Source of the DNA: an uncultured candidate division Zixibacteria bacterium
GTDB taxonomy: Bacteria > Zixibacteria > MSB-5A5 > RBG-16-43-9
Assembly (NCBI GenBank): GCA_963713865.1
Contig: OY970208.1
Location: forward strand, 2,272,001-2,336,000
Length of the DNA stretch: 64,000 nt
Direction: 5' to 3'
Below the pieces are notes generated by a model that had not been told where the DNA came from, made no database searches, and worked only from the letters and a program-made list of their open reading frames with translations. A program made the position numbers and the translations under genes. This document shows positions 1 to 64,000 of the stretch, in pieces. Every line of letters begins with the position of its first letter. Positions within the stretch are counted from its first letter, which is position 1.

Positions 1-660
1 ATAACCTGTATCCAGCATACCAATCCTGATTCCCCTGCCGGTATAACCTAAATTATGTAATTCCGGGATATGTATCTGCAAAAGCTGAGCATAAGAAGGT
101 CCATAATCTAAAAGCTCACCGAAACTTTTTTTGTAAACAGGAACGATCTCTTTGTTTAACTCCGGGAGCGATTTATGGAATGTCACCACTTTTTTAATTT
201 TTTGAACAAAACCAAATTCTGAAATTTTATCTAAATCTTTTTTAGAAGCTAAGATACTCACCGCATTCAGCCATCTGGAAACTGCTCTTATCTTCACTCC
301 TGCCATTTTGAGAGAATCTATGTAAATCTGGTAAACGGGCAGGTCGAAGAAATCAGCTACTGTCCCGCTTCCTCGCAGTTCCCTTCTTCTCAATGTTCTT
401 TCAGGAAACCTATAAATATTTTCTTTCAAAGCCTTTTCAATATTCTCTTGCTTCAAAAGACCTTTATCCTTGAAAAAAATCCAGTAAGAGGAAAGAGAAT
501 CTGAAGGAATAGATTCTATGAATTCAGCAGTTTTCTGATCCAATTTACCTTTAACTTTTAAGGGTAAATTTGAGGGGTATATTTCATTATAAAAAAGGAA
601 AAAGGTTAGTGCTATTAGTAATAGCGCCCTAACCTTTATCCCTATATCATTGTTTCTCAT
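1..660 (-). CDS. S8 (subtilisin-like) serine peptidase, N-terminal part; runs off the left edge of the window
   Basis: Not in the ORF track; translated by hand from ATG 660: signal-like N-terminus, WIFFKDKG and SRWLNAVS propeptide motifs, then GYTGRGIRIGMLDTG (catalytic Asp motif) at the window edge. Confidence 0.85.
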   Translation of the reverse strand, partial: MRNNDIGIKVRALLLIALTFFLFYNEIYPSNLPLKVKGKLDQKTAEFIESIPSDSLSSYWIFFKDKGLLKQENIEKALKENIYRFPERTLRRRELRGSGTVADFFDLPVYQIYIDSLKMAGVKIRAVSRWLNAVSILASKKDLDKISEFGFVQKIKKVVTFHKSLPELNKEIVPVYKKSFGELLDYGPSYAQLLQIHIPELHNLGYTGRGIRIGMLDTGY

Positions 661-688
661 TTACCTTGCTTGTGACCCTTAAAGAAAT

Positions 689-717
689 GGCTGGCTCAAA
701 TTTATTTTGGGCCAGCC
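689..717 (-). terminator. Putative intrinsic terminator after the cytochrome c gene
   Basis: Hairpin GGCTGGCTCAAA-N5-TTTGGGCCAGCC with a short T-rich tail on the minus strand. Confidence 0.45.
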
Positions 718-740
718 CTTAAAAAAATCTTAAACTTTTA

Positions 741-1313
741 TTACTTGGTTTTTGGTGCAGAATGAGCAACTATCTTCCAGGCATCTGCGAATTTAAATTC
801 TTTATAAGTCGGGCTTTCCGGGTTATGGCAAACTTTGCACTCCTTCTCCGTAGGCATTATGAGTCCGGCTTCCTTTGATAGCTTCGGATCCTTCATAATA
901 TTAGCAGGCATATATTTTCCTCCAGCACCATGACACCCTTCGCAGCTTACCCCTTCATTTATATCGTACTTTAATCCCTTCTCTTCAGCTTTAGCCATAT
1001 AACCAACCGTATGACACTTTAGACATTTCTCGCTCTTCAGGGGGTTATCTATTTTCTTCTCAGCAGCGATCTTTTTGGACTGTTCATTTGCAAGCGTTTT
1101 GTAAGCAGTTGAATGTTTAGAACCCGCCCAGATATCATACTGCTTTCCCTTTTTCTCGAAATTATGGCAGGGTTTACAAACCAGAGAACCCACATATTTA
1201 GCTTTAGTTATGGCTGGAGCTTTAGGGGCTTTAGGAGCTTCCTGGGCATAAGCTAAATAGAAAGCCAAAAAGAAGAACAAGCTTATCAAAACTATCAGAC
1301 TGAATTTCTTCAT
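741..1313 (-). CDS. Tetraheme cytochrome c (c554/c552-like), exported
   Basis: Signal peptide; four CxxCH motifs (CKPCH, CLKCH, CEGCH, CKVCH); GGAGG upstream of ATG 1313. Confidence 0.9.
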   Translation of the reverse strand: MKKFSLIVLISLFFFLAFYLAYAQEAPKAPKAPAITKAKYVGSLVCKPCHNFEKKGKQYDIWAGSKHSTAYKTLANEQSKKIAAEKKIDNPLKSEKCLKCHTVGYMAKAEEKGLKYDINEGVSCEGCHGAGGKYMPANIMKDPKLSKEAGLIMPTEKECKVCHNPESPTYKEFKFADAWKIVAHSAPKTK

Positions 1314-1377
1314 CCTCTTTCTCACCTCCTTTATGAATAAATTAACAATGTATGAAATCCCTTGTCAAGAACATTTT

Positions 1378-1413
1378 AAAAAAAGAAGGTCAACTAATCA
1401 GCTGACCTTCTTT
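1378..1413 (-). terminator. Intrinsic terminator
   Basis: AAAGAAGGTCA...TGACCTTCTTT hairpin followed by a T run on the minus strand, just after the stop at 1440. Confidence 0.65.
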
Positions 1414-1439
1414 ATTATATTATACGAAACAAAAAAAGA

Positions 1440-3588
1440 TTATTTTAACAAAACCATTCTCCGGGTCAATTTGAAATCCCCTGCCTCCAGCCGGTAGAAA
1501 TATATTCCGCTGGAAACTTCTCTGCCATTTTCATCCTCTCCGTACCAGATCACAGAATGTTCTCCGGGTGTCTGTCTCTCATTTACCATAGTTTTTATCC
1601 ACTGACCTAACAGATTATATATTTTCAGAGATACAGACGAAGATTTAACTCTCTCGGGAATATAATATCTCAACTCGGTTGACTGGTTAAAAGGATTAGG
1701 GTAGTTCTGCTCCAGGGTATAATTTTTTGGAAGAGCATCAGGTGCTTGATCATCTCCAACATCTAAAGGATAGGAGAAATCAATCGTTCTCAAAGTGTCA
1801 GGAATCTCTGAAATAATAAGATTCTGTGAAGATGGTGTATTATAACCAGGAATTGATGGTGGATAGAAAGTCCAGTTGCCATCGCAGAGGTATAGATCAA
1901 AAGTCCCGGTAAGTTCATCAACTTCCTCACTTGAATTATAACCATTCGGCCAGGTATCTGTTGATGCACTAACGTAATAACCCGGTGAAATAGGTAAGGA
2001 TATGTTCGACAGGCTTCCGTGGATACGGGCATGGGTGTAATTCAGGAGAAATCCCAATCCACCGCTGGTGTCAGAACTAACCGTAACATAACGGATGCTG
2101 GGGTTGGAAAGGTAGCTCGGGCAGTAAACTGAAAGATCATAGCTTCCGGAGTCAACGTAGATGGTATAAATCCCATCGCTGCCGGGATTTCCTCCATAGC
2201 TTTTGCCAGAAGCATAAAAATTCAGCCAGAACGCTATTCCAGTTCATTCCTGGATCGCCCGGGTCAACTTTAATTGTATCCCTTACCATCTTCCCGCTTA
2301 TGAAATTAAGCACTACCGTATCTCCGGGTGAGACATTCGATTCCCCTCCTCCTTCTAAGACATATCCCGCTGGAATCGGATATCTATCATCCTCCGTAAA
2401 TATATTCACATACCAGCCAGAGGAATCCAGGGAGGAGATATGCAATGTGAAATTATTATTTGAGCCAGTTCCGGAGACTGCGTCAGTATAGCTCTGTAGC
2501 GTGCTAGACTCGGCTCGAATTTTATAAGGATGAGTTGGTGATCCGCCTGATTCGGTCACTCTTCCGTAGATAACCGTATCCGTCTTCTGGCAAGTGAAGT
2601 TGTGTTCAATACTGTGCTGGGTTTGATTGTTAAATTGAAAACTATTGGGAACCAGATAATCGGGAGCCAGATCTTCTGAGCTTATCCCTACCTCCCAGCT
2701 CCCTAACTCCGAGGACCCAAAAAAGATCTTATATTTCCCGTCTGTGCTTTCGTAGTTCTTATAGCTTGGTCCGCTGAATCTCGGGCTGCACCACATCGAC
2801 AGATTCAAAACTAACAAAGAATCATCTTGGTCTTTTATCTCTCCGAATATGCTGTCTGCCGGTGACTCATAGCTGAAATTAACGCTGTCAACCACACCGA
2901 AGGCGATTTCAGTTTTCTCAGCTGGAGTAACATAACCAGTTACATCAGAAGATCTGATGTAGAAAGTGCGTCCGGTGCCGCTGCTCCCCACATTTATCTC
3001 ATAGTAGCCGCTATCGTTTGAAAGACCTGCCCAGAAAGCAGATTCTGAGACACTGTCATCAGCTTCTACCCAGATATTTTTCAAAAGCGTATCCGGAGCA
3101 GTATGACCGGGTAAGGTTATCCATCCTGTAAATTTATTAGGCGGTGAAGGAAGCGGGGTAACCCATATCCCTCTCTGAGCAGTGGTGCTGTCTGTCAGAT
3201 CTATTACTTTGAAAATATAATGAGCCGGTGCAATTCCAGCTTCAAACGGCTGACAGATAAACCAGCCATCCGGAGTGGGACTGATATCCGGAGGTGGACC
3301 CTGGCTCGAGGTATCACCATCTGCTATACCGAACTCAAAAAGCAGTTTGTCTCCGGGATTATCCAGTACTGAATCCTGATCAATATCTATCCAGATTTGC
3401 CAGTAGGTTTGGGCTCCGATGGCACAGTTTGCACCCCAGCTTAAGGTATCGCCCTGGACCATTGAACTCAAACTCGTATCCCCGTTAACCGAGAAGAATA
3501 TATAGTTGGTTAGAGCATGGCTTGTCTGGAAATTTAGAAGTAGAAATAGAAAAAGCCCCCAAAAAATAAAACATTTAAAATTCTTCAT
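1440..3588 (-). CDS. Secreted Ig/beta-sandwich protein with T9SS/FlgD-like C-terminal sorting domain; one +1 frameshift near 2230
   Basis: ORFs 2152..3588 and 1440..2057 join into one frame if one base is removed at 2230 (...WNSVWLNFYASGKSYGGNPG...); C-terminus LEQNYPNPFN...SSGIYFYRL...MVLLK. Confidence 0.8.
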
Positions 3589-3749
3589 CTTTACCTCCCC
3601 TTAAAGTGGTTTCTCAAGTCTCTCTGAACTAAAAATCAAATAATATATCTTATCACCCCCTTTTAGTAATCTTTTTGTTAAATTTTATCACCTGATATTG
3701 TCTTCAATTATAATGGAGATGAAAGTATAAAATTTTCCCCTCATATTTT

Positions 3750-3776
3750 TTATCGGCAGATTTTCCCAACAGTTTA
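3750..3776 (-). promoter_or_regulatory. Sigma28/FliA-type promoter
   Basis: Exact TAAA-N15-GCCGATAA on the minus strand upstream of the gene starting at 3588. Confidence 0.6.
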
Positions 3777-3863
3777 ATACTTTTTGGTTAAAACCTTTTC
3801 AAAAAAGATATGTTTCCCATCAGATTCTCTTCAGACCGATGTAAATTTAAAGTATCGAAGCTA

Positions 3864-3978
3864 CCTGTCCTTTGGTCTGAGCCTCAGGGTCGAAGACAGG
3901 ACGGTGACAGTTCGATTCCTCTCACTGTCCCTGAGTAAAGTCGAAGGGAGCTTGTCGGACCGGCGGGTGACCTCTACT
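3864..3978. repeat. Mosaic of REP-like hairpins (CTGAG..GTCGAAG family)
   Basis: CTGAGCCTCAGGGTCGAAG and CCCTGAGTAAAGTCGAAGGG; related copy at about 41955-41995. Confidence 0.6.
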
Positions 3979-3981
3979 GGT

Positions 3982-6213
3982 TTAAAATCTCTTTTCCATT
4001 ATCTCCGAAATCGAATTATAAAATTTTTCTTTAATCTTCTGAATTGGCAGGTCTATCCAGTTATTTATTTTGAGATTTTGTCCTTCGGCTTTTCCAATTA
4101 TCGCATAGTCAATGTCAAATTCTTTATTCAGTTTTTCTAATTCGGGCAGGTCCTTCTCTTCCAGACTTAAGATGATCCTGGACTGGGTTTCACCGAAAAG
4201 AAGAGCATCTTTTCTGAGGTTATTTTGAATCTCGATTTCAGCACCCAACCGCAAATTATTTCCAGAGGTCACACAGCACTCAGCTAAAGCTACAGCCAAC
4301 CCTCCTTCTGAACAATCGTGGGCGGATTTAACTATCCCTGATTTAATCAGTTTAAGACAGGCTTGCTGAACTCTTTTTTCATAATCCAGGTCTAAGACCG
4401 GCGGTTCACCTTTAGTTAAATTATGAATTATTTTCAGAAATTCTGTTCCACCTAATTCCTCTTTATTTTTCCCTAAAAGGACAATCAGGTCCCCTTCTTT
4501 TTTAAACCACTGGGTAGTTATATATTTTATCTCCTCAACTAATCCTATCATACCGACCACCGGGGTGGGATAAACAATCCTCTCCGGATCCTCATTGTAA
4601 AAAGAAACATTCCCTCCGGTTACTGGAGTTTCTAAAATCCTACAAGCCTCAGCCATACCCTCAATACACTCTTCAAAGGTCCAGTAAACCTCCGGGTCAT
4701 AGGGGTTCCCGAAGTTCAAGCAGTTGGTTATAGCTAATGGCATTGCCCCTGAACAGATTAAATTCCTGGCTGCCTCAGCTACTGCAATTCTTCCTCCCAT
4801 CCTCGGATTAAGATAACAATACCTCCCGTTACAGTCTGTGGTCATAGCCAATGCCTTATTGGTTTTTCTCAACCTTATAACTGCCGCATCTGAGCCTGGC
4901 CCAACTGCTGTCCCGGTCCTGACCATCGTATCATACTGCTCATATACCCACCTTTTACTGGCGATATTAGAAGTGCTTATAAGTTTCAGCAGCACTTCGT
5001 TCAAATCTATGGGGATTTTTATCTTAGACAGTTCTAAGTTTGAAGTTTGTGTAAGATATTTTGGCTTCTTTTTTTCTCTTCTATATACCGGTGCTCCTCC
5101 GCCTAAGACCAGAGTATCAGCCGGTATCTCTGCCACCACTTTCCCATTATTCTTCACCCTTAACATCTTGTCTTCAGTAACGTGTCCGATTATGACTGAG
5201 TGCAGTCCCCATTTAGAGAAAATCTTCTGCACCTCTCTCTCTTTCCCTTTCTTCGCAATAACCAGCATCCTCTCCTGTGATTCAGAGATCATAATCTCGT
5301 AAGGTATCATCCCCTTCTCCCGCATAGGTACTAAAGAGAGCTCGATCTCCATTCCGCTTTTCCCTCTGGCAGAAGTTTCAGAAGTAGCACAGGTAAGTCC
5401 AGCTCCTCCTAAATCCTGAATCCCGACTATCAGACCCACTTTGATTATCTCTAAGGAAGCTTCCAAAAGAAGCTTTTCTATAAACGGGTCGCCTATCTGC
5501 ACTGAGGGTCTTTTCTTCTCTGATTTCTCACTGATCTCTTCAGAGGCAAAAGTTACACCGTGAATTCCGTCTCTGCCAGTAGAAGCACCAACCAATAAAA
5601 CCGGATTTCCTGCTCCACTAGCTGTAGCAGTTGCCATCTCCTCTGGTTTAACAATCCCCACTGCCATCGCATTCACCAGGGGATTGCCGGTATATGACTC
5701 ATCAAAATAGATTTCTCCGGCTACTGTGGGAACTCCAAAGCAATTCCCGTAATCACCAACCCCTCTTATCACCCCATCGAAAAGATAACGAACCCGCGGA
5801 TTAGAAAGTGAACCGAACCTCAGCGAATCTAAAGAAGCAATCGGTCTGGCACCCATACAGAAGATATCTCTCAATATACCACCCACTCCCGTGGCCGCTC
5901 CCTGATAGGGTTCAACTGCAGAAGGATGGTTGTGACTTTCGATTTTAAAGACCACGGCTAAACCGTCTCCGATATCTACTGCTCCCGCATTCTCCTCCCC
6001 GGCCTTAGCTAAAAGATTTTTACCTTCACGGGGAAACTTTTTTACCATAGCGATCGAATTTTTATAACTGCAGTGTTCTGACCACATAACTGAGTAGATT
6101 CCAAGTTCAGTATAGGTAGGAGTTCGACCTAAAATCTTTTTTATCCTTTCATATTCTTCTTTTAAAAGCCCATGCTCTTTTGCTAATTTAAGAGTAACTT
6201 TCAGTTCTTTCAT
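3982..6213 (-). CDS. purL: Phosphoribosylformylglycinamidine synthase subunit PurL (small type)
   Basis: [46 protein letters not shown] motifs; 743 aa. Confidence 0.97.
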
Positions 6214-6343
6214 CTTTTGTCTCCTGATATTAAACTAAATTTTAAATATATTTACCATTTAGTCAATGTCAAATGAAATCATCCATGAAAATATTTTAAT
6301 ATTTACTCGAACTTCTATGAGTCAGAATAAAAATAGGGTTTTT

Positions 6344-6371
6344 GTAGAGACGCATAGCGATGCGTCTCTAC
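6344..6371. repeat. GTAG-type REP palindrome
   Basis: GTAGAGACGCAT-AGCG-ATGCGTCTCTAC perfect stem. Confidence 0.8.
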
Positions 6372-6731
6372 GTCAGGCTATAGAGTTCTTACTCCAGAGG
6401 TGGCTTAAATCAAAATACCTTAAATTATTGCAAGAAAACCAAATCCACAGTCTCTTCTCTTTCCAAAAACTATTGTTCCGAATCCCGCATAAACAATTTT
6501 TAATTTTTATGAATTCTGCCCTCCCACAAAGACCTAACATGTTGTAGTTAAATAGATTACACCCCCTATTTTACCCTACGAATAAAAGTAAAATTTATTA
6601 AACAAATTTTTATCTAATTCCGTATAAATATTATGTAAAGTAGTCTCTTAATGTTATCTGATAACTTGTTGATAACATGTAACTTAGAGGACTGACAGTC
6701 TGCGTCAAACTAAGAGAGAGGTGATTTTTGA

Positions 6732-7001
6732 ATGACGTTTGGGATGACACACCTTGAGTTCCCGACCAAACAGGATTTAACTAAAAGAAATTTAAAGATA
6801 CACACTCTGGTAAAAAAAGCAATCCAGGGAAATTCAAAAGCCAAAGAAAAATTACACGATGAATATGGAATAAGACTTTATTCAACCTCAGAGATTGAGA
6901 AATACGAAAGAGGAAAACAGGTTAGACGAGTAAAAAATCTTGCTCCGGGTAAAAGAACTAATGGTAGCAGGAGACAAACAGTTAAAATAAAATTAATCTA
7001 A
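6732..7001 (+). CDS. Small basic hypothetical protein
   Basis: 89 aa, strong RBS (GAGGTG), own terminator; LVKKAIQGNSKAKEKL segment resembles sigma-factor N-terminal helices. Confidence 0.6.
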   Translation: MTFGMTHLEFPTKQDLTKRNLKIHTLVKKAIQGNSKAKEKLHDEYGIRLYSTSEIEKYERGKQVRRVKNLAPGKRTNGSRRQTVKIKLI

Positions 7002-7030
7002 TGTTTATTTAAAGTAATCTAACCAATCTG

Positions 7031-7061
7031 ACCTGTCTCTTTTGAAAGGGACAGGTTTTTT
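7031..7061 (+). terminator. Intrinsic terminator between convergent genes
   Basis: ACCTGTCTCTTT-TG-AAAGGGACAGGT followed by a T run. Confidence 0.75.
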
Positions 7062-7066
7062 ATTTC

Positions 7067-10000
7067 TTAAAACTCAGCCCCTAAAGAAAAGTAATGTCTC
7101 GGTTTGGGAGAGACCTTATCAAAATCAGTCTTCCAGCCAGCATCGTATCTCAGCACAAATATGCCTAAATTGATCCTGGCACCAAAACCAAATCCCGCTT
7201 TAATATCCTTTAACCTTGAATTACCATTTTCAGAAGTTCCGCCTTTAAATTTTTTCGTGTCATTCCAGGCGCTCCCTAAATCTAAAAACATTGCTCCAGT
7301 GATATATCTGAAACTTAAAGGAGGAAATCCCATTGATAGATACTCAATAAAAGGGTACCTGAATTCAAAATTGGTCAGAAAATATCTAGTCCCTTCTACC
7401 TCATAATATTCGTATCCCCTTAAAGGTGTAACCATACCGGAAAAATAAAGATCGTTTACACCATAGATATTTTCTGTTGCTAACCCGGGGTCAATCCAGT
7501 TGGAAATTCCACCTAAGAAGAAATGTCTGGGCTCTTCACCATCGCTTCTCCCCGCAGAAAACCTGAAAGCAAATCCAAACCTGTTTTTGCCGAAATGTAA
7601 GTACCTGCGATAGTCCAGCCATAGAGAGGTAAAGGAGATGCTCCTTTTAGAAATATCCGGTGACCACTCAAAACTGATAACGCTTCTTTTCCCATTTACC
7701 GGACCAGTTATCCCCCAGATAACGTTATCCTTCACCCAGGAGAAAGTACTTAACAGAACCTTTACGCTTCTATCTTCAAAAATACCTTCTGCATTAGGGT
7801 CATAATATCTTCGGTCAATGGAAAGATGGGTAAAATTGAACTCCACTCTGCTGAATTTGTTAAAGGGCAGGGATAGAAGACCGGTAGCTCCGTAAAGCCG
7901 GTCAGAGAAGAGCCGATCGGTTGAATCGACATAATAATATTTAGTATGGAAGATCCCGATCCCATAATCAATCCTCTTGGGCAGATATAGATAGATCAGT
8001 TGAAAGTCACTCTGGTCAATGGTATTAAAAAGGTCTGTGGCTAAATAGAAATTATGGTTTCCGAAAATATCGCTGACCGCTATAAAAGACTGCCCCTGGA
8101 ACCCAAAAAATGTATCATAGCTCAAAGCGCCAGATATTATATCAGGAGTAAATTTGAGTTTATATTTATTCTTCTTATATTCGCCGGATGGAAGTTTAGT
8201 AATCAGGGTTTCCTTCTCTGGCTCTGGTTCTTTCAGCATCTGGGAGAGAGAATCCAGCTCGTCTTCGGTGCTTTTGAAAACATAATAACTGTAATCCAGT
8301 TTCTTTCTCTCCTTTTGCGACTCTTCTTTCTTGGTAGTATCAGGAAGAATTTCTGCTTTCAGCTCTTTTTCTTGAACAAAAGCGGTTTTGGTTAAGGGGG
8401 TCTCATCCTCGTGAACTGATTTAATATCTTTAAGCAGAAATATATCCCAGCCACCTTTATAAAAAGAAGAGAAGACTACCTTTTCCCCATCCTTAGACCA
8501 GGAAGGGGTAAAACAGCCGGTCAGTATGTTAGTAAGAGGGTAACTCTTAAGACTATCTAAGGACTGGAGATAGAGATTGCTTATCCCGTTACGGGTGGAG
8601 CTGAAGCAGATCTTATTACCATCAGGAGAAAAAGCAGGAGAATAACTATTCTCCCCTCCTTGAGTAAATGTTTTGATTGCCTTAGTACTAAAATCTAAGA
8701 GGAAGATATTGTAAGAGCCATACACGTAGTTAGTATCTTGACTTTCTCCTGAAGGACGGTCTGAGGAGAAAGCAATAGTTTTTCCATCTGGACTCCAGGT
8801 AGGATCCCTATCATCATAATCATCTTCAGTTAATTTCTCCAGTTTACCGTTTGTGATGTCGGTTAAATAGAGGTCTGTTCGTCCCCTAGTCACCCCCACA
8901 AAAACTATACTCCTACCATCCGGAGACCAGGCTGGAGAGAAAAACGCATCTAAATTGAAATTAAACTTCTTATAGATTTTTTTCTTTTTCACATTTACCA
9001 GACATAAAACATCTTTTCCCTGACTCTTGGATACAAAGGTTATATCCCTGCCATCCGGAGACCAGGAAAGCCCGCTAACATAGGAATGCAAAGATTCTAA
9101 ATCGCCTGATCTTTCACCTTTGACCACTTTTTCGATAACTTTCCCATTAACTGCGGAAATAATATATATCTCAGTATATTCGCTCCGGTCAGAGAAGATG
9201 GCAATCCTGTCACCCTGAGGCGAAAAAGCTGGCTTCTCATTCATATATGAACCGTCCTTTTGATGATTGGTCAACTGTTTGGCAAAATCTTTTGGCTCCT
9301 GTCTTTGAGCTATCTCCGGCCAGTACTCTTTCCTCAAGTTTTTCATCCACTCTTCACTTAACTCCCTTTCGTCCAGTCCGATGGCTGACTTAAGACTTTT
9401 ATAAAACGAGCGCATCCCTTTACCTTTGCGAAGGATCTCAGAGATCTTCTCCTCCCCGTATTTGTCGACAATATATTTAATCACCGATTGACCTTCTTTA
9501 TAAACCAAGTATCCACCCGCTAAATCCAGAGAGTATAAGTAGCCGTTGACTGTGGCATCCCTTAAGATCATATCCGCTTCGATATCCCACCCTCCTCTGG
9601 AGAAATATTCTGCAAAACCTTCGGCAAACCATAAAGGCAACTGAAGATATTCTACACTCAACAGATTCCCGATCATGTTTCCATACAGCATATCGAAGAT
9701 AAAAGCATGGGTTAGCTCATGGGTAAGCACATGCCTGAATTCCTCGTAGGAGCCATTAAAAGGGACTACTACCCGATTCTTGAAAACTTCGGTGAACCCA
9801 CCCACATTTTCCTCGATCAGCTCGCTTATCACATTGGTTTGTTGAAAATCATTCGGTGAATCGTAGATGATTATCGGTATCCTCTTTCTCACCTCATATT
9901 TTAAGATCTTCTCTAAAGAAGGAGTTGCCTGTTCCAGGGTTTTGGCTGCAAATTCGGCTAAGTTGGATTTTAACCCGTAGTAATAGATATCATAATGGTC

Positions 10001-10141
10001 GGTTTGAATATAAAACCATTCAAAATTTTTATACTGGACCTTGTTCTTGCCGAAATACTCATCCTGACCTTTAGAAGGTGAAGTTGAGAAAGAAAAGATG
10101 ATTATCCCGGCAAAAAGAATTATAATTATTTTCTTAAGCAT
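7067..10141 (-). CDS. Omp85/BamA-TamA family outer-membrane protein with N-terminal zinc metallopeptidase (MA-like) domain and PD40 beta-propeller
   Basis: Signal peptide; HELTH plus LPLWFAEGFAEY; repeated P-x-(W/F)SPDG; barrel with PLRGY and C-terminal YFSLGAEF. Confidence 0.88.
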   Translation of the reverse strand: MLKKIIIILFAGIIIFSFSTSPSKGQDEYFGKNKVQYKNFEWFYIQTDHYDIYYYGLKSNLAEFAAKTLEQATPSLEKILKYEVRKRIPIIIYDSPNDFQQTNVISELIEENVGGFTEVFKNRVVVPFNGSYEEFRHVLTHELTHAFIFDMLYGNMIGNLLSVEYLQLPLWFAEGFAEYFSRGGWDIEADMILRDATVNGYLYSLDLAGGYLVYKEGQSVIKYIVDKYGEEKISEILRKGKGMRSFYKSLKSAIGLDERELSEEWMKNLRKEYWPEIAQRQEPKDFAKQLTNHQKDGSYMNEKPAFSPQGDRIAIFSDRSEYTEIYIISAVNGKVIEKVVKGERSGDLESLHSYVSGLSWSPDGRDITFVSKSQGKDVLCLVNVKKKKIYKKFNFNLDAFFSPAWSPDGRSIVFVGVTRGRTDLYLTDITNGKLEKLTEDDYDDRDPTWSPDGKTIAFSSDRPSGESQDTNYVYGSYNIFLLDFSTKAIKTFTQGGENSYSPAFSPDGNKICFSSTRNGISNLYLQSLDSLKSYPLTNILTGCFTPSWSKDGEKVVFSSFYKGGWDIFLLKDIKSVHEDETPLTKTAFVQEKELKAEILPDTTKKEESQKERKKLDYSYYVFKSTEDELDSLSQMLKEPEPEKETLITKLPSGEYKKNKYKLKFTPDIISGALSYDTFFGFQGQSFIAVSDIFGNHNFYLATDLFNTIDQSDFQLIYLYLPKRIDYGIGIFHTKYYYVDSTDRLFSDRLYGATGLLSLPFNKFSRVEFNFTHLSIDRRYYDPNAEGIFEDRSVKVLLSTFSWVKDNVIWGITGPVNGKRSVISFEWSPDISKRSISFTSLWLDYRRYLHFGKNRFGFAFRFSAGRSDGEEPRHFFLGGISNWIDPGLATENIYGVNDLYFSGMVTPLRGYEYYEVEGTRYFLTNFEFRYPFIEYLSMGFPPLSFRYITGAMFLDLGSAWNDTKKFKGGTSENGNSRLKDIKAGFGFGARINLGIFVLRYDAGWKTDFDKVSPKPRHYFSLGAEF

Positions 10142-10159
10142 AACTTCTCCTTTGAATCT

Positions 10160-11422
10160 TTAAACTTTAACCCGGCTTATCTCCGCTCCCAATTTTGAGA
10201 GCTTTTCTTCAAATTTTTCATACCCCCGGTCAATATGGTAAATCCTTAACACCTCACTCTTACCTTCTGCTCCTAATCCGGCTAAGACCAGACCTGCTCC
10301 TGCTCGTATATCGGATGCCATCACTGAAGCACCTTTTAACTTGGGGACACCCTTTATTGTAGCCCTGTCTCCATTAACTATTATATCCGCTCCCAGCCGG
10401 TTTAGTTCCATCACATGCGTAAATCTATCTTCAAAAACCGTTTCTCTGATATAACTTGAGCCTGAAGCGGTGCAGGTAAGAGCCATTAATGAAGCTTGCA
10501 TATCTGTAGGAAAACCAGGAAAGGGGAAAGTGGTTACTGAGACAGGTTTAAGCCTGGAAGGACCTTTGACTGCTATCATCTTTCTATTCAAGCTAACATC
10601 TATACCCATCTCCTTGAACTTAAAGATAACTATGTTCAGATGCTCTGGGACACAGTCTTTAATCTCCACATAACCTGAGGTCACTGCAGCTGCCATCATA
10701 AAGGTGCCTGCCTCCAGACGATCTTTAATGCAGGTATGCTCAACTCCTATCAATTTTTTCACCCCGGTAATCTGCACAGTTGAAGAGCCAGCCCCTTCTA
10801 TCTTTGCACCCATCGAGTTCAGGAAATTAGCCACATCCACTACTTCAGGATCGCAGGCTGCATTTACCAGAGTGGTTTTACCTTCAGCTAAACAGGCTGA
10901 CATCATCACATTCTCAGTTCCGGTATGGCTGGGTCTATCAAAATAGATGATATTTCCCTTAAGTTTTTCAGCTTTAGCGACTACATATCCATGCTCTTCT
11001 TCAATTTTTGCACCTAAAGCCGATAAACCAGCTAAATGCAGATTAACCGGCCGAGGTCCTAAAACACACCCGCCTGGCAAGGAAACTTTTGCTTTCCCAC
11101 ACCGGGCTAAAAGAGGACCTAAAACTAAAAATGATGCTCTCATCTTTCTGACCAAATCATAAGGGGCTTCATAAGAAGAGAGGTTCTCTGCACTTATGGT
11201 TACTGTCTTTTCCTTAATCTCTTTTTTTATTTTAGCACCTAAGTGCTCTAAAACCTTGAGCATCGTATCTATGTCTGCTAAGTTAGGCACGTTGTGAATT
11301 ATCGATTCCCCTTTTTCAGCTAATAATGCCGCCGCTAAAACCGGCAGAACTGCATTTTTAGCACCTGAAATCTCCACTGAACCGGAAAGCTTTTTCCCAC
11401 CTTGAATAACGAATTTATCCAT
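10160..11422 (-). CDS. murA: UDP-N-acetylglucosamine 1-carboxyvinyltransferase
   Basis: SGAKNA, MRAS, LPGGC (catalytic Cys), FPTDMQ, DIRAG, HIDRGYE. Confidence 0.97.
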   Translation of the reverse strand: MDKFVIQGGKKLSGSVEISGAKNAVLPVLAAALLAEKGESIIHNVPNLADIDTMLKVLEHLGAKIKKEIKEKTVTISAENLSSYEAPYDLVRKMRASFLVLGPLLARCGKAKVSLPGGCVLGPRPVNLHLAGLSALGAKIEEEHGYVVAKAEKLKGNIIYFDRPSHTGTENVMMSACLAEGKTTLVNAACDPEVVDVANFLNSMGAKIEGAGSSTVQITGVKKLIGVEHTCIKDRLEAGTFMMAAAVTSGYVEIKDCVPEHLNIVIFKFKEMGIDVSLNRKMIAVKGPSRLKPVSVTTFPFPGFPTDMQASLMALTCTASGSSYIRETVFEDRFTHVMELNRLGADIIVNGDRATIKGVPKLKGASVMASDIRAGAGLVLAGLGAEGKSEVLRIYHIDRGYEKFEEKLSKLGAEISRVKV

Positions 11423-11530
11423 AATTTCTCACCTTAAGTTTCATTATTAATACGTTATTTTTCATCTAAACCAAAATCTTTCTAAATGATAAATTAACTT
11501 TTTTAGATTCTTAGTCAAGGGTTCTTTTTT

Positions 11531-11680
11531 GTAGGGGCAGACCCTTGTGTCTGCCCTTTGATACGGTAGGGACAGGTTTCAAACCTGCTCCTATTACCTG
11601 TTATTGTGAGGAGTCACCTCGCCTTTAGCGGGGCGACGAAGCAATCCCTTTTGCTGGTCGTTGGTCTCCTGACCAACAAT
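11531..11680. repeat. Cluster of REP-like hairpins of several families
   Basis: GTAGGGGCAGAC..GTCTGCCCT; GTAGGGACAGGTTTCAAACCTG; TTGTGAGGAG..CGACGAAGCAATCCC with a nested hairpin. Confidence 0.7.
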
Positions 11681-12013
11681 TCCTTGCAAATAGTGAAAAA
11701 TATCTCACAGCTGACTATTTTGATTAAGCCGATATTACCATTCTTATCCTAAGGATCCGTTTCTTGTATCTGCTTAATCCGTTCCATCAGCCTCAAGGTC
11801 AAATTCGACTGTGAATGAGATTTATACATCTCAAGTGACCGTCAGGTCCCCTGAACCAACGGAAAAAGACGCATAGGCTCAGCCATAGATTCTTCGGTCG
11901 TCCCCGTAGGGTACTCCCTCAGAACGACAAACAAGAAGCGTTTTTGGCAGTTTAGAAATTTAAATGGAGATTTCAATTGATTGTTTTTTAATTTTATATT
12001 ATATAGAAAATAT

Positions 12014-12742
12014 ATGAAAGACACAGTTTATTTTATCTCCGATGCCCATTTGGGTTCAAATTCTCTTGAAAGGGAAAAGCTGAAAGAAGAGAGACTCCTT
12101 CTTTTTTTAGAACAGATTAAAAAGGACTCTCAAGCATTGTATATCTTAGGTGATCTGTTTGAATTCTGGTTCGAATATAAAAATGTCATTCCTAAAAACC
12201 ATTTTCCTATTTTAATGAAGCTGAAAGAGATTACAGACCTGGGAATCCCCATAACCTATTTAGTTGGGAACCACGACTTCTGGCTGGGCGATTCCTTGAC
12301 CGAACAGGTAGGAATGAAAATAGTCAAACACCCGCTCTCCGTAGAGCATCAGGGTAAAAAAATCTATCTCATACATGGAGATGGATTAGCCAAAGAAGAT
12401 ATTGGTTACAGGATATTGAAAAAAGTCCTGAGAAATAAAATCAATATCTTTCTTTATAAATTGATACCGCCTGATATTGGCATCCCCTTTGCAAAAAAAG
12501 TTGCTTCTTACAGTCGAGATAAGACTCAAGCCAGGGACAAGGAATTTTTAGAGGATTATCGAGAATTTGCTAAAGAAAAAATTATAGAAGGGTATGATGC
12601 GGTAATAATTGGACACACCCACCAGCCCTGTTTTGAGGAACTGGATAAAGGGGTCTATCTAAATTTAGGCGACTGGTTCGAGCATTTCACCTACGGGAAA
12701 TTAAGCGAGGGAAAATTTTATTTGATGGAATATAAAACATAG
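12014..12742 (+). CDS. lpxH: UDP-2,3-diacylglucosamine diphosphatase
   Basis: FISDAHLG, LGDLFEFW, GNHD, HGD, GHTH, NLGDW metallophosphoesterase motifs; start at ATG 12014. Confidence 0.88.
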   Translation: MKDTVYFISDAHLGSNSLEREKLKEERLLLFLEQIKKDSQALYILGDLFEFWFEYKNVIPKNHFPILMKLKEITDLGIPITYLVGNHDFWLGDSLTEQVGMKIVKHPLSVEHQGKKIYLIHGDGLAKEDIGYRILKKVLRNKINIFLYKLIPPDIGIPFAKKVASYSRDKTQARDKEFLEDYREFAKEKIIEGYDAVIIGHTHQPCFEELDKGVYLNLGDWFEHFTYGKLSEGKFYLMEYKT

Positions 12743-12968
12743 GTAGGGGCGAGGTCTCCTCGCCCTATGACCGGTAGACCCATGTTGTTCCAATATGGGT
12801 TTTTATCCTTTTTGTGTAGGGGTGGGTTTCAAACCCACCCCTACAGCCCCTCGCAATTACAATTGGTAGGGGTACGGCGCACCGTGCCCCTACCTCCGAA
12901 AAGGTAGACACAGGGGCACACCCCGAAAAAATCGGGATTTCGCTACACTCAACAGGGATCTGCCCCTA
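12743..12968. repeat. Cluster of four GTAG-type REP palindromes between convergent genes
   Basis: GTAGGGGCGAGGTCTCCTCGCCCTA, GTAGGGGTGGGTTTCAAACCCACCCCTAC, GTAGGGGTACGGCGCACCGTGCCCCTAC, plus one interrupted by a CCCGAAAAAATCGGG hairpin. Confidence 0.8.
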
Positions 12969-13460
12969 CTTTTTCAAACTTCTCTTTAAATGTTCGATCA
13001 ATCCCCCATCTTCCAAAATCCCCATAACTATTTCCGGCAGAGGAGGGAAAGGAATTTTTCTATTTTCAGTTATAATCTCACCTGTAGCGTAATTCACAGT
13101 AATGATTTCCCCACCCTTTATCAAATCATAAGCCTCTTTGGACTGAACCAGAGCCAGCCCCTGATTGATTGCATTCCTGAAAAATATCCTGGAAAAAGAT
13201 CTAGCAATGACACAGGAAATCCCGGCAAATTTTAAAGAAGTAGCGGCTTGCTCCCTGGAAGAACCGCAGCCAAAATTGGAACCAGCCAAGATAATATCCC
13301 CTTTTTGAATTTTATTGGGAAATTCTTTATCATATCCTTCTAAGGCATGCTTAGCCATCTCCTGAGGATCCAAAATGGGAAGGCACTTACCCGGATAAAT
13401 CAAATCGGTATCAATGTTATCCCCGAATTTCCAGACTTTTCCCTTAATCTCTTTTAACAT
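12966..13460 (-). CDS. leuD: 3-isopropylmalate dehydratase/homoaconitase-type small subunit
   Basis: GDNIDTD, NFGCGSSREQA, SFSRIFFRNAIN, ILEDGGL. Confidence 0.85.
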   Translation of the reverse strand: MLKEIKGKVWKFGDNIDTDLIYPGKCLPILDPQEMAKHALEGYDKEFPNKIQKGDIILAGSNFGCGSSREQAATSLKFAGISCVIARSFSRIFFRNAINQGLALVQSKEAYDLIKGGEIITVNYATGEIITENRKIPFPPLPEIVMGILEDGGLIEHLKRSLKK

Positions 13461-13472
13461 ATTATTTTCACT

Positions 13473-15077
13473 TTATCTTTTTAAAAACTCCCTCGGGTCT
13501 GAAATCTCACCTTTGATAGCAGAAGCGGAAACAGTTGCCGGGCTGGCTAAATAAACTTCTGACTCAGCAGAACCCATCCTCCCTTTGAAATTACGATTAG
13601 TGGTTGCCAGACACTTTTCTCCTTTAGCCAGTATCCCCTGATGTGCACCTAAACAGGGACCACATCCTGGATTCAGCACTACACAGTTAGCCTCCAGAAA
13701 CGTTTTGATAAACCCCTTTTTCAAAGCTTCTAAATAAATCGATTTGGAGCCAGGCAGAACCAGCACCCTGGTATCTGGATGAACCTTTTTACCTTTTAGT
13801 ATCCTGGCTGCAATCTCCAGATCATCTATTCTGCCATTGGTACAGGAACCCAATAAAACCTGGTCTATTTTTATACCTTTAACCTCATCTATCGATTTCA
13901 CATTATCAACATTATGAGGACAGGCAACCTGTGGTTCCAATCTATCAATTTCAAATTCATATTCATTTTCATAGACAGCGTTCTGGTCAGCATAAATCGG
14001 ATGATAAGCTCTTTTAGCTCTGCCGTTAAGATATTTCTTGGTGACCTTATCAAAAGGAATAATTGCAAATTTTCCGCCCATCTCCATCGAAAGGTTAGCT
14101 AAGGTGAATCTCTCAGAAACGGACATATTCTCAACTGTATTACCATAAAACTCTACTGATTTATAATTTGCTCCTTCGACTGTCAATTTCCCGATTACAT
14201 AAAGGATTACATCCTTAGCATATACCCCCAGAGGAAGTCTGCCAAAAAGATTTAATTTGATACTTTCTGGGACCTTTAACCAGATTTTACCAGTAGCCCA
14301 GACTGCTGCCATCTCCGTTGCACCTACGCCAGTTGATAAAGCACCCAGACAGCCATAAGAGGTAGTATGTGAATCTGTTCCCACAGCTAATTCCCCCGGA
14401 AGTATATGTCCTTTCTCGATTACTACCTGATGACAGATCCCTTCCTTTATATCGTAAAAATTTTTTATACCCTGCTCTTTAACGAAAAGCCTGATCGAGC
14501 GGTGAGCTTCAGCCGTTTTCTCTGACTCAGCCGGAGCTCGATGGTCCAAAGGGATAACTATCTTATCAGGATTCCAGACTTTTGAGACTCCTATTGCCCT
14601 GAATTGTTTTATCACCAAGCCAGCATTGTCGTGGCTCATTGCTAAATCCGGTTCTACATAAACGATCTCCCCTACCTGAACCTCCTTTTTCCCTGCCTTC
14701 AGGCTTAACCCTTTCTGGGCGATTGTCATTCCCCTGTCTTTTATAAATCTTTTACTCATCTCTGGCAGATATAATTCAAGTTGGGCTAATTTCAAAACCC
14801 TGGGTTTCTCTAATAGATTATATTTCCTCCTCCATTTATAGAATGCCGCCTTGGAGATGGAAAGCTCCCTGCCAGCTTTAAGGTCATCTCCATGGATTTC
14901 CCAGAGCTCTTTTACCCTCTCAATACTATATTTAGGCAGAGCATACTTGAGGATTTTCTTTTTCCTTCTCCAGTAAGCCACCAGATAGGCTGGAACCCCC
15001 AGGACCTCCCCCATCTTTTTGTCTGTTTTATATTGAGCCTGAAGCTTAACCAGCTCTTCTTTCTTCGGAATTCTCAT
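13473..15077 (-). CDS. leuC: LeuC/HacA-type aconitase-family large subunit with about 115 extra N-terminal residues containing two HTH-like repeats
   Basis: DHR, GICHQV, DSHT, GSCTNGR, NPGCGPCLG, TTNRNFKGRMG; the usual start (MTIAQK) lies at about residue 117. Confidence 0.88.
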   Translation of the reverse strand: MRIPKKEELVKLQAQYKTDKKMGEVLGVPAYLVAYWRRKKKILKYALPKYSIERVKELWEIHGDDLKAGRELSISKAAFYKWRRKYNLLEKPRVLKLAQLELYLPEMSKRFIKDRGMTIAQKGLSLKAGKKEVQVGEIVYVEPDLAMSHDNAGLVIKQFRAIGVSKVWNPDKIVIPLDHRAPAESEKTAEAHRSIRLFVKEQGIKNFYDIKEGICHQVVIEKGHILPGELAVGTDSHTTSYGCLGALSTGVGATEMAAVWATGKIWLKVPESIKLNLFGRLPLGVYAKDVILYVIGKLTVEGANYKSVEFYGNTVENMSVSERFTLANLSMEMGGKFAIIPFDKVTKKYLNGRAKRAYHPIYADQNAVYENEYEFEIDRLEPQVACPHNVDNVKSIDEVKGIKIDQVLLGSCTNGRIDDLEIAARILKGKKVHPDTRVLVLPGSKSIYLEALKKGFIKTFLEANCVVLNPGCGPCLGAHQGILAKGEKCLATTNRNFKGRMGSAESEVYLASPATVSASAIKGEISDPREFLKR

Positions 15078-15094
15078 CTTAATATCTGATTATT

Positions 15095-15580
15095 CTAAGA
15101 GTGATTTCTTAAACTCTTTTTGAGCTTTCTGAATACCTCGCCCAGGCTGATGGAAACCACTTTTGTCTCTGCAAGGACCGGCATAAAATTAGTGTCTCCG
15201 GTCCAGCGAGGAACTATATGGATATGCAGATGATTAGCCACACCTGCACCTGAAACCTTTCCCAGGTTCATTCCTAAGTTTAAAGCTTCAGGTTTTAAAG
15301 TGGCTTTCAGGAGTTTAATGGAAAACTGTGTGGTTTTCATAAGGTCAGCCATCTCAGATTCAGTTAAATTTTCCAGTTTACCAGTATGCCGGTTCGGGCA
15401 AACCATTAAATGACCGGTGTTATAGGGGAAGCGGTTCATTATAACAAATGATTTCCCCCTCCGAAAAAGGATCAGGTTTTTCTCATCCTTTTTTTCTTTT
15501 AATCTTTTGCAGAATATACACCCCTTTTCTTTTTCCCCCAAGATAAATTTCCCTCGCCAGGGTGCCCAGAGTTTTTGCAT
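15095..15580 (-). CDS. HIT family hydrolase (Ap4A phosphorylase/FHIT-like)
   Basis: LWAPWR, CIFC, NRFPYNTGHLMV, HLHIHIVPRW. Confidence 0.92.
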   Translation of the reverse strand: MQKLWAPWRGKFILGEKEKGCIFCKRLKEKKDEKNLILFRRGKSFVIMNRFPYNTGHLMVCPNRHTGKLENLTESEMADLMKTTQFSIKLLKATLKPEALNLGMNLGKVSGAGVANHLHIHIVPRWTGDTNFMPVLAETKVVSISLGEVFRKLKKSLRNHS

Positions 15581-15672
15581 ATCCTAAAAGGATCCTTACT
15601 GGTCAAATTTTAAATTAATATACTAAATCGAAAAATATATTTCAATATCTTTTATAGAATATTTAAGTTCGT

Positions 15673-15720
15673 GTAGCGGAGGTTTTAAACCTCAGCGCCG
15701 AGCCCTGAAGGCTCGGCTAC
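15673..15720. repeat. Paired GTAG/CTAC REP hairpins
   Basis: GTAGCGGAGGTTTTAAACCTC..GCCGAGCCCTGAAGGCTCGGCTAC. Confidence 0.7.
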
Positions 15721-15775
15721 ACGATTTTACAGCATCAGCTCGGGCAGAAGTTGTACTCCTGCCCGTAATAAAGGA

Positions 15776-15916
15776 TTATTTGGATTTCACCTGACCGAAC
15801 ATCCCGAAAAAAGCGAAAAGACCAAAAAGTCCAAAAAGCCCTTCCAAACCACGAATCATACCTAAAAACCCCAAAAGCCCCAAAAACCCTAAATATCCTA
15901 AATTTCTTTTGTCCAT
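15776..15916 (-). CDS. 46-aa Gly/Phe/Leu-rich membrane microprotein (DUF3796-like N-terminus)
   Basis: Below the ORF-track cutoff; GAGGT RBS, then MDKRNLGYLGFLGLLGFLGMIRGLEGLFGLFGLFAFFGMFGQVKSK*. Confidence 0.75.
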   Translation of the reverse strand: MDKRNLGYLGFLGLLGFLGMIRGLEGLFGLFGLFAFFGMFGQVKSK

Positions 15917-16033
15917 CGGCTACCTCATTTATGAAAATTACCTCTTGTTTCTAATCATAGTACAACCCTTTCAGGGGCGCTAAAACTGTAGGGACAGAAC
16001 AGTGTTCTGTCCCCTTTTTCATAACTATATTTT

Positions 16034-16696
16034 TTAGGTACTCAATATCATTTCTTCTAATTTCTGAAGAGCTTTTTCTCCGGACTCTAAAACCTTTTTG
16101 TCTATAAGTTCAAAACTATCGCAAAAATAATGAAATATAACATTAAAATAATATCTTGAAAGCAGTAGACTTTCTTTCACATATTTAATACTGGGCCCTA
16201 TATCAAAAAGCAACCCTTCTTGTGATTTGGAAATCTTAGGTAGAATACCTGTATAGTTAGTATGAATGATTTTCGAAAGGTCCTTATACCATTTATTATA
16301 ATGCTTCTCCATCCTTGCTGTTGTTGCCTTATCGGAAATTCTCTTGTGTTTTCTATACTGTTCAGGTTCTTCAAAAAACATTTTATGTAAAGTATGATTT
16401 TGTTTTTCCAGATATTTCAGGTCAATTACATTTTCTATTAGGGCTCTTACAAGAATACCAGCTTCAAGTCCCAATCCAAGATTACAAAGGTGATGAACTG
16501 ACACAAATAATGAGAATGATTTTGTAAAGATTGCCTGTATAATGCCTTTGAAATCGGATTCAAATCTAATTTTCTTTTGGTCAAAAATGTTTAGAACATT
16601 ATTTATGTTATTAATTAACTCCAAATTGAGGTCGAATAAATCTTTATATTTCACATATACTACATTTTCTATAACAAAGTCTTTTTTCTCTATCAT
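16034..16696 (-). CDS. Hypothetical helical protein, DUF5677/HEPN-like
   Basis: EAGILVRALIE..IDLKYL and Y.DLSKIIH motifs; more AT-rich than neighbours. Confidence 0.6.
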   Translation of the reverse strand: MIEKKDFVIENVVYVKYKDLFDLNLELINNINNVLNIFDQKKIRFESDFKGIIQAIFTKSFSLFVSVHHLCNLGLGLEAGILVRALIENVIDLKYLEKQNHTLHKMFFEEPEQYRKHKRISDKATTARMEKHYNKWYKDLSKIIHTNYTGILPKISKSQEGLLFDIGPSIKYVKESLLLSRYYFNVIFHYFCDSFELIDKKVLESGEKALQKLEEMILST

Positions 16697-16723
16697 TCAA
16701 ACTCACTCTAATATCTGAACCTA

Positions 16724-16848
16724 AGCGAGGTTAAAGCCTCGCACTACGAAAAAATCTTTGGGCAGAACGATGTTCTGCCCCTACATCTCCATCGAATCAG
16801 GAAGCCCAATGGTCACATAGGTGCGGGCGTATTGCAATACGCCCCTAC
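16724..16848. repeat. Cluster of REP-like hairpins ending in CTAC
   Basis: GCGAGGTTAAAGCCTCGCACTAC, GGGCAGAACGATGTTCTGCCCCTAC, GGGCGTATTGCAATACGCCCCTAC. Confidence 0.75.
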
Positions 16849-16858
16849 AAAAAAATCT

Positions 16859-17455
16859 CTAAAACTCCACTCTCCCTTCAATCGCATTTGCCAGGGTAGT
16901 TATATCTGCGTATTCCAATTCCCCGCCTGCCGGAACTCCTCTGGCAATGCGGGTAACTTTTATCCCTAAAGGTTTTATCAGCTTAGCTAAATAAATCGCA
17001 GTTGCCTCACCCTCTACATTCGGATTGGTGGCAATTATCACCTCTTTGACGTTCTCTTTTAACCTGGTAATAAGCTCTCTGGTTTTCAAATCGTCCGGAC
17101 CTATTCCATCTAAGGGCGATAGTACCCCACCCAATACATGATAAAGCCCTTTATATTGATTTGTTTTCTCTAAGGCTAAAACGTCATTTGGCTCTTCAAC
17201 CACGCAGATTATGTTTTTATCTCTTTTGGTATCTTTACAGATATTACAGGGATCGTCTTCAGTGATATTAAAGCAAACCGAACAATATCTGACTCTATCC
17301 TTAACGTCTAAAATCGCTTGAGAAAGCTTCAAAGCCTCATCTCTTCTCTGCTTCAGAACATAGAAAGTCAATCTCTGGGCAGTTTTCCTGCCAATCCCCG
17401 GGAGTTTGGAAAACTCCTCAATTAATCTTTCAACTGAATCAGTTAGTTTTACCAT
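16859..17455 (-). CDS. recR: Recombination mediator RecR
   Basis: [13 protein letters not shown]4 zinc finger, [26 protein letters not shown]; start at ATG 17455. Confidence 0.97.
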
Positions 17456-17488
17456 AGAAATCTGTAGTCGCTCGATTTGTCGTTGGTT

Positions 17489-17604
17489 TCCCTCTCCCCT
17501 TGTGGGAGAGGGGAAAAATAATATCACCCTCCCTTTATCCCTCCTCTACGAGGAGCTAAGCCTCCGTAGGACCGTAAGGCTTTTATCGGCCTATGAGGGA
17601 GGGA
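17489..17604. repeat. CCCTCTCCC..GGGAGAGGG family hairpins
   Basis: TCCCTCTCCCCTTGTGGGAGAGGGGA; CCCTCCCTTTATCCCTCC...GAGGGAGGGA; related copies at 22114-22200, 30760-30860 and 49485-49545. Confidence 0.7.
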
Positions 17605-17607
17605 TAA

Positions 17608-17925
17608 TTAAAAAGGTAACCCTGGAAGTTTCAATCCACCAGTTAACTTTGACATCTCCTCAGTCTGAATTTCCTGAGATTTTTCTTTTGCCTGATTAAC
17701 TGCGGCTAAAACCAGATCCTCCAGCATCTCCACGTCCTCTTTATTCACCACCTCCGGATCGATTTTTATCTCCAGAATCTCCTGCTTGCCATTAGCTGTC
17801 ACTTTCACCATTCCCCCACCACTTGATCCCTCAACCCTTTTATTCTCCAGCTCCTTCTGGATCTCCTCCATCTTAGCCTGCATCTTCTGTACCTGTTTCA
17901 TCATATCCCCGAACCCTTTAGGCAT
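17608..17925 (-). CDS. ybaB: YbaB/EbfC family nucleoid-associated protein
   Basis: MMKQVQKMQ, SGGGMVKV, EMLEDLVLAAVN; conserved dnaX-ybaB-recR order. Confidence 0.95.
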   Translation of the reverse strand: MPKGFGDMMKQVQKMQAKMEEIQKELENKRVEGSSGGGMVKVTANGKQEILEIKIDPEVVNKEDVEMLEDLVLAAVNQAKEKSQEIQTEEMSKLTGGLKLPGLPF

Positions 17926-18014
17926 CTTATCCTCCGCTTAACAAGCTGAATCCTGCCTTATGGGTCGTATCCCGCATATTTGCGGGATTATCGACCACAA
18001 AACGGGATTCACGG

Positions 18015-19661
18015 CTAAATTGGTTTCTTGTCAATTATCTCGCCACCTAAATTTTCCAGTATCTCTTTTAACCCGGGAATGTCTTGAGGTATAGATTCTT
18101 TTTTGAAAACCGGGCCTTTCTGAATAGAATTGTTTGGGCTGTCATTCAAACTGAAGCTGATCCTTAAATCGTTTTGAAATATCTGACTGGTTATTTCCTG
18201 AATCTGCTTCAGGTTGTCTCTTTTCTCCACCTGCTTTTTATGGAAATCATTCCCGTTAGGAAATCCCAAGAGCAGAACCCCGTTATCTAAGGACAGTATC
18301 TCTGCCTGACTAAGACAGCTCCAGAGTGAAGCTTTCTTTTCTTTTACCTTACTCAAGACTTCGGTCCAGCCAACTTTCAAATTTTCCAAACTCAGATTTT
18401 GATTTTTTTGATTCGTTTGGTTTGAATCTTTTTCTGGCTCAGGGTTTCCTTCTGAAATCCTATCCTTCAGTTCAGAGAGCTCTTTTTTCTCTGATAATCC
18501 ATATTCAACCCCCTCTTCTTTATTCCCTATCTGATCTAACTTTTTAAAAAGGGTCTCTAAGGAGACAGATGAATCCATCTTAATAAGCTTTAACAGTGCA
18601 ACTTCTAAATGGATCCTCGGCTCCGTAGTTCTTTTCAAAGTATAATTCAAATCCGCCACTATTTTTATCATCCTCAAAAGGTCTGTTTCTGAAAAACTCT
18701 CTGCTTCCTTTTTATATTTTTCGATATAGTGCTGGGAAAGATCAAAAAGCTTTTCAGACTCCCCGCCGGCCTTAGCCACTAACAGGTTTCTGAGATGATC
18801 TAATAACCCCAGAACAAATTCAGGCAGGTCAACACCCGAATCGATCAAGCTTTCTAAAAGCTCTAATCCTTTTTTACTATCTTTCTCTTTGATAATTTTA
18901 GTCAGTTCAAAAAAAACCTCTTGATCTACCAGACCCAGGGTCTGATCAACTATCTTCTTGGTTATCTTCTTGCCACCATAAGCTATCATCTGGTCTAAAA
19001 GGGAAAGACAGTCTCTGAGACTGCCATCCGCTTTACGGGCTAAAGTGTAAATGGCTTCCTTCTCCATCTCGAGATCTTCCTTTTTAGAGATGTCGTTGAT
19101 AGTCTCCACTACATCGTTAAAAGGGATTCTTTTGAAATCAAACCTTTGACAGCGTGATAAAATAGTTGGCGGCACATCCTGAGGTGAGGTAGTAGCAAAT
19201 ATAAAAACCACATTAGCTGGAGGCTCTTCAATGGTTTTGAGCAGAGCGTCGAAAGCAGAATCTGAAAGCATTTGAACTTCGTCGATTATATAGACCTTGT
19301 ATTTACCCCTTACCGGAGCATATTTAACCCCTTCAATTATCAGTTCCCTGATATCCTCCACCCGACTCTTAGAGGCGGCATCCATCTCGAACACGTCTAT
19401 ACTTCTGCCGGCATTTATCTCCTCACAGGCAGAGCAAAGGTTACAGGGTTCTGAGGTTGGTCCTTTATCGCAGTTCAGGGCTTTGGCTAAGATTCGGGCA
19501 ACTGTGGTCTTGCCAGTTCCTCTTGGTCCGGAGAAAAGATAAGCATGGGCAATTCTTTTTGAGTTTATGGCATTGACCAGAGTGGTAGTAACATGCTTCT
19601 GGTCCACCACCTCCTCAAACCCCATAGGCCTGTATTTCCTCGCCATTACTAAGTATGACAT
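18015..19661 (-). CDS. dnaX: DNA polymerase III subunit gamma/tau
   Basis: ARKYRP, HAYLFSGPRGTGKTT, C4 zinc motif, IIDEV, LLKTIEEPP, TILSRCQRF. Confidence 0.97.
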   Translation of the reverse strand: MSYLVMARKYRPMGFEEVVDQKHVTTTLVNAINSKRIAHAYLFSGPRGTGKTTVARILAKALNCDKGPTSEPCNLCSACEEINAGRSIDVFEMDAASKSRVEDIRELIIEGVKYAPVRGKYKVYIIDEVQMLSDSAFDALLKTIEEPPANVVFIFATTSPQDVPPTILSRCQRFDFKRIPFNDVVETINDISKKEDLEMEKEAIYTLARKADGSLRDCLSLLDQMIAYGGKKITKKIVDQTLGLVDQEVFFELTKIIKEKDSKKGLELLESLIDSGVDLPEFVLGLLDHLRNLLVAKAGGESEKLFDLSQHYIEKYKKEAESFSETDLLRMIKIVADLNYTLKRTTEPRIHLEVALLKLIKMDSSVSLETLFKKLDQIGNKEEGVEYGLSEKKELSELKDRISEGNPEPEKDSNQTNQKNQNLSLENLKVGWTEVLSKVKEKKASLWSCLSQAEILSLDNGVLLLGFPNGNDFHKKQVEKRDNLKQIQEITSQIFQNDLRISFSLNDSPNNSIQKGPVFKKESIPQDIPGLKEILENLGGEIIDKKPI

Positions 19662-19768
19662 TTCTTCTTCCTTCTATCTTCTTAGGTCTTACATCTCACA
19701 TCTTACTTTTTTTACTATGAACCATCTACCATTTACTACCCACCAGAATCAATCCTTCGGATTGATTC

Positions 19769-20039
19769 TCCCGTGCACCCACCTTCGATCCCTCCTCTGA
19801 GGAGGTTACCAGACAGTCAGGCTCCAGCCAGGCATCCCTGCGGCACACTCCAGTATTCACTTACCGCTGCTACCTTCCGGTCCTGACGGGTTTGGGTGAG
19901 CTCAAGTTGCGCAGGACCTGACCTTCATCGTCTTTTACCTTTCCCCTCTCCCGGAGTAGAAAACCTCAGGTGGGGATTCGATCCCGGTATAGCGGATTCC
20001 GGGCAACAGGGCACCGCTAACTCCCCATCTAGCACGGGA
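19769..20039 (-). ncRNA. ffs: Signal recognition particle RNA, large (Alu-containing) bacterial type
   Basis: Helix 8 CCGTCAGGACCGGAAGGTAGCAGCGG; 5' Alu domain CCCGTGCTAGATGGGGAGTTAGCGGTGCCCTG; 5'/3' ends pair (CCCGTGC/GCACGGG); upstream of dnaX. Confidence 0.92.
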
Positions 20040-20139
20040 AAAGGAGACTTAATTCGCTTAAGGCGAATTAAATCTCCTGGTTTAATGGTTGATGGTTCAC
20101 GGTTCATATGAAAAAGCTCTGTCGAGATAAACACTAAAA

Positions 20140-20496
20140 TTACTTTCTTTCCCATCCTATAAATTCCCAGGATTTTTCCCTTACGGACTTCAATTCACAT
20201 TTACCAGATTGGTCAACTTTGTATGACATGACTACATTAACCTTGTATTTAGAACCTGTCTGGGAATCTATTACTATTAAGTTAACATCAAAATCTAGAT
20301 AATCATCCATCGTCTGTTGATCATTGATCTTAACCTCCAAAATATCAGATAAAGAATCAAACCTCCAGCCCATCTGAGAATCCTCAATTTTTCTTCCCAC
20401 TAAGTTCTTTCTGATTTGATTGACAGTCTGAGCAGATGAGCATTCTAACAATAACAAAAGCGAGATTACAATAAACTTGACTATTTTTACCCTCAT
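20140..20496 (-). CDS. Small exported hypothetical protein (possible lipoprotein)
   Basis: ATG 20496, basic N-terminus and hydrophobic stretch ending LLECSS. Confidence 0.6.
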   Translation of the reverse strand: MRVKIVKFIVISLLLLLECSSAQTVNQIRKNLVGRKIEDSQMGWRFDSLSDILEVKINDQQTMDDYLDFDVNLIVIDSQTGSKYKVNVVMSYKVDQSGKCELKSVREKSWEFIGWERK

Positions 20497-20591
20497 TTTC
20501 AGAACTTCTTGGATTACTGGCGGGTGGAGACAAGCTCCACCCCTACGCGAATTTAATCTGACCACTGAACACTATTCACTGACCACTATAA

Positions 20592-20664
20592 TGGAGCAGA
20601 GCGGGATCGAACCGCCGACCTCCTCGTTGCGAACGAGACGCTCTCCCAGCTGAGCTACTGCCCC
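20592..20664 (-). tRNA. tRNA-Ala(CGC), CCA not encoded
   Basis: GGGGCAGTAGCTCAGCTGGGAGAGCGTCTCGTT-CGC-AACGAGGAGGTCGGCGGTTCGATCCCGCTCTGCTCCA; G3:U70 pair. Confidence 0.95.
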
Positions 20665-20784
20665 AAGCAAGGCTGGTTTATAGTTCATAGTTAATAATTC
20701 ATAGAGCAAAAAAACATACGAACGAAATATCATTTAATCTGCAGAAAAAATCAAGAAGATTTTATTTTTATTTCTTTTGTTACA

Positions 20785-20813
20785 GTAGGGGCGGGTTTCA
20801 AACCCGCCCCTAC
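20785..20813. repeat. GTAG-type REP palindrome
   Basis: GTAGGGGCGGGTTT-C-AAACCCGCCCCTAC; near-identical copies at 12816 and 44209. Confidence 0.85.
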
Positions 20814-20912
20814 AAAAATTCGGTTTTCAATTGTGCCCTCATCAATGAAGAAAAAGTCGTCTTAAAAATAACCAGCAGTTAAGAATTGAAGATGGAAAGC
20901 TTTCCGCTACCT

Positions 20913-21983
20913 CTAAGGAATTATCTTAACTTTACCTGGCTGGTTTTCTTTCCCTTCTACTAAAATCTTCACCTGAAGAAATTGCTGCGTCACCCAGATG
21001 TTAGTTAAAAGATGCCGGCTTATCCTGGAGACTGAAAAATTTGATTCATCTTGAGCTAAAGCTAAAAAGGGAATCAACTGGTCAGCTAAATGCTCCTCAA
21101 TTGCACCAGAAGTATTCATAAAATCCAGAAAAGCTCTACAGGCTTCATCTGAAACCTGTTCAGCTCTTTTACCTAAAGCGCCTAAGGAGCTGAAGCCAGC
21201 AAATGAATTCTCAAAAGAAGCCAGGAGAAAAAAGAAAGTCCCCTTACCGATGGAGGAAGCATCCAAGATTTCCGTCTCCAGATTAAAATTATTATCTTTT
21301 CCTAAGGATCCCCGATTTTGGGTCTTGACGACAAATTGTGATAAAATTTTCTCTGCCTCTTGTTTTTGTCTTTGAGCTATGGGAATAGGGAGATTTAAGA
21401 CCACAGATAAACCTGAAACCTTTAACAGTTTTCCTCTTTCGATTAAATTTAGCGGTTTTATCTTTTCAACTGGTCTTATCTGACAAATTACTTCCCCTCC
21501 CCCTTTTGGATACCATCCCCATCTTTTTATCTCCATACTCAGATTCAGTCCTAAACTATTGAGTATTGGAAAAAGAACTTTCTGAAAGTAGGTAACCGGG
21601 GGACTAAACGGAACATGAGTCCCGCCTTTCAATCTGAGTTCAGATGGAGCGTCGGCTAAGCTCAAAGGTATAATAATAGATTGTAAAACCAGACAGACTG
21701 AACCAGCAGTCCCCACGTCAAAAAAAAGATTCCCACCTTTGATCTTTTTGGGGCAAAATTTTAAAATCTGAGATTGAAGTTTATCTCCTTCTATCTCAGC
21801 CTCAGAAATAGCTTGGGCAGCTTTGACACAGGTTAAATGCTGAGCCTGCAGTCCTGGTACTTTTCTGCCCTTGCGGATATTATAGATTTCAATATCTTTT
21901 TGAAGAACACAGGAGAGAGCTAAAGCAGTTCTCAAAATCTGCCCACCACCCTCACCATAATTTCCATCAATCCGTATACTCAT
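20913..21983 (-). CDS. rtcA: RNA 3'-terminal phosphate cyclase
   Basis: DGNYGEGGGQILR, PGLQAQH, GGTHVPFSP, GWYPKGGG, catalytic HLADQL. Confidence 0.95.
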   Translation of the reverse strand: MSIRIDGNYGEGGGQILRTALALSCVLQKDIEIYNIRKGRKVPGLQAQHLTCVKAAQAISEAEIEGDKLQSQILKFCPKKIKGGNLFFDVGTAGSVCLVLQSIIIPLSLADAPSELRLKGGTHVPFSPPVTYFQKVLFPILNSLGLNLSMEIKRWGWYPKGGGEVICQIRPVEKIKPLNLIERGKLLKVSGLSVVLNLPIPIAQRQKQEAEKILSQFVVKTQNRGSLGKDNNFNLETEILDASSIGKGTFFFLLASFENSFAGFSSLGALGKRAEQVSDEACRAFLDFMNTSGAIEEHLADQLIPFLALAQDESNFSVSRISRHLLTNIWVTQQFLQVKILVEGKENQPGKVKIIP

Positions 21984-22253
21984 AGGATCGTAAATGTCAT
22001 TCTGATCCCCGCCCTCGGCGGGGGAAGAATCTCAGTATCCGCAGGCTTTAGTTTGCGATAAGATACTTATGGAGTGCGACTGATACAGTATCCATCTGGA
22101 GATACTCCGTAATTCCCTCCCTTGATGGGAGGGATAAAGGGAGGGTGATATTTTCCCCTTGTTCCCCTCTCCCTAACCCTCTCCCGCAAGGGGAGAGGAA
22201 GTAGCGTTGCCACTACAGTGGCAACGAGGAACGTCCTCACGAGAATAAGGACG

Positions 22254-24851
22254 CTACAGTTTTCCTTTTATCAATTCCTCAAACGCTGGATAACCAGCTA
22301 AATTCTTGTACCATGGGTGTAGTTTTATGTAAGCTGGAGTTAAAAAATTGTTTTTAACTAAGAAATCCAGCATACGCACTGCCTCTTCTTTTTGTCCTAT
22401 GAGGGAATAAACAAAGCTGAGGGAGGATACGTCCCCAGACCAAAGCACAGTTAAAAGGGAGGTCCCTAAACTTTTCCTTACCCTTTCTGCTTGCTCCACC
22501 GCTTTTCTGGATTCTCCCTTCAATACATAGACCAAGGCTATTCTTATACGATACCCATATTCATTGGGCATGCCTTCAAATTCTTTGATTAAAGGTCGAT
22601 TGAACTGAATGCAGGAATCAAGATATATTTCCGCCTGCTTCTTGTTTCCTTTCATAAGCTCTAAGTAACTCAATTCCACAAACCAGTCCTCACCTGGATT
22701 TTGTTTGCGGTATTCATCTAAATAATAAAATGCGCTGTCGGCCTCTCCAGACATCCAAAAAATATAACTCAAGTTGGATAGAGGAAAAGTATATTGGGGA
22801 TTAACATTCAGAGACTTATGAGCCATTCTTTTTGCTTGCTCCAACTCACCTCGTGACAAGTAGTAATAACTCATGTTATCATATATAAGCGGATTGCTAG
22901 GTTGAAGCTCTAATCCTTTGTTAAAATATTCCTCTACCTTCTCTTTTTTCCCCCAGACTCTGTAAAGTCCTATAAACTCACTAAATAAAGAGGGTTCAGT
23001 AGGCTTCACATCTAAAGCTTTCATTAAGGAACTCTCAGCTTTTGGATATTGACCAGTATAAGTGTACCACCCTCCCAAAAGCCTCCAGGCTTCTCCATAA
23101 TTGGGATTGGCTTTGACTGCTTCTTCAGCCTCTTGTATGGCTTTTTCGGTTTTCCCCTCTACCCAGTATAGCCTGGAAAGGGAACGATGAGCCTCGGCTA
23201 AGTTAGGGTCGATAGTTAATGCTTTAAGTCCAGCTTTTTCAGCTTTTTCGAGCCAGGATTTCTTGGGGTCAATATAGAACATCACATAACTGGAATAACA
23301 GTCCGATAACCCTGCATAGGCTAAAGCAAAATTGGAATCAGCTTCCAAAGCCTTCTCAAACATCCTGGTCGATAGTTCCAAGCCTTCTTTGGTCGAACTT
23401 CCTCCTCCGAAATAATATTCCCGTCCCTGTAGGTAGTAGTTGTAAGCCTGCACATTCTGCGTGGGTTTGTTTTCAATCCTTTCTACTTCAGCTGGAGCAA
23501 GGGCAACCTTCAGTGCCTGAGCCACTGCCTTGGCTACATCTGCCTGAATGGCAAATAAATCCTCCATCTGCCTATCATAACTTTCTGCCCAAACGTGGAA
23601 GCCATCACTTGCCTTAATCAACTGGCAGGCAATCCTAATTTTGTCCCCATATTTGCGGACAGATCCTTCCATTACGTAGTTAACCTTTAACTTGTCAGCT
23701 ACCTCTCTAAGCTTGACCGTCTTACCCTTGAACTCCTCAACATCACTTCTGGAAAGTACTCGCAAGCCCCTGATTTTGGATAGCTGGGTGATAATATCTT
23801 CGGTCATACCAGCGGCAAAATATTCATCCTCTTTGTTTTCAGAGAGATTTTGAAGATACAAGACTGCTATAGAAGGTTTGCCAGAAACAGTAGTCGGCTC
23901 TTTATGTTTCAAAAACGCAAAGTAAACTATTATCAGAATCAAAATCGCCAGCACCCCTACCAACAATGGAACAGTCTTCTTTTTAACTAACTTCGAAACC
24001 TCGGCTGGCTGAGTCGTCACGGCAGTTTTAACATACTCCAAACTCTTTTTCTCTCTTCTTAAATCTGCCAGAAGATCATCTATATGCTGATACCTCTCAT
24101 CTTTTTCTTTTGCCAAAGCTTTGGATACTATATCCTCTAACTTCACTGAAACCTGGTTGTTATATCTGGCTATTGGCTGTGGCTCTTCGTTGATTATCGA
24201 GTAAACAATTGCTGCTTGATGTTCTCCACTAAAGGGAAGTTTCCCGGTTAAAAGCTCATATAAGACAACTCCAAAAGAGAAAATATCACTTCTCTGGTCT
24301 ACCTCTTCGCTTTGAGCTTGTTCAGGGGACATATAGGCTAAAGTTCCTAAGGTCGAGCGCGTTTTAGTTAGTTTAGTTGCTCCTTTCAGTTTTGCCAGAC
24401 CAAAATCCATTATCTTCACTTGACTCCGGGGAGTAAGCATTATATTATCCGATTTGATATCCCGGTGCACTATCCCCTTCTCATGAGCGACGGTCAACCC
24501 CTCGCACACCTGTATCCCGATATCTAAAATCTTCTTTACAGAAAGTGTTTCTTTCTCAATAATTTGCTTCAGAGTTTTTCCCTCAACATATTCCATAGCA
24601 ATGAATAATCCCTCAGGACTTTCCTCTATCCCATAAATAGTAGTGACATTAGGATGGTTCAGAGCTGAGGCTGATTGCGCCTCGTGGATAAAGCGAGCTT
24701 TTTCTTCGGAGCTGTCAGAAATATGGGGAGGTAAAAACTTCAAAGCTACCAGACGTTGAAGTTGGATATCCTGGGCTTTATAGACCACACCCATTCCACC
24801 CTCCCCTAATTTCTCCAAAATCTTATAATGAGAGATTGTCTTACCAATCAT
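22254..24851 (-). CDS. Ser/Thr protein kinase with TM helix, TolB-N-like domain and TPR repeats
   Basis: [33 protein letters not shown] near residues 297-316; SIAVLYLQNLS; TPRs. Confidence 0.93.
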   Translation of the reverse strand: MIGKTISHYKILEKLGEGGMGVVYKAQDIQLQRLVALKFLPPHISDSSEEKARFIHEAQSASALNHPNVTTIYGIEESPEGLFIAMEYVEGKTLKQIIEKETLSVKKILDIGIQVCEGLTVAHEKGIVHRDIKSDNIMLTPRSQVKIMDFGLAKLKGATKLTKTRSTLGTLAYMSPEQAQSEEVDQRSDIFSFGVVLYELLTGKLPFSGEHQAAIVYSIINEEPQPIARYNNQVSVKLEDIVSKALAKEKDERYQHIDDLLADLRREKKSLEYVKTAVTTQPAEVSKLVKKKTVPLLVGVLAILILIIVYFAFLKHKEPTTVSGKPSIAVLYLQNLSENKEDEYFAAGMTEDIITQLSKIRGLRVLSRSDVEEFKGKTVKLREVADKLKVNYVMEGSVRKYGDKIRIACQLIKASDGFHVWAESYDRQMEDLFAIQADVAKAVAQALKVALAPAEVERIENKPTQNVQAYNYYLQGREYYFGGGSSTKEGLELSTRMFEKALEADSNFALAYAGLSDCYSSYVMFYIDPKKSWLEKAEKAGLKALTIDPNLAEAHRSLSRLYWVEGKTEKAIQEAEEAVKANPNYGEAWRLLGGWYTYTGQYPKAESSLMKALDVKPTEPSLFSEFIGLYRVWGKKEKVEEYFNKGLELQPSNPLIYDNMSYYYLSRGELEQAKRMAHKSLNVNPQYTFPLSNLSYIFWMSGEADSAFYYLDEYRKQNPGEDWFVELSYLELMKGNKKQAEIYLDSCIQFNRPLIKEFEGMPNEYGYRIRIALVYVLKGESRKAVEQAERVRKSLGTSLLTVLWSGDVSSLSFVYSLIGQKEEAVRMLDFLVKNNFLTPAYIKLHPWYKNLAGYPAFEELIKGKL

Positions 24852-24853
24852 CT

Positions 24854-27083
24854 TCACACCTCAGAATGTTCCCATTCGTATTTCACGCGTTCCATTAGCT
24901 TCTTGAAACGCTCCTCGCCACGGAGGTTATCGAGATACTGATTTCGCTCAAGCTCCGGGTAATTGATAAAGCCCTTATTGACTGCGTTCTCCAGCCAATC
25001 CAGAGATTCCTCTCTGGCATCACTTAGAGCGAGCATGATTGCAACAAAACATGACCATTGATGATCCCTTCTGCATGTTTTCTGGAAATCCGGGGTCATT
25101 TCCTGGAGGGCTTTTTCTCTATCCTTCAGCAATCCGTATTTCAATAGGAGAGCGAACTTAGTGCACACATTATCAGGAGTCGCTTTTGCACTCTGATCAA
25201 TAATCGAAAACGCTTTGTCGAACTGCTTGATGTATGCCAGATTCCAGAACATAAAAGAATTGAGCAATGGGACTCTCAGGGTCTGATTGATACCATTGGC
25301 GGGTTTGCTCAAGTGCAAGTTCGTATTGACCATCATAGAAATGGAACGTTCCCTGGAGACTACAGTTCCAACTATCCAGGGGATTAACTTGTTTGAATCT
25401 TTGCATGAGCGGAATTGCGGCATGGAGCTTCCCGACTGAGATTATATATAAGATCGGGAGATGCTTCAAAGCATCCGAATCATTCGGATTCACAGCAAGC
25501 GCCATTCTGAATTGGTGTATCCCCTCTCGCACATTTCCGTAAAAAGCCATATTGAGCATTCCGATAACAACATGGGCTTGGGGAGAGTCGGGATCGATGG
25601 CCAGAGCCTTTTGAGCAAATTCCTCTGCTTTTACAATGTAATCCTCTTGGGCAGCTCCGATATTGACATATTGCCAATAAACATAGGCCATACCCGAATA
25701 GAGAAGGGCATTATCGCCGACAATATCAAGGGCGTGCTGAAGATATCGGACGGCACGATCAAGAGCATCTTCCGTAAAACGCCAGATATCCTGGTTGGCT
25801 TTGAGATAGCACTCATAAGCCGCAACATTATCAATAGGTCTCTCGGACATTCTCTGCTGCTCTTCGGATGTGAGCCTTAGCTTAAGGGCATCTACGATTG
25901 CCCGGGAAACTTTCTCCTGAATGTCGAACACATCGTCCAGCGTTCCAGAATACTTCTCAGCCCAAAGGTGTGCATCACTTTCTGCATCAATTAACTGTGC
26001 TGTAATGCGTAGGCTATTGCCTGCTTTTCTAACACTCCCCTCCAGCACATACTGCACGTCAAGCTCTCTGGCTATTTCCGGGATTTTCCTCTTCGTCCCT
26101 TTGAACGTCATAGCAGAACTCCGGGAGATCACGCGGAGAATACGAACGTTCGAGAGATCAGAGATCACTTCCTCGGTCAGACCATCGCTAAAGTATTCCT
26201 GGTCCGGATCAGGGCTCAGGTTCTCGAATGGTAGCACAACGATCGACTTCTCCTGCCGCGGCAACTGTATGCCAGGTGCTTTCACCCTCTTCAACTCAGG
26301 AGTTATCTCCACGATACTCTGGTAACGCTTGGTTCTGTCCTTCTCCAGTGCCCTCTTAATAATTCTCTCAAGCTGCAGAGGTGTATCCGCACGCAGAGAG
26401 ATTACCGACTGCGGTTCCTCGTGCAAAATGGAATAGACCAACGCTTGCTCATACTCACTCTTGAATGGTAACCGATCGGTTATCATCTCGTACATCACAA
26501 CTCCCAAAGACCAGATGTCCGTCCTGGCATCCACTTCTTCTCCTCGGGCTTGCTCTGGAGACATATAAGCAACTGTCCCTAAGGTTGAACCGGTTTTAGT
26601 TATTTTGGACACTCCCCTAAGTTTCGCTAACCCAAAATCCATAATTTTTATCTGCCCGCGAGAAGTAAGCATTATGTTATCCGATTTGATATCCCGGTGA
26701 ACAATCCCCTTCTCATGGGCTATTGTCAAACCTTCACTAATCTGGATGGCTATCTCTAAAACTTCCTTTAAAGATAGAGTTTTTTCTTTCAGAAGCTCCT
26801 TGAGTGATTTGCCTTCAACATATTCCATTGCTATGAAACATTCACCCTCAAATTCATCAATCTCATGAATTGTAGTTATGTTCGGATGATTCAGGGAAGA
26901 GGCGGCTTTGGCTTCATGCTCGAATCGAATTTTAGCTTCATTATCGCACAGAAGATACTTTGGTAGGAACTTTAAAGCCACTGTTCTATCTAACTTAGTG
27001 TCCCGGGCTTTATAGACCACTCCCATTCCGCCTTCACCAAGTTTTTCCAAGATGTTGTAATGAGAAATGGTTCTACCAATCAT
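24854..27083 (-). CDS. Soluble Ser/Thr protein kinase with TolB-N-like domain and TPR repeats; one +1 frameshift near 25248
   Basis: Kinase motifs, SIVVLPFENLS; ORFs 25197..27083 and 24854..25423 join as ...AQFFYVWNLAYIKQ... after removing one base; ends VKYEWEHSEV*. Confidence 0.88.
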
Positions 27084-27096
27084 TTTCTAGCTCCGG

Positions 27097-27221
27097 TAGC
27101 CGCAGACTTTAATCTGCGCTCTTTTTTTACCCTTCCCTGCAGTGAAGGAATTGGGTGAGGTCAATTTCAGCTTTACGATATTACCCATCTTACCCCTTCG
27201 CAAGCTAAAGCTTGCGGCTAC
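27097..27221. repeat. Inverted pair of GTAGCCGCAG REP hairpins upstream of the kinase array
   Basis: GTAGCCGCAGACTTTAATCTGCG ... CGCAAGCTAAAGCTTGCGGCTAC; related copies at about 22035, 30682, 38803 and 41717. Confidence 0.7.
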
Positions 27222-27349
27222 TTTGTAAGACTATGCCCTTAATAAATTGAGAAGTTATTTGATTGTCAACTAAAAAAGGCAGGGCAATTGCCTTGCCTTA
27301 GCTTCGAGAGTTCCTGCCCCTCTTAGAAATTAACTTCACTCAGGTTAAA

Positions 27350-29458
27350 CTACTTCGGAAGCTCGATCAGTTTATCTTCATAACCATCGTAGAAATCGTG
27401 ACAGGTCAAAAGTAAAATCTGATATTTTTTGGAAAGCGATTTTAAAAGCTTTAAAGCATTTTTCCTTCTATGCTTATCGAAAGTAACAAACGGGTCATCC
27501 ATAATCACCACCGGCTTTTTATTTTCCGAGATCAGGTTCAGCAAGGCTATCCTGCAGGCAAGGTAAATCTGGTCTAATGTTCCCCGGGAAAGATACTTTT
27601 GCGGGTCAACCCAGTCATTCAGTTCATTTGAAAAGACCTCAAATTTGAAACTATTCTTATCAAACCTGACCTGATTATATTTTCCATTAGTTATATCCTT
27701 TAAGAGTTTGGAAGTTTCCTCCTCCAGAGTTCCGGTAGAAGAATCTATCACCTTTCTCCTGGCTTCCTCTAAGCTCTCTAAGGTTATTTCATATACCTCT
27801 ATTTTTTTCCTTAGTTCCTCTAAAGTCTTTTGAGTTTGCTCTAATCTTTCCTCCAGGCTTGCCTCTAACTCAGCCCCGGACTCTGCCATCTCTAACTCTT
27901 TATTGAGAGTAACAGATTTAAGCTCTAAATTCCTTTTATTCTCCTCTAATTCTTTAACCCCTTTCTGGAAAAGTATAAATTCTTCTCTTTTCAAAAAGTA
28001 TGGCTCTAAATCTTTGGTCTTCTCATCCCATAAAGCTAATTCTCTGGTTACCTCCTTCAGCTCATTTTCTAACTCCCTGGCGTTTTTTCCACCTAACCAG
28101 CCTTCATATCTGGAGAGCTCGTTTTTTATCTCACGGTCTATATCCCGGTAATGTTCATAGTTTTCCCTCAATATCTGGGAGGAGATCAGATCATATTTTT
28201 TCAAAACTCCCTTCAAGGAGTGAGTTAACTCGTAGGTATCTTTTTCCAATTCCTGGAAACGAGCTGTTTTCTGTTCCAACTGTTGAGCGTAGAAGTTTCC
28301 TTCACTCTTTTGCACGAGTAATTTGAACCCGGAGATAGAGAACAAAACAAAAGATAGTCCTGCTCCTGCCCAGAAGAACGGTTTGATAGATAATGCTAAC
28401 AGGATTAAAAGTAGAGTTAAACCTAAAGTGGAAAAAGCAAAAATTTTCAAAGTCTGGCTCGGAGTTGAAGCCACAAGCACACTCTTAAGCTCCTCCTCCT
28501 CCCTGACCAGTTCGACCTTCTTGTCTTCTAAGAATTTTAACTTTACTTCTAACTCGTCTACCTTATCTTTATCCTCCCTGTTCACCGCCACATATTTAGA
28601 AGCCTCCTCTCTCAGCTTCCGCACCACCCTTTCTGAATTCTGGGTCTGTTTGATCCGGGTGTTTAAGTCGTGAAATCTTTCTTCTAACTCCCTCTGTTTT
28701 TCCTCCAGGTTAGAAGCCTTTTCAGCTTTTTCTAATAACTCTTTTTTGACCTCTAATTCCCTTTGGACTTTCGCCAGATTAGAAGAAACTTCTGTTAGCT
28801 CACTTTTGCTTTCCCTGATCTTTTTGTTCTGATTCTTAACCTTTTCTAACTCATAAAGGAGCTCTTCTTTATCTATTTCATATTTCTGAATTATCCCCAG
28901 GTTTTTTGTTCCAACCTTTTTTAAGTCTCCTAATTTCTCCTTGAGATGCTCGATAATCGTAGAGGCCTTTACTTTCTCTTCCCCTCCGGTTACCATGCTC
29001 TCTAATTTATCCTTAACCGCCTCTACGCTTGAATCCAGGCGAGACATCTCATCCTGCTGAACGCAGGCGGTGGCTAAAAAAATCTCTTTGGAGGGGATTC
29101 CTATCCTTTGATTTATAATCTCTTCAACCCCTTTCTTGTCCTCCCAGGTCTCTCCGGTTGGCTTCTTGAAGAGCTTAAGGGAGCCACTATCGAAATTTTT
29201 CTCCAGGCTATAAGAATTTCCATCTACCTCAAAATCCAGTTCAGTCTCAAAATCTTTTTGAAAACCCCAGGAGGTTTTCTCTTTCAACTCTTTTTTCTGG
29301 GATTTGGGATCGTCATACAGGGCACAGGTCAAAGCCTCAACCAGTGTAGATTTACCAGCTTCGTTATCCCCTTTGATCAGATTGATCCCGGAGTTGAACC
29401 CCATCTCGAGTTCATCAAACTTGCCATATCTTTTGAGATTTAACTTTTCTATTTTCAT
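27350..29458 (-). CDS. Rad50/SbcC-like (YhaN-type) SMC-family ATPase with central transmembrane hairpin
   Basis: Walker A GDNEAGKST, coiled coils, two central hydrophobic helices, signature LSRGTLDQ, Walker B IMDDPFVTFD, LTCH. Confidence 0.88.
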   Translation of the reverse strand: MKIEKLNLKRYGKFDELEMGFNSGINLIKGDNEAGKSTLVEALTCALYDDPKSQKKELKEKTSWGFQKDFETELDFEVDGNSYSLEKNFDSGSLKLFKKPTGETWEDKKGVEEIINQRIGIPSKEIFLATACVQQDEMSRLDSSVEAVKDKLESMVTGGEEKVKASTIIEHLKEKLGDLKKVGTKNLGIIQKYEIDKEELLYELEKVKNQNKKIRESKSELTEVSSNLAKVQRELEVKKELLEKAEKASNLEEKQRELEERFHDLNTRIKQTQNSERVVRKLREEASKYVAVNREDKDKVDELEVKLKFLEDKKVELVREEEELKSVLVASTPSQTLKIFAFSTLGLTLLLILLALSIKPFFWAGAGLSFVLFSISGFKLLVQKSEGNFYAQQLEQKTARFQELEKDTYELTHSLKGVLKKYDLISSQILRENYEHYRDIDREIKNELSRYEGWLGGKNARELENELKEVTRELALWDEKTKDLEPYFLKREEFILFQKGVKELEENKRNLELKSVTLNKELEMAESGAELEASLEERLEQTQKTLEELRKKIEVYEITLESLEEARRKVIDSSTGTLEEETSKLLKDITNGKYNQVRFDKNSFKFEVFSNELNDWVDPQKYLSRGTLDQIYLACRIALLNLISENKKPVVIMDDPFVTFDKHRRKNALKLLKSLSKKYQILLLTCHDFYDGYEDKLIELPK

Positions 29459-29473
29459 TTTTAAAATCCTTTT

Positions 29474-30595
29474 TCAAGCTGCATCTTGCATTTTCCCACT
29501 TAATGATAGGTATCCTAAATTCTTCGCCTCCTGATATTTTTCCTTTTTCCCTTCTTCCGCTGTCGCAATTTTTTCTTCCATGATCTGAAGAAACTGACCG
29601 GTTACGGTATGCAAAGGGAATTTTGAGCTGGAAAGCTCATCCCCAAAGACTTGAGATTCATACTCAAATTCAAGATGAAGAAATTGATCCTCTAATACTT
29701 CTTTCAATTTAGCAATATCCTGATTATTTGATAATTTTTGATTTCCTTTAAACCTGACTTTTAAGATATTTTGTTCCCCTTTATAGTTTTCTATCTCCCT
29801 TAAAATCTCAGAGTAGTTTTTAAATTTATCTAAATACAGCTCAATCTCCTCCCATTTTATTTCCCCAATTTTGACCTTATCAACCTTGATCTGGTTTTCA
29901 TTCAATTCTATCATTAAAACATTTCCAGAATCTTTTTCATCATACTTCAACTGTTCAGGAGAACCAGAATAATAAGTATGGGGATTCTTAGAGATCTCTT
30001 GAAAAGAGTGCCAGTGTCCTAAGGCGATGTAATTAAAACCGCTATTTCCAATCTCCTCTAAAGTGATGGGAAAATCATCCTCCTGGCTTTTAGAAGGAAT
30101 TTGAAACGAGCCATGAGCCAGAGCGATATTGTATTTTGAATTAAAGCCTTGATTTAATTTTGGAAGCGGACTTTCCTTGCTCCGGTTTGATCTGTTACCT
30201 TTCCCATATACCGTTACCCCTAACTCCTCGAAAAAAATAAAAGGTTTTTCCTCATTCACTAAAAAATGGAGATTAGGAGGAAAAGAGCTCGGATCTATGT
30301 TTCTGTAAATGGAGGAGTTATCATAACAGTCATGAGTCCCTGGAATCAGGCAGATTTGTGTTTTATTAAGCCTTGAAAACTCGCCTAAGACGAATCCTAA
30401 AGTAGCATTAGATACCTGATTGGAATTGAATAGGTCACCAGAGACCAATAACAGGTCCACCTTTTGCTCCAAGGCTAAGTCTATGATTTTCATAAAGGTT
30501 TTCTTGAGCTGGGCTCTCAGCCTATCTCCACTTCTACCTAAGCCTGAGAATTTGGCTCCTAAGTGAAGATCAGCCGTATGCAGGATTTTTAACAT
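29474..30595 (-). CDS. Mre11/SbcD-like DNA repair exonuclease (metallophosphoesterase)
   Basis: HTADLHLG, SGDLF, PGTHD, AHGS, YIALGHWH, YSGSPE. Confidence 0.9.
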   Translation of the reverse strand: MLKILHTADLHLGAKFSGLGRSGDRLRAQLKKTFMKIIDLALEQKVDLLLVSGDLFNSNQVSNATLGFVLGEFSRLNKTQICLIPGTHDCYDNSSIYRNIDPSSFPPNLHFLVNEEKPFIFFEELGVTVYGKGNRSNRSKESPLPKLNQGFNSKYNIALAHGSFQIPSKSQEDDFPITLEEIGNSGFNYIALGHWHSFQEISKNPHTYYSGSPEQLKYDEKDSGNVLMIELNENQIKVDKVKIGEIKWEEIELYLDKFKNYSEILREIENYKGEQNILKVRFKGNQKLSNNQDIAKLKEVLEDQFLHLEFEYESQVFGDELSSSKFPLHTVTGQFLQIMEEKIATAEEGKKEKYQEAKNLGYLSLSGKMQDAA

Positions 30596-30642
30596 TTCCC
30601 CTCCGGAAAGCTTATTCCTTGATTATATGATTCCAATTCATT

Positions 30643-30670
30643 TTATCGGCTGAAATCAACAAATATTTTA
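30643..30670 (-). promoter_or_regulatory. Sigma28-like promoter
   Basis: TAAA-N16-GCCGATAA on the minus strand, about 50 nt upstream of the Mre11-like gene. Confidence 0.45.
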
Positions 30671-30963
30671 GGATAAAATATGGTAACCGCAAATCCTACG
30701 GTGGCTACACCAGACGCAGTCTCCGTTTCAAAGGACTTCAGCTTACGATTAAATAACTTACCCTAAATCCTTCTCTTAAAAAAGAGAGGGATTTTTACCC
30801 CCTTCTCTTTTAAAGTCGAAGATCCCGCAGGAAGCGGGGAGAAGGGGGTAGGAGATGAGTTCAGACTCGCAGACCAACATTCGTCCTGAGGGATTCAGTC
30901 CGAAGGAAGTCTGCGCCTACCGATTGAATATTAATTTTATTCTCTCTTGAACCCTTAAACCTT

Positions 30964-32328
30964 TTATCTTCTAATCAATTTCGTTACTGCTTCAATATGA
31001 TAAGTCTGAGGAAACATATCTATCGGCTGGATTTTCTCTATTTTATAATATCTTTCACATAAAAGCTTCATGTCACGGGCTAAGGTGGCTGGATTACAGG
31101 AAACATAGATGATTTTTTCTGGTTTGAGACTCAGAATTAAGGAAACCACCTTCTCATGCATCCCGCCCCTGGGCGGGTCTGCCACGATAACTTCTGGATT
31201 ATAGTCCTCCTGCCTGAGTGAATTTAAGACCTCTCTAGCTTCGCCTAAAACAAAGCGGCAATTGTTTATGGAATTCAGCTCTGCATTTCTTTGAGCATTT
31301 TCTATGGCATCTTCAACTGCCTCTATTCCGGTAACCCTTTTGGCTTTCTCCGCCAAGAAAAAGGAAATAGCTCCTGTGCCTGAATATAAATCCAAAACCT
31401 CCTCAGAGCCATCCAGTCCTGCATATTCGCAGACAATTTCAAAAAGCTTTTCTGCCTGTTTGGTATTGGTTTGAAAAAAAGAGTTGGCAGAGATCTCAAA
31501 ATAGAATTTACCCAATTTTTCCTGAATCTTTCTTTCCCCGGCTAAAGACAGTTCTTCTTCCCCCACTGCTATATTAGCTAATTTAGTATTTATATTTTGT
31601 ACCACACTCTTGATCTGAAGAAAGCTTTTCATAAGCCCACCGGCAAATCTTTCTGAGGATTTGAATTCTCCTGAGTCGGTAACCAGATTAACCATCATCT
31701 CCGTCTTATTTTTACCTTCCCTCAAAGCCAAGTATCTCAAAAAACCATTATGCTCTCTAACGTCATAAGGGATGAGATTCTCCTTTCTGCAAAAATCTCT
31801 TACCCATTCGACGATTTGATTTGAGACCTCAGACTGAAGATAACATTTTTCCAAATCGAAAACCTGTTTGAAATTTTGATAAGGATGTAAACCCAGAATC
31901 AGTTTTTTGTCAGGATCAGCCCCAAAGGAGAATTCCATTTTGTTGCGGTAATAATAAGTATCTTCTGAACCCAGGATTTTTTCAACCTCGAAATCGGAGA
32001 AGTCGCCTAAATGCTTCAGGCTTTCTTTTACTGACTTTGTTTTATAATAAAGCTGGGATTTGTAATTCAAGTTCTGCCAGGTACAGCCTCCACACAAGCC
32101 AAAGTGAGAACAAATCGGATCAATCCTTTGCTCTGAGCTTTTCAGAATCTCAACTAATTCCGCCTCAGCGAAGTTCCTTTTCTTTCTTTTGATTTTGACT
32201 TTAAGGGTATCACCGGGAAGCCCCCCTCTTATCAGAATTACCAGCCCATCGATTTTGCCCACACCTTTACCACCATAAGCTAAATCTGTAACTGAAACTT
32301 CAACTATATCCCCTTTTTTCAGCACCAT
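30964..32328 (-). CDS. rlmD: 23S rRNA (uracil-C5)-methyltransferase RlmD/RumA
   Basis: TRAM domain, CSHFGLCGGC Fe-S motif, YRNKMEF, SFFQTN, DPPRGG, YVSCNPATLARD, DMFPQTYHIE. Confidence 0.95.
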   Translation of the reverse strand: MVLKKGDIVEVSVTDLAYGGKGVGKIDGLVILIRGGLPGDTLKVKIKRKKRNFAEAELVEILKSSEQRIDPICSHFGLCGGCTWQNLNYKSQLYYKTKSVKESLKHLGDFSDFEVEKILGSEDTYYYRNKMEFSFGADPDKKLILGLHPYQNFKQVFDLEKCYLQSEVSNQIVEWVRDFCRKENLIPYDVREHNGFLRYLALREGKNKTEMMVNLVTDSGEFKSSERFAGGLMKSFLQIKSVVQNINTKLANIAVGEEELSLAGERKIQEKLGKFYFEISANSFFQTNTKQAEKLFEIVCEYAGLDGSEEVLDLYSGTGAISFFLAEKAKRVTGIEAVEDAIENAQRNAELNSINNCRFVLGEAREVLNSLRQEDYNPEVIVADPPRGGMHEKVVSLILSLKPEKIIYVSCNPATLARDMKLLCERYYKIEKIQPIDMFPQTYHIEAVTKLIRR

Positions 32329-32339
32329 CGACACTTTTT

Positions 32340-32837
32340 TTACATACCTTTCAGATAATTTAATAAACCTCCCTTTTCAGTTATCTCCAGTTCCAATCCG
32401 GAAAGTGGGTAACCGGTCATGCCTTTCCCTGTAGCTAAATTTTTAATCCCGCCCGATGAAAAATCTATTTCTAACTCATCACCAGTCTTAACGTTCTCGG
32501 ATATCCCCAGACATTCTAATAGAGGGAATCCTAAATTTATCGCATTGCGATAAAAAATCCGGGCAAAGGAATCTGCCACCACACAGCTTACCCCGTTTTC
32601 CTTTAAACATATAACCGCATGTTCACGGGAAGAGCCAGTGCCGAAGTTCTTGCCTGCTACGATAATATCACCCGTTTTTACCTGCTGGCTGAATTTTTCA
32701 AACCCGGGCACAAACTCCATCGCATGTTTTTTCATTTCCTGAGGGTCAGTTAAGGGGAGATACTGCCCATGATAGATCTGGTCAGTATCTATATCATCCC
32801 CAGCCACCCAGGCTTTCCCTTTAAATTTAGTCATCAT
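32340..32837 (-). CDS. Second, orphan LeuD/HacB-type small subunit
   Basis: GDDIDTDQI, NFGTGSSREHA, SFARIFYRNAIN; start overlaps the CDF stop. Confidence 0.85.
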   Translation of the reverse strand: MMTKFKGKAWVAGDDIDTDQIYHGQYLPLTDPQEMKKHAMEFVPGFEKFSQQVKTGDIIVAGKNFGTGSSREHAVICLKENGVSCVVADSFARIFYRNAINLGFPLLECLGISENVKTGDELEIDFSSGGIKNLATGKGMTGYPLSGLELEITEKGGLLNYLKGM

Positions 32838-34065
32838 CTTCTTTCTCCCCTTTAATCTTATCTTTCTTTCTTTCGCATTCCTGTTCGCAGGTTTTACATT
32901 CACCCTCACAGGGCTCTATATGGATTGTGATCTCAGACTCACCCAGTCTATCTTTAATATCATTTTCCAGATGGTCACACAACTTATGGGCATCTTCGAT
33001 CTTTATACCCTTGGGCACAACTAAATGCAGATTAACCAACCTCGAATCCCCTGTTCTTCTGAAAGTCAGATCGTGGAATTCCACGAACTGGTCAAAGTGC
33101 TGATTCAAGATCTCCAGGACTATTCTTTTCTCCTCCTGTCCCTCTTTGAAAAGCTCAGACTTCTCTTCCAAGAACCCCCCTCCTTCTTCTGGTTCAGTAT
33201 GGACAATCACGTCTGAATTTGGCAGAAGCAAAGCAACTTTTTCCTCTATCTGAATAGTGATTTGATGAGCTTTTTCTAAAGAACTGTCTTTTTCAAGCAT
33301 AACATTCATATCTAGAAAATAGTGACTGCCGGCTCTTCTCAGCCGTAATCTCGAGACGGAGCTGACCTGGGGAATTGATTGAATCATTTCTTTGATTTTC
33401 TGGTCTAACCCTTCTGGTGCCCGATCTAAGAGCACGTCTACTGTCCTCTTACCCAATTTCCAGGAAGCACGCAGGACCAATAAAGCCACACCCAGGGCTG
33501 CAAGCGGGTCAGCAACCGGTAAACCGATCTTGACAAAAATAAGTCCTAAGATCACCACTAAGGAACTAAAGATATCGCTTTGAAAATGCAAAGCGTCTGC
33601 TTCCAGAGCCTGGCTTTGATATTTTTTAGCCATCTTTGAGAGGGCTGTAGATCTGGAGATATCAATAATTATGGCGATTAACAGTACTATAAAACTGACC
33701 GGTAGTACTTTAATTTCAACTGATTTAAAGAAGATTCTTTCAAAAGACTTATAAATTATCCATGCGCAGGTTATCAGTAATAAAATCGCTTCTAAGAGAG
33801 CTGAGAGATTTTCAAATTTACCGTGTCCATAATGATGTTCGGCATCCGCAGGTTTATCAGACCGTTTTACCGTAAAATAAGTCATCCCGGCTGCCACTAA
33901 GTCTAAGGCAGAATGAGCCGCCTCAGAAATTATCCCCAAGCTCTGAGTGATAATACCTACAATAAGTTTGGTAAGAGTAAGAAAAATGGCAGCCAGAAGT
34001 GAGCTGAAAGCTACTCTTACTTTCTCCTGCGTTCCTTTTTTCTCAATCTGATTCAGATTTTCCAT
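32827..34065 (-). CDS. Cation diffusion facilitator transporter with duplicated C-terminal dimerisation domain
   Basis: EAAHSALD, HHYGHGKFE, ADALHFQSD; two ZT-dimer-like repeats ending VHTEP and IHIEP; Cys-rich tail. Confidence 0.92.
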   Translation of the reverse strand: MENLNQIEKKGTQEKVRVAFSSLLAAIFLTLTKLIVGIITQSLGIISEAAHSALDLVAAGMTYFTVKRSDKPADAEHHYGHGKFENLSALLEAILLLITCAWIIYKSFERIFFKSVEIKVLPVSFIVLLIAIIIDISRSTALSKMAKKYQSQALEADALHFQSDIFSSLVVILGLIFVKIGLPVADPLAALGVALLVLRASWKLGKRTVDVLLDRAPEGLDQKIKEMIQSIPQVSSVSRLRLRRAGSHYFLDMNVMLEKDSSLEKAHQITIQIEEKVALLLPNSDVIVHTEPEEGGGFLEEKSELFKEGQEEKRIVLEILNQHFDQFVEFHDLTFRRTGDSRLVNLHLVVPKGIKIEDAHKLCDHLENDIKDRLGESEITIHIEPCEGECKTCEQECERKKDKIKGEKEDDD

Positions 34066-34191
34066 TATTATTTATCTATTTATTCTAATGTTTAATACAT
34101 TGTATCAATAAGGACAGAACAATATTCTATCCCTACAAAATCCTCGTCGGGCGTAAAGCCCGACGCTACCATCTACAATCCTTATCCCTTT

Positions 34192-37122
34192 CTACTGCCT
34201 ACTATCTACTTTTAGTTTCTTAAGTCTTTCCTTCGCATCTGTAACTTCAGGTATTCCCGGATCGGCATTCTTCCAGATATCCAGAAACTCCTCATATTTC
34301 TCAATCGCCTTTTTGTTCCAGCCAGATTTCTCATAAGCCAAGCCCAGAAAATAGTAAGCTTTCACCGCCCTAATTGAACTTAATGCTCTCTTATCATCAT
34401 ATCTTGAAAGCACCTTCTCGAACTCAGCCACAGCTTCATCCAGTTTGCTTGCTTGCAGATAGGCTTGGGCAAGAACAAAGTGAAGACCAATACCTGAGCC
34501 TGATTTGACTGCTTTCTCAAGATTAGGTATTGAGGTTTCCAAATTACCTTTTGCCAGCTCAATGCTTCCAATTACCCACCAGTAATAAAACATTAGAGTT
34601 TGATCTCCTCCAATATCTTTCTTCAAAGCCTTAGCTACCTCTTCAGCTTTGGTAAACTCTTTATTCTCTGCCAGAAGCGTGGCATAATACTGCCGATCAT
34701 AGAGCTTCTCATCAGGATAAATCCTGTGATAGATTTCCATATCCTTTTCCATTTCCTCCAAAGTCAAATCCAGATTTTTTTTCTCATTATAGATCCTTGC
34801 CTTTAAGAAATGTTTATTTCTATTCTGCCATCCCTCTACCTGGTCCATTCTGTCTGCGACAATGCCGTCATTCAGAACCTGAAGTGCATCATCGAACTTT
34901 CCCTGATAGGAAGGGATAAGAGCCAGGTAAATTCTTCCCTCTGACCGGGTGTATTTATCAGTGCTGGAACAAAGGTCTTTATAATAACTTTCAGCTTTTG
35001 CATACTCCTTTTTAAAAAGATACATATGCCCTAATTTTGCCAGGGACATATAGAAGTCAGGTTTTATCTCTACGGCTTTTTTATAAGATTCAATCGCCTG
35101 GTCTATCTTGCCATTCCAGGCATAAAGATCACCTCTCGAATCGTATGGATTGGGTTCATCTGGAGCTAATGAGATATATTTATTTATTGCCCAGATAGAT
35201 TTCTCAAAATCACCTATATCATTGTAGACAAATGTAAGATGGTTATATATATCCTTATAGAGAGGGTCTATCTCAATAGCTTTGTTAAAGTAGCGAACAG
35301 CTTCCTCAGACTGACCCGGAGTAGCCTGATAATAGATCCCTAACAGCCAAAATGCTTCCTTCTCTTCCGGATATCGTTCTGTTATCTTCTGAAGTTCTTT
35401 AATATACTGAGTATAATTACCTGAAAAACCCGCCTCTTGAGCCTGGATATACAGTTTTTCTTTCTGGCTAACTTTATTTGAATATTTGACTGCTTTAGCT
35501 ATCAATTTTCTATACTCTACCCCAGTCCCCGACGTAACCCAGTACAACCTATAGTATGCCATTGCAAAGGTGGAATCAAGCTCCAGAGCCTTTTTGAAGC
35601 TTTTCTCAGCCTCCGTGTAATAGTATTTATAATAGTAATCAACTCCCTCTAGGTAGTAACGATATGCCTCTGGTGAATGAGTGGTAACATCCGCAACTGG
35701 CCGGACCGATTCCTGTCCGGCTTCGGCCGGGAGAGAAAGTCCCTTTTTCAACTCGATTGTCAGCTTATCTACCGTTGAGAATATCTTCTCCTCTGGCTCG
35801 CCGCTGATCCGCTGTGAGGATAACACTCTCCCGCTTTTAACCTCTACCAGCTGAGAGGTTAGAATTATCTGAGGTTCGACCTGAAGGATGCTTCCTAAAA
35901 GCATCCATTTTGCACCAGCTTTTGTCGCCACTTCTGAGGCAACGTTTTTATCTATGATTTTCTCACCCTCTTTTCCCAGTAATTTCAAAATATCATATAA
36001 TCTCTGACTGGAAACCACATTCATATATTGAGATTCAGAAAGACCGGTTATCAAAAGATTGGTAACGATCTCGCCTAACCTTTCTTTATCCTCTTTGTCT
36101 ACCAGATTCTCAAAATACATTATGGCTAAAGTGTTTTCTTTGGCCATTGCCTTCTCCTCCGGAACTATCTCAAATTTGAAAGGTTTAAGAATGAAGAAAA
36201 GTAAAACCAGTATAAAAACGATGGAGCCGGGAACTATAAATGGAAGTAATCTCTTCTTAGGTTTGGGTGATATAACCCCTGCAGGAAGTATACCACTCTT
36301 AGTATAATCTAAAGCTTTTTTCTCCCTTCTCAAATCTGCCAGTAAATCATCTATATGTTGATACCTTTCTTCTCTGTCCTTTGCCAGTACCTTAGAAATT
36401 ATCTCCTCTAACTTAGTTGAAACTTTGTTGTTATAACGAGCTATCGGTTGGGGCTCTTCGTTTAGTATAGAATAGATAATTGCAGCATGATGTTCTCCTC
36501 CAAAAGGCAATTTCCCGGTCAAAAGCTCATACAAAACAACTCCAAAAGAGAAAATATCGCTTCTCTGGTCCACCTCCTCTCCAGAGGCCTGTTCTGGTGA
36601 CATATAAGCAACAGTCCCTAAGGTCGAGCCAGCCTGAGTAAGCTTAGTTGCTCCTTTTAGTTTTGCCAGCCCAAAATCCATTATCTTGACCTGTCCCTCT
36701 CTGGTGACCATAATGTTGTCTGATTTTATATCCCGATGGATTATTTCTTTCTTGTGAGCAGAAGCTAAACCCTCGCAAACTTGTATGGCAATCTCCAGAA
36801 CTTTTTTAATGGATGGAGGTTCTTTCTCTACAATTTCCTTTACTGTCTTTCCTTCTATATATTCCATTGCAATAAATAACCCCTCAGAACTATCTTCTAT
36901 ACTATAAATGGTAGCAACATTAGGATGATTCAGAGCCGAAGCAGACTGCGCTTCGTGGATAAAACGAGCCTTTTCATCGGGATGGTCAGCAATATGAGGA
37001 GGTAAAAACTTCAAAGCGACCAGACGCTGAAGCTGGATGTCCTGGGCTTTATAGACCACACCCATTCCGCCCTCACCGAGTTTTTCTAAGATTTTGTAAT
37101 GAGAAATCGTTTTGCCAATCAT
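34192..37122 (-). CDS. Ser/Thr protein kinase with TM helix, FlgO/TolB-N-like domain and many TPRs
   Basis: Kinase motifs; TM near residues 294-313; LAIMYFENL; C-terminal FLDIWKNADPG. Confidence 0.93.
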   Translation of the reverse strand: MIGKTISHYKILEKLGEGGMGVVYKAQDIQLQRLVALKFLPPHIADHPDEKARFIHEAQSASALNHPNVATIYSIEDSSEGLFIAMEYIEGKTVKEIVEKEPPSIKKVLEIAIQVCEGLASAHKKEIIHRDIKSDNIMVTREGQVKIMDFGLAKLKGATKLTQAGSTLGTVAYMSPEQASGEEVDQRSDIFSFGVVLYELLTGKLPFGGEHHAAIIYSILNEEPQPIARYNNKVSTKLEEIISKVLAKDREERYQHIDDLLADLRREKKALDYTKSGILPAGVISPKPKKRLLPFIVPGSIVFILVLLFFILKPFKFEIVPEEKAMAKENTLAIMYFENLVDKEDKERLGEIVTNLLITGLSESQYMNVVSSQRLYDILKLLGKEGEKIIDKNVASEVATKAGAKWMLLGSILQVEPQIILTSQLVEVKSGRVLSSQRISGEPEEKIFSTVDKLTIELKKGLSLPAEAGQESVRPVADVTTHSPEAYRYYLEGVDYYYKYYYTEAEKSFKKALELDSTFAMAYYRLYWVTSGTGVEYRKLIAKAVKYSNKVSQKEKLYIQAQEAGFSGNYTQYIKELQKITERYPEEKEAFWLLGIYYQATPGQSEEAVRYFNKAIEIDPLYKDIYNHLTFVYNDIGDFEKSIWAINKYISLAPDEPNPYDSRGDLYAWNGKIDQAIESYKKAVEIKPDFYMSLAKLGHMYLFKKEYAKAESYYKDLCSSTDKYTRSEGRIYLALIPSYQGKFDDALQVLNDGIVADRMDQVEGWQNRNKHFLKARIYNEKKNLDLTLEEMEKDMEIYHRIYPDEKLYDRQYYATLLAENKEFTKAEEVAKALKKDIGGDQTLMFYYWWVIGSIELAKGNLETSIPNLEKAVKSGSGIGLHFVLAQAYLQASKLDEAVAEFEKVLSRYDDKRALSSIRAVKAYYFLGLAYEKSGWNKKAIEKYEEFLDIWKNADPGIPEVTDAKERLKKLKVDSRQ

Positions 37123-37220
37123 CTTCACACCTCAAATTTTCCTACTGACTTAGCTGCTCCTTGTTGAAAGTCTTGTCACGCACAGTCTGGTGCGCAAAAC
37201 TAATGGCTTGAAGATGAAAC

Positions 37221-38651
37221 TTACTTTTCACCAGCATGAAAGTCAGTCCACGGTTGGGATGGGCGGTTTTTGAGAATATCCCTCATCCAGTCAAACTGGG
37301 GATGTTCCTCCAAAAACTTTCCAGCATCGAAGGCTGTGCCGCAGGAACTTCCCCAACGGGCTGCGAAGGCCATCTGCTTCACCATTTTCGTATCAACTAC
37401 TTTACCGTCAAATGCTCCCGATGGGTAGAACGGTATACTTGGTCCTGACAATTGAGGGTCCTCAGCAGAATGACCACAGAGAGAACGACGACTGGGATTG
37501 TCTTTCCCCAGATAGGTGTCATAGTGATCTGCTAAAAACTGCTTAGCCATTTCCAGGTCAATCTTTCCTGCGAATTGCTTCAATAACTGTTTCCATCGTT
37601 CTCGCCGCGCAACCGAGCTATTACGTATATCTGTCTCAGCTTCATCGCTCTGTTTTGTTTCCAATCGCAGGATCTTCAGGTCTTCAGCCACATTGGAACC
37701 GATGAAGTATCCATTTTTTTTCTTCTCAAATCCAGCGTATTTTAATCCCAGCTCCAGTCGGGCGATTTCATTAGTCTTCACATCACCCAACAGCCACGCA
37801 TTCGCATAGCCACCATTGTTCCCCTTCTTCATTATAGCGCACCATTCATCTATGGAGGAAGCATCCTGGGTCGCCCGCCGAAATCGGATGAATTCCGGGA
37901 TACCCTTTTCATCGAAACCCTTGAAATCACCGATCGTCGTCTCTGTACCCATTAATCCTGCATCGGTTATGAAGAAATCTGTGCCACTGTGAATCCAGCC
38001 TGGCGCTGTTTGCATGAGGATGCGGTGTCCCTCAGTTGGTTTAATATCCAGAATGACGTTGAAATCTGCTTCGGGGAAGTCAGCCCAACTATTATGCCCC
38101 ATGACAATGCCACCATCACTGGTCATGTTCCCATTAGCAATAAAGGCGCTACAGGATTGCTTAGGCGGAGACGGTGACTCAGCGGCAATCTTCTCTTTTA
38201 CCTCAGGCCACCAATACCAAGTGAGATCAAAGAATCCGTTGTAGGCTATCATCTCATCCCGGGAAGTATTGACACCTGCAGCTTTGAGCCCCTCCACTAT
38301 CCCATCTATTTCCGCACGGCTTTCCGGATCAACTTTGCGGGAGAACATCTTCTTCGATTTGCTCAAAAGCCAATCCCAATCCATACTACTCCAGTATTTC
38401 CAGAGTTCACGCCGTACTCTCAATCCCTCGGCGATTTCATTGGCGAGCAAGTATCCATATTGAAAGCCGCGTTCGCGCGGTGAACCTTCGATGTGCAGAT
38501 ATATCCATCCATCTTTCTGATGTTTTTCGGCATGCGTAAGCCACATGCTTTGCTCTGGGGTAATTGGAGTTTTCCCCTCTGCATTCACATCTTTGGTTAT
38601 ACCAGGTATGGTGAGAAGAATTGCCAAACAAACCGCGTAGAGGTGTTTCAT
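37221..38651 (-). CDS. Exported Ntn-hydrolase (peptidase C45/phospholipase B-like)
   Basis: Signal peptide; HIEGSPRERGFQYG; SCSAFIA (Cys nucleophile); GHNSW; ETTIG. Confidence 0.82.
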   Translation of the reverse strand: MKHLYAVCLAILLTIPGITKDVNAEGKTPITPEQSMWLTHAEKHQKDGWIYLHIEGSPRERGFQYGYLLANEIAEGLRVRRELWKYWSSMDWDWLLSKSKKMFSRKVDPESRAEIDGIVEGLKAAGVNTSRDEMIAYNGFFDLTWYWWPEVKEKIAAESPSPPKQSCSAFIANGNMTSDGGIVMGHNSWADFPEADFNVILDIKPTEGHRILMQTAPGWIHSGTDFFITDAGLMGTETTIGDFKGFDEKGIPEFIRFRRATQDASSIDEWCAIMKKGNNGGYANAWLLGDVKTNEIARLELGLKYAGFEKKKNGYFIGSNVAEDLKILRLETKQSDEAETDIRNSSVARRERWKQLLKQFAGKIDLEMAKQFLADHYDTYLGKDNPSRRSLCGHSAEDPQLSGPSIPFYPSGAFDGKVVDTKMVKQMAFAARWGSSCGTAFDAGKFLEEHPQFDWMRDILKNRPSQPWTDFHAGEK

Positions 38652-38671
38652 ATTTGTCTCTCCTTTAGCTT

Positions 38672-38785
38672 TTATGTATCTATGTTGAATTCTTTTCCGA
38701 TGTCCTGGGCTTTATAGACCACACCCATCCCACCCTCACCTAACTTATCCAAAATCTTGTAATGTAGAATTGTATTGCCTATCAT
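38672..38785 (-). pseudogene. 5' stump of a Ser/Thr kinase gene
   Basis: [29 protein letters not shown], then unrelated GKEFNIDT*; first 29 codons match the starts of the three kinases. Confidence 0.88.
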
Positions 38786-39048
38786 ATTGTGTCCTTTGTT
38801 TACAGCTGCAGACTTTAGTCTGCATTTTATGTTTATTTCGCATCTTCAAGACTGTAGTGTTGCTATCACGTGGAAACATAAGATCATCTTTTTGTAGTTG
38901 CCCGATTCATCGAGCCGAAGAATGCCTTTAACTTTACAAAGTTCAATATAGTAGAACTAAAATTTGTTTGTCAATGGATTTAAACAAAATGTAAAGGGCT
39001 AGCCTGGCTCTGGTGGATCACCCTTGCACCCTATATACTGTCTACTGC

Positions 39049-41493
39049 CTATTTCTCCCCGACTGAGTATTCTCTCCACTTTTGAGCAAATTCCCTTAGC
39101 TTTTTATCTACCAGATAATTTACACTTCCCTCTTCAAAAGCTCCATTCTCTCTTTTTTCCCCGGCTTTTACCCCGGTAAGAATTTCAATCCCCTGATCTA
39201 TTGTCTTGATGGAATAGATACGGAATTTCCCCTCTTTCACCGCTTCGACCACATCTTGACGCAACATCAGATCCTCCACATTCTGGTGAGGTATAATTAC
39301 ACCTTGAGTTCCGGTGAAGTTTTTAGATTTACATACATCAAAAAAACCCTCGATTTTCTGATTAACCCCGCCGATTGGCTGTATTTCGCCTTTCTGATTC
39401 ACTGAGCCGGTAACAGCTACATCCTGTCTTATAGGTAGTTCAGAGAGACTTGATAGAATCCCATAAATCTCTGTAGAAGAAGCGGAATCCCCGTCCACAC
39501 CAGAATAAGACTGCTCAAAGCAGATGCTGGCATTCACTACCAGGGGTTTATCCTGAGCATATCTCCCTTGTAAAAATCCGCTTAAAATCAATACCCCTTT
39601 GTTATGAGTGCGTCCGGAAAGCTCTGCTTCTCTTTCTATATTTATCACCCCGCTTCGGCCTACAGAGGTACGGGCTGTGATCCGGGTGGGTTTGCCGAAC
39701 ATATATTGCCCTAAATCGTAGATTGAAAGACCATTCACCTGTCCGAGCACTTTACCCTCGGTATCGACCATTATGATCCCCTCATCTATCATCTCCTGGA
39801 TTTTATCTTCAGGCAGGTTCACCCTTTTTTTCCATTCATCATTCGCCTTCTCCACGTGTTTACCTGAAACCCTTTTGGATTTCTCAGTGCATGTCCAGTA
39901 GTTAGCCTCCCTGATCAGGTCTGCCACCACATTGAATCTGGTGGACAGCTTGTTCTGCCTGCCAGCCAATCTGACCCCGAATTCCACTACTGCAGCTATA
40001 GCGCTTTTATCAAATGGCTTGAGCTTCTCATCCTTACAAACTTTGCGAATAAATGTAGCATATTCCCAGATAGTATCATCTTTCTTAGGCATTACCAGAT
40101 CAAAATCTGCTTTTACCTTGAAGATCTTCCTGAAATCATCATCCAGCCCATAAAGGGTCTGATAGATATATGGATCACCAATCATCACTACTTTTACCTC
40201 AGATTCAATCGCCTCTGGCTTTAAGGCTGAAACTGAGAAAAAATAGAACGGGTCATAAGTCTGAATCTCGACTATCCCGTTCCGCAGAGTTCTCTTCAAG
40301 GCTTGCCAGACCCCAGGTTCGACTAAAGCATCTATGGCGTTCAAAACTAAATATCCTCCATTAGCTCTCAAAAAAGAGCCAACTTTTATCTTGGTGAAAT
40401 CGGTCCTGCCAGCACCTGTACGGTCAAAACTCCTTTCGATTGTTCCGAAAAGGTTTCTATAGGTTGGGTTGGTCTCAATTATAATCGGAGCTCCTTTGAT
40501 CTCACTGTTATCCACTATTACATTCACCTCGTATTCCCTGAACGGCTCCTCAGGTTTTAAAGTAGGTAAGCCGGGAATGGCACCTTCAGATGGTTCCTCT
40601 TTTTTATCTCTGAATTTTTGATATTCGGCTAAAATATCCTCCTGAACCTCATTTAGGTATTCATCTATCTTTTTATTCCCTTCATACTTGGTCTTGATCT
40701 CTTGAATATGTTCTTTCACCATCGGAGAGATCACTTCCTTATCCAGGTTAGATAGAGCCTGGTCTAACTCCTTAGCCTTGACTCTTGTTTCTCGAAATAC
40801 CTTTTCCATCTCCTCGCTTAATTGAGAATATCTTTCTCTTAAAGAATTCACGTTTTCCTGTGGAAATTTCCCATCATCTGCAAGCTCTTCTAATTTCCCA
40901 ATAGCTATAGGTTTGTTCTCTATTAATGGCTCTAAATCTGGCTTGATAAAAGGGCCCAACTGAACCTGAACCAAAGCAAATCCTTCTTTAGTTACCTTTT
41001 TCTCAAAATCGCTGATCATCTTTTTCTGGCTTAACTGATAAGAGTTAACCAGCTCTTTCTTGCGACGTTGATAAACCTCGCTCTCGAAGACCTCCGGTAT
41101 CCCTCTGGCTAAAGCTGTGACCAGACCTTCCATATCTTTTTTGAAAGCAACACCTTTACCGGCTGGAAGGCTTATCACCTTAGGCATATCTGGATTCTTA
41201 AAATTATTTACGTAGCATTTATCATCCGGAGTTTTTTCCACCTTTTCCAGTTTTTCTAAAAGATGCTTGATAGTCGTAGTCCTGCCAGTTCCCACCAATC
41301 CGGTAACGAAGATATTATATCCCACGCTTTTTATCTCTAACCCCAATCCTATAGCCCGAATAGCTCTATCCTGTCCGATAATCCCCTCGCAGGCTTCCAC
41401 GTCATCGGTTGAGTTCAATTTCAAACTTGCCGGGTTGCATATCCATCTGAGTTTCTCCACTGGAACTTCTTCAAACTTTAATTCCTCAAACAT
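39049..41493 (-). CDS. Lon-family ATP-dependent protease (LonB/LonC-like)
   Basis: IIGQDRA, GLVGTGRTT, ANGGYL, GQVNGL, VDGDSAS (catalytic Ser), IGGVNQKIEGF (catalytic Lys). Confidence 0.92.
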   Translation of the reverse strand: MFEELKFEEVPVEKLRWICNPASLKLNSTDDVEACEGIIGQDRAIRAIGLGLEIKSVGYNIFVTGLVGTGRTTTIKHLLEKLEKVEKTPDDKCYVNNFKNPDMPKVISLPAGKGVAFKKDMEGLVTALARGIPEVFESEVYQRRKKELVNSYQLSQKKMISDFEKKVTKEGFALVQVQLGPFIKPDLEPLIENKPIAIGKLEELADDGKFPQENVNSLRERYSQLSEEMEKVFRETRVKAKELDQALSNLDKEVISPMVKEHIQEIKTKYEGNKKIDEYLNEVQEDILAEYQKFRDKKEEPSEGAIPGLPTLKPEEPFREYEVNVIVDNSEIKGAPIIIETNPTYRNLFGTIERSFDRTGAGRTDFTKIKVGSFLRANGGYLVLNAIDALVEPGVWQALKRTLRNGIVEIQTYDPFYFFSVSALKPEAIESEVKVVMIGDPYIYQTLYGLDDDFRKIFKVKADFDLVMPKKDDTIWEYATFIRKVCKDEKLKPFDKSAIAAVVEFGVRLAGRQNKLSTRFNVVADLIREANYWTCTEKSKRVSGKHVEKANDEWKKRVNLPEDKIQEMIDEGIIMVDTEGKVLGQVNGLSIYDLGQYMFGKPTRITARTSVGRSGVINIEREAELSGRTHNKGVLILSGFLQGRYAQDKPLVVNASICFEQSYSGVDGDSASSTEIYGILSSLSELPIRQDVAVTGSVNQKGEIQPIGGVNQKIEGFFDVCKSKNFTGTQGVIIPHQNVEDLMLRQDVVEAVKEGKFRIYSIKTIDQGIEILTGVKAGEKRENGAFEEGSVNYLVDKKLREFAQKWREYSVGEK

Positions 41494-42187
41494 AACTCCT
41501 CCTGCATATTTCTAATTTTATATAAAATTTATCTCCTCTTCTGAACTTAAGATAGCAACTTACAATAAGCTGAGTCAAGAATAAAATTAAAATGCAACGT
41601 CCGATTATGGATAACGAATGACGGATGAGAGAAAGGAAAGTTCGTCGGGCAATCCTTCAGGATTGCTTATACCCTCAAGAAACATTGAGACGTATCGCAT
41701 GCGTCTCTGCGATATGGTAGCCGCAGACTTCAGTCTGCGTTTTATGATTATTTCATTTCTCCACATCCGTAGCGTTGCCACTCCTGTCATATCCCACAGG
41801 TCCCTTTCGGAACGAATCTGTTTCTAGGATGGCAACGAATTAACGTCGTCATAGACGTCCTCACAGAAGTAGGGACGCTATCGTTTGAAAGTAATCCTGA
41901 TCTACTGATAGCGGGATAAGTTGGGTTTCGCAACGATAAAAAGATAGGGCGGACACGCGGTTCGACAAGCTCACCGTCCTGAGCAAAGTCAAAGGACAGG
42001 TCCGCCCCTACCCTTAAAAGGACAACTCTACCTCTGAAGAGATCATACCTGTTTAATCGTCTCACCTCTTACGTCTCACATCTTCCGTTTTCAATATTCT
42101 TTCAATCTATCCATCTGGTTCCCTGATCACACATATAAACTTCTTTAAAACTTGACTTTAGAGTTTATTATTTTTACTTTTAATCCG

Positions 42188-44203
42188 ATGCAGAAAAAAT
42201 ATGAAAAAATAATCACCTGGCTTGCTCCTCCGAAGACCTTTTTGTTCTTTGGTCTCCTTTTCTTTTCAGGAGTGTTGTTCTTAACGCTTTTCCGCCTGGG
42301 TTTTCTTTTAAGGTATCACCATCTTGCCTCCGGAATCCCTTCATCCATATTATTTCAATCTTTTATCATCGGTGCCCGTTTTGATATGGTGGTCTTAAGT
42401 TATCTTCTTATTCCTTTTTTTATTTTAAGCTCCTTTCCTTTCATAAACACCTTTCGATGGAAGCCAGCCCGAAATCTAACCCTCTTTTTAATTTTCTTGG
42501 GTTTAAGTTTCCTTTTTTTACTCTCTTTAGTAGATCTGGAATATTTCAGCGAATTTGGAACTCGTCTGAACCACTGGGCTTTAGAATATTTAGACCGTCC
42601 TGATTTTGTTTTTTACTCTATCTGGTCAAGTTATCCGGTCATTCCCTATCTTATCCTCTGGGCGTTCATCTGCTTCGTCTTCATATTTTTTATGCTGAAA
42701 CTCAGTCGAAAAATTTTAAAAAAAAGCAGTAATCGATTTCCCCCGAACGAGATCTTTTACTTTATCTTGGCTCTTTTTCTATTATTTTTCTCTGCCAGGG
42801 GACGCTTGAAACTTGCTCCCATAGACTGGGGCCTGGCTTATTTCTCGAAATACGATTTTGCCAATCAGTTAGCCTTGAATGGCATTCACACTCTGGGAAA
42901 AACAATGTTGGACGAGCATAAGGAGTCGAGTCCAGAATATTTATCTGAATTTCATTTCTTTGATGATAAGGAAGCCTTAACCTCAGTCCAGAAACTACTG
43001 ACGGGAAGAAACGAAAAACTCGAGGATTCTTTACATTCCATCCGCCGTTATATTATTTCCGAATCAGATAAACTGGAAAACCACAATATCGTTATCGTCC
43101 TTCTGGAAAGCTGGTTGGCAGAATTCGTAGGCTCCTTGGGTAGTAAATTAAACCTGACCCCACATTTTGACAGCTTAGTCCAGAATGGAATCTTATTTGA
43201 AAACTTCTTTGCCACGGGAACCCGCACCAATCGAGGATTGGTTTCGGTTTTGTGCTCCTTTCCATCTCAGCCCGGTGGTACCTTAATGAAGAAGTTTAAT
43301 CATAATCAGCCTTTTGTTTCTTTATCTCGAATTTTAAAAGAGAGAGAATATAATACGCTTTTTATCTATGGTGGCGATTTGCAGTTTGACAATATGAAAG
43401 GATTTTTCAGTCAGCAGGGTTTTGATCTTTTCGCCGGACAGGAGGATTTTCCTAAAAAAGAATTTACCAACAAATGGGGCGTTCCAAACGATATCGTTTT
43501 CAGCCGGGCAGTAGAGGAGTTTTCCAGAATTGGAGATCACCCCTTCTTAGGGGTGATAGTTACCTTAAGTAATCACGAGCCTTTTACTTTGCCCAGGAAT
43601 GTAACCAAGCCCTATCCTTCTGATTACCCCAATAGCGAATATCTAAACGCTTTTCATTATTCGGATTGGGCTTTAGGCAAGTTTTTCCATCAGGCAGAAA
43701 AAGAGGCTTTTTTTAAAAATACCATTTTCGTTTTGGTAGCAGACCACGGCAGACTTCTTCAGAGCCAGAGCGATCTGCCTTTAGAACGCTTTCATATCGC
43801 CTGTCTTATCTATTCCCCGGAGATTATAGGGAAAGAACCAAAAAGGATTAAAACAGTAGCCAGCCAAACCGACCTTATACCCACCATCCTTGGACTACTG
43901 GGTAAACCTGCCCTGCATGAATCCTGGGGAAGGGACCTCTTCTCTCTTTCCTCAGAGGATAAAGGATTTGCAATGATGGTGGACGGGAAAAGAATAGGCT
44001 GGGTAGATCCGCCTTATTTCTTAGTTGACCGTATAGGCGCCACCACTTCTCTTTACAACTATATAGATGACCCGGAGCAGAAAAAAGATGTCTCTTCCGA
44101 ACATCCAGGAATAACCAAGGAGCTTGAGAAAAAAGAACGATCTTTTCTTCAGTTGAGCATTCAACAATCAGCTAAGAAAGGGATAAAAATAAAAATGCGA
44201 TGA
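42188..44203 (+). CDS. LTA synthase family / sulfatase-like membrane protein
   Basis: Five N-terminal TM segments; LLESW, GTRT, TLSNHEPF, YSD, VADHG, SQTD. Confidence 0.88.
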   Translation: MQKKYEKIITWLAPPKTFLFFGLLFFSGVLFLTLFRLGFLLRYHHLASGIPSSILFQSFIIGARFDMVVLSYLLIPFFILSSFPFINTFRWKPARNLTLFLIFLGLSFLFLLSLVDLEYFSEFGTRLNHWALEYLDRPDFVFYSIWSSYPVIPYLILWAFICFVFIFFMLKLSRKILKKSSNRFPPNEIFYFILALFLLFFSARGRLKLAPIDWGLAYFSKYDFANQLALNGIHTLGKTMLDEHKESSPEYLSEFHFFDDKEALTSVQKLLTGRNEKLEDSLHSIRRYIISESDKLENHNIVIVLLESWLAEFVGSLGSKLNLTPHFDSLVQNGILFENFFATGTRTNRGLVSVLCSFPSQPGGTLMKKFNHNQPFVSLSRILKEREYNTLFIYGGDLQFDNMKGFFSQQGFDLFAGQEDFPKKEFTNKWGVPNDIVFSRAVEEFSRIGDHPFLGVIVTLSNHEPFTLPRNVTKPYPSDYPNSEYLNAFHYSDWALGKFFHQAEKEAFFKNTIFVLVADHGRLLQSQSDLPLERFHIACLIYSPEIIGKEPKRIKTVASQTDLIPTILGLLGKPALHESWGRDLFSLSSEDKGFAMMVDGKRIGWVDPPYFLVDRIGATTSLYNYIDDPEQKKDVSSEHPGITKELEKKERSFLQLSIQQSAKKGIKIKMR

Positions 44204-44345
44204 AAATCGTAGGGGTGGGTTTTAAACCCACCCCTTACACATTCGTTCTCTACTGTTTCGGGAACAGTCTCAATATCCCCTGCGGGGAGAATCCCCGAAG
44301 ATAATCAACATCGGCATTTCCTAATGCCTATGCATCAAAGTAAAA

Positions 44346-45602
44346 TCAAAACTTTTCTTTTTCCTTTTCTTGCTCTAACTCAAATTCTTTGTCTGCCCTT
44401 TTTACCTTCAGGTAAAGAATTATAGAGACAAACAAGATAAAAATCCAGACTATCCCCAATCCTACTTTCCTCATTCTCAGTGATTTAAAATATTTATTCA
44501 CTGAAGAAGTTATCTCCCCAGCAACACTTCTTGCATTGTTGGTAATCTTTTCTATTTCTGAGAGATTTAGAGTATGAGTTACCGGCAATACCTGTAGCAT
44601 ATCGGTATAAGCCTGCTCTAACTGGTTCTCATATCCGGAGACATCCTGCCCCTTGACTTTGGCTTTCGCTATTAACTCTTTAGCCTTATCTATCTGCTCC
44701 TTTGCTTCTAAGATCAGGGTCTTTATCTGCTGTCCTCTTTTGTAAGCCCCGGAGTTGGGGTCGTGGCAGTTAGAACAGACCTGATCAAACATGGTTATCT
44801 CTGGATATCGGATTGAATGATTCCCATGACAGGAGGTGCACTGGGACATCTTCTTTTTCTGCATAGCTTCAAAATGAGGGCTTTTAGCAAAATAGGTCTC
44901 CGCATTTATGTGACATTTCCCACAAACATTCCCCACCTCTGTAACTCCTGGAGGGACTGCACCGTGGTTTCCATGACAACCTGCGCAGGTGGGAGCTGAA
45001 CGGTCATTTTTTTCTAAAAGAGCTTTACCGTGAACACTCGAAACATATTCCTCTAAGATATTATAAGGCAGACGATATCGCTCCATAAGTTTTTTATCAG
45101 AATGGCAAGCTGCACAGGTTTGAGGCAGGTTTGTAGGAAAGACCTTATTCAGAGGGTCTTTGACCGCGGTGATAGTATGACTGCCGTGACAGTCCACACA
45201 ACCAGCTACATTCGCATCGTTTCTTTCCAAAAGAGCTATTCCGTGTTCGCTGGTCCGGTAATACTCTAACTGGTCAGTAAGTATGCCGTATTGCCTCATC
45301 CTCTTTTTATCTGCATGGCAATTTCCGCATAATAAGACCAACTCTTTTTTAGAAGGCTTACCTTTAAAACCTGCCTTAGAGGACATAGAGACTTCTGGGT
45401 CCAGGCTGGTTGGATCTCCGCCATGACAGTCAGCACAAAAGATATCTTTTTCTGAATGGATACTTTTCAGATATTCCACCTTCTTCTCCCCGTGACAGAC
45501 CATACAGGAATATGACTCTAAATCTATTGACCAGCCCGAATGGGTAAAGAGAAAAAGGACTACTGTGCTCAAGCAGATTTTTTTTAAGGTTTTAATTCTC
45601 AC
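44346..45602 (-). CDS. Nonaheme cytochrome c with C-terminal membrane anchor
   Basis: Signal peptide; nine CxxCH motifs (CMVCH, CADCH, CGNCH, CVDCH, CAACH, CAGCH, CGKCH, CTSCH, CSNCH); helical stalk and C-terminal TM. Confidence 0.9.
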   Translation of the reverse strand: MRIKTLKKICLSTVVLFLFTHSGWSIDLESYSCMVCHGEKKVEYLKSIHSEKDIFCADCHGGDPTSLDPEVSMSSKAGFKGKPSKKELVLLCGNCHADKKRMRQYGILTDQLEYYRTSEHGIALLERNDANVAGCVDCHGSHTITAVKDPLNKVFPTNLPQTCAACHSDKKLMERYRLPYNILEEYVSSVHGKALLEKNDRSAPTCAGCHGNHGAVPPGVTEVGNVCGKCHINAETYFAKSPHFEAMQKKKMSQCTSCHGNHSIRYPEITMFDQVCSNCHDPNSGAYKRGQQIKTLILEAKEQIDKAKELIAKAKVKGQDVSGYENQLEQAYTDMLQVLPVTHTLNLSEIEKITNNARSVAGEITSSVNKYFKSLRMRKVGLGIVWIFILFVSIILYLKVKRADKEFELEQEKEKEKF

Positions 45603-46093
45603 TTGTTCTTTGTCTCCTCAATTTCGTGAGGTGCCCCTTTCAAATCGAAATGATATTTCTTTCCTAAAATAGTTCGAGTTGACTCAGACAGAAAGCCTAA
45701 CAAGGAAAAGAGAAGAGCTATGATTATTACCGCTATCCCGATAGAGGTGGCAAATTTTCTCTTAGAAGGATAACGCTCCGGACTCCGATCTAAAAACGGC
45801 ACTAAGAAAAGGATGACTAACAGAACTCCTATTCCCAGAATGCCTAAAACCTTGGGCACGAATTTCAAAAATTGATACCCTGCCAGGAAATACCATTCCG
45901 GCTTGATCCCTTCAGGAGTCTGAAAAGGATTTGCCTTCTCGTGAAAGGGGAAGGGGGAAAATACGGCTAAAGTGAGGACAACCCCGAAAAGCAGAAAAGC
46001 CACGATGACTTCTTTCAGAAAATGGTTAGGGTAAAAAGGCTTCCCCTCTTCAATTTCTTCTTCTATGTTTTTCTTCTTCAGCTCCTCTTCCAT
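45599..46093 (-). CDS. Cytochrome b/b6 subunit IV (C-terminal half)
   Basis: PFYPNH, IKPEWYF, PFLDR; three TM helices. Confidence 0.92.
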   Translation of the reverse strand: MEEELKKKNIEEEIEEGKPFYPNHFLKEVIVAFLLFGVVLTLAVFSPFPFHEKANPFQTPEGIKPEWYFLAGYQFLKFVPKVLGILGIGVLLVILFLVPFLDRSPERYPSKRKFATSIGIAVIIIALLFSLLGFLSESTRTILGKKYHFDLKGAPHEIEETKNK

Positions 46094-46253
46094 TTCTCAT
46101 CTTCCATCTTACTTCTATACATTGAAGTGTAAACCTTTAGGTTTACTTGTTTTTTTAAACGTAAAGCTCAAGTCTCAAAACTTGAAGCTTTACACTCCAG
46201 TCTTTTTTACTTTCTCTTCCTTCTTACATCTCACTTCTCACCTTTTATTTTTT

Positions 46254-46997
46254 TTACAGCGGTTTTGCGACTCCCTGTCTTTTGACCATCGCGAAATGAA
46301 CTGCTAAAAACATTGCTGTTATCCAAGGAAGGATAAGGACATGCACAGAATAAAATCTGGTTAAGGTATCACCGGTTACATTCAAACTACCTCTTAAAAG
46401 AATTAAAAGATAACTGCCTATAAAAGGAACCCCTCCTGCCACCTCCGTCCCTACTGTTGTTCCCCAGTAAGACCTCTGGTCCCAGGGAAGAAGATAACCG
46501 GTAAATCCAAAACCAAAAGTTAAAATAAGTAAAACCACACCCACCATCCAGTTCAATTCCCTGGGATTTTTAAAAGCTCCTTGAAAATATACTCTTCCCA
46601 TATGGATTAAAACGGTAATCATCATCAGATTTGCACCCCAGGCATGAATCTCCCTGATAAGCCAGCCCAGGGGAACTGTGTTGGTAATGAATTTTACGCT
46701 ATTGTAAGCATCTGCAGCTGAGGGTTTATAATATATTGCCAAAAGTATACCGGTTATGACCTGAATAACAAACAAGAGAAAGGTCATCCCCCCAAAGCAA
46801 TGCAGAAAACTAAGACCTTTAGGAACCGGCTTCTTGAGAAGTTTTTGTAATCCTTCTTTTACATCCAGCCTCTGGTCTAATTCACCATAGATAATCGGGA
46901 AGACATTTAATAGAACCCCCACCACCTGTCTGAGATTTAACCTCTCCTCAGTCCAGTTTCTTACCTTTTGGCGTATCTTTTTTTTCTTCTCATCCAT
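46254..46997 (-). CDS. Cytochrome b6-type subunit (N-terminal half)
   Basis: CFGG (heme ci Cys), REIHAWGA, IHMGRV, GYLLPWDQ, RFYSVH. Confidence 0.93.
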   Translation of the reverse strand: MDEKKKKIRQKVRNWTEERLNLRQVVGVLLNVFPIIYGELDQRLDVKEGLQKLLKKPVPKGLSFLHCFGGMTFLLFVIQVITGILLAIYYKPSAADAYNSVKFITNTVPLGWLIREIHAWGANLMMITVLIHMGRVYFQGAFKNPRELNWMVGVVLLILTFGFGFTGYLLPWDQRSYWGTTVGTEVAGGVPFIGSYLLILLRGSLNVTGDTLTRFYSVHVLILPWITAMFLAVHFAMVKRQGVAKPL

Positions 46998-46998
46998 C

Positions 46999-47451
46999 TT
47001 AAGCTAATCCTGTAACATAGATTATATCGTTTGCAACTTCTACCTTATATAATGGCAAGGGTTTGGGCGCAGGGCCGGAATCACATTCCCCTTATAATCG
47101 AAAAATGCGGCATGGCAGGGGCATTTTAAGGTTTGGGGACCCTCTTCCCATTCTACCATACAGCCTAAGTGGGTACATTTCATATCCACCGCAAAAAGAC
47201 CTGCCTGAACATGCATCACCATAACGTTTTTACCCTGATAGACCACTGGTTTGGCTTTCCCCACTGGCAAATCAGCTACAGGTGCCACCTCCACCCTCTC
47301 TGCCTTTTCTGCCCCACCCTCTTTCTTAGGTGGATAAACATAAGTCAAAATCGAGCCAAGCACTGCCAGAAAAGATACAACTATTGATCCACCAATCAGA
47401 TAATCCAAAAAAGACCGTTCTGGAGATTTTCTTTTCTTCGTTGTTTGACAT
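46999..47451 (-). CDS. Rieske 2Fe-2S subunit with Tat signal; two frameshifts (+1 near 47418, -1 near 47079)
   Basis: CTHLGC and CPCH; repaired N-terminus MSNNEEKKISRRSFLDY and C-terminus ..GPAPKPLPLYKVEVANDNIYVTGLA*. Confidence 0.88.
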
Positions 47452-47852
47452 AAACTTAAGCTACTTTTTCTCATTAACTTTGTTACTTTTCTCACAAACA
47501 AGACCATTTTAGTAATGATTATATCGAAAAACCAAAAAAAGTCAAGAAAAATATTGAAAAGTTTTTTTAAAGAGATCTTATGTGACAAAATCCGTCTCAG
47601 GTAGATTCTATCATTACTTTTTCCAATCTCCAGAAAAGCAAAACTGAAAACCTCCCCGGATGCTCAAGTGTAGTAAATCCATCAAAAAGTAGCATAGGGG
47701 TGGTCGATAAAAGCCTTACGACGACTACACCGGGCTTAGCTCCCCGTAGGGAGTTTATTGAGCTTTTCGAAACCCGCTTTAGCGGTGTCTCCACCCTCTT
47801 TGAAAAGCAGTAAACTTTCCTACAATCCCACGCAGAGGTTAACTGTTAACCA

Positions 47853-48368
47853 TTAACAGAAAAAGAAATGGATTCTTTTACGAAAAAAGATGTAATCTAA
47901 CAGGTAAACAATCAGCAAAGTCAAGCCGGTTAATAGAAGCAGGTTCATATCTATATTAAGATTTTTCAGACCTTTTTCTGCCAAACCCCATGAAGTAATG
48001 ATGAGATTAATTTGCGGCTGGATAATGGCGGTTATTTTCTGGCTGATATGTTTCCAGCCCATAAAATACAGGGGAATAAAAATCCCGGCTGCCAGTCCTA
48101 AAATCACCAGAAAGACTTCGGTGTAATTCAAACCAGATTTGGATGCCGGCACCGGGGAAAGTTTTGAAAAAACCTTTTCAGTAAAATCGGGACACAGCTC
48201 AAAACCCTTATCCGTTTTTAAGCCGGCATATAATCTTTTATACCCCTCCAAAGCTTTTTGACAGAGTTGACAGGTCCTGAGATGCTCTTCCACAAACCTA
48301 TACCCGGAGCCAGGAATATCATCCAGATAATCCTGAATCTCTTCCTCTGTCAGATGTCTTAATTCCAT
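47853..48368 (-). CDS. Zinc-finger (HxxxCxxC) membrane anti-sigma factor
   Basis: HL..EEIQDYLD, HLRTCQLC, two TM helices; overlaps the sigma gene stop. Confidence 0.85.
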   Translation of the reverse strand: MELRHLTEEEIQDYLDDIPGSGYRFVEEHLRTCQLCQKALEGYKRLYAGLKTDKGFELCPDFTEKVFSKLSPVPASKSGLNYTEVFLVILGLAAGIFIPLYFMGWKHISQKITAIIQPQINLIITSWGLAEKGLKNLNIDMNLLLLTGLTLLIVYLLDYIFFRKRIHFFFC

Positions 48369-48931
48369 AAACCCTCCTTCTGATATTTTCTTATCAATTT
48401 CCCCTTTAAAAGTCTTCTTGCCCGAAAAAGGTAGCTTTTCACTGTTCCCTCCGGCAGCTGCATAACCTTTGATATCTCAGCATAACTCATCTCCTCCAGA
48501 TGGTATAGGGTTAGAATAGTCCGGAAGTGAACCGGCAATTTTTCGATCTCTTTTTGCAGAAGGTAAAATATCTCGAACCTTTCAACAGATTCATCCGGAG
48601 GGAAATCACCTGCCATAAGATTCTTCTGAGCTGTGTTCTCCAGTGTAATGGTATTATAGAGATTCTTCTTGTCCTTCCCGAGGAAATCGAGACAGGCATT
48701 ATAAGCGATTTTGGCAATCCAAGAGGAAAGTTTGGCTCCAAAATGAAAGCTGGATAAATTAGTGTAAACCTTAATGAAGATCTCCTGACAGAGGTCCTCC
48801 CGGTCTTTCTGATTAAAAACCATTCTAAAAACTATATGACTGACCAGCCGCTGGTGCTCTTCGATAATGCTCCGGAAAGCATTCCGGTCTCCAGACAATA
48901 TTCTATTGATAAGAGACCTGGTATCTGACAT
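48359..48931 (-). CDS. ECF RNA polymerase sigma factor (SigW/RpoE-like)
   Basis: GDRNAF, EDLCQEIFIK, SSWIAKIAYN, MSYAEIS..PEGTVKSYLFRAR. Confidence 0.95.
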   Translation of the reverse strand: MSDTRSLINRILSGDRNAFRSIIEEHQRLVSHIVFRMVFNQKDREDLCQEIFIKVYTNLSSFHFGAKLSSWIAKIAYNACLDFLGKDKKNLYNTITLENTAQKNLMAGDFPPDESVERFEIFYLLQKEIEKLPVHFRTILTLYHLEEMSYAEISKVMQLPEGTVKSYLFRARRLLKGKLIRKYQKEGLWN

Positions 48932-48950
48932 TATCTTCTTCCTGATATAA

Positions 48951-48978
48951 TAGACCGCTTAAAGAAAGAAAAGTTGCA
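48951..48978 (-). promoter_or_regulatory. ECF-type promoter of the sigma/anti-sigma operon
   Basis: TGCAAC-N17-GTCTA on the minus strand. Confidence 0.75.
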
Positions 48979-48994
48979 TTTTTTAAATCTTTAA

Positions 48995-49022
48995 TGCAAC
49001 ATTTTTTTGCCTGTCCTGTCTA
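48995..49022 (+). promoter_or_regulatory. ECF-type promoter of the divergent membrane-protein gene
   Basis: TGCAAC-N17-GTCTA on the plus strand. Confidence 0.75.
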
Positions 49023-49066
49023 ATTTAATGTAAAGATGAACCAGAACCTAAAGGAAAGGAGTAAAT

Positions 49067-49444
49067 ATGGAAAAACTCGTGGATGCTGTAGGCTTAATAG
49101 GGTTCTTTGTAGCAACAGCTTTTATCGTAAGAATCATATTTGACTACAAAATCAGAGCAAAACTAATTGAAAAAGGGATGGTAGATGAGAATATCAAATA
49201 CCTCTATGCCCAAAGACCAGAAACTCAGACCCTCTCCTCTTTGAAATGGGGAATAATTTTAATTGCGGTGGGAGTACCGGTTTTCATCGGTCGGGTGGTT
49301 TTGATCCAGATGGTTCCGCCAGACTCAGCCGATGCGATTACTATTGGCGGAATGCTTGTTTGTTCTGGCCTGGGACTGTGCCTCTATTATTTAATCGCCA
49401 GCCGCAAGATGCGGAAGATTAAGGAAAATGGCACTGAACCCTAA
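49067..49444 (+). CDS. Small membrane protein (DUF6249-like)
   Basis: Three TM helices; RAKLIEKG, SLKWG motifs; RBS AGGAG. Confidence 0.75.
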   Translation: MEKLVDAVGLIGFFVATAFIVRIIFDYKIRAKLIEKGMVDENIKYLYAQRPETQTLSSLKWGIILIAVGVPVFIGRVVLIQMVPPDSADAITIGGMLVCSGLGLCLYYLIASRKMRKIKENGTEP

Positions 49445-49879
49445 AAATTTTCATCAGGTATAAAGCACTGCTTTACAGTCTTATTTCTCCTTGGAAAGGA
49501 GAGGGAAAATAATTTCCCCTCCTCTTCAAGGAGGGGAAAAAGGGAGGTTTCATTCCTGAGGGAAGGCTCAAGATAAGACGACACGTTGTGTCGCAAGAGG
49601 TTGCAACTGCCTCCTGCGTCCCACAGGCCGTTAGTCAAAGGCTCTTAATGCATCCAGGAAGGCTCGTTTTCTTGAATATCTCATAGTGGCTTATTAGTCT
49701 TAATAAGGAAAATAACGGGCGATAAATGACATGTCGACAAAGACCTACCAGCAATCCAATTTTTAGGTGTTGTCCCGTTTTGTCCTGTGTTTTGGCTCCT
49801 CATTTCAGAAAATTGTTAGAAAGATCCCTATCTCCTAAGTCCTGATATCAGTCCGCCCAGGGTGGAAACTTATGCCGCA

Positions 49880-50719
49880 TTATCGCTGCAAAGATTTTCG
49901 AGCTGTCAGTAATTGACGAACAAGCACGCACAGGATCAGCAGTAGAACCATTGCTGCAATGATAGACGGTCCGGCAGGAAGATTCATCTTTACAGAGATA
50001 AATATTCCCATAAGACTACTTGTGAATGCAATGGTCCAGCCCAAAAACAGTCGCCACCCTCGCCTTCTGGTGAACAACAATGCTATTACCGGAGGGATCA
50101 CCAACAGGGAGAAAACAAGCAGGACTCCGGCAATATGTACCGATGAAGTCACTACAATCCCGAATAAAGCATAAAACAAAAAATCCCACCAACCAGCAGA
50201 CCAGCCATCTGCAATGGCACCGGCGCGATCTTCAGACAGGCGAAAGAACCTGCTTCTTAGAAACCAATGGATGACGCCTACTGCAGAATATAGTATGGCG
50301 GTAGAGATTAAATCATCGACGCGAACAGTAAGGAGCGAGCCCGCCAGCATATGCTCAATCTCCTCCATACCTTCTGGTCGCCCTGCTAAAACAAGTATCA
50401 CCGCAGTGGAAAAGCTGGCATAGATGATACCGATGAACGCCTCATGTGGGATGTGGTTGTCTTTTGTACGTGATACTGAGATTAAGGCTGCACCCACCAA
50501 GGTAAATGCCAAGCTAAGAAGATAGGCGCTGAGCGAATGAGGATCAAAGCCCATCACCAGGGCAACCACTGCACCAAACGCCGCAGCCTGTGCCAGGGAG
50601 ATATCTACGAAAATTACTCCACGACTAACCACATGGAAACCGAGATAAGAATGAATCCCAGCCAGGATTAGTGCCGCTAACAATGCTAATTGGACAAATG
50701 AATACGAAAAAAGATGCAT
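49880..50719 (-). CDS. Metal (Zn/Mn-type) ABC transporter permease
   Basis: GIHSYLGFHVVSRGVIFVDISLAQ, GVLLVFSLLVIP, LPAGP. Confidence 0.9.
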   Translation of the reverse strand: MHLFSYSFVQLALLAALILAGIHSYLGFHVVSRGVIFVDISLAQAAAFGAVVALVMGFDPHSLSAYLLSLAFTLVGAALISVSRTKDNHIPHEAFIGIIYASFSTAVILVLAGRPEGMEEIEHMLAGSLLTVRVDDLISTAILYSAVGVIHWFLRSRFFRLSEDRAGAIADGWSAGWWDFLFYALFGIVVTSSVHIAGVLLVFSLLVIPPVIALLFTRRRGWRLFLGWTIAFTSSLMGIFISVKMNLPAGPSIIAAMVLLLILCVLVRQLLTARKSLQR

Positions 50720-51615
50720 TAATTCCTCTGGTTGGAAGCCTTAAGTAGCTGGTTGATTATGGTATCAATCAAGGAAAAATAATCGCTGGTTCCCTCGGCT
50801 CCGCCAACAGACGGAGGAAGATCAACCACCACTGCCCCAGTGGCGCGCGCAATGACTTTGGGAGCTCTGTCTGAGAAATATGGCTCCTTTCCGATTATCT
50901 TGACCCCTCGAGATTTGACTAATTCTATCAATTCGGCAGTATGTGCTGGGGTCGGTTCAATTCCCGGTCTTGGCTCTATAAAACCGACTACCTTGATTCC
51001 AAAAGCCCTCGAAAAGTACGGCCAGGAGTTATGATAGGTGATAATCTCCATTCCATTAAGCGGCTCGGCTTCTCTTTTCCAGATTTCCATCTTGGTTTTC
51101 AACTCCGATTCAAATCTCGATAGATTTCCCTCATAAACTGAAGTTCCCGCGGGATCAACTTGCGAAAGCCCTTTTGAGATGTTCTTGGCAATTATTAAGG
51201 CGTTGGCAGGGTCAAGCCAATAATGCGGATTCCCCTGCGGATGAACATCACCCATAGAGGCATCAATCTTCGCGGTTGGCTTTTCCATAGGTTCAACTCC
51301 CTGAGAGCAATCTATGATAATCAATTTGCCATTGCGAGAACCATCGATAATGGGGGCTGCCCAGAAATCGAGCTCGAGTCCTACTTTGAAATAAATATCC
51401 GCTCTTGAAACAATCACCATGTAACTTGGAAGAACCTCCACGAAATGCGGATTGAATTTGCCTGAGGCGATAGACGCCACTGAGACACGATCGCCGCCGA
51501 TATATTCGGCAATAGATTTGAGATCAGAAGTCGATGTTACGACATTTATTTTGGCCTTGACGCTGATTGCATTTATAGCCAGTATTAAAATTATAAAGAA
51601 AGTTAGTTTTTTCAT
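50719..51615 (-). CDS. Metal ABC transporter substrate-binding protein (ZnuA/TroA family)
   Basis: NPHFVE, GDVHPQGNPHYWLDP, YHNSW, EPRPGIEP. Confidence 0.92.
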   Translation of the reverse strand: MKKLTFFIILILAINAISVKAKINVVTSTSDLKSIAEYIGGDRVSVASIASGKFNPHFVEVLPSYMVIVSRADIYFKVGLELDFWAAPIIDGSRNGKLIIIDCSQGVEPMEKPTAKIDASMGDVHPQGNPHYWLDPANALIIAKNISKGLSQVDPAGTSVYEGNLSRFESELKTKMEIWKREAEPLNGMEIITYHNSWPYFSRAFGIKVVGFIEPRPGIEPTPAHTAELIELVKSRGVKIIGKEPYFSDRAPKVIARATGAVVVDLPPSVGGAEGTSDYFSLIDTIINQLLKASNQRN

Positions 51616-51627
51616 TTTATCCTCCAT

Positions 51628-52716
51628 TTAGAATGTATGCGGCTTGTGCGGCCCTAATGACCATAAGAGTTGGACGATGGCGGTTTGATAAGGTTTTTCC
51701 CAGTTTTTGCCGTCATCCTGCCTGAGTAATAAGCTTACCCTATAGGTCTCCTCTGCCAACGAGAATCCGGCAAATACGCCATAACCGATTTGATAAATAG
51801 CATCAGTCTCTGGCGTCTGACTATAATCCACAAAGGCACCGACATTAAAGCGTCGCTTAAATTGATAATCTATGGCCGAAAATGCTCCGAAAGAGCTTAC
51901 GTCTTTTGATTCGATAACTGTATCTCCGTTGCTTTCATAAGCGTTATCAATTTTCCGGTAATTGACCATCGCTTCACCAACAAACACTAAGGATTGATAG
52001 ACATTCGGGTGCCATTTATACTTGAAATCAACATCACCCATTTTAGCCCAGCGTTTTTTGACCGGATCAAATTGGCCAAGTAACCCGGAAATCCCGAGCT
52101 CCATTGATGAATATGTTCCAACCGGGGAAAAAAGCGATATCCTGGCATTCCCTCCCATAGCATGGCTTGCATTACTAGTGTCCTCGCCGAGGAGAAAATC
52201 GCCTTGTAAAAGATTCCCTGAAATAGTGAGAGCGTTGTTCCCAACCGGTATCATCGAGGTAACATTGATGCCAACATCCTTCAGTCCTTCTTCACCAAAG
52301 AACTGTTGAAACATTAGAGGACGCAAAATCCAGGACCATTGATGAGCATGTTGAGTATTGATTTTGCCGAAATCAACCAGGTACTGCCCGGCCCTTATTT
52401 GCAGATTCAATGGCAATCCTCTTAGAAGCGTGGCGTAAGCCTCTTCGATATCTATTTCGCCGCCAGTGCCACCAATTCCCATGGCTATATCTGCTCGGGC
52501 GTACGGATTCAAGTAACCGTTTGCCGCAATTTCCAACTCCTCAAAGTTGAGTTCGAACTTATTGTCATATTGATCCGATGGCGCATTTCTATGTCCAGAT
52601 AACCTCAAATCGCCTGTGAAGCTAATATCCGGGTTAACAGGCGCCTGTGATAACGCTATCTGCTCAGAAAAGGCAATTAAAAGCATAAAAAGAATATATG
52701 AAATGATCTTTTTCAT
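51628..52716 (-). CDS. Outer-membrane beta-barrel associated with metal uptake
   Basis: Signal peptide, NPDIS, DIEEAY, NTQHAHQW, C-terminal LGPHKPHTF. Confidence 0.75.
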   Translation of the reverse strand: MKKIISYILFMLLIAFSEQIALSQAPVNPDISFTGDLRLSGHRNAPSDQYDNKFELNFEELEIAANGYLNPYARADIAMGIGGTGGEIDIEEAYATLLRGLPLNLQIRAGQYLVDFGKINTQHAHQWSWILRPLMFQQFFGEEGLKDVGINVTSMIPVGNNALTISGNLLQGDFLLGEDTSNASHAMGGNARISLFSPVGTYSSMELGISGLLGQFDPVKKRWAKMGDVDFKYKWHPNVYQSLVFVGEAMVNYRKIDNAYESNGDTVIESKDVSSFGAFSAIDYQFKRRFNVGAFVDYSQTPETDAIYQIGYGVFAGFSLAEETYRVSLLLRQDDGKNWEKPYQTAIVQLLWSLGPHKPHTF

Positions 52717-52782
52717 AAGATTCTCCTGCTAAGAATTAATTGAAAGTCCCCGACCAGGGGATGATTTGATAAAGGCGAAATC

Positions 52783-53085
52783 TCAGCAGAAATCAGGAGG
52801 TGATCTGGGAATTTTATGGGTGACTAATAACTCAGGATAAGGTGCTTCAATAGAAGATAAAGCCAAGGGGCTACTAAACTCTAATATTCCTAATAAGGAA
52901 ACAAAACAAATGAATGAAATGGCAAGGGTCAAATATGCAAGGCAAATAGGGCAATCATGATGAATAAGGCCGTCACGGTGAAAATGGAGAGACCCTACGA
53001 TGCTGACACTCAAAAGCAGAATGACAATTGCGAGAATATTTATTAGAGAAAGAAATTTGCGGGTTTTTTTAGGCATCAACATCAT
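52783..53085 (-). CDS. DUF2946-like His/Cys-rich leader protein
   Basis: Hydrophobic N-terminus, HFH..HHDCPIC, C-terminal PRSPP. Confidence 0.7.
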   Translation of the reverse strand: MMLMPKKTRKFLSLINILAIVILLLSVSIVGSLHFHRDGLIHHDCPICLAYLTLAISFICFVSLLGILEFSSPLALSSIEAPYPELLVTHKIPRSPPDFC

Positions 53086-53416
53086 TATCCTTATACGTCT
53101 CCGAATTCGTCATTCCGATAATGCTGGAATTGAGACATAGGCTTTTCATATTACTACGAATTACTACGAATTTCTTTTAAACGCAAAACAATACTTTTTC
53201 GGCTCTTTGATTTCGATTCGAAACATAAACCTTTGGGTCTTGGCGTCAATAGCCTCTGGTGATGAACATAGCGTCCGGAATCTAAGCGATTGAATAATAA
53301 GTAGTAAAAATAGCGGGGGAAGGATAAAACAGGGTGAGTATACCTTGCCCCTGCAATCTTTTGAAGAGAGGGTTATGGTAAGGTCATCTTCCTTTTTATA
53401 TCTTCCATTGTATTTT

Positions 53417-53756
53417 TCAGCAGGTGAGATGGAAAAGGGCAACAACCTTTTCCTGAGTGGAAAGCTCGTTATAGGTCTTGACTGCCTTTTTAGTATCCTC
53501 CACAATCAGCCTTATCCCTTTGGAGAGAATATAATCCTCAGTCTCAGGCAAAACTTTCATCACCGCATTAAATCCCGTGCCTACGATTATAGTGTTCTGG
53601 CTTCTCCTTAACCACTGGTTTGACATCTTCTAATCTCAATTCATGTCCAGATTTTCTCCACCAGTCAGGCTCAATTCTGTCCGGATAGATGATCAAGTCA
53701 GCAGTATATTTCTCCCCATTGATTACCATCTTCCCGAACTCGTATGACTCAATCAT
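53417..53756 (-). CDS. Mth938-like domain protein; one +1 frameshift near 53595
   Basis: MIESYEFG..DLII..WWRKSGH joins (KPD)TIIVGTG...ALFHLTC after removing one base. Confidence 0.88.
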
Positions 53757-55627
53757 TTCTTCTCCTTGGATTGATCTTCTTTAAGATAATTTAAAATCCC
53801 CTGATAAATACCTGAAGCACATTTCTTTTGAAAGACCTCACTTCTTAATAGCTCCTCCTGTTCCGGATAGATTATAAAGGCACATTCCACCAGGACCGAG
53901 AGAAACTGATATGGCCTGGTTAGAGTAAAGTTAGCATAATAAAGCCCCTGATCTGGAATCTTTAGTCTTTTGACCAGCTCCTTTTGAATAGCCCTGGCAA
54001 GCTCTAAACTCTGCGGATGATAATAATAAGTGGAAACCCCGTTGTTAATGAAAGGATTTACCCCATCCGGCAGCGCATTATTATGAATGCTTATCAGGAT
54101 ATGGCAATTGTTATCTGCCGCTATTTCAGGTCGTTCATAGATCCCAACTCCTTCCATACCATAACGGGTTAAAATTACCTCTGCGCCATTTTTCTCTAAA
54201 ATCTTTTTCAATTTTAAAGCTATTTCAAGATTCACCACTCTTTCCTCTAACCCGGTTGGACCAACTGCCCCACTCTCTGGAGAATGTCCAGGGTCTATGC
54301 AGACTTTAAGTCCCTTAAGTTTAAGTTTTAATTCTGGCTCTTTTCTAATCTCCAAACAAAGCTCATTATCTTTATAATAAATATCATAACCCCAGAATCT
54401 TTTCTGCTTCAGATAGACCTTGATTTGGAAGACTTTATTTTCAACTTGTTCCCATCTTATTTCTTTTATAATCTCATCTTTTGAATCATATCTTATCCAG
54501 TCAGTATCCGAATTCCCGCCATAAATCTTTAATAATAAAACCGGTGGCGAATTCTCCTGCTGCACTTCATAAGGTAATTTCTGGCTAAGAGATATTTTAA
54601 TTCTTGTTCGATCATTCAACATTTCCGACCTTATGAATTTTATGTTACTTTCCGGAACAGGAGTACCTGCAGGTAAAAAATTCAGAGCTTCAGCTTTTGC
54701 CCATCCCTCGATATTGTCAGTTAAGTTTAATCTTACCCAGTTACCATTTCTACCATCTGCTACAAACCTTACCCCCTGAGGCTGATACAAAAGAAGATAA
54801 CCCAGACCAGGACCTGTGCGGATAATAGTGGTTGTATCTTTAAGCTCTACGATCTGAGGGATTTCATTTTCTTTTATGGTTATCTTTCCCGGAGCAGAAT
54901 CAACTAAACAGACTAAACCCTTTTCCTTATCATAAAATGCCTCTGCTGGGAAATAAAATGAATCTGGGTTTTCAACTTTTTTGAAAATTTCAAATATTAT
55001 CTTCCCGTTCTCGATTTTATCAGTAGATTTAATTTTATATAAGCCTGTATAAATCCCATCTTGCAAAATCGAATCTTCAGTTTCCCATTTACCAAACACA
55101 CCTTCGCCCCAAAAGACAGGATTCGATTTATAAGACTCAATCATCGGAAAAGGGGAAGTCAAGCTCTGAATGTAAAAGAAAGCCGAACAGTTTGGAGTCC
55201 CCTTGAAACTGGTCTGGATTATATCTCCAGGATTTAAGATCAGATCAAAAGAAGGTACTTTCCCGGAGGATTCTATGCGTAAAGTATCTTCTGGAGTAGG
55301 GAGTAAAGGAAAAGGAACTTCCACCGTTACCTTCCTGGTGGAAATCCCATTCTGGTTTGAAGCGATCAGTTCAAAAACAAAATCCCCCGGCTTTAAAGGA
55401 AGATAGGCTAAAAAAGCACCGTTTTTGTATACTTTAATATTCTGCCCATTTATTTTCAAATCCGAACCCGGAGTAACCGAACCAAAAATGAAAGTGGAAT
55501 CAGAAGAAGTGATCTCTCTACCTTCTGTAGGGTAGACTACTTTTATAACCGGAAGGTTACTCATCTCTACTGCATAAGTATGAGCACAGAAAATTAAGAT
55601 GACTATCAAAATAATATGTAATTTCAT
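53753..55627 (-). CDS. N-acetylmuramoyl-L-alanine amidase (Amidase_3) with N-terminal Ig/SH3/AMIN-like domains
   Basis: IDPGH, E..VNL, ISIHNNA, VLVECAF. Confidence 0.92.
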   Translation of the reverse strand: MKLHIILIVILIFCAHTYAVEMSNLPVIKVVYPTEGREITSSDSTFIFGSVTPGSDLKINGQNIKVYKNGAFLAYLPLKPGDFVFELIASNQNGISTRKVTVEVPFPLLPTPEDTLRIESSGKVPSFDLILNPGDIIQTSFKGTPNCSAFFYIQSLTSPFPMIESYKSNPVFWGEGVFGKWETEDSILQDGIYTGLYKIKSTDKIENGKIIFEIFKKVENPDSFYFPAEAFYDKEKGLVCLVDSAPGKITIKENEIPQIVELKDTTTIIRTGPGLGYLLLYQPQGVRFVADGRNGNWVRLNLTDNIEGWAKAEALNFLPAGTPVPESNIKFIRSEMLNDRTRIKISLSQKLPYEVQQENSPPVLLLKIYGGNSDTDWIRYDSKDEIIKEIRWEQVENKVFQIKVYLKQKRFWGYDIYYKDNELCLEIRKEPELKLKLKGLKVCIDPGHSPESGAVGPTGLEERVVNLEIALKLKKILEKNGAEVILTRYGMEGVGIYERPEIAADNNCHILISIHNNALPDGVNPFINNGVSTYYYHPQSLELARAIQKELVKRLKIPDQGLYYANFTLTRPYQFLSVLVECAFIIYPEQEELLRSEVFQKKCASGIYQGILNYLKEDQSKEKK

Positions 55628-55629
55628 AG

Positions 55630-55662
55630 GCTCAAAAGCTCAAATGTTCAAAAGCTCAAAGG
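55630..55662 (+). repeat. Four tandem 8-mers (GCTCAAAR-like)
   Basis: GCTCAAAA GCTCAAAT GTTCAAAA GCTCAAAG G. Confidence 0.85.
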
Positions 55663-55680
55663 ACAAGTTTAAAAATAATC

Positions 55681-56073
55681 TTAAGAGTCTTTCTTAAATT
55701 TATCTCCTTTTAAATTTGAGCGTTTCAAAAAAGAGATAAAATTCGCTAGCATACCTGAAACCCTTTTTGCCAACTCTCTTACCTCACCTAACTCTTCTTT
55801 AGAAATATATTTCTGGTCAAAAGCAATAAGTAACTGTGTTCTCACTTCGCCACATGAGCCTTTAGCAATATAGAGAAATTGAATCAACTCAACATTTGAC
55901 CCTCTTTCAAATCCTTCAGCAATATTAGACATAATCGAAACACCTGCTCTGCGAATTTGATCCACTAAACAAAAATCTTTACGAAAGTTTTCCTTCTTCG
56001 TCAAAGCATAAATCTTATTAACCAATTCCCTTGCACCTTTCCAAACTAAAAGATCCTCAAACTGCTTTTTCAT
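55681..56073 (-). CDS. Four-helix-bundle protein (23S rRNA IVS protein / Avd-like family)
   Basis: FEDLLVWK, DQIRRAGVSIMSNIAEGFER, FLYIAKGSCGEVRTQL. Confidence 0.92.
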   Translation of the reverse strand: MKKQFEDLLVWKGARELVNKIYALTKKENFRKDFCLVDQIRRAGVSIMSNIAEGFERGSNVELIQFLYIAKGSCGEVRTQLLIAFDQKYISKEELGEVRELAKRVSGMLANFISFLKRSNLKGDKFKKDS

Positions 56074-57104
56074 TTCTTTAACCTTTGAGCGTTTGAACTT
56101 TTAAACCTTTGAGCTTTTTTTATCCCTAATCCCGGCAAATCATTTAAAATCCATTTCCCTTGTTTCAACTCTAATCCAGAATACGGGTCATTGGAGATTA
56201 AAAGGTTGCCGTCTAAATCTACATAATCGACCAACGGAGCTACCTGAGCGGCCGCTGAAATCCCCACCGAGCTTTCGATCATACATCCTATCATAATTTT
56301 CAAATCACAAGCTCGGGCCGTATTAATCATCTTTATTGCTTCTCTTAACCCCCCGCATTTCATCAATTTTATATTAATCCCATCTACAATACCTTTATAT
56401 TGGGGAATATCCTTCGCGCACATCACCCACTCATCCACAAAAATCGGAATATCCGTATTTTCACGGATTAGTTTCAAATCCTCCAAATTTCCTGGTGGTA
56501 TCGGTTGTTCAATTAACTCTATATCAAATTTTTCTAATTCTTCAATCTTTTTCAAAGCCTCTTTTGTGCTCCAGCCGCAATTAGCATCCAGCCTGATTTT
56601 TGCATCAGTTATCCCTCTAATTGCTTTCACCATTTTCAAATCGTTTTCTACTCCTACCTTGACTTTATAAACTGAAAATCCCGATGCTTCTTTAACCTTC
56701 TCCTGCATCCTTTTAATAGTATCCACCCCTATGGTATATGAAGTTATTATCTCTTTTTTCTCAACTCCTGATAATTTATGAACTGGTAAATTTAATTTCT
56801 TACCAATAAGGTCGTGCAGTGCCAGATCTATTCCGGCTTTTGCTGAAAAGTTACCTGCCATTTTCCTATTAACCTTATCCATTATTGCATCTATTTCAAG
56901 AGAATCATCCCCTAACTCACTTTTCATTGTTTCTAATACCGATTTTACCGTTCCTTCATTTTCACCATAATAAGTTGAGGGTGATGCCTCACCTATCCCC
57001 TCATCTATATGGACATATACAACTTTTTTAGATGCAATCGAACTCCTGGAGATAGTAAAAGGATCTTTCAACTTCAGCTCATAAGATTCATATTTTAAAA
57101 TCAT
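56070..57104 (-). CDS. L-Ala-D/L-Glu dipeptide epimerase (enolase superfamily)
   Basis: PFTISR, GIGEA, YKVKVG, DAN, IEQP, DE, NIKLMKCGG, GCMIES, DLDG. Confidence 0.92.
   Translation of the reverse strand: MILKYESYELKLKDPFTISRSSIASKKVVYVHIDEGIGEASPSTYYGENEGTVKSVLETMKSELGDDSLEIDAIMDKVNRKMAGNFSAKAGIDLALHDLIGKKLNLPVHKLSGVEKKEIITSYTIGVDTIKRMQEKVKEASGFSVYKVKVGVENDLKMVKAIRGITDAKIRLDANCGWSTKEALKKIEELEKFDIELIEQPIPPGNLEDLKLIRENTDIPIFVDEWVMCAKDIPQYKGIVDGINIKLMKCGGLREAIKMINTARACDLKIMIGCMIESSVGISAAAQVAPLVDYVDLDGNLLISNDPYSGLELKQGKWILNDLPGLGIKKAQRFKSSNAQRLKK
56082..56114 (-). repeat. Four tandem 8-mers, inverted relative to 55630..55662
   Basis: Minus strand reads GCTCAAAG GTTTAAAA GTTCAAAC GCTCAAAG G. 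Confidence 0.85.
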
Positions 57105-57137
57105 CTTTTTGCCCTTTATTTTGTTTTTTCTATTTCT

Positions 57138-57225
57138 CATTGCGAACCCCGTAGGGGTGAAGCAATCCTTTTTACTTTAACATAAACGGATTGCTTTGTT
57201 TCGCCTTCGGCGGACTCGCAATGAC
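57138..57225. repeat. Inverted REP-like pair (CATTGCGA..GAAGCAATC / GATTGCTT..TCGCAATGAC)
   Basis: Mutually complementary ends with internal hairpins; related to 11601-11648. Confidence 0.7.
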
Positions 57226-57404
57226 ACTCAAATTGACTTCGTTGTATCTGGGAACACAAAACTGCATCTTACGTTTTACGTCTCATCTCACACTTCTCTA
57301 CCTCTATCTGTCATTTGTCATCTGTTATTTGTCATTTAACATCTGCTTAATTAATTTAATCTGCTGTGAGGGACTCCTTTGCCTTTAGCCTTTAGCCTAT
57401 AGAC

Positions 57405-58544
57405 TTATTTAACGTAAACCCGTGGTAACCTCTTTCCCATCCGGGAAACTATTTCGTAACTAAAGCTTTCAGCCCATTTTCCTATCTGCTCAGCCTCGAT
57501 TTTTTCCTTACCCTGTTTCCCTAAAAGAATAACCTCTTCTCCGATTTTAACCTCAGGGATAGAAGTTAAATCGACCATAAAAGCATCCATACAAACCCTT
57601 CCGATAATCGGAGCTCTTTTACCTTTTATTAAAACCTCACCCCGGTTGGAAAGCAGTCGGGGATAGCCGTCCGCATAACCTAAAGGGATAGTCCCGATTT
57701 TCGTTTTTCTTTTAGTGATAAAACTCCTGCCATAACCAACTGGGGTTCCCTTATCCACTTCCTTTATTTGAATGATTTTGCTTTTCAGACTCATCACTGG
57801 ATTTACTTCCACCCTTTTAGATAACTTTTCAGATGGGTAGATTCCATACATCAATATTCCCACCCTGACCTGGTCGAAATAGCTTTGAGGCAGCTCCAGA
57901 ACCGCACCAGAATTGGCGATCGAACGGATAAGTTTCCCACCATTGAATTCCTCTACCTGTTTAACAGTTTTCTTAAAAAGTGAAAGTTGTTTTTTAGCAA
58001 AATCCTTATCCTTTTCTTCAGTAGTAGAAAATTGAGACATTATCCCTTTGAGCTTAATATTTTTCAGCTTTTTCATTCTCCTGACAAAATCCAAAACCAG
58101 AGAAGGCTCTATCCCGTACCGACGCATCCCGGTATCTATTTTGAGAAATATCTCTGCGATTTTATTCTGTTTCTCTGCCTCTGAAGAAAGGGCACGAACG
58201 AAATCTAAATCTGTTATCGCTGATTGTAAATCGTATTCAATTATCTTTCTTTCTCTGCCATAAAATTCCGGGCATAAAATCAGGATGGGAGCTTTAATCC
58301 CTTTCTCCCTTAATTCTATTCCTTCTTCTAAGAAAGCCACCCCCAGGGAACTAGCCCCATTTTTTAGAGTAGATCTTGAAACCTCATAAGCTCCGTGACC
58401 ATATCCATTTGCTTTAACCACAGCTAAGAGTTCAACCCCATCACCTAATTTTCTTTTTATATTTTTGAGATTAGATGCTAAATCTTTAAGGTTTATCTCT
58501 AAATAAGCTGGACGAAAGTATTCGTTACCATTTTCTTTTGTCAT
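57405..58544 (-). CDS. alr: Alanine racemase
   Basis: AVVKANGYGHG (PLP Lys), KIDTGM, IANS, VGYG, GYADG, GRVCMD, SYE. Confidence 0.96.
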   Translation of the reverse strand: MTKENGNEYFRPAYLEINLKDLASNLKNIKRKLGDGVELLAVVKANGYGHGAYEVSRSTLKNGASSLGVAFLEEGIELREKGIKAPILILCPEFYGRERKIIEYDLQSAITDLDFVRALSSEAEKQNKIAEIFLKIDTGMRRYGIEPSLVLDFVRRMKKLKNIKLKGIMSQFSTTEEKDKDFAKKQLSLFKKTVKQVEEFNGGKLIRSIANSGAVLELPQSYFDQVRVGILMYGIYPSEKLSKRVEVNPVMSLKSKIIQIKEVDKGTPVGYGRSFITKRKTKIGTIPLGYADGYPRLLSNRGEVLIKGKRAPIIGRVCMDAFMVDLTSIPEVKIGEEVILLGKQGKEKIEAEQIGKWAESFSYEIVSRMGKRLPRVYVK

Positions 58545-58676
58545 ATAAAAATCCTTAAATCCATTTTTGATTTTATATATTCAATTATAGGCCCCTTGTC
58601 AAGAACTTTGTAAGGATATCCACCTTTGGTGGATTGTACTTCTACCACACAAATTCCACTCTTCTGGAATGGAAAT

Positions 58677-58713
58677 AAAAAACGCTGGCTTTAAAACAAA
58701 GCCAGCGTTTTTT
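58677..58713 (-). terminator. Intrinsic (bidirectional-type) terminator
   Basis: AAAAAACGCTGGCTTT-AAAAC-AAAGCCAGCGTTTTTTT. Confidence 0.85.
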
Positions 58714-58726
58714 TCAAGTAACGATT

Positions 58727-59743
58727 TTAGAAACCTAATCCGAGGGTGAAGCGGTGCACGCTATCCAGTAATCCAAAATCAGCAAAAGCATAGTCGATCT
58801 TGACTCTCGTTTTAGAACTGAGCTTGTAAGAGAGACCTGCACCTGCGGTAAAACCTCTTTCGTAACCGGTTTCACTGGAGTACTCATATCCAACCCGGGC
58901 GAATAAGGTATTTTTGTAAGAATACTCTAAGCCCAATGCCCCTAATTCCCTACCATCATTCGGCTGAACACCATCCAAATTTGCAGATAGAAGATTGTTT
59001 TCATCCTCTAAGAAATTATAAGCCAAGCCAATGCGTAAAAGTAAAGGCAAAGGATAACCTCTGCTTTCCACATTAACCGGAATATCCTGATAGGTAGGCG
59101 GTGCATCTGGATAGATTTGAACTTCGTGTTCTAATTGGGTACCGGCATATTTCATATTAGTGCCAAAATTGGACATACTCATACCTAACATTAAGCTTCT
59201 AAAACCGGTTGCATACTGGAATCCAATGTCAAATGCCATACCATTGGCATTTAACTCCCAGATAACCTGACGAACCAATTTAGTATTTAATCCTACTGAG
59301 AAGCGGTCAGTGATTTTTCGAGCATAGCTTGCCCCAACCACCATATCATAACAGCTGAAATTTACCCCGGTTCCCTCAGGTTTTTCCACAGTGGTTTCTT
59401 CGAACTCAGGCATAGAAAGAATCCCCAGGAATATTCCCCCAACTCCGCCTGCCAGTGGAAAACCATAAGCGACATTGTCGTAATTTATCTCAGCAATCCA
59501 TTCTGTATGCGTGAAACTGACCTCAGAGCCGTTTAAATTGGCCAGACCAGCCGGATTCCAGAAAACTGAGGTAACATCACCAATCGAAGCCGTAACTGCT
59601 TCTCCTTTACCGATATTCTGGGCACCCACTCCGATTTTCAAGAACTGGGCTCCAGAAGTGCCAACCTTACTAATGTCCCCACCGAAGACCACGTTAGCAC
59701 CCAGAAGGAGTAAGCAGGCAAAAAAGATTATTATTTTTTTCAT
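58727..59743 (-). CDS. PorV/PorQ-family outer-membrane barrel
   Basis: GTSGAQFLKIGVGA, FWNPAGLA, IDYAF, HRFTLGLGF. Confidence 0.88.
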   Translation of the reverse strand: MKKIIIFFACLLLLGANVVFGGDISKVGTSGAQFLKIGVGAQNIGKGEAVTASIGDVTSVFWNPAGLANLNGSEVSFTHTEWIAEINYDNVAYGFPLAGGVGGIFLGILSMPEFEETTVEKPEGTGVNFSCYDMVVGASYARKITDRFSVGLNTKLVRQVIWELNANGMAFDIGFQYATGFRSLMLGMSMSNFGTNMKYAGTQLEHEVQIYPDAPPTYQDIPVNVESRGYPLPLLLRIGLAYNFLEDENNLLSANLDGVQPNDGRELGALGLEYSYKNTLFARVGYEYSSETGYERGFTAGAGLSYKLSSKTRVKIDYAFADFGLLDSVHRFTLGLGF

Positions 59744-59763
59744 TTTATCATTCCTCCTTTGGT

Positions 59764-62568
59764 TTACCGAATTACAGCGAACCTGCCTACTTTTTCGCCG
59801 AACTCTGAGCTCACGTGGTAGATATACACTCCGCTGGCTGGAATCTGGTCGTTTCTGGTCAAAGCATTCCAGATCTCCTGCCCGGTTCCGCTGGTATGCT
59901 CAACCTTTTGAATCAAATTACCAGCTAAAGTATAAAGGCGAATAGTACATACTTCTGGCAGGTGAGTTAACATCAAATGTGCAACGTTCGGGTCTCGGTC
60001 AAGCTCGTTTCTAACAAAGTAAGGGTTCGGCACGACTTTGATCTTATCCATATCGGTTTTTGCCTGGGCGGCATTTATAACAGCGTTCTTTGTGTCAAAG
60101 GTGAAAACATCATCGTGAGAATTTGGCTTGTTGGTAAGGAATCTAATCACCGTGCCCTCAACGGGATTAACAAAACCTTCGCTATAGGGAATTATGCGGA
60201 TTCTTGCAACTCTGGTATCATCGGGAAAGGTCCAGGATGTAGGATCTGGCAAGGGTTCTACATAAGGAACCGCTATTGTATAGATACGATCCATAGGGCT
60301 ATAGCTACCACTTGTATCATCATCCAGGATTTCAAAGATGATCCTTTGGTCATCAGTAGTATCAGAGAAAGTCGCTATACCTACATCCCATACCTGGAAA
60401 GGAGCCTTGTCCGGGAAAAGACTACCAGCACCAGTAATCCAACTGTAATAGCCACTGGAATCTGAGGAGAATCTTATCTCAAAATCGTGAATCCCTATAT
60501 ATCCCCAGCCATTGAGCCGGGTGATATCTCCATTGTCGCTGTCCAGATACCAATCACCTGTATGATTCAAAGAGAAGAAGACGTTATCGTAGGAACCATC
60601 TTCTAAGACCTCCACAACTCTTTTCACACCAGACAGAGGACCAGCTACCCTTACCAAAATCCCATCTACGATAGCATAACTTTCATCACCGGATTGGTTG
60701 GTTTGGTTATCCAGAACCACTGAATCCGAATTGACATCTCTCAGGTCCCAGGTGGTAGTGCTGGAAGAGGTATCGTCAAACGTTACCTCGTAAGTATGTC
60801 CGGTTACTTTAGAAGGATCGACCACTTTAACGCTTACCACTCCATCGCTCATAGCACCTGAAGTCGTATGAGTAGCTAAAGCATCACTGCTTGCAATCTG
60901 GTATCCTGCGGGATTAGTACCAGGGATCACCTGAACCATTGAAGCTCTTTTCCCGCTTTCCAGGGACTTGGGCCGCTTGGGTTGATAATCATAAGCCACC
61001 ACAGCGTAATAGTAAGTCTCACCGTTAATCACATTGCTGGAGTCTACAAAATAGTGCTGTATCCCGGAATCATCTCCCAGATGAACCGTTACAACAATCG
61101 GAGTACCATAGACCGGATCGATATCATCTTCATTATCATTAGTAAAACCATCAGCCAGATCAAACTCAGCCAACACCTCAAAATCCCCTTCAACTCCGGT
61201 TCTGCTTCGGTAAATTCGATACCCTTCGAAATCATATTTCCTCAACTCCGGATCTTTTTCTGCAAACGGCTCATAACTGCTTTCTGAAGTATCTCCCCAG
61301 ACCAGATATACCATATGATCGCCCGGGGTTGCTTTAACCACTGGAGGTATAGGGGGAATAGGAGCGACGAAGTAAGCATCATACAGGGTCTGAGCGTAAT
61401 CTGAATTTACCTTAAGTATGTTCTCGCTCTGACCGGCCACAACTCCAAAAACCACTCTGACTGAATCACCCACATTCAATCTAAAAGGCCCGGTTGACTG
61501 GCAGAACCTCTTATCCTGAGGTGACGTATCTATCATAAAAGTATCAGGACGCGGAACACCAGCAGTAGTCCTTGCTGCCATCAGATTATATCTTTGCTCG
61601 TCATTAGCCGGGTCAGTATCAATGGTGAACAAAGTCAAAGAGGTCAAGCCTAATTGATCACCCGCAGAATCCCTCGGACTTTCGAAGAATCTGAAACCCA
61701 TCATCCCGGGAACGCCACTTATGTCCTGGTCATATAACTTATTATAATTATATACCCAGCATAAGTTCCGAGCAGCATCAAACCCGATCATATCATCCGT
61801 TGCATTCCCTAAATCCGGGTCGCAGGTGATTCCGATATAAACCGAGTCTAATGCTTCATCCCCCTGATTGAAGATGTCCCAGACCATAAATATGATATCC
61901 TTATCCAGTTTGGAACTGAAACTATAAGTTGTCTGCTTGACTAAAACATTCAACTGGTCTCCTGAGTGTGCCTGGGGGTCATGATAGTAAATATCCGCGT
62001 CATTATAGAAACACCGGCTATCCTCAGCTGAGATGAATTTTGGATTACCCAGAGTATCTCTGACTGGCCATAAACTATCCGCCCTTGCAGACCAGCTATT
62101 CAGTTCAGTTGAAAGTATAACTGGCCACATTGTTGCAGGGTCAGTTCCACCGTGATCGGCCACATCTGGTGAAACAATAATCCCGGGCCCCCATTCGGAG
62201 TAACCGTCATTCGGGTTATACCCGTAGGAGACAACCTTTTTTAAGCCTATTGGGTTTCCTAAAGTATCATAAGCTTGAATCTGTGCCCCAATCCAGATAC
62301 CTGCTCCATAAAGATACATATTTCCAGTTCCCTGGGGCCATTCTGTGCCAGCCCTGCCCGTAAAGGGATTCTGAGCAAAAACAGCGTCATTCTGAATCGG
62401 CATCTTGAGACTGTTAATGGTCAGATACTTGGCATCAGTTGGAATGTTCAATGGCTTAGCCAGGCTTTTACCGGGTGGCTGTTTTATTCTGGCTTCTGCA
62501 GAAAAAGATATAAAAGTTAGAATAATAGCCACAACCAGCATAAGTTTAACTATTTTTTTCTTTTTCAT
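59764..62568 (-). CDS. Large secreted multidomain protein with FN3-like domain and T9SS-like C-terminal domain
   Basis: Signal peptide; FEGYRIYRS, YYYAVVAYD; C-terminal IKVVPNPY...IRLYTLAGNLI...ASGVYIYHV. Confidence 0.8.
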   Translation of the reverse strand: MKKKKIVKLMLVVAIILTFISFSAEARIKQPPGKSLAKPLNIPTDAKYLTINSLKMPIQNDAVFAQNPFTGRAGTEWPQGTGNMYLYGAGIWIGAQIQAYDTLGNPIGLKKVVSYGYNPNDGYSEWGPGIIVSPDVADHGGTDPATMWPVILSTELNSWSARADSLWPVRDTLGNPKFISAEDSRCFYNDADIYYHDPQAHSGDQLNVLVKQTTYSFSSKLDKDIIFMVWDIFNQGDEALDSVYIGITCDPDLGNATDDMIGFDAARNLCWVYNYNKLYDQDISGVPGMMGFRFFESPRDSAGDQLGLTSLTLFTIDTDPANDEQRYNLMAARTTAGVPRPDTFMIDTSPQDKRFCQSTGPFRLNVGDSVRVVFGVVAGQSENILKVNSDYAQTLYDAYFVAPIPPIPPVVKATPGDHMVYLVWGDTSESSYEPFAEKDPELRKYDFEGYRIYRSRTGVEGDFEVLAEFDLADGFTNDNEDDIDPVYGTPIVVTVHLGDDSGIQHYFVDSSNVINGETYYYAVVAYDYQPKRPKSLESGKRASMVQVIPGTNPAGYQIASSDALATHTTSGAMSDGVVSVKVVDPSKVTGHTYEVTFDDTSSSTTTWDLRDVNSDSVVLDNQTNQSGDESYAIVDGILVRVAGPLSGVKRVVEVLEDGSYDNVFFSLNHTGDWYLDSDNGDITRLNGWGYIGIHDFEIRFSSDSSGYYSWITGAGSLFPDKAPFQVWDVGIATFSDTTDDQRIIFEILDDDTSGSYSPMDRIYTIAVPYVEPLPDPTSWTFPDDTRVARIRIIPYSEGFVNPVEGTVIRFLTNKPNSHDDVFTFDTKNAVINAAQAKTDMDKIKVVPNPYFVRNELDRDPNVAHLMLTHLPEVCTIRLYTLAGNLIQKVEHTSGTGQEIWNALTRNDQIPASGVYIYHVSSEFGEKVGRFAVIR

Positions 62569-62593
62569 TACTTTTCCCTCCATCCATATTGGG

Positions 62594-64000
62594 TTAGAAT
62601 CCTAAAACCAGCCCTAATCGCACCATCCTGGGAACGTCATAGTTTCTCGGATCATTGACTGCCGATTTGTAGCGTGACACGAATGGTTCATTGGTTTTTC
62701 CTAATAATTCAATTAACCCGTCAGTATCAGGCTTGCCAGAGGATTCATAAACTATTAATACATTTTTCTTATCCGTTACGTTTATCACCTCTAAGTATAA
62801 GGTGGAATTGAAAGCCCCTAACTTGAAGGCTTTATCCGCTTTCAAATCCAGGCGGTAAGTCCAGGGCTGACGCGCTGAATTTATCTCTCCTGTGGCTTTG
62901 CCCAGACCTTGCAAGTTGAAGGCAACTGGAGTCCGGGGAGTATAAGGGAACCCGCTTCCCAGAGTGAATAAGAAATTTATACCCGCATTGCGGAAGGGTT
63001 GAATCCCTTCTTTCTCCCCTGCCCGGATATCGATATTGGCATTGAAGGTATGTCTCTGGTCAAAATCAAGATAATATTCAGTCTTCGGGAAAACGACTTC
63101 TAACCCGGTAAAACTGGTAATATAATCATAATACCCTTCTCTCTGGTAAGAACCTAATCCCTTAGCTTCTGAAAGGGTATATGATATTTTGCCGGAAACG
63201 TAGTTCTCCCTTCTTTTCTCTAAGGCAAATTCTACTCCTCTTACCCGGGCATAATCGGAATTAGTATAAATTACATATCTCTGTAAACCGGTGCGTAAAC
63301 GGGTATCAACCAGGTCGGTTATGTTTTTGGTAAAGGCTGTAATATCGAATCTTAAGGTAGGTGAAAAAGTCTTGGTAATCCCGACTTCATAAGCAATCGT
63401 TTTCTCAGCTCTTAATCCCGGGTCACCTATGATCGCATTACCCGTGCTTATGTAATTAATGGCATCTGCCACACCTTCATACAGATACTGTAATTGAGGT
63501 GGTTGGAAGAAATGCCCGTAGTTGAAATGGAATAAAGTATTCTCCGAAACCGGGAAGGATATGCCTAAACGAGGGCTAATCTTATAATCTATCGGGGTAT
63601 TTTCAAACCCTGCGTTCACATCCATCTGGTCTATGAAGCGGTCTGCACCTGCTTTTAACATATCAAAACGCAAACCCGCATTAACCACCATCCCTTCAAA
63701 CTCCATCTTATCCTGGATGTAAAACGCTCCGGTCTTGGGCTCATAGGGTTTTCCATGAGAAACAGTTCCGTGAATGATATAATCCTTATCATAGTTGTCT
63801 AAGAAAGGATTGGCTCTCCAGGGGAGATCGATCCTGAACCAGCGAACCGTATAAAACCGGGCTTCGAATCCGCTCTTAATTTGATGGAACTGGTTAACCT
63901 GGCTAACTATATCGAAGTTGACCCCGTAGTAAGAGGATTTTCTTTTGGAATAAACCCTCTGGCTTACTCCGGGCAAATAGTAGATCTGACTTCCATCCTG
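62594..64000 (-). CDS. TonB-dependent receptor, C-terminal barrel; starts beyond the right edge of the window
   Basis: YIQDKMEF, ISPRLGISFP, YGHFFQ, AEKTIAYEVG, DFDQRHT, C-terminal PRMVRLGLVLGF. Confidence 0.9.
   Translation of the reverse strand, partial: QDGSQIYYLPGVSQRVYSKRKSSYYGVNFDIVSQVNQFHQIKSGFEARFYTVRWFRIDLPWRANPFLDNYDKDYIIHGTVSHGKPYEPKTGAFYIQDKMEFEGMVVNAGLRFDMLKAGADRFIDQMDVNAGFENTPIDYKISPRLGISFPVSENTLFHFNYGHFFQPPQLQYLYEGVADAINYISTGNAIIGDPGLRAEKTIAYEVGITKTFSPTLRFDITAFTKNITDLVDTRLRTGLQRYVIYTNSDYARVRGVEFALEKRRENYVSGKISYTLSEAKGLGSYQREGYYDYITSFTGLEVVFPKTEYYLDFDQRHTFNANIDIRAGEKEGIQPFRNAGINFLFTLGSGFPYTPRTPVAFNLQGLGKATGEINSARQPWTYRLDLKADKAFKLGAFNSTLYLEVINVTDKKNVLIVYESSGKPDTDGLIELLGKTNEPFVSRYKSAVNDPRNYDVPRMVRLGLVLGF

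Follow-up and report, generated by a model that had tools for sequence, protein, structure and literature searches.

Relatives of the protein studied here go under the source name 3-isopropylmalate dehydratase large subunit. Its gene lies in a 64,000-nt stretch of the genome of an uncultured candidate division Zixibacteria bacterium (the window), and a sequence-only reading had described the product as an aconitase-family Fe-S enzyme fused to two tandem helix-turn-helix (HTH)-like repeats. Is this protein an enzyme, a regulator or both, and which of its parts has the phylum kept? Full-text literature searches revealed no description of an HTH-aconitase fusion, in agreement with the earlier reading, which knew of none.

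A tandem HTH head on a LeuC-type body

The fused frame is present as described, with the two repeats at residues 5-42 and 50-88, and both the sequence and the AlphaFold2 model (mean pLDDT 90.2, pTM 0.77) predict a layout in which an enzyme and a nucleic-acid-binding domain share a single polypeptide (Table 1). The NCBIfam profiles PRK00402, hacA_fam and IPMI_arch all begin at residue 117-118, Pfam Aconitase spans residues 134-523, and the first residue of the solved M. jannaschii isopropylmalate/citramalate isomerase aligns opposite M117. Because the enzyme profiles and the solved isomerase begin at about M117, the preceding 116 residues (about 115 in the earlier estimate) are extra. Residues 98-112 of the linker have a pLDDT below 50 and are predicted to be disordered.

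Table 1 Features of the fusion locus (positions in the window; all on the reverse strand)
Feature	Position	Strand	Basis
Whole fusion ORF, 534 aa	13473..15077	-	ORF, profile matches, AlphaFold2 model
HTH module 1, residues 1-46	14940..15077	-	AlphaFold2 helices 6-16, 19-26, 30-39
HTH module 2, residues 47-95	14793..14939	-	AlphaFold2 helices 52-62, 65-71, 76-85
Linker, residues 98-116	14730..14786	-	differs in length and sequence between aligned relatives
LeuC/HacA-type large-subunit domain, residues 117-534	13476..14729	-	profiles, cluster ligands, catalytic motifs
HIT-family gene, 161 aa, Ap4A-phosphorylase-like	15095..15580	-	Pfam HIT 2.3e-16
LeuD-type small subunit, 164 aa, 12 nt downstream of fusion	12966..13460	-	LEUD_arch, Aconitase_C
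Promoter-like site TTGAAA-17-TATATT, upstream of HIT	15617..15645	-	consensus scan, 10/12 matches; consensus match only

Its codons and its conservation indicate that the N-terminal extension is a translated part of the protein rather than an ORF artefact. Compared with L033, codons 1-100 comprise 47 identical codons, 38 synonymous and 15 non-synonymous differences. M117 is kept in only 8 of 131 relatives; there is therefore no conserved internal start, and the enzyme would thus be made solely together with its head. These observations contradict a start at MTIAQK (M117), which the sequence-only reading had raised. On the conservation data we reject, as a negligible prospect, an annotation artefact, with M117 as the true start of translation and a frame before it that merely happens to be open: the AGGGGA stretch directly 5′ of the M117 ATG and the canonical LeuC proteins, which begin exactly at this position, would fit it, but the extension is conserved at the protein level in 265 of 285 Zixibacteria genomes, differs mostly by synonymous changes and folds with confidence in the AlphaFold2 model.

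In that model, each module forms a three-helix bundle with an HTH. The third helix contains YLVAYWRRKK in module 1, where L32, Y35, W36 and K39 are invariant, and AAFYKWRRKY in module 2. Block-mean pLDDT over residues 1-90 is 77-94, with all blocks at 88-94 except for 77 at the inter-module residues 41-50, and the head carries a net charge of +14 over 105 residues. The two repeats are homologous beyond chance, as had been claimed, because the alignment of their profiles by hhalign reached an E value of 4.8e-7 (probability 92.5%, 39 columns). With VIA-align, the modules superimpose on DNA-binding HTH domains with an rmsd of ~2 Å over 41-45 residues and Z scores of 5-6.3, a range in which the tool itself advises caution with helical domains; within it, a phage immunity repressor:DNA complex gave 6.3 with module 1 (43 residues, rmsd 2.1), and the DNA-binding domains of Reb1, NtrC4, Mos1, Fis and TyrR gave 5.0-5.7. 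The structural neighbours of the head are DNA-bound HTH, Myb and transposase domains, and those of module 2 include the SANT domains of CoREST and NCoR2. Foldseek of the head against the PDB returned nothing at E ≤ 1e-3 (best 0.079), and the N-terminal profile gave chance-level matches only against PDB sequences (E ≥ 0.011).

Among the Pfam families, HTH_Tnp_1 matched residues 69-101 (E 0.0019) with 18.8 bits, below its gathering score of 24.1, and HTH_23 reached 14.2 against 24.6; at E ≤ 0.01 these families matched 15 and 11, respectively, of 21 orthologous N-termini. The relative P0153 passes with HTH_50 (47.4 against 27) and HTH_23 (36.1 against 24.6), and P0052 is just short of the HTH_23 gathering score (24.2 against 24.6). 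Distant relatives are HTH_23 module arrays, and the clusters matched in the ESM Atlas, where the best score of 0.83 serves as a lead only, are all of the HTH_23 type. The relative P0099 carries a precomputed PF28406.1. The profile search and structure prediction that had been suggested for this region hence yielded a three-helix HTH fold, with Pfam scores below gathering. We infer that the head is bipartite and strongly basic, of the homeodomain-like, HTH_23 or HTH_Tnp_1 kind, and predict that it binds nucleic acids.

A pair of tandem three-helix modules, each with a basic third helix, is also found in Tc1/mariner and IS transposases (Mos1 3hos/5hoo, Tc3 1u78), which show weak sequence and fold matches to the head (Foldseek E ≥ 0.079; Z ~4-5). 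Unlike these, the fusion has no transposase catalytic domain. We reject a reading of the head as a piece of a resident IS element, because the genome contains only one copy and the phylum shows vertical conservation of the gene.

The enzyme part looks intact in the window. The cluster cysteines C412, C472 and C475 align with those of PDB 4nqy, and the SHDN, GTDSHT, EMG, CTNGR, CGPCLG and TNRNFKGR motifs are all present, so that the retention of all three [4Fe-4S] ligands and of the catalytic motifs had been read correctly. The body scored above the cut-offs (in brackets) of PF00330 with 342.5 bits (28.7), PRK00402 with 591.9 (385), TIGR01343 (hacA_fam) with 565.2 (385.7) and TIGR02086 (IPMI_arch) with 547.5 (410.15). 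It stayed below the LeuC equivalogs TIGR02083 LEU2 (513 against 610.65) and TIGR00170 leuC (243.5 against 560.25) and below the HacA equivalog NF040615 HacA_Meth (501.6 against 550), and far under the cut-offs of the AcnA, AcnB and mitochondrial aconitase models (e.g., TIGR01341, 110.7 against 945). Its alignment with the M. jannaschii isomerase (4kp1/4nqy) runs end to end over residues 117-530 (472.7 bits, 56%-range similar); the GSCTNGR, CxxC, (G)xDSHT and NRNFxGR motifs and the separate LeuD-type small subunit are common to the fusion, this isomerase and HacA (4kp2). Unlike these two enzymes, the fusion has the N-terminal extension, misses the LeuC and HacA equivalog cut-offs and belongs to a genome without a LeuA-type synthase.

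Gene neighbourhood and pathway context

The fusion is flanked on the same strand by a HIT gene and a leuD-type gene, confirming the HIT-leuC-leuD unit of the earlier reading. The upstream HIT gene is its most constant partner, a point that the earlier reading had missed: it immediately precedes the fusion in 30 of 31 sampled genomes and in 72 of 72 further loci (21/21, 72/72 and 9/10 by locus set), and the stop and start codons of HIT and fusion overlap in 11 of 21 loci. The closest solved chains to the HIT protein are 6af2 (1.5e-41) and the Rv2613c-type Ap4A phosphorylase 3ano/3wo5 (1.3e-40), and H117, H119 and H121 of its HxHxH motif are invariant in 21 sequences; unlike such a phosphorylase, it is under the NCBIfam equivalog cut-off (ATP adenylyltransferase, 149.7 bits against 290). 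We know of no link between HIT enzymes of this type and aconitase-family proteins. The LeuD-type protein scored 204.8 bits with LEUD_arch (cut-off 108.95) and 1e-20 with Aconitase_C. Its specificity loop is C-L-P-I, which we take to be unlike the loops of both IPMI and homoaconitase. LeuD follows the fusion in 18 of 21 assessable intact loci vs 1 of 46 non-intact loci.

The TTGAAA-17-TATATT site is likely the start of a HIT/fusion/LeuD transcription unit and is put forward as a candidate; by eye, similar elements stand 5′ of HIT in several relatives. The palindrome AAGGATCCTT between this site and the HIT start is confined to the genus of the window and, on the strand searched, has four copies in the genome. 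When 8-10-mers were enumerated on both strands of the 260 nt preceding HIT in 20 loci, with up to one mismatch, none stood clearly above shuffled sequences: the best coverages were 16, 11 and 8 loci, compared with 12-15, 8-9 and 5-6 after shuffling. We claim no operator because the best k-mers were A/T-rich, promoter-like and near shuffled coverage. Nothing in Rfam matched positions 12700-16200 at E ≤ 1.

In the one-contig, 94%-complete genome, neither HMGL-like (LeuA-type synthase, PF00682) nor IlvD (PF00920) was matched, with search controls matched in 14 of 14 genomes. A KARI gene is present, and there are two Iso_dh genes, both outside the window. The earlier remark that neither leuA nor leuB lies nearby holds, for the synthase even genome-wide, and the leucine pathway context of LeuA-type synthase and IlvD is missing. 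The question of a second, unfused leuC is answered by unfused paralogues in the same genome.

Conservation of the head and decay of the enzyme domain

The survey of the fusion that had been proposed revealed a nearly phylum-wide and nearly always fused gene, a spread that the sequence-only reading had not noticed. The genomes in which the extension was matched include 194 of 198 high-quality ones and represent 126 of 130 genera, with one match per genome in all but three and almost always inside a frame of ~500-620 aa; the head is also single-copy in the genome of the window. At E ≤ 1e-3, the N-terminal 120 residues matched 329 of 446 candidate proteins, and among the best 120 of these 329 matches, 119 carry a precomputed PF00330 and most are 530-545 aa long.

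What is new here is that the head stays 52-92% identical over 130 relatives while the aconitase-like domain drops from 94% to 17%, and 12 of the 18 invariant columns fall within the first 99 residues. All three cysteines are found in 61 of 131 sequences, in which the catalytic motifs are 90-100% conserved (100% at all but four positions), whereas in the other 70 conservation of these motifs is mostly ≤30%. Among 31 genomes of 19 families, 8 have an intact, 3 a cysteine-only and 20 a degenerate domain, and the tree requires at least three independent changes, i.e., at least three separate decays. Most lineages in this sequence comparison have lost the cluster cysteines along with the catalytic motifs and LeuD and have kept the HTH pair; the lineage of the window represents the minority form with a still intact enzyme. 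As dS was saturated in most pairs, the comparison of rates consists of dN ratios and three rough dN/dS values: the dN of decayed domains is 2.5-6 times that of the head, and dN/dS is 0.13-0.41 where dS is finite. In pairs of the intact type, to which the window's lineage belongs, the enzyme dN is 0.08 vs 0.07 for the head, and head identity is 63-92%.

A decayed enzyme next to preserved binding modules points to a regulatory job. Evolution lends indirect support to a non-catalytic, probably regulatory role of the family because the relatives keep the HTH pair and lose cysteines, motifs and LeuD.

Possible roles of the fusion protein

We consider it somewhat probable that the fusion is a trigger enzyme, in the sense of a regulator that binds nucleic acids and has a sensor or enzyme domain with the aconitase fold. 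A basic HTH head would be joined by a flexible linker to the large subunit of a LeuC-type [4Fe-4S] hydro-lyase, which in the organism of the window would still pair with the LeuD encoded just downstream, and the gene would be co-transcribed with the upstream Ap4A-phosphorylase-like HIT gene, with probable translational coupling. Binding by the head, most likely to DNA and less likely to RNA, would be the conserved job of the family, because head, fold and HIT neighbour are kept while ligands, catalysis and LeuD are repeatedly lost; the aconitase-fold body would act as a sensor or scaffold. In the lineage of the window, where the body appears to be still an enzyme, substrate or cluster state could modulate binding, and the enzyme role may dominate there, since enzyme and head are about equally conserved. 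Of the trigger-enzyme reading proposed from the sequence, the fusion, the tandem HTH and the intact enzyme stood; a coupling of Fe-S or substrate state to regulation cannot, however, explain the family as a whole, since the cluster ligands are missing from most member sequences.

Trigger enzymes with built-in DNA-binding domains include PutA (RHH), BirA (wHTH) and NadR (HTH), which, like the fusion, combine an N-terminal domain of DNA-binding type with an enzyme domain in one polypeptide. Unlike them, the fusion involves another enzyme family and another HTH type, and its enzyme half has decayed in most lineages whereas the DNA-binding-type half is constant. Within the aconitase superfamily, IRP1, AcnA/AcnB and CitB are moonlighting RNA-binding aconitases, and IRP2 is catalytically inactive. 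Aconitases of the IRP1 type are four-domain monomers; RNA is bound within their active-site cleft once this has opened, and they possess no dedicated HTH. The fusion would share with IRP1 and IRP2 a link to regulation and the step from enzyme to non-enzyme within one family; unlike IRP1, AcnA/AcnB and CitB, its body is of the two-subunit LeuC type with the swivel domain in a separate gene, and it carries the tandem HTH head.

A more specific proposal, for which we see a rather small chance, makes the fusion the founding member of a class of aconitase-fold transcription factors spread over the phylum, in which the bipartite head reads DNA and the LeuC-derived body, with or without Fe-S, senses a small molecule. 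The lineage of the window would then represent the ancestral enzyme-and-regulator state and the cysteine-only intermediates f12 and f17 a pure Fe-S-sensor state. Candidates for the sensed molecule would be a tricarboxylate and a dinucleoside polyphosphate on which the always-adjacent Ap4A-phosphorylase-like HIT protein acts.

Unlikely, in our view, is a role of the HTH pair in protein-protein contacts or localisation, in which it would tether a LeuCD-type enzyme or its decayed scaffold to HIT, RNA polymerase or the nucleoid without control of gene expression. The SANT domains of CoREST and NCoR2, neighbours of module 2, are protein binders, and three-helix SANT/Myb-like modules are able to bind proteins; the constant HIT gene, the stop-start overlaps, which fit subunits made together, and the empty operator search are likewise consistent with a tether. 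However, the basic and aromatic W-R-R-K third helices are typical of DNA-reading HTH_23 and HTH_Tnp_1 domains, and the charge of the head and the DNA-bound best neighbours of module 1 argue in the same direction. An RNA-binding post-transcriptional regulator, with an IRP1/CitB-like logic and the basic head as a dedicated RNA contact, is quite improbable. Moonlighting aconitases provide a precedent, the head is very basic and its identity across the phylum might suit a conserved RNA target, but every family or fold match of the head is a DNA-binding HTH domain, no Rfam element was found in or around the operon, and the cluster switch behind RNA binding of the IRP type is missing from most relatives. 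We give very little credence to a plain metabolic LeuCD-type hydro-lyase in the window's lineage, with the head as an inherited appendage of little current function: the intact motifs, the adjacent LeuD, the similarity to the solved isomerase and the equal dN of enzyme and head fit it, whereas the identity of the head within the intact group, the synonymous excess in its codons, the unconserved internal Met and the genome's lack of a LeuA-type synthase and IlvD, both needed for the leucine pathway, speak against it.

Returning to the fusion as a predicted regulator, the name 3-isopropylmalate dehydratase large subunit is probably wrong for the majority of relatives, because they lack every catalytic residue. 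The gene provides a clean sequence marker for Zixibacteria, and through its constant pairing with HIT a connection from the chemistry of nucleotide alarmones to a sensor with the aconitase fold can be put to the test. Should the head bind DNA, the fusion would be the first member of the aconitase superfamily to possess a DNA-binding domain of its own, and one orthologous gene would display a series from enzyme via trigger enzyme and Fe-S-only sensor to pseudoenzyme regulator. As the gene is single-copy and near-universal in Zixibacteria, a phylum without a cultured model, the fusion likely controls something central in these bacteria.

Architecture and distribution of the extended protein

The fusion carries 116 residues ahead of its aconitase-like body, close to the roughly 115 counted in the sequence-only reading. 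The archaeal-type large-subunit models of NCBIfam begin at residue 117-118 (PRK00402, 591.9 bits; hacA_fam, 565.2; IPMI_arch, 547.5), Pfam Aconitase covers residues 134-523 (E 5.8e-102), and the isopropylmalate/citramalate isomerase of M. jannaschii (4nqy/4kp1, 472.7 bits) aligns with its N-terminal MTIVEK opposite M117 TIAQK. The GSCTNGR, CxxC, DSHT and NRNFxGR motifs are all in register with that enzyme, as expected if cluster cysteines and catalytic motifs are retained; from the profile starts and this alignment, the enzyme part looks complete. Its family is that of the archaeal-type IPMI/HacA large subunits at the subfamily level, the LeuC or HacA equivalog level not being reached.

Coordinates of the fusion, its neighbors and an unlinked small-subunit gene in the window
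Feature	Position	Strand	Remark
Fusion ORF	13473..15077	-	534 aa, ORF call
HIT gene	15095-15580	-	17 nt upstream of the fusion
LeuD-type small subunit gene	12966-13460	-	12 nt downstream of the fusion
Orphan LeuD-type small subunit	32340-32909	-	LEUD_arch 184.3 bits; flanked by RlmD and a CDF cation transporter

The proposed HIT hydrolase-leuC-leuD unit fits these short same-strand spacers, with a promoter-like site (TTGAAA-17-TATATT) ahead of HIT and no terminator-like site on their strand between the three genes. HIT lies directly upstream of the fusion on the same strand in 21/21, 72/72 and 9/10 loci of three sets, the sole exception (L132) coming from a 65%-complete MAG. By our own ORF calls, the HIT stop overlaps the fusion start in 11 of 21 loci, the gap is 5-22 nt in six, and it widens to 130-903 nt in the four most divergent. 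Residues H117, H119, H121, C21, C24, H57 and H65 of HIT are invariant; its closest solved chains are a HIT-domain protein (6af2, 1.5e-41) and Ap4A phosphorylase (3ano/3wo5, 1.3e-40), and its 149.7 bits fall short of the NCBIfam equivalog threshold of 290. Further upstream, an ORF at 16034-16696 (minus strand, 220 aa) matches no NCBIfam model at E ≤ 1e-6. A perfect hairpin, GGGACAGAACA-GTG-TTCTGTCCC (window 15991-16013), lies between this ORF and the HIT promoter; 14-mers of its arms recur about 20 times genome-wide and other palindromic 14-19-mers 15-20 times, and these elements look like REP-type repeats.

The extension is a translated domain and not an over-long ORF. Against a collection of 5.8 billion proteins, residues 1-120 matched 329 of 446 candidates at E ≤ 1e-3; among the best 120, all but P0098 carry precomputed PF00330, most are 530-545 aa long with 60-92% identity over the extension, and the source labels, where given, are mostly Zixibacteria MAGs. 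A search of 1.84 billion representatives, with no restriction on length, gave 111 matches (49 at ≤ 1e-10, 14 at ≤ 1e-30), the top ones being fused or partial proteins. Surveyed across the phylum, the extension is present in 265 of 285 species-representative genomes (194/198 high-quality genomes, 126/130 genera), usually within a reading frame open for about 500-620 aa and once per genome in all but three; family f15 gave no match in either of its two genomes. A pattern scan of genome contigs yielded 214 loci encoding it, the best 80 labeled mostly Candidatus Zixiibacteriota or candidate division Zixibacteria, with some other MAG labels. Short forms with the extension are rare (P0147, 106 aa; P0159, 121 aa; both from contigs of about 58 kb). 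That the extension is an artefact and not part of the real protein is practically negligible as an explanation, given this protein-level presence, the excess of synonymous over non-synonymous differences from the relative L033 in codons 1-100 (38 vs 15, with 47 codons identical), and an internal start at M117 that is not conserved, since Met occupies the aligned position in only 8 of 131 sequences.

Predicted fold of the head

Both basic repeats claimed for the N-terminus are found in the translation, at residues 5-42 and 50-88, and the two modules are homologous to each other (hhalign probability 92.5%, E 4.8e-7). Their suspected HTH fold is likewise predicted: in an AlphaFold2 model built on a 72-sequence alignment (mean pLDDT 90.2, pTM 0.77), the head forms a pair of three-helix bundles (helices 6-16/19-26/30-39 and 52-62/65-71/76-85), and modelled alone it takes the same fold. 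Ten-residue block means of pLDDT over residues 1-90 are 88-94, except for 77 in the inter-module stretch 41-50, and linker residues 98-112 fall below 50. The sole Pfam signal on the window protein's N-terminus is HTH_Tnp_1 (residues 69-101, E 0.0019), at 18.8 bits below the cut-off of 24.1, and 21 orthologous N-termini scanned singly at E ≤ 0.01 matched HTH_Tnp_1 in 15 cases (best 4.5e-5) and HTH_23 in 11 (best 4.1e-6). Distant matches to the extension are proteins of 3-8 tandem HTH_23-type modules.

Foldseek of the head against the PDB returned no match at E ≤ 1e-3, the top weak rows being tandem homeodomains, the bipartite heads of the Mos1 and Tc3 transposases, and DUX4. With VIA-align, module 1 superposed on DNA-bound HTH domains (phage immunity repressor, Z 6.3; Reb1, NtrC4, Mos1, Fis and TyrR, Z 5.0-5.7; rmsd about 2 Å over 41-45 residues) and module 2 on SANT-type domains (Z about 4), all at Z values for which the tool advises caution with helical folds. 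By predicted fold and by its relatives' Pfam matches the head is a homeodomain-like HTH, the window protein itself staying below the Pfam thresholds. It contains 26 Lys+Arg in 105 residues (net charge +14), and 12 of the 18 invariant columns of the 72-sequence alignment fall within residues 4-99, including Y35, W36, K39, W82 and R83 of the third helices. As a side observation, the distant head relatives P0148, P0149, P0167 and P0184 have 3-8 or more HTH_23-type modules and reach 1706 aa, and P0166, a distant relative of the HTH module, is fused to TFIIB repeats.

A constant head and a decaying enzyme domain

What is new here is that the head is the constant part of the protein while the enzyme part decays. 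Across 130 fused relatives of 470-600 aa (from P0001-P0147) aligned to the window protein, the head (residues 1-105) keeps 52-92% identity, and identity in the aconitase-like domain spans 94% to 17%. Of the 131 sequences, 61 retain the full set of three ligand cysteines, each with at least 74% enzyme-domain identity; the other 70 show at most 48% and lack at least one. In the 61 intact sequences SHDN, GTDSHT, NLSMEMG, CTNGR, CGPCLG, TNRNFKGR and DHRAP are 90-100% conserved, with only L329, S330, K498 and A181 among motif positions below 100%, and of the 70 others 1-30% retain the Asp, Ser, His, Asn or Arg expected at a given catalytic position. Conservation of 90% or more is seen in 52/105 head columns and 259/418 body columns of the intact group; the corresponding counts are 77/105 and 85/418 for 45 sequences of middle divergence and 32/105 and 12/418 for the 25 that diverge most.

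Among 31 genomes chosen for long contigs (1-4 per family, 19 families), eight loci are intact (families f1, f2, f3, f4 [the window's order] and f6), three are cysteine-only, with other catalytic motifs lost (f12 and one f17 genome), and 20 are degenerate (f5, f7-f11, f13, f14, f16, f18-f20 and one f17 genome). A second sample, biased to the query's relatives, comprised 72 complete genes from the best 80 of the 214 loci, after removal of two fragments and of six ORFs truncated by a contig end; it held 23 intact, two cysteine-only and 47 genes lacking a cysteine. On a 21-row maximum-likelihood tree built from head and HIT together, the degenerate label changes four times, and well-supported branches force at least three changes, so that decay happened several times. 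In six cysteine-only or degenerate pairs body dN is 2.5-6 times head dN (0.36/0.06, 0.53/0.10, 0.36/0.09, 0.38/0.15, 0.34/0.10 and 0.60/0.23); intact pairs show similar values for body and head (0.08/0.07, 0.12/0.14). The decayed body is still a maintained full-length frame: its dN/dS is 0.13-0.41 where dS is finite, dS being saturated in most pairs, and residues 115-483 of P0064, the most degenerate domain tested, scored 0.91 in the ESM Atlas with PF00330 on 30/30 matches.

A LeuD gene comes next after the fusion in 10 of 21 loci (the seven intact ones, two cysteine-only, one degenerate). In a larger set this holds for 18 of the 21 intact loci that could be assessed vs 1 of 46 non-intact ones, and an inserted gene separates LeuD from the fusion in one or more of the three remaining intact loci. 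L043, L044 and L047 (f12 and f17) keep the three cluster cysteines and have lost the SHDN, DSH and NRNF motifs, with LeuD still downstream in two of the three, and are candidate Fe-S-binding, non-catalytic intermediates; such cysteine-only forms suggest an Fe-S-sensing stage.

Metabolic context and possible function

The window genome (one contig, 2.72 Mb, 94% complete) encodes three LeuC-type large subunits, all with their ligand cysteines, and three LeuD-type small subunits, so unfused large subunits exist beside the fusion, whose extension occurs once. One LeuC/LeuD-type pair (within locus L006, C1:2180000-2194000) lies between a eukaryote-type citrate synthase and an NADP-isocitrate dehydrogenase, adjoins a 2-oxoglutarate:ferredoxin oxidoreductase, and is probably the TCA-cycle aconitase. 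The orphan large subunit at C1:1607353-1608645, beside a TrpB-like gene, may pair with the orphan small subunit. The reported lack of leuA nearby extends to the whole genome, in which neither an HMGL-like gene (of the LeuA, CimA or homocitrate synthase type) nor IlvD was found, both searches being positive in 14/14 control genomes; the genome does encode KARI and a second Iso_dh. Within the window's order, HMGL-like genes are missing from all of another four genomes with the intact type, and the f6 genome has one. Given the missing HMGL-like gene and IlvD, a role of the intact enzyme in the textbook leucine pathway is unlikely.

In the reading we modestly favor, the head would bind DNA and the body would control or scaffold this binding; sequence-specific binding would be the simplest mechanism, and a search for an operator found none. 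SANT/Myb-like modules can bind proteins too, and a head serving as a tether or protein-partner module is a less probable alternative. An RNA-binding head appears doubtful, and a mere enzyme with the head as an appendage slightly more so.

The claim that this architecture is undescribed held in the portions of the literature reached by full-text search, which gave no description of an HTH-aconitase-family fusion; PF28406.1 is assigned to one relative, so part of the fusion may already fall within a recent Pfam family. As a whole, the fusion resembles the trigger enzymes PutA, BirA and NadR and the IRP1-to-IRP2 story, but it belongs to a different enzyme family and, unlike them, has a dedicated tandem HTH and shows repeated decay of its enzyme half. 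The pattern fits a conserved function carried by a basic bipartite HTH head and an aconitase-fold body, for which catalysis is dispensable. In the window's order, where the body is still of the LeuCD hydro-lyase type, the fusion would be a putative trigger enzyme.
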